Origin: Chloroflexota bacterium
GTDB lineage: Bacteria; Chloroflexota; Dehalococcoidia; Lucifugimonadales; UBA3495
Direction of reading: 5' to 3'
Assembly (NCBI GenBank): GCA_027623675.1
Contig: JAQBVF010000038.1
Coordinates: 1 to 21,313 of the forward strand
DNA: 21,313 nucleotides
Part shown: positions 1 to 21,313 of the stretch, piece by piece
Layout: the number at the start of each line of letters is the position of its first letter
How positions within the stretch are numbered: the first letter of the stretch is position 1
Notes under the pieces: model-generated
The model's input: the letters and a program-made list of their open reading frames with translations, nothing else
Told to the model about the DNA's origin: nothing
The model's database searches: none
Position numbers and translations under genes: made by a program

Positions 1-537
1 AATCTTGAAAGCCACATTGGTTTCCGGATCAAATTTGGCCTCAATCTTCGCGCCGATCTTGATGTCCGCCAACGATCCTGGCAAGTCTTCTTCCAGCTCG
101 ATGCGGGTGTTTTCGCCGACGATCACGACTACGTTACCTTCACGGCCCTCGTCGTCCTGAATGGTAATCTGGCTTCCCTCGATGGCGATTACATTTCCTT
201 CAATCTTGGCCTGGCGGGCTGAGAGCTTGGTGGTGCGTTCGCCGTCGCCTGACATTCTGACCTCGACGGCAGCCCCAGGCTCCAAGGTGTCCACCGACGA
301 CACTTCGCCTTGGGTGTCGACGGCGGTGTCGGTTGAGATGGTCAGGGTAATCGTCTTGCCGTCCATAGTTACGATGGTAATTTCACCGTTCGCCGTATCG
401 ACATCTTGGAGTATGCCTTGCACCAGTTGGCCATCCGCCGTGGTACAGGCCAATGCGAGGACCATCAGCGCGGCGAGGAACCCGGCCAGTTTGGCCCTGG
501 TTGTGAAATTCGTAATAATGTTAGTGATAAGTGTCAA
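1..537 (-). CDS. Putative lipoprotein with tandem DUF5666-like beta-repeats (3' end outside the window)
   Basis: Hand translation, open from TTG at 537 (GGGG upstream) to the window edge: MTLITNIITNFTTRAKLAGFLAALMVLALAC-TTADGQLVQGILQDVDTANGEITIVTMDGKTITLTISTDTAV...LEPGAAVEV...KIEGNVIAIEGSQITIQ...VIVGENTRIE...LADIKIGAKIEAKFD. Signal peptide ends in an LALAC lipobox, followed by two similar beta-rich repeats. Start codon uncertain. Confidence 0.75.
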   Translation of the reverse strand, partial: MTLITNIITNFTTRAKLAGFLAALMVLALACTTADGQLVQGILQDVDTANGEITIVTMDGKTITLTISTDTAVDTQGEVSSVDTLEPGAAVEVRMSGDGERTTKLSARQAKIEGNVIAIEGSQITIQDDEGREGNVVVIVGENTRIELEEDLPGSLADIKIGAKIEAKFDPETNVAFKI

Positions 538-980
538 AATGTGGCCCCAATGCGGACGAATTGTGTACAGATGGTTAGTGTGCCATAACAAGTGTTACCG
601 GAGTCTAACCTAGTCTGTAATATTAAGAGACTCGGCGGAACCAAAGTGGGGACTCAAGCACGGTTTCGCCGGGCTGCTGGCGATGTCTGAGGGAACGCTT
701 AGTTAGACTTGCCGCCGGCGACAAATCTCGCAGTTTTCCAAAGGATGAAAAAGCCCGACTGTGCATGGAGCCTGTCAAAAGCCAGACCGTTAATCCTCTT
801 TGTAGAGAACAGCTCAGGGCAGATTGGTTAATGCTGATTTAATTATATCGCTTAGTGGAATTCGAAAATAGGGCCATATAGCTACCGATAAGTGCCCTGA
901 TCGGAAATTATTGTACGAATCTCAGTGTGTGATAATAATCACAGACCGAAGGCAAGCCAACACAATGAGGAGGCGGTCTG

Positions 981-1493
981 ATGAAAACACTGAAGCGGCA
1001 TCTCTGGATCGGAGCACTGGCAGTGGGGCTATTGTTCATGGGGATCGGGGCGTTTTTCGTGATCTCGGGTCTCGATGCCAAGGGCATGATCACCGATGAG
1101 TTAGTCGCCCAAGATATCTACCTGGACGACGACGCCGTGGGATTCGGTGGAACACCAGGTGACCTGGTTAACGACGCCTCCACTGCAGATATAGAGGCGA
1201 AGATTATCGCCCTGCATACCGATGGCAAGTACGGGATCTACTCCAGCCTCGCACGGGACGACCCGCACCGGGCCGACATCATCAAGGGTCTGGCTCTGCG
1301 GAACAGCTTAAACATGGCCGTGATGGGTTATGGAATCGCAGACCTGGCGATCGGCACCGGCTTGGTGATCGTCCTCATGGGGGCGGGCACGGTGGCCTTC
1401 CTGGCCCCGGTACTCTACCTGGTCACCAAAGAAGAACCTGAGCCGGTGGTGACAACCGGAGGGGCTGCGGCTCCCCTGGCGCCGGTTGTCTAG
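981..1493 (+). CDS. Two-TM membrane protein resembling the actinobacterial family often labelled 'aromatic ring-opening dioxygenase LigA' (label probably not functional)
   Basis: GAGGAGG RBS before ATG; N- and C-terminal hydrophobic helices; motif Y-S-S-L-A-R-D-D-P-H-R...G-L-A-L-R-N-S-L...G-Y-G matches that family from memory. Confidence 0.75.
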   Translation: MKTLKRHLWIGALAVGLLFMGIGAFFVISGLDAKGMITDELVAQDIYLDDDAVGFGGTPGDLVNDASTADIEAKIIALHTDGKYGIYSSLARDDPHRADIIKGLALRNSLNMAVMGYGIADLAIGTGLVIVLMGAGTVAFLAPVLYLVTKEEPEPVVTTGGAAAPLAPVV

Positions 1494-1501
1494 ATCAAGC
1501 G

Positions 1502-1534
1502 GAAAAGGCCTCGGACCAAGTCCGGGGCCTTTTC
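1502..1534. terminator. Bidirectional intrinsic terminator
   Basis: GAAAAGGCCTCGGA-CCAAG-TCCGGGGCCTTTTC hairpin with A/T tracts on both sides, between convergent genes. Confidence 0.85.
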
Positions 1535-1588
1535 ATGTTATCCGGTAGTGGTTGCCCCAGGAGAGAGCAGCCCAAGGCCGGACGGCCG

Positions 1589-2779
1589 CTAGAAATTACA
1601 GGGCGTCCAAGGCTGACGTTCCACCGAGAACATCCGGTCGGCACGCAGTAGCGCTCCCGGAGTTAGCTCATCCACCAAGCACGCCTGGGCCATCGTGCTG
1701 AAGCTGACGGCCCCCAGGAACGCCGACGCCAACGCTGACACTCCGATGGTCAGGTCGGGCGACTCGCTTGAGACCCGGCATTCGGCTCCCTCGGGCGACC
1801 CCTCCAGCTCGAACCTCCCCTCGTTCCAGGGGCATTGCGGGTCCCGCACTTCCAGCACCAACCGGCCGCTCTGCAGGTATCGCCGCAGGGGCAGGGCGGC
1901 GCAGACATCCACCAGCCGCAGCCACACCCCGTCCCGGGTCGATCGCTGCAGCCGGCGCGGGTCGGCCAGCATCCAGGGCAACGGGTCGTCCACCGGGCGT
2001 TTCAGCGCCTCGGTCCGCTCGACCCGGTCCACATCAAAGCAGAACCGCCACAGCGCGGAATTCGCTTCCCTGGTCGCGGCCATCAACTCGTTGACCACCA
2101 GGGTGGTTCCCGTGATGCGGTAGGCGGCGTAGCCGTCAACCTTTCCGCCGTCCGTATACGCGATGTAGAACAACCCTCCCGGTCCGCCCTGGGTGTGCTC
2201 GATGGCCCGCGACTCCCGCTCCCAATGGTGCACCGGCTTCTGGAACAGGCCCGGACGGTCCGCCGTGCTCCGCCGATACACCTGGGGAAGGTCCCTGGTG
2301 ATGTCGGCTGGGTCCACGAATCCGATCCGTCCCGGACTTGCATGGTTCCTGGCGAAGGCGTTGTGGGGACGCTCGATCAGCCACCTTTCGTATAGGGAGC
2401 CGACCCCGTAGCCGAACCGGCCGTAGATCAAGCTTTCGGAGGAGAACAGGGCGGCTAACGGCTCGCCGCGCTCGTGGAAATTGTCGATCTGGTGCTGCAT
2501 CATCCTGGTCATGATGCCTTGGCGCGTGTGGGTGGGCTGCACGGCAACGTTGGCCACGCCCGAGATCACCGCCGACCCGCCGGGGATGGACATCTCGACC
2601 CGGTGCGAGTGGGAGCCGCCGACGATCTCCGCGCCGTCGAAGACCGCCACGGAGCGTTCCAGGTCAAAATGGGGCCGCAATTCCTCCGGGTCGTCGTCCA
2701 GCCGGTTGCCGTGGGCGCGCGCCTCGGCCCGGGCCCACCGGACAAACTCGTCAGCGGTTATGCTCCTCATCTCCAGCAT
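1589..2779 (-). CDS. eis: Eis-like GNAT acetyltransferase (GNAT-GNAT-SCP2)
   Basis: VAVQPTHTRQGIMTRMM acetyl-CoA motif, SESLIYGRFGYG, DGVWLRLVDV, PWNEGRF, and a C-terminal Phe (PWTPCNF). Start moved to ATG 2779 (GGAG upstream) from the track's 2953. Confidence 0.9.
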   Translation of the reverse strand: MLEMRSITADEFVRWARAEARAHGNRLDDDPEELRPHFDLERSVAVFDGAEIVGGSHSHRVEMSIPGGSAVISGVANVAVQPTHTRQGIMTRMMQHQIDNFHERGEPLAALFSSESLIYGRFGYGVGSLYERWLIERPHNAFARNHASPGRIGFVDPADITRDLPQVYRRSTADRPGLFQKPVHHWERESRAIEHTQGGPGGLFYIAYTDGGKVDGYAAYRITGTTLVVNELMAATREANSALWRFCFDVDRVERTEALKRPVDDPLPWMLADPRRLQRSTRDGVWLRLVDVCAALPLRRYLQSGRLVLEVRDPQCPWNEGRFELEGSPEGAECRVSSESPDLTIGVSALASAFLGAVSFSTMAQACLVDELTPGALLRADRMFSVERQPWTPCNF

Positions 2780-2957
2780 GGGGCGACTCTCCATCAGGAT
2801 ATGTTCGATCAGATACACCGGAAGTCGATATACCGAAGGAAACTTTAGCATAGAAGCGCGGGCCGCGAGGAAAAACACGAGGGGCGGGGGCCTGGCCGGG
2901 CCGCCGCCGGCTGGATACTTGAACCAACCAGGAGATTCTCTCAAACGAGGCAAATCG

Positions 2958-3481
2958 GTGGTTAAAGTCCCGGTCGTTGAGGGCGAGGCCGTTACCAGTC
3001 ATTTGCTGATACACCAGCTCGAAGACAAAGGCTGTCAGGCCCGGAAAGTCGACAACGGCGCCATGGCGCTGCAGCGGATCAAAGAAGACACACCCGACAT
3101 AATCTTCGTGGACACCGTGATGCCAGCGATGGACGGGATGTTCTTCCTATCGGAGCTTCGGGAGAATCCCGAAACCTCCAAGATACCAGTCGTGATGGTC
3201 ACGGCGACCAACCTCTCAGGCGTGATCCCCAGGGCGCGGGAACTGGGGATAAAACACGTTCTGCCAAACCCTGGGAGCCGAAGTCGCTGGACCGAACGCT
3301 AAGCCAGGCGCTGACATGCGAGCACTCGCCTCGAGACGAATGGAAGATTCCCAAGCGGATGGGGTCAATTGATCCTTGGCAAGATGGATTCACGAAAAGC
3401 ATAAGCCTCCGCAGTCAGCCGAAGCCTTTCTTGTGTCTGAGGTTGAAGCGGGAGGATGCTGGGGCTAGATCGGAGGACTAG
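2958..3481 (+). pseudogene. Frameshifted, degenerate CheY-like receiver domain
   Basis: GTG 2958 after GAGG; PDIIFVDTVMPAMDG and IPVVMVTA are receiver motifs. The conserved K-P (KPWEPKSLDRTLSQAL) appears only in the -1 frame from 3266; the zero frame stops at 3302 and the -1 frame at 3481. Confidence 0.7.
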
Positions 3482-3649
3482 TCGACGTAGAGGGAGTGAT
3501 CATCAACCGAAGCGTCGGCGTACCCTGGGGAAACAGCGTGACTCTCAATTAATTTCGAATTAATCCTTTCCAACTGATGGGTTCACCTCAAATTTCGGCT
3601 TCATCGCCCACAAACGGAAGTAGTAGATCCTTATATTTAGCCCAAAAAA

Positions 3650-3724
3650 TGGAGCCGGTGATGGGAATTGAACCCGCGACCTGCTGTTTACGAAACAGCT
3701 GCTCTACCACTGAGCTACACCGGC
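3650..3724 (-). tRNA. tRNA-Thr(CGT), CCA encoded
   Basis: GCCGGTG-TA-GCTC-AGTGGTA-GAGC-A-GCTGT-TTCGTAA-ACAGC-AGGTC-GCGGG-TTCAATT-CCCAT-CACCGGC-T-CCA cloverleaf. Confidence 0.95.
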
Positions 3725-3846
3725 CCGCTACCGATGGCAGACCCCACGGCAGATCCGGCAGCGGATTCCGCCATCGCAGAGATTATCTTAGCATATGGCC
3801 GTGCCTGTTAGACCCTTGTTAGCCCCATTGTTTTTGGACCGGCGGG

Positions 3847-4995
3847 CTACCAGGAATATGACTGGCTGGCCAGATCGGCGCCCTGGCGCATGGCCGCCAG
3901 CTTGAGCCAGACGATGTCCTTGTCCACTCGGTTCGAGCCAGCAGACGTGTCGAAACCGCAATCGGTCCCGGCCATGACCCGGCGGGGGTCGCCGCCCACC
4001 GCATCCACCGCCAGCCGCAGGCGGTCGGCCACAACCTCCGGGTGTTCCACGTAATTGGTCTTGGTGTCGATGACCCCCGCCACCAATAGCATGCCCTCGG
4101 GCAATGGGATCCGGCGGTAGACCTTGTATTCGTGGGCGTGCCTGGGATTGGCCATCTCCATCACCAGCGCCCCCACGTTGGCCGCATAGACCAGCGGCAG
4201 GATGTCTTCCAGGGGCACGTCGTAGTGGTGCGGGCCTTCGGTATTGCCCCAGCAAACGTGCAGCCGCACCTGTTCCCTTGGTATGTTGCGGATGGCGTGG
4301 TTGATGGCTCGGATGTGGAGCGCCACCACCTCTTGGAACACCTCGATGGGGTCGTCCTGGTAGGCCACGTGGCGTTCCATGGCCAGGTCCGGGCAGTCGA
4401 GTTGCAGCACCACCCCTTTGGCGGCGATCAGCTCGTACTCTTTGCGCATCTCTTCCGCCAGCGCCATCACGTACTCCTCGTGGCTGGCGTAGTGGGCGTT
4501 GCCCATGGTGAGAGCGATGATGCCCGGCGACGCAGCGCTCATGAACAGGTCTTGGTGCGCCGCGCCGGATTGGCTGACGCCGTCTATCAGGCCGGCCAAC
4601 TCCCTCTCCGCCAGGTCCGGGCGTTGGTATTCCAGGGGGCCGGTGCACTGCGGTACGTCGCGCATCAGTTGGATGGCGCGGTGGCGGGCGATGTTGGGGA
4701 ACTCGTTCTGGTCACGGTGCCCGCGCCTGGTCCAGGACCCGCCGAACCCCGACATGCGCTCGGTCACATAGGTCGAGAAGCTGGTCCGCGACTGCTCGCC
4801 GCTGTTGATGATGTCGACCCCGGCCGCAGCCTGTTTCCGAATCACATCCAGGGTCGATGCGGCGGCCAAGCGGTCCAACTCCGCCGTGTCCACCGGACCG
4901 CCGCGGACCGTGGCCGCCAACAGCTCAACTAGCCGCTCCGGGCGCGGCAGGCTGCCAGTGTGGGTGGTGAAGATGCGTCCGTCGCTGTGTTTCAT
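3847..4995 (-). CDS. Cobalamin-independent methionine synthase II family protein (single-barrel MetE core)
   Basis: TTHTGSLPRP, SGEQSR, LQLDCPDLA, Zn ligands in LHVCWGN and TDCGF; 382 aa, i.e. one barrel only. Confidence 0.92.
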   Translation of the reverse strand: MKHSDGRIFTTHTGSLPRPERLVELLAATVRGGPVDTAELDRLAAASTLDVIRKQAAAGVDIINSGEQSRTSFSTYVTERMSGFGGSWTRRGHRDQNEFPNIARHRAIQLMRDVPQCTGPLEYQRPDLAERELAGLIDGVSQSGAAHQDLFMSAASPGIIALTMGNAHYASHEEYVMALAEEMRKEYELIAAKGVVLQLDCPDLAMERHVAYQDDPIEVFQEVVALHIRAINHAIRNIPREQVRLHVCWGNTEGPHHYDVPLEDILPLVYAANVGALVMEMANPRHAHEYKVYRRIPLPEGMLLVAGVIDTKTNYVEHPEVVADRLRLAVDAVGGDPRRVMAGTDCGFDTSAGSNRVDKDIVWLKLAAMRQGADLASQSYSW

Positions 4996-5025
4996 GGTCC
5001 CTCCGCTTGATGCAGCCCGGTCAGG

Positions 5026-6171
5026 TTAGTCGAACCGGTTGGGCCGGTAGTCTGCCAGCAGGTCCACCCGAGCGCCGTCAACGATCTCCATGGTTGCCAG
5101 TTGGGCCATGAGGGGCGCCAGCGTCACGCCGCTGTGGGTCAGGGCCAGGTAGACGTTGGGGGCCTTGGGGGAGTAACCCACCACCGGGAACCCATCCAGA
5201 GGCATGGGCCGGTAGCCCACGGGCACCGGCACGGCGGACGCGCCCCGGAGCGCCGGAACGTATTCGGCGGCCCTGGCCAGAAGCTCGCCGGCATGGCCTT
5301 GGGTGTCGTCCCGGGCCAGGCTCTCCTGCGACCCCTCGCCGATCATGGCCGTGCCGTCCAGGCATTGGCGCAGGTGAATCTCCGGGCGGCCCGGTTCCAG
5401 GGGCGGCGCGTACACCACCGAGACGTTGGCGAACAGGGGCTGTGCTATGGGGCCGGTGCGAATGACCACGCCCGGGCTGTCTTGCTGTGGGACGTTCACG
5501 TCGGCCATGGCGGCCAGTTGGGTGTTGTCCACGCCGCCAGCCAGTACCACCACGTCGGCGGGGATCTCCTCGCCACCGGCAATGACGCCCGCGACCGTTC
5601 CCGCTGCCATCGACAGGCCGGTGACCTCAGTTTCGAGTTTGACCGCCGCCCCGAGTTTGGCTGCCGCTCGGATGCAGGCTTGGGCGGCCAGGGTGGGCTC
5701 AACCATGCCATCCAGTTCGCAGTAGATCGCGGCGATCACCTGTTTGGGCGACAGACCTGGCTCCAACCGGGCCAGCTGCGGCCCGTCGATCACCTGGCAG
5801 GGGTAGCCCCAGGCCTGTAGCTGCTGGGCCCTAGACCTAAGCTCGGCCGCACCCTCGTTCGTTGCCGCCCATTCCAGCTGCCCGCCCCAACGCAGACCCA
5901 CGTCGGCGTCGAGACCCCGCGCGAACCGGTCCCACATGCCCAGAGAGCGCCGGTTGAAGTTGTGGTAGGAGACCGGTTGCTTGGCGGTGGCGTTGATCCA
6001 GGCGAAGGAATGACTGGTGGCCCCGCTGCCGGGAGTGCCTCTGTCGACCACGGTCACGGCGGCGCCTCGTTTGGCCAGGGTGTAGGCGATGGCCGAGCCG
6101 ACGATGCCGGCGCCGACCACGGTTACTTTCACCGGCGCGCCGTTAGGGTTGCCGGATGTGCTGGTTGACAT
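5026..6171 (-). CDS. FAD-dependent oxidoreductase, DAO/glycine oxidase family
   Basis: VVGAGIVG dinucleotide motif, GATSHSFAWIN, GYRPMPLDGFPVVG, THSGVTLAP. ATG 6171 preceded by GAGG. Confidence 0.9.
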   Translation of the reverse strand: MSTSTSGNPNGAPVKVTVVGAGIVGSAIAYTLAKRGAAVTVVDRGTPGSGATSHSFAWINATAKQPVSYHNFNRRSLGMWDRFARGLDADVGLRWGGQLEWAATNEGAAELRSRAQQLQAWGYPCQVIDGPQLARLEPGLSPKQVIAAIYCELDGMVEPTLAAQACIRAAAKLGAAVKLETEVTGLSMAAGTVAGVIAGGEEIPADVVVLAGGVDNTQLAAMADVNVPQQDSPGVVIRTGPIAQPLFANVSVVYAPPLEPGRPEIHLRQCLDGTAMIGEGSQESLARDDTQGHAGELLARAAEYVPALRGASAVPVPVGYRPMPLDGFPVVGYSPKAPNVYLALTHSGVTLAPLMAQLATMEIVDGARVDLLADYRPNRFD

Positions 6172-6437
6172 AAGAGACCTCAAACCGGGTGTGCCGGGTG
6201 GAAACTTCGGCCCAATTATCCGGTCTTTGGCCGGGAATACTCAAGGGGTAATCGCCTGCCGAGTCGGCTTAACCGGTTGAAGGATGGTCCGAAATAGGCT
6301 CGGAGGGAGGCGGGAGCGCCTACGGCCGTACCGGCGTGTCATGGGTAATGAGTCTGCCGGGCAAGCAACGGCTGGCAAGGGGCATGAAGTTGCCGCGCCC
6401 TTAGGTGCGCGTTCTCAGGCTCGCATCGGCCTTGCGG

Positions 6438-7385
6438 CTACCCGGACCCGGCATTGGTCCGATCTCCCACGCTGGGGTGTTCCCACCCGACCAGGTCGGC
6501 GTGAAAACCGCGCATCTCGTCGGAAAGGATGTCGATGAAATTCCGCACCGCCTGCCCTTGGAACTTGCCCTTCAAGGTGCAAACGCCGATCTCGGATGAA
6601 GCGAAGATGTGGTCCAGGCGCACCACGCCCAGCCGTTGGTGGTCCTGCTGGTGGAGGGTGAAGTCGGCGCAGACCGCCACGCCCATGCCGGTCTCGACGT
6701 AGCGCTTGATCGAGGCCGTGTCGTCCATGGCCAGCACCACGTCGCAGCTCACGCCCTCGTTCCTAAGCTCCTGCTCCACCTTTTGCCGGGTCATGCTTTC
6801 AGGGCCTGAGAGAATCAGCGGAAAGGGCGACAGGTCCTTCAGGGAAATCTTCCCCTGTTTCAATAGCGGGTGTCCCAGAGGCGTCATCAGCACGATGTCG
6901 AAATCGAACAGCTTCTTGAAGTCGAAGGCCTGATCGTCGGCGGGAGGCGGGGCTGAGAATGCCAGATCGACCTCGCCCGACTTAACCAGGCGCAGCAGCG
7001 GCGTGTAAGGCCGGGCCACCAATTGGATGCGCACATCGGGATAGGTCCGGCTGAACACCTGTATCCCGGGCGGAAGGTGGTGGGTGACCAGGTCTGGGTA
7101 GGCGCCGACCACGAATGAACCCCGCCGCTCGCTGTAGTCCATCTGGATCTTCAGGGTGTCCACCGCCTGTACCACCGGGGTGACCAATTCCAGCAGGATC
7201 GCCCCTTCTGACGTCAGCTGGATCGGCCTCTTGATGCGGTCGAACAGAGTAATGGCAAACTCATCTTCCAGTTTGCGCAGGTGGGTGGTTACGGTCGGCT
7301 GGCCCAATTCCAAGGTGCGGGCCGCTTTAGACACGCTCCGTAGACGAGCTACGTGGTAAAAACTGATCAGTTGACGCAGTTCCAT
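6438..7385 (-). CDS. LysR-family transcriptional regulator
   Basis: MELRQLISF...SVSKAARTLELGQPTVTTHLRKLEDEF...LFDR HTH, followed by a substrate-binding domain (IKRYVETGMGVA). Confidence 0.95.
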   Translation of the reverse strand: MELRQLISFYHVARLRSVSKAARTLELGQPTVTTHLRKLEDEFAITLFDRIKRPIQLTSEGAILLELVTPVVQAVDTLKIQMDYSERRGSFVVGAYPDLVTHHLPPGIQVFSRTYPDVRIQLVARPYTPLLRLVKSGEVDLAFSAPPPADDQAFDFKKLFDFDIVLMTPLGHPLLKQGKISLKDLSPFPLILSGPESMTRQKVEQELRNEGVSCDVVLAMDDTASIKRYVETGMGVAVCADFTLHQQDHQRLGVVRLDHIFASSEIGVCTLKGKFQGQAVRNFIDILSDEMRGFHADLVGWEHPSVGDRTNAGSG

Positions 7386-7557
7386 CCGGCGTTGCCTCCC
7401 CGTTTGGCATCACGTTGCCAAATATAACATATCAAATAAGTTCAGGATAGTACGGAAATAATGCAGACGTTGGGAACAGCGGAGAACGATTGGAACCTTG
7501 CTGGCCTGGTAGTTATACTGGGCCGTGTTCGACCGGTGAAAGGCCCGCTGGAAGCGG

Positions 7558-7597
7558 CCGGATGGAGACGCAGATTCCCGGATGGAGACGCAGATTC
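7558..7597 (+). repeat. Perfect 20-bp tandem duplication containing the RBS
   Basis: CCGGATGGAGACGCAGATTC x2, immediately before ATG 7598. Confidence 0.95.
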
Positions 7598-8044
7598 ATG
7601 GTAAGAGCCCGGCAAAGCCCGCCCAAGATCACTCCCACAGGGGATAACGGGTATCTTGAAGAGTTAACCAAAGCGGTTTTTCGGGCCGGGTTCAGTTGGC
7701 CGGTGTTAACCGGCAAGTGGCCCAATCTTGTGGCCAGCTTCCACGGGTTCGATCTGGAACGCGTGGAAGCCTACGGGCCGGACGACCTGGAGCGCTTGTT
7801 CGAGGACCGGAGCATCGTCCGGCACCGGCGGAAGATAACGGCGACGGTGGAGAACGCCCGTGTGATGCTGGAGTTTATCGAAGAGTATGGCTCGTTCCAC
7901 GCCTATCTCAGGTCATTGGATCACCTGGACTATTGCGACCGGGTCAAGGCCTTGATGCGGCCCTTTGCCGGCGTGGGCCGCACCTCAGCCTTCGTCTTCC
8001 TACACTGCGTCAACGAGGAAACCCCGGCCTGGCAGGACCGTTAG
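7598..8044 (+). CDS. Short DNA-3-methyladenine glycosylase I (Tag)-like protein
   Basis: YLEELTKAVFRAGFSW...FHGFD...IVRHRRKITATVENAR...GSFHAYL...FAGVGRTSAFVFL match Tag motifs. Start moved to ATG 7598 (GGAG RBS). Confidence 0.8.
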   Translation: MVRARQSPPKITPTGDNGYLEELTKAVFRAGFSWPVLTGKWPNLVASFHGFDLERVEAYGPDDLERLFEDRSIVRHRRKITATVENARVMLEFIEEYGSFHAYLRSLDHLDYCDRVKALMRPFAGVGRTSAFVFLHCVNEETPAWQDR

Positions 8045-8079
8045 CCGGCTGCTTCTATCGTCCTTCTTTCCGGCGGTTC

Positions 8080-9624
8080 CTACCGTCCCTCTTTGATGAA
8101 GTCCGCCACCTTTTCGCCGATCATGATGGTGGTGGCGTTGGTGTTGGCCCGGATGCAATCCGGCATCACCGAGGCGTCGGCCACCCGTAATCCCTCGATG
8201 CCGCGCACATGGCAGAATTGGTCAACCACGGCCATGGGGTCTGAATCCGGACCCATCTTGCAGGTGCCCGAGATGTGGTGGGATGTGCCCGTGTTCCGCA
8301 TCAGCCAGGCGTTCAGCGTCTCGTCGGACTCCAAGTCGGGCTCGGTTGGATTCACCAGGTCTAGCAGGATATCGCTGAAGCAGGGCTGCTCGCAGATCTG
8401 AATCGACAGGCGGACCGCCTCCCGCATGCGCCGCAGGTCTTCCTCTTCCTGGAAGTAATTATAATTCAGGAAAGGCTGCACATGGGGGTCGGTGGAGGTT
8501 AGATACAACTCTCCCTTGCCCAGTGCAAGCTGCAAGCTGGCGCTGACGCCGATGTAATTCTCGTCGTCATCTATCTCCACTTGGGCGGGACGGTGCTCAC
8601 TGGTCATCAGCATGGGGCTGATCTGCATGTCATTGCGGAGGTTCGAGTTCTCCACCGTGTACCGCAGACCCACCTGGATCACCGGCGCCTGCACGTCGGG
8701 GCGCTCGCCCGTGGCCCGGTAAAGGACGGCGGCGGACGGGTGGTCGCGCAGGTTCTGGCCAACCCCTGGCGAGTCCAACACCACGTCGATGCCCAGGCTC
8801 TTCAGGTGCTCGGCCGGCCCGATGCCCGATAGCATTAGTAACTGGGGTGAGGCAACCGCGCCGCTTGAGACGATGATCTGGTCTCCTTCAACCGTGAAAA
8901 TCTCGCCGCCGCTCTCAGCCTCGATGCCCACCGCTCGTTTGCCCTCAAACAGGATGCGCCGGGCGGTGACGCTGCCGCGGATGGTGAAATTAATGCGGTG
9001 GCGGGCCATGTCCAGGTAATTCAGCGCCATGCTCATGCGCACGCCGTCGATGGTGTTTCTAGCCCGGGGCGAGACGCCGGTGGACTCGGGGTGGTTCATA
9101 TCCTCATCCACCGCGTAACCCACGGCAACGCAGGCATCCTCGAACGCCTTGGCATAGGGCAGCCATTCGCTGCGGGGATAACGCTTCACGGGCACCGGTC
9201 CATCGGAGCCGTGGAAGTCGCCGCCGAAATCCAGGTCGGTTTCCAGCTTGTTGAAATAGGGCAGTACCTTGGTGAAGGCCCACTCACCGTTGCCCATGTC
9301 GGCCCAGCCGTCATAGTCCTCGGGGATGCCCCGGAATAAGACCTGTCCGTTGATGGCGCTGGAGCCGCCGGTGGCCTTGCCTCTGGGAATCGTCAGGTTT
9401 GGCTGCTCGGGAGTCACCTGGGCCACGTAATCCCAACTGTGGGGGCCGTAGGCCGACAGCCACACGTTGTTACCCATCTTGATATCATCGGGGAGGTGTT
9501 CGAAATCGGGATAGTCAGGGCCCGCTTCAAGCAATAGCACCGACTTGGTCGGGTCCTCGGACAAGCGGGTTGCGATGGTGCACCCCGCGGAACCACCGCC
9601 CACCACGATGTAGTCGTACTTCAT
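8080..9624 (-). CDS. GMC-family oxidoreductase (choline dehydrogenase/MftG-like)
   Basis: YDYIVVGGGSAG, RGKATGGSSAING, VGQNLRDH, HHISGTCKMG, ANTNATTIMIGE; GGAGG RBS. Confidence 0.93.
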   Translation of the reverse strand: MKYDYIVVGGGSAGCTIATRLSEDPTKSVLLLEAGPDYPDFEHLPDDIKMGNNVWLSAYGPHSWDYVAQVTPEQPNLTIPRGKATGGSSAINGQVLFRGIPEDYDGWADMGNGEWAFTKVLPYFNKLETDLDFGGDFHGSDGPVPVKRYPRSEWLPYAKAFEDACVAVGYAVDEDMNHPESTGVSPRARNTIDGVRMSMALNYLDMARHRINFTIRGSVTARRILFEGKRAVGIEAESGGEIFTVEGDQIIVSSGAVASPQLLMLSGIGPAEHLKSLGIDVVLDSPGVGQNLRDHPSAAVLYRATGERPDVQAPVIQVGLRYTVENSNLRNDMQISPMLMTSEHRPAQVEIDDDENYIGVSASLQLALGKGELYLTSTDPHVQPFLNYNYFQEEEDLRRMREAVRLSIQICEQPCFSDILLDLVNPTEPDLESDETLNAWLMRNTGTSHHISGTCKMGPDSDPMAVVDQFCHVRGIEGLRVADASVMPDCIRANTNATTIMIGEKVADFIKEGR

Positions 9625-9885
9625 GGTACTACCCTCCGTTTTTCAAGTGCGAAACCGATTGAACCCGGGGCTATGGGTTCGGGAAGCAAGCGGCCAGCCC
9701 CGATTGTTAATCTGCAAATGATAATACAAGCAGAAGGCAAAAGCACGCGGAGGTCACGCGGGGTTTCTTGAGGGGGCGAGCTTAGAGTGACGGGTAGGCC
9801 GTCCTTCTGTGGAATAACGTGGAACGGCGAAACAAAGAGGGGACGCAAGAATCTCGCGGTTGGCCGGGGCCAGGGTTCAGGGGGA

Positions 9886-10326
9886 CTATTCCAGTTCTAT
9901 CAGATGGTCGTTGGTCCGCACCGAGTCCATGGGCTGGACCAGGACCTCTTTGACGATGCCGTCGCGGGCGGCCCGGATGCTTTGCTCCATCTTCATCGCC
10001 TCTACCACGCACACTTCCTGACCGGCTGAGACCCGGTCGCCGGGCCGCACGAGGATGGACATAACCCGTCCGGACAGCGGTGAGACGATGATATTGTCCG
10101 GTGCCGAGCCGGCTGCGCCACGGGTAGGGGGTGGGGGAACAACGATCCCCGGGGTCTGGCTGCGTCCGCGGCGGGGGCGGGTTGGTGCCTGCTCGGGCAG
10201 ACCTTCCACGTCCACCATGAAGGTCTCGCCTTCAACGGTGACCTGGACCGGGGAACGGGTCAACTCACCTACTTCGACGTTGTACCAGTTGTCCCCAACC
10301 TTGATCCGAAGTTTGGTTACCGCCAA
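9886..10326 (-). CDS. accB: Biotin carboxyl carrier protein
   Basis: EAMKM biotinylation motif, Pro-rich linker, N-terminal beta segment; TTG start overlaps the end of the biotin carboxylase. Confidence 0.88.
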   Translation of the reverse strand: MAVTKLRIKVGDNWYNVEVGELTRSPVQVTVEGETFMVDVEGLPEQAPTRPRRGRSQTPGIVVPPPPTRGAAGSAPDNIIVSPLSGRVMSILVRPGDRVSAGQEVCVVEAMKMEQSIRAARDGIVKEVLVQPMDSVRTNDHLIELE

Positions 10327-11891
10327 CCCCTGTTCCCCAGCGTCCGAGAAAGGAGTTGTTCACGACGCCCGTACACTCGCCAAGGGCTGAAGGTGGCGAG
10401 CTCGCTAGCGGGCTGGGCCGATTTTAAGGCCATGGCCAAAGACACGCCGATGGCCGCCGCGATCTGGCGATCGCCGTTTTGATGACCGTTCTCGTGCCCA
10501 TTGCCGTTCTTAATCATCTTCCCGTTGACGTTGTTTTGAGCCCGATTACGGAATTCTTCGAGCCATATGGGTATGGAGCCGGTGTGGTAGGTGGCGGCCG
10601 CAAATTCCTTGGTGGCGAGAATGTCCCGAAGCAGCGGAACGTTGCACTTCACGCCCTCCAATCGGAATTCAAGCAGCGCTCTCAAGAGCGTTTTTACCGC
10701 CTGATCACGGTCCTCCCCCCAGGCCATTACCTTGGCCAGAAGAGGCTCATAGTCTAACCCAACGGTATAACCGTTGCAAAGCGCGGAGTCGACGCGGATG
10801 TGCTCGCCCTGGGGCAGATGCAGGTCGGTTATGTCGCCGGCGTCAGGCATGAAAGTTTGGGGGTCTTCGGGGTAGACCCGGACCTCGATGGCGTGCCCGT
10901 TGACCGAGATGTCGTCCTGGCTGATGGGCAGGGCCTCGCCGGCGGCCACCCTGATCTGCAGTTCCACCAGGTCTAGCCCGGTTACCAGCTCGGTGACGCC
11001 GTGTTCCACCTGGAGCCGGGTGTTCATCTCCAGGAAAAATACGCTGCCGTCGGCCGACACCAGGAATTCCACCGTCCCTGTGCTGGTGTAGCCGATGTAC
11101 TTGCCCAACTTGACCGCCAGGCCGGCAACCCGCTTGCGCAGGCGGGGCGTTAGCTTGGCCGATGATGTTGTCTCTTCCACCAGCTTCTGGTTCCGGCGTT
11201 GGACCGAACAGTCGCGTTCGTAGAGGTGGACCAGGTTGCCGTGATCGTCGCCGATGAGTTGGACCTCGATGTGGGAGGCGTCCTTCAGATACCGCTCGAA
11301 GAACAGGCGCGAACTGCCGAAGGCGCTCTCAGCCACCTTCCGGGTCCGTGCTATCAAGGGCATCAATTCCTCCTGGGAATTGATGACGTGGATGCCGATG
11401 CCGCCGCCGCCTTCCGCCGCCTTGACCATCAGGGGGAAGCCCAGCTCCCAAGCCTTGGTGGCGGCATGCTCGTTGGCGACAGCTTCGTCCGTTCCGGGCA
11501 GCACGGGGAGTCCGGCTTTGCGAGCCAGCTTGCGGGAGCGCAGTTTGTCCCCCATCTTTTCCATGACTTCGGGGTCCGGCCCGACGAAGCAAACGCCCGC
11601 CTCTTCACAGAGCCGGGCGAATTCAGCATTTTCAGAGAGGAAGCCGTAGCCAGGGTGGATGGCTTCGGCGCCGGACGCTTTGGCGGCGTCCAAGATCTTT
11701 CCAATGTTCAAGTAACTGTCGTGAGGAGGCGCCTCGCCGATGAGATAGGCCTCATCGGCCATGCTGACGTGCAACCCTTTCTGGTCGACCGTCGAATAGA
11801 CCGCGACGGTCTTGATTCCCAACTTTTGACAGGTACGAATTATCCGGCAGGCGATCTCGCCCCGGTTTGCGATCAGTATCTTCGTAAACAC
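10317..11891 (-). CDS. accC: Biotin carboxylase subunit of an acyl-CoA carboxylase, with C-terminal extension
   Basis: KILIANRGEIA, IHPGYGFLSEN, GGGGIGI, ERDCSVQRRNQK, EMNTRLQVEH; GAGG upstream of GTG. Confidence 0.92.
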   Translation of the reverse strand: MFTKILIANRGEIACRIIRTCQKLGIKTVAVYSTVDQKGLHVSMADEAYLIGEAPPHDSYLNIGKILDAAKASGAEAIHPGYGFLSENAEFARLCEEAGVCFVGPDPEVMEKMGDKLRSRKLARKAGLPVLPGTDEAVANEHAATKAWELGFPLMVKAAEGGGGIGIHVINSQEELMPLIARTRKVAESAFGSSRLFFERYLKDASHIEVQLIGDDHGNLVHLYERDCSVQRRNQKLVEETTSSAKLTPRLRKRVAGLAVKLGKYIGYTSTGTVEFLVSADGSVFFLEMNTRLQVEHGVTELVTGLDLVELQIRVAAGEALPISQDDISVNGHAIEVRVYPEDPQTFMPDAGDITDLHLPQGEHIRVDSALCNGYTVGLDYEPLLAKVMAWGEDRDQAVKTLLRALLEFRLEGVKCNVPLLRDILATKEFAAATYHTGSIPIWLEEFRNRAQNNVNGKMIKNGNGHENGHQNGDRQIAAAIGVSLAMALKSAQPASELATFSPWRVYGRREQLLSRTLGNRGWR

Positions 11892-11975
11892 AATCTACTC
11901 TTCTAATCTTGAGGAACGGTAGCCCTGTTTTTAGGCGTAAACATACGGGCCCCGCTCAGTTATGAGCTACAAGCC

Positions 11976-12773
11976 CTAGATGTATACCTCAGGTTGCGAT
12001 TCCTTGTGAAGGCGCTCTAAGAACGAGTTAGAACGAATCTCCTTACCCAGCCAGTAGGCCACGGTGTTAGAAAGCAGGCTCTTTAGCTCATCGGCCAGCC
12101 CGGCGTCCACGGGTAGCTTACAGGCCTCGACGATCCCGCTGCGGTCCAGCAGGCGCAGCACCTTGAGGGCCCGGAGCGACAGGGGACGGAGATGCGCGTC
12201 GTCGGGGCTGCAGTCCAGGCATAAGGTGCCGCCCACGTTGGGACTGAAGCGGTGGGCGTCTGGCTCCAACTCCTGCCGGCACTCGACGCAATTATATAGC
12301 TCAGGCATCAGCCCCGACACCTGCAGCAGATGGAATTCGAAGAACCTGAGAGGCATGTCGGAGGCCGATTCGGATTCGCGGCCCTTGGTGGCTTCAATGA
12401 CGCGGAGGCAGTCAATCATAAGTTGGAACAGGCCGGGGTTGGGGTTGGCCTCGGCCCCGAAGCCGTCCACCAATTCCGCCAGGTATTGGCCCTTGGTGAT
12501 GGCCGTCAGGTCTTCTTTCAGTTCAGCGAAGCTCTGGGTGACCTCGGCCTGGGATATCACGTCCATGTTGCGCCCGTGGGCCAGAGACATTTTGACCACG
12601 GTCAGAGGCTCCAGGTGGCCGACCAATTTGCTGCTCGACCGCCGGGCCCCCTTGCCCACGGCGCGGACCTTCCCCTGGTCCCTGGTGTACATGGTGACCA
12701 GCAGATCAGCCTCGCCCAACGGCGTGTAGCCGAGGATGATGGCTTCGCAGCGGTAGGTCCTGGGAGGGGCCAT
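11976..12773 (-). CDS. recO: DNA repair protein RecO
   Basis: LGEADLLV...GKVRAVGKGARR OB fold; CVEC...CLDC zinc finger. Confidence 0.95.
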   Translation of the reverse strand: MAPPRTYRCEAIILGYTPLGEADLLVTMYTRDQGKVRAVGKGARRSSSKLVGHLEPLTVVKMSLAHGRNMDVISQAEVTQSFAELKEDLTAITKGQYLAELVDGFGAEANPNPGLFQLMIDCLRVIEATKGRESESASDMPLRFFEFHLLQVSGLMPELYNCVECRQELEPDAHRFSPNVGGTLCLDCSPDDAHLRPLSLRALKVLRLLDRSGIVEACKLPVDAGLADELKSLLSNTVAYWLGKEIRSNSFLERLHKESQPEVYI

Positions 12774-12788
12774 GGTCTGGTCTCCGGG

Positions 12789-13403
12789 TTAAATCTCTTG
12801 CCGGCCCTGGAACGCCCGGGTCAATGTGGTCTCATCAGTGTATTCCAATGATCCGCCCACCGGCAGCCCTCTGGCCAGGTGGGTGACGCGCAGGCCTTCC
12901 CGTCCCTGGTGGCGGCGGATGTACATGGCCGTGGCCTCGCCTTCGAGCGTGGGATTGGTGGCGACCACCATCTCGGCCAGTTCGGGCCGCTCCAGGCGGT
13001 TGAACAGCTCTTTTATCTTCAGTTGGTCGGGCCCAACACCGTTCATGGGCGAAATCACGCCGTGTAGCACGTGGTACAGGCCCCGGTAGGTGCGGGTGCG
13101 CTCCATGGCCAGCACATCAAGGGGGTCTTCCACCACGCAGATGGTCGTGCGGTCACGGCGGGGGTCGGCGCAGACCGGGCAGGGAGAAGCGTCGGTCAGG
13201 TTCTGGCACTCCTCGCAGAAGACGATGCTCTGCTTAACGGAGGTCACGGCGTCGGCCAGGGCGTAGGCGTCCTCGTCGGGCAGCCGGATGATGTAATAGG
13301 CCAGGCGTTGGGCGCTCTTGGGGCCGATTCCCGGCAGCCGGTTAAGCTCCTGCACCAACCGTGCCAGCGACGGCGCCGCGCCGGGTATGTTCTCTTGAGT
13401 CAT
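12789..13403 (-). CDS. recR: Recombination mediator RecR
   Basis: LPGIGPKSAQRLA HhH, CEECQN...CPVC zinc finger, Toprim (ICVVE, ATNPTLEGEATA). Confidence 0.97.
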   Translation of the reverse strand: MTQENIPGAAPSLARLVQELNRLPGIGPKSAQRLAYYIIRLPDEDAYALADAVTSVKQSIVFCEECQNLTDASPCPVCADPRRDRTTICVVEDPLDVLAMERTRTYRGLYHVLHGVISPMNGVGPDQLKIKELFNRLERPELAEMVVATNPTLEGEATAMYIRRHQGREGLRVTHLARGLPVGGSLEYTDETTLTRAFQGRQEI

Positions 13404-13813
13404 GTGGTCGCCGCCGGGAAGCGTTCTAAGATTTCTTTGTCGAATGTCCTGAGGGGCATGTCCAGTTCTTCGGAGAGAGCGGCAATCACTGAATCTGCGC
13501 CGCGCAATCGGTCTCGTTGAGTAACGGCAAGGGAAAGCTCGAGACGGCCACGATCAAGGGGATAAAGAGAAATCTTCCCTGATCGCTCCCATGCCCTGAG
13601 ACTTTGTTCCGCCCTAGCCAAAAGCGCCAACCGATGGGTTGTCGCCTGCCTGCTGATTGAGGCGATCAACTCGGCGATGACTAGCATGGGCAAGTGGAAG
13701 ACGTAACCACCCTGCTCTAGGCCATTGATATATTCCAACGCCTGTTGGTGATTCTCCTCATTTTCCAAGAACGATGCAACTAAGATATTGGAATCAACAA
13801 CTATTGGTTCCAA
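13400..13813 (-). CDS. PIN-domain (VapC-type) ribonuclease toxin
   Basis: Four acidic residues present: D7 (VVDSN), E48 (IAEL), D107 (LRGAD), D125 (TFD). TTG start abuts the upstream TAG; its TGA overlaps the recR ATG. Confidence 0.88.
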   Translation of the reverse strand: MEPIVVDSNILVASFLENEENHQQALEYINGLEQGGYVFHLPMLVIAELIASISRQATTHRLALLARAEQSLRAWERSGKISLYPLDRGRLELSLAVTQRDRLRGADSVIAALSEELDMPLRTFDKEILERFPAATT

Positions 13814-14599
13814 CTATTCCCGTTGCTCCCGAATGGCGTTTACGGCGGAGAGCCCTTTGGGCCAAACTTTGCTGATCTCTTTGGAAAATTCCCTCCAACC
13901 CTCGAATGGGTCTTTGATCGACAAAAGTTTCACCATGAGCGCCAGTTCATCCAGCGCGGCATTAAGCTCGGGCGGGGCGGTGGTCTTTGAGGCCGCACTT
14001 AACGGAACCATAACCGCGTCTTCCAAACCTTCAGATTTGGCTTCACCCAGGACTCGCAGATACTCATGGACGCCATTTTGGGCGATATTTAGGTCTTGGT
14101 TGATGATGCCCGATAGACCTTGAAGCAAAGCGCAACCGCTCCAAGATTTCAAAATCATCGGGAGATAGTCTTTCGCTTTCGAGCCGTGCCTCTTTCGGGT
14201 AGAGAACGCCGATTCGAACGAGTCGGAAGCTTCGTCGTACCGCTCTAAGCTCGAAAGGGCTTCTCCCTTGACCAGCCAATTGGCCGGAGACCCATTGTCG
14301 TGGGCCAGCGCCTGTTCGGCGTGTGCAAAGGCTTCTTCGGCCTGGCCGTCGCGCAGGAGCAGCCGAGACTTCTGGGCCGACAAGAATCCCAGCAAAGGGC
14401 TCTGAAGCCCGGGCAGTGCGGAGACCTCGCGCAGGTATTCTTCCACTCCATCGGCGCTGGCGGTCCCGCTATTGATCGCAGTGACCAGCGACTCCGGCCA
14501 AGGATCGAGAGCGCGGAGTTGCTTCGCCGTGAGCGCCATTTCCGGTCCCAGCGGAGATTCTTCGATTCCGAGCGCTTGCCGAGGCGTCATTGTAGCCAT
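13814..14599 (-). CDS. TPR-repeat protein with an antitoxin-like C-terminal tail
   Basis: TPR-like helices KSRLLLRDGQAEEAFAHAEQALAHD and NWLVKGEALSSLERYDEASDSFESAF; tail WREFSKEISKVWPKGLSAVNAIREQRE. Alternative start ATG 14590. Confidence 0.8.
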   Translation of the reverse strand: MATMTPRQALGIEESPLGPEMALTAKQLRALDPWPESLVTAINSGTASADGVEEYLREVSALPGLQSPLLGFLSAQKSRLLLRDGQAEEAFAHAEQALAHDNGSPANWLVKGEALSSLERYDEASDSFESAFSTRKRHGSKAKDYLPMILKSWSGCALLQGLSGIINQDLNIAQNGVHEYLRVLGEAKSEGLEDAVMVPLSAASKTTAPPELNAALDELALMVKLLSIKDPFEGWREFSKEISKVWPKGLSAVNAIREQRE

Positions 14600-14625
14600 A
14601 TCGTGCCCGGTCCGGATGCCTGGCC

Positions 14626-14925
14626 CTACGTCAGTCCTGGGATGTTCATGCCGCCGGTGACCACGGCCATCTTCTGGGCGGCCATCTCCTGGGCTTTGGT
14701 GGAGGCGTCGTTAACGGCGGCCAGCACCATGTCCTGGAGCAGTTCCACCTCTTCAGCGGCCTCCGGTTCGATGGTGACCGACTCCACGATCTGCTTTCCG
14801 GTCATGACCACTTTCACCGCGCCGCCGCCGGCGCTGCCCTCCACCGTGAGAGTCTCCAGTTCTTCCTGAATCTTCTGTAGCTGGGCCAGTTGTTTCTGCG
14901 CCTGACGCATCATGTTGCGGTTCAT
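14626..14925 (-). CDS. ybaB: YbaB/EbfC nucleoid-associated protein
   Basis: MMRQAQ..Q, EGSAGGGAVKV, ELLQDMVLAAVNDA; ATGA overlap with the dnaX stop. Confidence 0.95.
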   Translation of the reverse strand: MNRNMMRQAQKQLAQLQKIQEELETLTVEGSAGGGAVKVVMTGKQIVESVTIEPEAAEEVELLQDMVLAAVNDASTKAQEMAAQKMAVVTGGMNIPGLT

Positions 14926-16625
14926 TCTTCGATCTCCTCTAAGACTCTGGCGCCCATGCCCAGGGCGGTGCGCACCAGCGAACTCTGTTGAGCTGTTTTT
15001 GCCGTGTTGGCGGTTGCGCCGGGTCCGTTGGCCAGGACCAGGCGGAACTCGTAGGTTGCGCCGAACGAGCCGGTAACCGCCTCGCTCACCCGCCGGCGTG
15101 AGCCTGGGTCGTCCATCTCTTCCTGCATGCGTTCCAGGTTGGCCTTGTTGGAGAAGCCCAACACCATGGTTTGGCCTTCAACGGACACGGCATTGGGTCT
15201 GCAGTCGCGGAGCAGGGCGCCCAGGTTGTATTTCTTGCCCTTGTGCCGGCCCAAAACCTTGACCGCCGCCTGCCATTGGGCGCCGAGCTCCGAGATCGGT
15301 TCGGCGATCGGGGCGGGCCGTCTCTGTGTGTCGGGCTGTCCGGCCGTTTGTCTGGGAGGCGTGGCTGCGGGCCTTGCCGCGGCTGGACGCCCGTCGTTGG
15401 CCGGCTGTCGTTGGGTTGGCTGGCGCTGCGGCGGCGGGGCGGCGGCACGCGGAGGAGCCGCGGCCTGTGGGGGAGGGGTAGCGGTATTGGCCGGAGCGGG
15501 CGGCGAGGCAGTGTCCTCGCAGATCTCCACCACGGCGAGTTCCAAAGGCAGGGTAGACGGCGCATCGTAGCGCATATTTACGTCGCCCCAGACCTTGAGG
15601 CTGCGCACGATCCGCCAGGGTGGCAGGTTGCCCACCAGCTCTTTCAGTTGGGCGGTGACGTCGTCAGGAAGGTCCACGGCGTTCTCTGAGCCCCATTGCA
15701 GGTGCATAACGGCCCGCAGCAGCTCTGTGGACTGCCGGTGCATCTGGCGCAGGTCAACTCCGGCCCAGGCAGCCCGGTTCACCGCCGTAAGCGCCGCGGA
15801 TGTGTTGCCCATGAGCAGATATTTGACCAATTCCAGAGAGCTTTCGCCGTTGTCCAGGCCCAACAGCTCCTCCACCTGCTTTAGGGAGACACTACCGTCG
15901 GAGGAAACAACCAGTTGTTCCAAGAGGTTCTCGGCGTCCCGCAGGCTGCCGGAGGCGTGGCGGGCCACCAGTCGCAGCGCTTCGGGGTCCACGTTCACGC
16001 CCTCGTCCTCGGTGATGTCGGCCAGGCGGCCGTAGACCAGGTCCGAGGCGATGCGGCGGAAGTCGAAGCGCTGGCAACGCGAGATGATCGTCGGCAATAT
16101 CTTATGGGCTTCGGTGGTGCACAGCACAAATATGACGTGGGCCGGCGGCTCCTCCAGGGTCTTCAAGAAGGCATTGGAGGCGGCATCGGTCAACATATGG
16201 GCTTCGTCGATGATGTAGACCTTGCGCAGGCCCTGGGCCGGCGCAAAGTTGACCTTGTCCCGGATGTCGCGTATCTCGTCGATGCCCCGGTTGCTGGCGG
16301 CGTCGAGCTCGATTATGTCCATGAACCGGCCGGCGTTGATCGTTCGGCAGTTGGCGCAGGCGTCGCAGGGGTCGCCGTCCTGTACGTCCAGGCAATTGAC
16401 CGCCTTGGCGATGATCCGGGCCGTGGTGGTCTTGCCGCTGCCCCTGGGACCGCAGAAAAGGTAGGAGTGGGAAACCCGGCCCTGCTTGATGGACTGCCGG
16501 AGTGTGGTGGAGACGTGTTCTTGCCCCACCAACTGGTTGAAGTTGGATGGCCGCCACTTGCGGTAGAAGACCTGGGCGGTGGCGGTGCTGGTATCAGCTG
16601 GGTCGGTTAGAGCCTGGCCGGTCAT
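14922..16625 (-). CDS. dnaX: DNA polymerase III subunit gamma/tau
   Basis: YRKWRP, Walker A GPRGSGKTT, four-Cys zinc module, IIDEAHML, SRCQRF, Pro/Ala/Gln linker and C-terminal domain. Confidence 0.97.
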   Translation of the reverse strand: MTGQALTDPADTSTATAQVFYRKWRPSNFNQLVGQEHVSTTLRQSIKQGRVSHSYLFCGPRGSGKTTTARIIAKAVNCLDVQDGDPCDACANCRTINAGRFMDIIELDAASNRGIDEIRDIRDKVNFAPAQGLRKVYIIDEAHMLTDAASNAFLKTLEEPPAHVIFVLCTTEAHKILPTIISRCQRFDFRRIASDLVYGRLADITEDEGVNVDPEALRLVARHASGSLRDAENLLEQLVVSSDGSVSLKQVEELLGLDNGESSLELVKYLLMGNTSAALTAVNRAAWAGVDLRQMHRQSTELLRAVMHLQWGSENAVDLPDDVTAQLKELVGNLPPWRIVRSLKVWGDVNMRYDAPSTLPLELAVVEICEDTASPPAPANTATPPPQAAAPPRAAAPPPQRQPTQRQPANDGRPAAARPAATPPRQTAGQPDTQRRPAPIAEPISELGAQWQAAVKVLGRHKGKKYNLGALLRDCRPNAVSVEGQTMVLGFSNKANLERMQEEMDDPGSRRRVSEAVTGSFGATYEFRLVLANGPGATANTAKTAQQSSLVRTALGMGARVLEEIEE

Positions 16626-16743
16626 TTCAGGTGGCTTCTCATCTTGGTTGATTCTGCTGCCATGCCTGGCTTGGTTGGCGTGGCCGCACCCGGTCGTTTC
16701 TAATCAGGTTTCAACTAGGGTTTCTACCGGTGACGATACGGGC

Positions 16744-17367
16744 TTAGTTTTTAATATCCAGCGCAGCCAGAGCAGCCCGCTCCTTGGACTGCATCAATGC
16801 TGTTTCGTCTGGTTCCAGGTGGTCGTGGCCGGTCAGGTGCAGTACTCCATGTACTACCAGAAGGGCCAGCTCATGTTCAAGGGGCGCGCCCTGCTCTTCC
16901 GCCTGACGTTTCGCCTGAGGGTAGGACACGATAACCTCGCCCAGGGGTGAAGGCTCTCCAGGCGGCATGATGAAATCGAAGCTGCCCAGATCCTCGTCTG
17001 TCCCAACCTCGGGCGGTTCATCCTCGCCCTCCCAATGGCCGGGATGATCGGCGGAGAAGGACAAAACATCCGTCACCTCGTCCAACCCCCGGTATTGGGC
17101 ATTAAGTGTGCGGACGGTGTCGTCATCGGTGATGACCAGGCTCAACTGCGCGGTCTCAGTTTCGTCGAACTCGTCGTCTAGGGCCACGTCCAGCGCCGCC
17201 GCCGCTATCCTCATCAGCCATTCATCCGCAACGCCTGAGTCTGCGGACGCTCCGCCCGTTAGATCGGTGGATGCGTTCGCATCGTACCCCAGAATATCGC
17301 TGAGGATGCTGGCGGCAAATGGTTCATCTACGGATAGGTAGACCTGCCGGTCGTGTTGGCTGCTCAA
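16744..17367 (-). CDS. ybeY: rRNA maturation endoribonuclease YbeY
   Basis: LNAQYRG...TDVLSF, LGEVIVS, HGVLHLTGHDH metal motif. Confidence 0.95.
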   Translation of the reverse strand: MSSQHDRQVYLSVDEPFAASILSDILGYDANASTDLTGGASADSGVADEWLMRIAAAALDVALDDEFDETETAQLSLVITDDDTVRTLNAQYRGLDEVTDVLSFSADHPGHWEGEDEPPEVGTDEDLGSFDFIMPPGEPSPLGEVIVSYPQAKRQAEEQGAPLEHELALLVVHGVLHLTGHDHLEPDETALMQSKERAALAALDIKN

Positions 17368-17752
17368 ATACGAGTCTCGGGCCTCGGGGAGAGGCGAATC
17401 TGCGCCTGAAATTGAGGCTGAAGCGGCTGAGGCAATGATAGCACGGTGATTGGAACAGGGACAAGAAGCGGCGTGCCGGCAGCCACCGCATAATGCCGCA
17501 TATGGGCTGTCATCTGCCAGTTATCGGCTTATTCGCCCGGTGTGGAAAAAGGTGGCGGCGTTGACCAGATGGAATCTCGCTCGCCGCAAACCCGCGCCGA
17601 AACCTGAGACACCCGCCGCCACCGGCGGTTATGCCTGAAAGCTGCCCACTGACAGCCGCAAGCCAGACCCGGCAGTTGCGAACCCATCCAGATGTGCGGG
17701 CATCAAATCATCGTTCCGTCAGGTTTCAGTTCGGGTTCGAGGAGGTTTGTCC

Positions 17753-18418
17753 ATGGCCAAGGGCCGGCGAAGAAAGAGCGGACGCGTCTCTGCCGCAGCC
17801 AAGCAGGGCGCGAAAGCCCAGCAGAAGAAATTGATGAATTACGGCTTGGGCGTGGTGGCGGCGGTTGCCATCGTCGTCGTGGTCGTATTCGCAGTGGCCT
17901 CCAGCAGCGGCAGCAGCGGCGTGGGGGCTGACGCTCCCGATTTTAATTTCAGCCTGTATCAGGGCGTGAAAGAGATCGGATTCCGTGAAGGCAACCTGGC
18001 CCAGATTCAGGGTAAGCCTTTGGTGCTGAACTTCTGGGCCGGATCGTGTCCGCCTTGCCGGGCCGAGATGCCCCAGTTCCAGGCGTTCTACGAAGACTCC
18101 AAAGATGATGTCATGCTGTTGGGCATCGACATCGGGCCATTCACCGGTTTAGGTCCCGGTTTAGGTTCCGGTTTAGGTTCCAATGAAGACGCCGACGAAT
18201 CATTGCGTGAGTTGGGCGTGACCTATCCGGCAGGCTGGACCGACGACTCGAGCGTGCCCCGGAAATACGGAGTGACGGCCATGCCGACCACGGTTTTCAT
18301 CAACTCTAACGGCGAGATCTTCGACAAAAGCGTGGGCGCGATCGACGCCGCCTTCCTGACCCGCGTCACCCGGGAGTTATTGGCTGCGGAGGCGACGGAA
18401 ATGGCGCAGGCGCCTTAA
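17753..18418 (+). CDS. Membrane-anchored TlpA/ResA-type thiol-disulfide oxidoreductase
   Basis: Basic N-terminus, one TM helix, GKPLVLNFWAGSCPPCRAEMP, MPTTVFI cis-Pro loop; GAGGAGG RBS before ATG 17753. Confidence 0.9.
   Translation: MAKGRRRKSGRVSAAAKQGAKAQQKKLMNYGLGVVAAVAIVVVVVFAVASSSGSSGVGADAPDFNFSLYQGVKEIGFREGNLAQIQGKPLVLNFWAGSCPPCRAEMPQFQAFYEDSKDDVMLLGIDIGPFTGLGPGLGSGLGSNEDADESLRELGVTYPAGWTDDSSVPRKYGVTAMPTTVFINSNGEIFDKSVGAIDAAFLTRVTRELLAAEATEMAQAP
18144..18179 (+). repeat. In-frame 12-bp tandem repeat x3
   Basis: CCGGTTTAGGTC / CCGGTTTAGGTT / CCGGTTTAGGTT, encoding GLGP-GLGS-GLGS. Confidence 0.93.
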
Positions 18419-18870
18419 CCGGCGTGCCAGACTTTGTGCTTGAACTCTTCTCCGACCAGGGTGTTGGCCGCTGCGCTATCCATGTCGATGGCGAAGCAAT
18501 GGAATTCCATGTCCCCCGAAGGTAGGTCGATCTTCTCGGACATGGCCTTGATGTAACTTTGGCGTTCTGCCGTGTCTGTTACCTCAACCGCGCGGCCGTA
18601 GACCTTGAACTCGCCCTCACTGGCGAGCCGGTCTGAGACGGCGTTGTGGATGGAGCAGCGGGCGTCCCTAAGCAGGTCGAGGGCCTTTCGGGAGCGCCAC
18701 ATCATGCCCAGGTAAAGCTGCCCGTTGAAGAACAGTGGTTCCACCGGTGATATTCGCGGCCAGCCGTTCTTCCGCAGGGTTGCCAGCAGCACCAGGCCGT
18801 TGCGGTCCAGCCGCTCCTGTCCCAACGCAGCCAATTCAGGTTCTTGCTGGGCAAATTCTTGCCATGTCAT
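18415..18870 (-). CDS. Pyridoxamine 5'-phosphate oxidase-like split-barrel protein (flavin/F420-binding type)
   Basis: LATLRKNGWPRISPV, SRKALDLLRDARCSIH, EFKVYGRAVEV; GGGAGGA RBS before ATG 18870. Its stop shares TTAA with the TlpA stop. Confidence 0.88.
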   Translation of the reverse strand: MTWQEFAQQEPELAALGQERLDRNGLVLLATLRKNGWPRISPVEPLFFNGQLYLGMMWRSRKALDLLRDARCSIHNAVSDRLASEGEFKVYGRAVEVTDTAERQSYIKAMSEKIDLPSGDMEFHCFAIDMDSAAANTLVGEEFKHKVWHAG

Positions 18871-18933
18871 GCCGCGTCCTCCCACAATCTATCCCGTGTA
18901 CACCAAAGGGTACACCGGTGCGTCAACCGCCGT

Positions 18934-18962
18934 TTGACAGCCCTCCATCAAACTCCAATAAT
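18934..18962 (+). promoter_or_regulatory. Sigma70-type promoter for the DUF2235 gene
   Basis: TTGACA-N17-AATAAT, about 56 bp upstream of the ATG. Confidence 0.6.
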
Positions 18963-19018
18963 GCCAGAAATTTCGTCCCAGTAGCATCTATTCAGTAGGA
19001 TTCTTCGCGAAAGGGGGA

Positions 19019-20080
19019 ATGATGGCAAAACGGATAGCTATATTCTCTGACGGCACTTGGAACACACCAGAGCAGGCCCATCCCACCAACGTGATTCGCC
19101 TGCACGATGTCACGCTTGAGCGAGGCTCTGACGGCGTGGCCCAAGCCAGGTTCTACGACCGGGGGGTCGGAGCCGACGGCAACCGGCTGCAGCGGGCGCT
19201 GGGAGGTGTGTCAGGGAGAGGGCTGGACAAGAATATCCTGGATGGTTACCGCTTTCTGGTCGAAAACCATGAAGCGGACGACGAGATATATCTCTTTGGG
19301 TTCAGCCGTGGCGCCTACACTGCCCGGAGCCTGGTTGGCCTGATCCGCAATTGCGGGCTGCTGACCAAAGAGCACGCCGGTATGGCCGACGCCGCCATGA
19401 AATTGTATCGAAAGAGGAAGAAGAACTCAGACCCCTATTCGGGGGCGGCCCAGCGGTTCAGGGACCGGTATTCCAAGACGACTGGAATCCGGTTTCTGGG
19501 AGTCTGGGATACGGTGGGAGCGCTAGGGGTCCCGGTTCGGGGTCTGGGCCATCTTTTGAATTGGCGTTACAAGTTCCACGACGTTGACCTGAGTGGGACC
19601 GTTAACCACGCCTATCACGCCGTGTCGGTGGACGAAAGGCGAGGCGCGTTCAAACCCTCGCTCTGGTCTCACACCGGCAAGCCAGACCAGACCGTTGAGC
19701 AGGTGTGGTTCGCCGGCGTACACAGCGAGGTCGGCGGCGGGAGTTCAGATACCGGCCTGCCGGACATCGCCTTCATGTGGATGATGCATAAAGCCCAGGC
19801 GTGTGGCTTGGAGTTCGACCAAGAGGCGATCGCGGAGCGCATCCACCCATCGTGGTCTGGCGAACTGCGCGGCGGGCTGCGGGGATTTTACAAGTTTCTA
19901 TCGAGCCACACCCGCCAAGTGGGTAACCCCAAGTTTGCCAGCGAGGCCGTCCACCGGGACGCGGTTATCCGGATGGTGACCGGCGACCCCGTGTATAACG
20001 CGCCCAACTTAAAGCGATACCTGGATGGTCCCGAACCTCAGGTCGCGGAGCCTGGCCCCTATCCCAGTGTCGGGTCGTAG
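19019..20080 (+). CDS. DUF2235 (Tle1-like) alpha/beta hydrolase
   Basis: IFSDGTWN, TNV, YDRGVG, LFGFSRGAYTARSL nucleophile motif, GVWDTVG, HAVSVDERR, QVWFAGVHSEVGGG. Confidence 0.93.
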   Translation: MMAKRIAIFSDGTWNTPEQAHPTNVIRLHDVTLERGSDGVAQARFYDRGVGADGNRLQRALGGVSGRGLDKNILDGYRFLVENHEADDEIYLFGFSRGAYTARSLVGLIRNCGLLTKEHAGMADAAMKLYRKRKKNSDPYSGAAQRFRDRYSKTTGIRFLGVWDTVGALGVPVRGLGHLLNWRYKFHDVDLSGTVNHAYHAVSVDERRGAFKPSLWSHTGKPDQTVEQVWFAGVHSEVGGGSSDTGLPDIAFMWMMHKAQACGLEFDQEAIAERIHPSWSGELRGGLRGFYKFLSSHTRQVGNPKFASEAVHRDAVIRMVTGDPVYNAPNLKRYLDGPEPQVAEPGPYPSVGS

Positions 20081-20332
20081 GACCGGATCCGCGGTTGCTC
20101 CGAACGAAGCGAACGCTCCAGCCAGCACAGCGACGGCTTATATAACTGGCAGGCGAACAGACCAAGATGTGGTGCCGTTCCGATCCATCTACGGCATTAC
20201 TGTTCCTAAGACCGGCCTGATTTCGTAGACAGGCACGGGAACAGCTTGGATAATCTGGACATACTATGTCGTATAGACCTATAAAACATTTATTGCGCCA
20301 TAGTTTTTGCTATTACGACGTGGAGCAGTATT

Positions 20333-20923
20333 ATGACGACACAACCGGTGAGAAGGCGTATCGATGAGGAGATTCAAGACGTCATCGAGGGCCTGGCAGC
20401 GATAAATTGGACTCCGGCGCAGATACACCGTGAACTGTCAAAAAGGCAAGAACTAAAACCGCCTCTCCCTACCCTCCGCACCGTCCAGCGTATCGTCAAG
20501 GAAGCCACGCCCAAAGACCCGTCGGGCCCTTGGAATCTGGCCAAGAGCGACACCGAACACAGCAGGATCATCCTCGACCTGATAGCGTATCTGATCAACC
20601 GTACCGAAGGCAGGATCCACTCGATCACCGAGAAGGAGGCAGAATGGTACGTGAAGGTCCATTTCGCCGCCCCTGACCTGGAAATCTCCAGCGCCTGGCT
20701 CTTGACCCGCACCTACATGCGGCGCAGCGAAGGGTATTCCTCCACCGAGGCCATGGACGCCTATCTGGCGCTGAAACCGTGGGCATCCAAAGAACTTCAA
20801 GACGGTTACAGCAATTTCGTCAAACAGAATCCCAATCTGCGGTATTCAAGCGACCCCTGGTCGCTGGGCAAGGATTCATCCGGAAGCATGACGGCTATCG
20901 TCCACAGTCCGGACGTCTCGTAG
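20333..20923 (+). CDS. Hypothetical protein with an N-terminal helix-turn-helix
   Basis: GGAG RBS; WTPAQIHRELSK...PTLRTVQRIV is HTH-like; the rest is unrecognised. Confidence 0.7.
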   Translation: MTTQPVRRRIDEEIQDVIEGLAAINWTPAQIHRELSKRQELKPPLPTLRTVQRIVKEATPKDPSGPWNLAKSDTEHSRIILDLIAYLINRTEGRIHSITEKEAEWYVKVHFAAPDLEISSAWLLTRTYMRRSEGYSSTEAMDAYLALKPWASKELQDGYSNFVKQNPNLRYSSDPWSLGKDSSGSMTAIVHSPDVS

Positions 20924-21167
20924 GCCGCGCCTTTTCGATCCCCAACGGCCAAACACGGGCAACAGGCGGCGGGCCAATGCCACGTGGCTGGCCCTGTCTT
21001 GCGATTTGTTGGTCTGAACGGTGCAATCCCTGAACACCTGCTCTGCTGGGACGATCGCCGGCTGAAGACGATCTGGCGTTCATCCGGCCGAGCGGACTCC
21101 ACCAGGTCGAAACACCGCCCGCGGACTCTGATTCGGCCCAACCCGCCTGGCGGCCCGTGAGCGAAAC

Positions 21168-21211
21168 CGATAGAAAAAGCCCCTGGAATCAACCAGGGGC
21201 CTTTTCTATCG
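21168..21211. terminator. Intrinsic terminator downstream of tRNA-Glu (likely bidirectional)
   Basis: CGATAGAAAAAGCCCCTGG-AATCAA-CCAGGGGCCTTTTCTATCG inverted repeat. Confidence 0.88.
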
Positions 21212-21220
21212 CCGATTTTC

Positions 21221-21299
21221 TGGTACCCCGGATGGGCTTCGATCCCATGATCTCCACCTTGAAAGGGTGGCGTCCTGGACCAGGCTAGACGACCGGGGC
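21221..21299 (-). tRNA. tRNA-Glu(TTC), CCA encoded
   Basis: GCCCCGG-TC-GTC-TAGCCTGGTCCAG-GAC-G-CCACC-CTTTCAA-GGTGG-AGATC-ATGGG-ATCGAAG-CCCAT-CCGGGGT-A-CCA. Confidence 0.93.
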
Positions 21300-21313
21300 A
21301 CTCGGACATTCTA

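Follow-up and report, generated by a model that had tools for sequence, protein, structure and literature searches.

The window, by which we mean the whole 21,313-nucleotide stretch of DNA analyzed here (positions 1-21,313 of contig JAQBVF010000038.1, assembly GCA_027623675.1, Chloroflexota bacterium), carries on its minus strand a gene for a TPR protein with a conserved C-terminal tail, followed by a gene for a PIN nuclease, both lying within a conserved run of replication and repair genes (Table 1). The host is an ocean Chloroflexota bacterium, and the protein family to which the TPR-headed form belongs is one of SAR202-type bacteria. Positions 13814-13816 read cta, the TAG stop of the TPR gene on the minus strand, and positions 13811-13813 read caa, the TTG start of the PIN gene on the same strand, so the two genes abut with a gap of 0. 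An earlier reading made from the sequence alone (hereafter the sequence-only reading) had placed the 261-residue TPR gene directly 5' of the PIN gene with no gap, and both the ORFs and the junction letters confirm this; the coordinates it gave for the tail, 13814-13915, are likewise correct, comprising the stop codon and the last 33 codons. Downstream, positions 13400-13403 read tcat, or ATGA on the minus strand, so the TGA stop of the PIN gene overlaps the ATG start of recR (a junction of -4 nt). Upstream, 26 nt separate the ybaB stop from the start of the TPR gene, and in the ORF list ybaB and recR enclose the pair alone, with no third gene among them.

Table 1. Genes and features of the TPR-PIN locus, in positions of the window
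Feature	Position	Strand	Basis
TPR-tail protein gene, 261 aa	13814..14599, including TAG stop	-	ORF, ATG start; homologues; alignment; AlphaFold2
TPR solenoid (predicted), residues ~28-205 of the 261-aa protein	13985..14518	-	Pfam TPR_19, VIA-align, Foldseek
Toxin-binding tail (predicted), residues 206-261	13817..13984	-	Conservation, small-protein homology, co-fold interface
PIN (VapC-like) nuclease gene, 137 aa	13400..13813	-	ORF, TTG start; PF01850; conserved acids
ybaB/ebfC-like gene, upstream neighbor	14626..14925	-	ORF; same neighbor in 20 genome loci
recR, downstream neighbor	12789..13403	-	ORF; same neighbor in related loci
dnaX, first gene of operon context	14922..16625	-	ORF; conserved context
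recO, last gene of conserved context	11976..12773	-	ORF; conserved context

A search for sigma-70-like promoters in positions 12700-17000 returned 0 sites, using a crude consensus that may not suit Chloroflexota, and the 3 terminator-like sites found in the same interval are all on the plus strand. The pair, which has no detected promoter of its own, would be read as part of a dnaX-ybaB-pair-recR-recO operon, and its translation would be coupled to that of recR.

The predicted TPR head, the conserved tail and the PIN protein

The N-terminal part of the 261-residue protein is predicted to be a TPR solenoid of approximately 200 residues based on the following factors: 1) a Pfam match to TPR_19 at residues 81-126 with 29.1 bits (cut-off 25), the remaining Pfam TPR models all scoring below their cut-offs on this protein and TPR_1, TPR_2, and TPR_8 being found in its homologues; 2) an AlphaFold2 model, built with 94 homologues, which is all-helical (pLDDT 84.7, pTM 0.83); and 3) the fold matches of that model. 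The best 50 rows from VIA-align were TPR proteins in 50 of 50 cases (Z 13.9-10.2, model residues 28-227), examples being CHIP (7tb1; Z 12.2, rmsd 2.3 over 124 residues) and HOP TPR1 (1elw; Z 11.8), each aligned over model residues of approximately 28-165. Foldseek matches listed to rank 50 were TPR domains or designed TPR-type repeat proteins, all of them weak with E-values of at least 0.01, and an ESM Atlas search with the protein returned generic TPR clusters only. Neither Pfam nor NCBIfam gave a match to a DNA-binding domain (AbrB, RHH, Phd/YefM, or HTH). Pfam, the structural model, and the fold search thus speak for the earlier suggestion that a DNA-binding domain has been exchanged for a TPR or other helical head. 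The protein belongs to a TPR-tail family of 126 homologues of approximately 260 residues, in whose alignment the N-domain residues K77, W108, K111, W153, S154, G164, and Y180 are near-invariant; two relatives (L002 and L078) additionally have sub-threshold Pfam matches to TPR-S PF20308, with E-values of 5e-4 and 4e-3. The start used for the 261-residue protein is supported by its N-terminal 20 residues, which align with the homologues, and by a nearly invariant M1. The database gene call for this protein (P0001) is 241 residues long, and the Atlas version begins at residue 21.

The 137-residue protein encoded downstream matches the Pfam PIN family PF01850 with 53.1 bits (cut-off 23.6; E 6e-14), scores below the cut-offs of the NCBIfam VapC models, and has 2fe1 (PAE0151) as its closest solved relative by sequence (E 8.9e-10). 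The acidic residues D7, E48, D107, and D125, which the sequence-only reading had described as retained, are present in the translation, and an alignment of 24 PINs shows no variation at D7, E48, R55, or D107 and at least 90% conservation at D125. In the same alignment, a C-terminal motif, (E/D)ILxR(F/Y)xxA(S/T), is common only to those PINs encoded in the dnaX context.

The last 45-55 or so residues of the 261-residue protein comprise three helices ending in WPKGLSAVNAIREQRE and are the most conserved part of the family alignment, with L225, I228, E241, W246, R257, E258, and R260 invariant. A WPxGxSAVxA(I/V)RExR tail is also found at the C-terminus of small proteins of 86-101 residues from many phyla, and PIN genes bearing an LRGAD motif lie directly downstream of these. 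By Pfam, the small forms either match PhdYeFM_antitox above cut-off (L029, L083, L088), fall just below cut-off for ParD/DUF6364 (L085-L087, L089) or MazE (L091, 24.1 bits versus a cut-off of 24.7), or match no Pfam family (L090, L092, L093). In L029, an 86-residue protein of genome G158, PhdYeFM_antitox spans residues 1-65 (32.3 bits, cut-off 29.8), the C-terminus reads YWPKGLTAVEAIREGRDRV, and a gene for a 133-residue PIN comes next. Because small Phd/YefM-type, ParD-like, and MazE-like proteins encoded just ahead of PIN genes carry the same tail, the resemblance to small antitoxins that the sequence-only reading had proposed is real.

A search with the tail alone, which had been put forward along with that resemblance, was run as a profile, and its matches include small antitoxin-type proteins upstream of PIN genes. 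Of 1.84 billion proteins searched, 578 representatives matched at E ≤ 1e-3, more than chance would give, and 132 did so at E ≤ 1e-10. A Pfam scan of 138 among the best 150 matches assigned 33 to PhdYeFM, 23 to TPR or TPR-like families, 2 to ParD/DUF6364, 2 to odd families, and 78 to no family, and a comparison of the profile with PDB sequences yielded nothing meaningful (best E 0.025, a designed protein). Judged by sequence comparison, the TPR protein and small PIN-linked antitoxins have homologous tails, which represent an unnamed, widespread module covered by neither a Pfam family nor a solved structure. Twenty-two short tail-bearing proteins from a word-index search were considered as further small antitoxins and rejected, each being a C-terminal piece of a TPR-family protein.

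Co-folding was carried out with the PIN protein and tail residues 205-261 only, in three runs and with 3 controls. The tail had been expected to lie across the PIN active site, and it is predicted to do so, covering all four acids: the predicted interface joins tail residues 214-261 to PIN residues 7-10, 48, 104-107, and 124-126. The ipSAE was 0.92 (0.91, 0.92, and 0.92 in the three runs) and that of the best of the 3 controls was 0.00; the mark applied to this score is reached by 116 of 157 solved complexes versus 2 of 215 mismatched pairs, a rough calibration since custom alignments were used. The runs share at least 99% of their contacts, with a partner pLDDT of at least 89. Since no PDB sequence is related to the tail profile, the passing score cannot be put down to an already solved close relative of the tail, and part of its height may reflect likeness to VapBC complexes, which have been solved as a class.

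VapC genes are normally preceded by a gene for a small antitoxin composed of a DNA-binding domain (Phd/YefM, RHH, or AbrB) and a C-terminal toxin-binding tail. The present pair is probably a VapBC-type, toxin-antitoxin-like module whose antitoxin has a TPR head in place of the DNA-binding head. The PIN protein, presumably toxic, would be an RNase that depends on metal and retains all four active-site acids, and the inhibitor would be the last 45-55 residues of the TPR protein, predicted as three helices ending WPKGxSAVxAIRExR, which would wrap the PIN domain and cover its catalytic pocket in the manner of small VapB antitoxin tails. From the modeled interface we infer that the tail inhibits the nuclease. 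The usual DNA-binding and dimerizing head (Phd/YefM, RHH, or AbrB) would be replaced by TPR repeats, a protein- or peptide-binding fold, so that the antitoxin could not repress its own promoter. The TPR domain may instead provide a regulatory input, wherein a cellular or foreign protein or peptide binds to it and thereby frees the nuclease or destabilizes the inhibitor.

Such a module could also be maintained by plain addiction or persistence, with the TPR head acting as a folding, dimerizing, or half-life-setting scaffold that has no specific ligand, and with the module persisting since its loss, or an imbalance of its proteins, is costly. We regard this as rather unlikely, although no more than the tail is needed to explain the predicted PIN interface and this tail can be joined to interchangeable heads (Phd/YefM, ParD-like, MazE-like, unknown, and TPR). 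The near-invariant residues of the N-domain point the other way, suggesting a conserved surface beyond that of a mere scaffold.

Occurrence, loss and inheritance of the pair

The TPR-headed form constitutes a sizeable natural family, its 126 homologues being accompanied by 23 other long-form genome loci and 24 long-form metagenome contigs. The PIN gene comes next in all 23 of these genome loci besides the window (with a partial PIN in L065) and in 23 of the 24 metagenome contigs, the remaining one ending at the contig edge, and the co-occurrence of TPR homologues with PIN genes implied by the sequence-only reading is therefore borne out. When all tail-bearing proteins are counted, 59 genome loci (62 rows minus the window's own, one duplicate, and one unpublished genome) include 53 with a PIN match that starts within 86 nt downstream, 2 at a contig end, and 4 with none; among 57 metagenome loci, the corresponding numbers are 55 with PIN next, 1, and 1. 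Long forms are found in two contexts only, dnaX-ybaB-pair-recR-recO or argF-pair-der, both of which are conserved operons where stop codons overlap the next start, and these two contexts have no function in common.

The pair is accessory and often lost. It is carried by 18 of 203 genomes of the family and, with the window's own genome included, by 5 of 20 in the genus, and in 5 of 5 same-genus genomes checked the site is empty, with recR directly adjoining ybaB; the genomes with such clean empty sites are 91-92% complete. This distribution, together with the clean empty sites, indicates that the pair is dispensable, and loss that is both clean and frequent argues against strong addiction.

Where the pair is present, it has been inherited largely vertically with its flanks, and its chromosomal position is stable over deep divergence. 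Whole-cassette swapping between lineages was considered and rejected, as the five groups of the flank tree recur in the cassette tree; the AU test of this idea for the genus clade was only marginal (p 0.039). Recombination inside the cassette does hold, and the histories of the N-domain and of the PIN differ (AU p 2.6e-7 and 9.5e-4). The N-domain diverges much faster than its surroundings, identity being 36-57% in the N-domain against 85-90% in the flanks. Values of dN/dS lie between 0.03 and 0.32 across the N-domain, tail, and PIN, and the whole-domain values of the N-domain, 0.11-0.24, indicate purifying selection, and positive selection is not apparent at this level of resolution. GC3 is low relative to the ORFs of the genome, the PIN gene falling in the lowest 3.6% and the TPR gene in the lowest 10%. 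The locus thus presents a toxin-antitoxin-like cassette long resident in an essential operon, yet often lost, internally recombining, and atypical in codon composition.

These patterns bear on what maintains the pair. Purifying selection on every part, and an essential operon that gives expression without autoregulation, are both in keeping with an addiction module. Confinement to two conserved operons whose genes overlap at their stop and start codons, largely vertical inheritance with the flanks, and purifying selection on both genes would also suit a domesticated housekeeping nuclease. In that case the TPR protein would be an adaptor that brings the PIN RNase to a cellular complex, one involved for instance in RNA processing connected with the der or recR operons, and the tail would be more a tether than an inhibitor. 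We find this quite improbable: the pair is dispensable, its two contexts share no function, and its tail is homologous to antitoxin tails and predicted to lie over all four catalytic acids.

Sensing and defense as possible roles

The TPR domain might recognize a phage protein or a stress signal and release the PIN RNase, leading to cell shutdown in a sensor-gated form of abortive infection or defense. Conflict systems commonly use TPR arrays as sensor modules, according to PMC8195603, and the sub-threshold TPR-S matches of two relatives, the accessory distribution with its empty sites, the fast divergence of the N-domain, the differing histories of N-domain and PIN, and the low GC3 of both genes are all compatible with such a role. 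Searches of defense and mobile-element collections argue against it: PADLOC-DB 2.0 gave 0 families for either protein at E ≤ 1; no defense genes lie beside the pair, whose neighbors are dnaX, ybaB, recR, and recO, or argF and der; and viral contigs, phage records, and plasmid records contained no relative of the TPR-tail protein. The constant chromosomal position and the dN/dS of the N-domain likewise count against a role in defense, which we judge unlikely. Long inheritance inside housekeeping operons at two sites is unusual for a selfish or defense module, and a domesticated cellular role would also fit it.

A more specific proposal, to which we give a similarly low probability, casts the TPR domain as a true sensor in a pair hard-wired into a replication and repair operon, wherein a foreign or stress ligand pulls on or destabilizes the tail and frees the PIN. 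In SAR202-type Chloroflexota, this operon would guarantee expression without autoregulation. In one variant, the TPR groove would hold the C-terminal motif of the dnaX-context PINs, creating a two-point lock that is opened by a competing ligand. If the TPR head is a sensor, the pair would offer a compact model of how toxin-antitoxin pairs become signal-gated, and if the sensor reading is true, a new class of sensor-gated toxin-antitoxin immunity. SAR202-type bacteria are abundant in the deep ocean, and to our knowledge almost nothing is known of their stress and phage biology.

Comparison with known systems

The usual plan of a type II antitoxin is a DNA-binding head with a toxin-binding tail, and here the same tail appears on a protein-binding TPR head. 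The present pair resembles VapBC systems in its PIN with four conserved acids and an LRGAD motif, in the inhibitor gene directly upstream of and abutting the toxin gene, and in a tail that is homologous to Phd/YefM-type and related antitoxin tails and predicted to lie over the active site. It differs from them in its TPR head of approximately 200 residues, which takes the place of a DNA-binding head; in having no detected promoter of its own, being embedded in the dnaX-ybaB-recR operon and coupled to recR; and in being inherited at this operon site across a family. In three-component toxin-antitoxin systems such as epsilon/zeta/omega and PaaA2-ParE2-PaaR2, the antitoxin likewise lacks its own DNA-binding domain, but these systems have a separate regulator gene, whereas here there is no third gene and expression apparently comes from the host operon. 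CapRel(SJ46) exemplifies fused or sensor antitoxins, whose antitoxin portion is also the sensor that releases the toxin; the toxin family, fold, and architecture are all unlike those of the present pair, for which sensing is only a proposal.

TPR repeats and a PIN nuclease are also joined in the proposed TPR-GreA/B-C-PIN (TGP) conflict system, described by Kaur, Iyer, Burroughs, and Aravind (eLife 2021, PMC8195603), where one large polypeptide carries both along with a GreA/B-C domain and N-terminal effectors that vary. The pair studied here differs from that description in consisting of two separate small genes, in having no GreA/B-C match in Pfam, and in carrying an antitoxin-type tail. No description of a TPR-headed antitoxin was found in the literature searched, which lay mostly outside subscription journals and supplements, and none appears in the available portions of PMC13092281, 10.1101/2023.12.08.570793, PMC8195603, and PMC10444878; literature matches for VapB with TPR, among those listed, concern eukaryotic VAPB or are unrelated.

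The tail module, with its 578 representative clusters, could become a family model for finding VapB-like partners with unusual heads. A further observation, which goes beyond the sequence-only reading, is that the pair is built into the dnaX-ybaB-recR operon, where it is inherited family-wide and often lost.

The TPR-tail and PIN genes in the window

The pair lies between ybaB and recR in a compact run of minus-strand genes. The stop codon of the 261-aa ORF (TAG) abuts the start codon of the 137-aa ORF (TTG) with no gap, as the sequence-only reading had described. At its other end, the 137-aa ORF shares an ATGA with recR, its TGA stop overlapping the recR start, and the gap between ybaB and the 261-aa ORF is just 26 nt. 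A crude scan of 12700-17000 detected no sigma-70-like promoters and three terminator-like sites, all on the plus strand. The G+C content of the pair (~0.50-0.56) is lower than that of its flanks (0.61-0.67). Within dnaX, the G+C content peaks at 0.70-0.73 over a long Pro/Ala/Gln-rich low-complexity linker (15150-15560).

Coordinates of the pair and its neighbors in the window
Feature	Position	Strand	Type
dnaX	14922-16625	minus	ORF
ybaB	14626-14925	minus	ORF
261-aa TPR-tail gene	13814-14599	minus	ORF
137-aa PIN gene	13400-13813	minus	ORF
recR	12789-13403	minus	ORF
recO	11976-12773	minus	ORF

Pfam identifies the 137-aa protein as a PIN domain (PF01850, 53.1 bits); NCBIfam VapC models match it only below their cut-offs. 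All four acidic residues named in the earlier reading (D7, E48, D107 and D125) are present; an alignment of 24 related PINs shows no variation at D7, E48, R55 or D107 and conservation of 90% or more at D125. Its closest solved sequence relative is the Pyrobaculum PIN protein PAE0151 (2fe1, E 8.9e-10). The same genome holds four further PIN-domain matches (C46:823-1152, C24:461-823, C8:46128-46454 and C42:29780-30157), the last containing an in-frame TAG; tail-profile matches in this genome were limited to the window's locus in the phylum scan.

A single TPR match above cut-off, TPR_19 at residues 81-126, was identified by Pfam in the 261-aa protein. An AlphaFold2 model built with 94 homologues is all-helical (pLDDT 84.7, pTM 0.83). 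Among the matches listed, those from Foldseek are TPR domains or designed repeat proteins of the TPR type, all weak (E 0.01 or worse), and the 50 from an exhaustive VIA-align search (Z 13.9-10.2) are all TPR proteins. Three-repeat peptide-binding modules such as CHIP 7tb1, Sti1 TPR2B and HOP TPR1 fit model residues ~28-165, CHIP with Z 12.2 and an rmsd of 2.3 over 124 residues; because Z under ~13 is common among helical repeats, these matches back a TPR fold and nothing further. The database gene call (P0001) is 241 aa long and the ESM Atlas sequence begins at residue 21, but the 261-aa start is the better call since homologues conserve the upstream 20 residues (14540-14599).

A conserved tail shared with small antitoxins

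Conservation in the 94-sequence family alignment is by far highest over the last ~50 residues, with L225, I228, E241, W246, R257, E258 and R260 invariant. The earlier reading had noted a likeness of this tail to small antitoxins, and scanning 400 genomes from the class bore it out: an 86-aa ORF in genome G158 matches residues 232-260 at 59% identity. Its residues 1-65 are a PhdYeFM_antitox domain (32.3 bits against a cut-off of 29.8), its C-terminal end is YWPKGLTAVEAIREGRDRV, and a PIN gene follows. A tail profile matched 26 of 401 phylum genomes, mostly in ~90-110-aa ORFs with a Phd/YefM-like start, upstream of PINs carrying LRLRGADAVYV. With one genome per species, small tail proteins were found beside PIN genes in Anaerolineae, Armatimonadales, Capsulimonadaceae, Streptomycetaceae, Burkholderiales, Betaproteobacteria and a Bathyarchaeia archaeon (taxa as labelled in their records). 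Their heads are Phd/YefM above cut-off, ParD/DUF6364 below cut-off, MazE (24.1 against 24.7 bits) or none known.

Run against 1.84 billion proteins, a profile from a 25-sequence tail alignment matched 578 representatives at the E<=1e-3 level and 132 at the stricter E<=1e-10. The best 150 matches include 138 new proteins, with PhdYeFM (33), TPR or TPR-like (23), ParD/DUF6364 (2), odd families (2) or no family (78, many of them short fragments). In the family members and small forms scanned, the tail itself falls outside every Pfam family. Some database proteins of 74-210 aa (P0143-P0148, P0149, P0153, P0183, P0201, P0209, P0241, P0256 and P0269), several also with PhdYeFM, match the profile at two or three separate places; they may have tandem tails or be gene calls that fuse adjacent antitoxins. 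Three short proteins (P0132, P0156 and P0232) carry the tail joined to housekeeping-enzyme fragments (sulfatase, RNase HII and ribulose-phosphate 3-epimerase) and are probably chimeras produced by gene calling at contig ends or insertion junctions.

To survey co-occurrence, HMMs from the 25-sequence tail alignment and the 24-PIN alignment were run on all retrieved loci, the detection of some loci being partly circular because the models include those same loci. Among 62 tail rows in genome loci, 56 have a PIN match starting at most 86 nt downstream, 2 are cut by a contig end and 4 lack one (L040, L046, L049 and the second tail of L081). Without the window's own row, the duplicate L037 (= L002) and L057, whose genome is unpublished, the final count is 53 of 59, with 2 contig-cut and 4 without. 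A PIN comes next in 55/57 metagenome loci, L105 being contig-cut and L130 lacking one. TPR homologues do co-occur with PIN genes: a PIN is next in 23/23 long-form genome loci besides the window, one of which (L065) has a partial match only and may carry a broken gene. Partial PIN matches, as short ORFs or split matches beside the tail gene, are seen in L065 (1759-1932), L039, L041, L045, L090 and L093, where the toxin may be decaying while the antitoxin is intact.

Co-folding of the PIN with tail residues 205-261, using the PIN and family alignments, gave a score of 0.92 (runs 0.91, 0.92 and 0.92) against 0.00 for the best of three controls, with at least 99% contact agreement and partner pLDDT of at least 89. 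The benchmark mark was reached by 116/157 solved complexes and 2/215 mismatched pairs, counts that are only rough because the analyst's own alignments were used. For context, VapBC complexes are solved as a class, and sequence search found no PDB relative of the tail profile. The predicted interface joins tail residues 214-261 to PIN residues 7-10, 48, 104-107 and 124-126, taking in all four catalytic acids and placing the tail across the active site as had been proposed. This model supports a tail that would bind the PIN and occlude its active site. By analogy with FitAB and VapBC structures, invariant R257 or R260 may enter the acidic pocket of the PIN.

A probable VapBC-like pair without a DNA-binding head

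The pair is most likely VapBC-like, with the conserved tail of the 261-aa protein predicted to neutralize the PIN RNase. The antitoxin carries a TPR head in place of a DNA-binding one, and expression would be supplied by the host operon, on which an antitoxin unable to autoregulate would depend. VapBC is the closest known kind, but the DNA-binding autoregulatory head, a defining feature of that class, was tested for and is absent, so we file the pair as a VapBC variant and not as a plain member. The TPR-GreA/B-C-PIN proteins of Kaur et al. (PMC8195603) likewise bring TPR and PIN together, but within a single large polypeptide that has further domains, instead of in two genes. No description of a TPR-headed antitoxin was found in the literature searched, which left out most subscription journals.

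The head itself could tentatively be a scaffold or set half-life. In dnaX-context PINs the C-terminus ends ~10 residues past D125 in the motif (E/D)ILxR(F/Y)xxA(S/T) (13400-13432 in the window), which may be a candidate ligand of the TPR groove; PINs paired with small antitoxins have a longer, different C-terminal extension instead. That the head is the adaptor of a domesticated nuclease seems quite improbable.

Genomic contexts and divergence of the cassette

Only two contexts of the long form, the TPR-headed tail protein, occur among the loci examined. The dnaX-ybaB-[TPR-tail, PIN]-recR-recO arrangement is found in the window, in genome G207, in 20 loci from the genomes of 19 species (record labels Dehalococcoidia, SAR202 or Chloroflexota) and in 19/24 long-form metagenome contigs. 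The argF-[TPR-tail, PIN]-der arrangement, with TPR-tail proteins of 347-372 aa and 3-6 canonical TPRs, is found in four genomes (G036, G164, G070 and G071) and 4/24 such contigs; the remaining contig (L116) is too short to assign. Neither set of flanks appears in 33 small-form metagenome loci (L124-L156).

Tail-including matches occur in 18/203 genomes of the window's GTDB family (a raw tally of 36 takes in weak TPR-only matches), and within the genus the pair is present in the window's genome and 4/19 others. In five same-genus genomes without it (91-92% complete), ybaB adjoins recR with 3-120 nt between open frames. The cassette mostly descended with its site, since its tree repeats the five groups of the flank tree, with end branches ~3x longer (median 0.29 vs 0.091). 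At loci whose flanks share 85-90% identity with those of the window, identity is 36-57% for the N-domain, 72-81% for the tail and 51-75% for the PIN. The L066 N-domain groups with L069 and L072 (support 99/100) but its PIN with L070 (91/97), and AU tests rejected each converse grouping (p 2.6e-7 and 9.5e-4; groups chosen after the identity tables and before the trees), indicating recombination inside the cassette. With dN/dS of 0.03-0.32, all cassette parts are under purifying selection, and cassette dS frequently exceeds flank dS.

Patchy presence, a fast-evolving TPR head, internal recombination and atypical composition would suit a defence role, but PADLOC models match neither protein, defence neighbors are absent, no TPR-tail relatives occur in the phage or plasmid sequences searched, and positive selection is not seen at the whole-domain level. 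The sequence-only proposal that the head is a sensor gating toxin release is considered unlikely.

Despite co-divergence, cassette GC3 (0.45-0.78) is below flank GC3 (0.62-0.96) in 19/19 loci (L063-L082 and the window). In the window, GC3 is 0.64 for the TPR gene, 0.56 for the PIN gene and 0.80-0.82 for the flanks; among the genome's 2456 ORFs, the PIN gene falls within the lowest 3.6% and the TPR gene within the lowest 10%. Our guess is that the persistent low GC3 of an old cassette comes from weak codon selection, that is, low translation.

Two contigs of one Dehalococcoidia MAG (L080, whole, and L081:1-900) overlap in the tail region and thus represent one locus. After the PIN gene, and before recR, L081 has an extra 120-aa ORF (534-896) that copies the C-terminal half of the TPR-tail protein, its own tail included; it may represent a second, orphan antitoxin or the remnant of a duplication.
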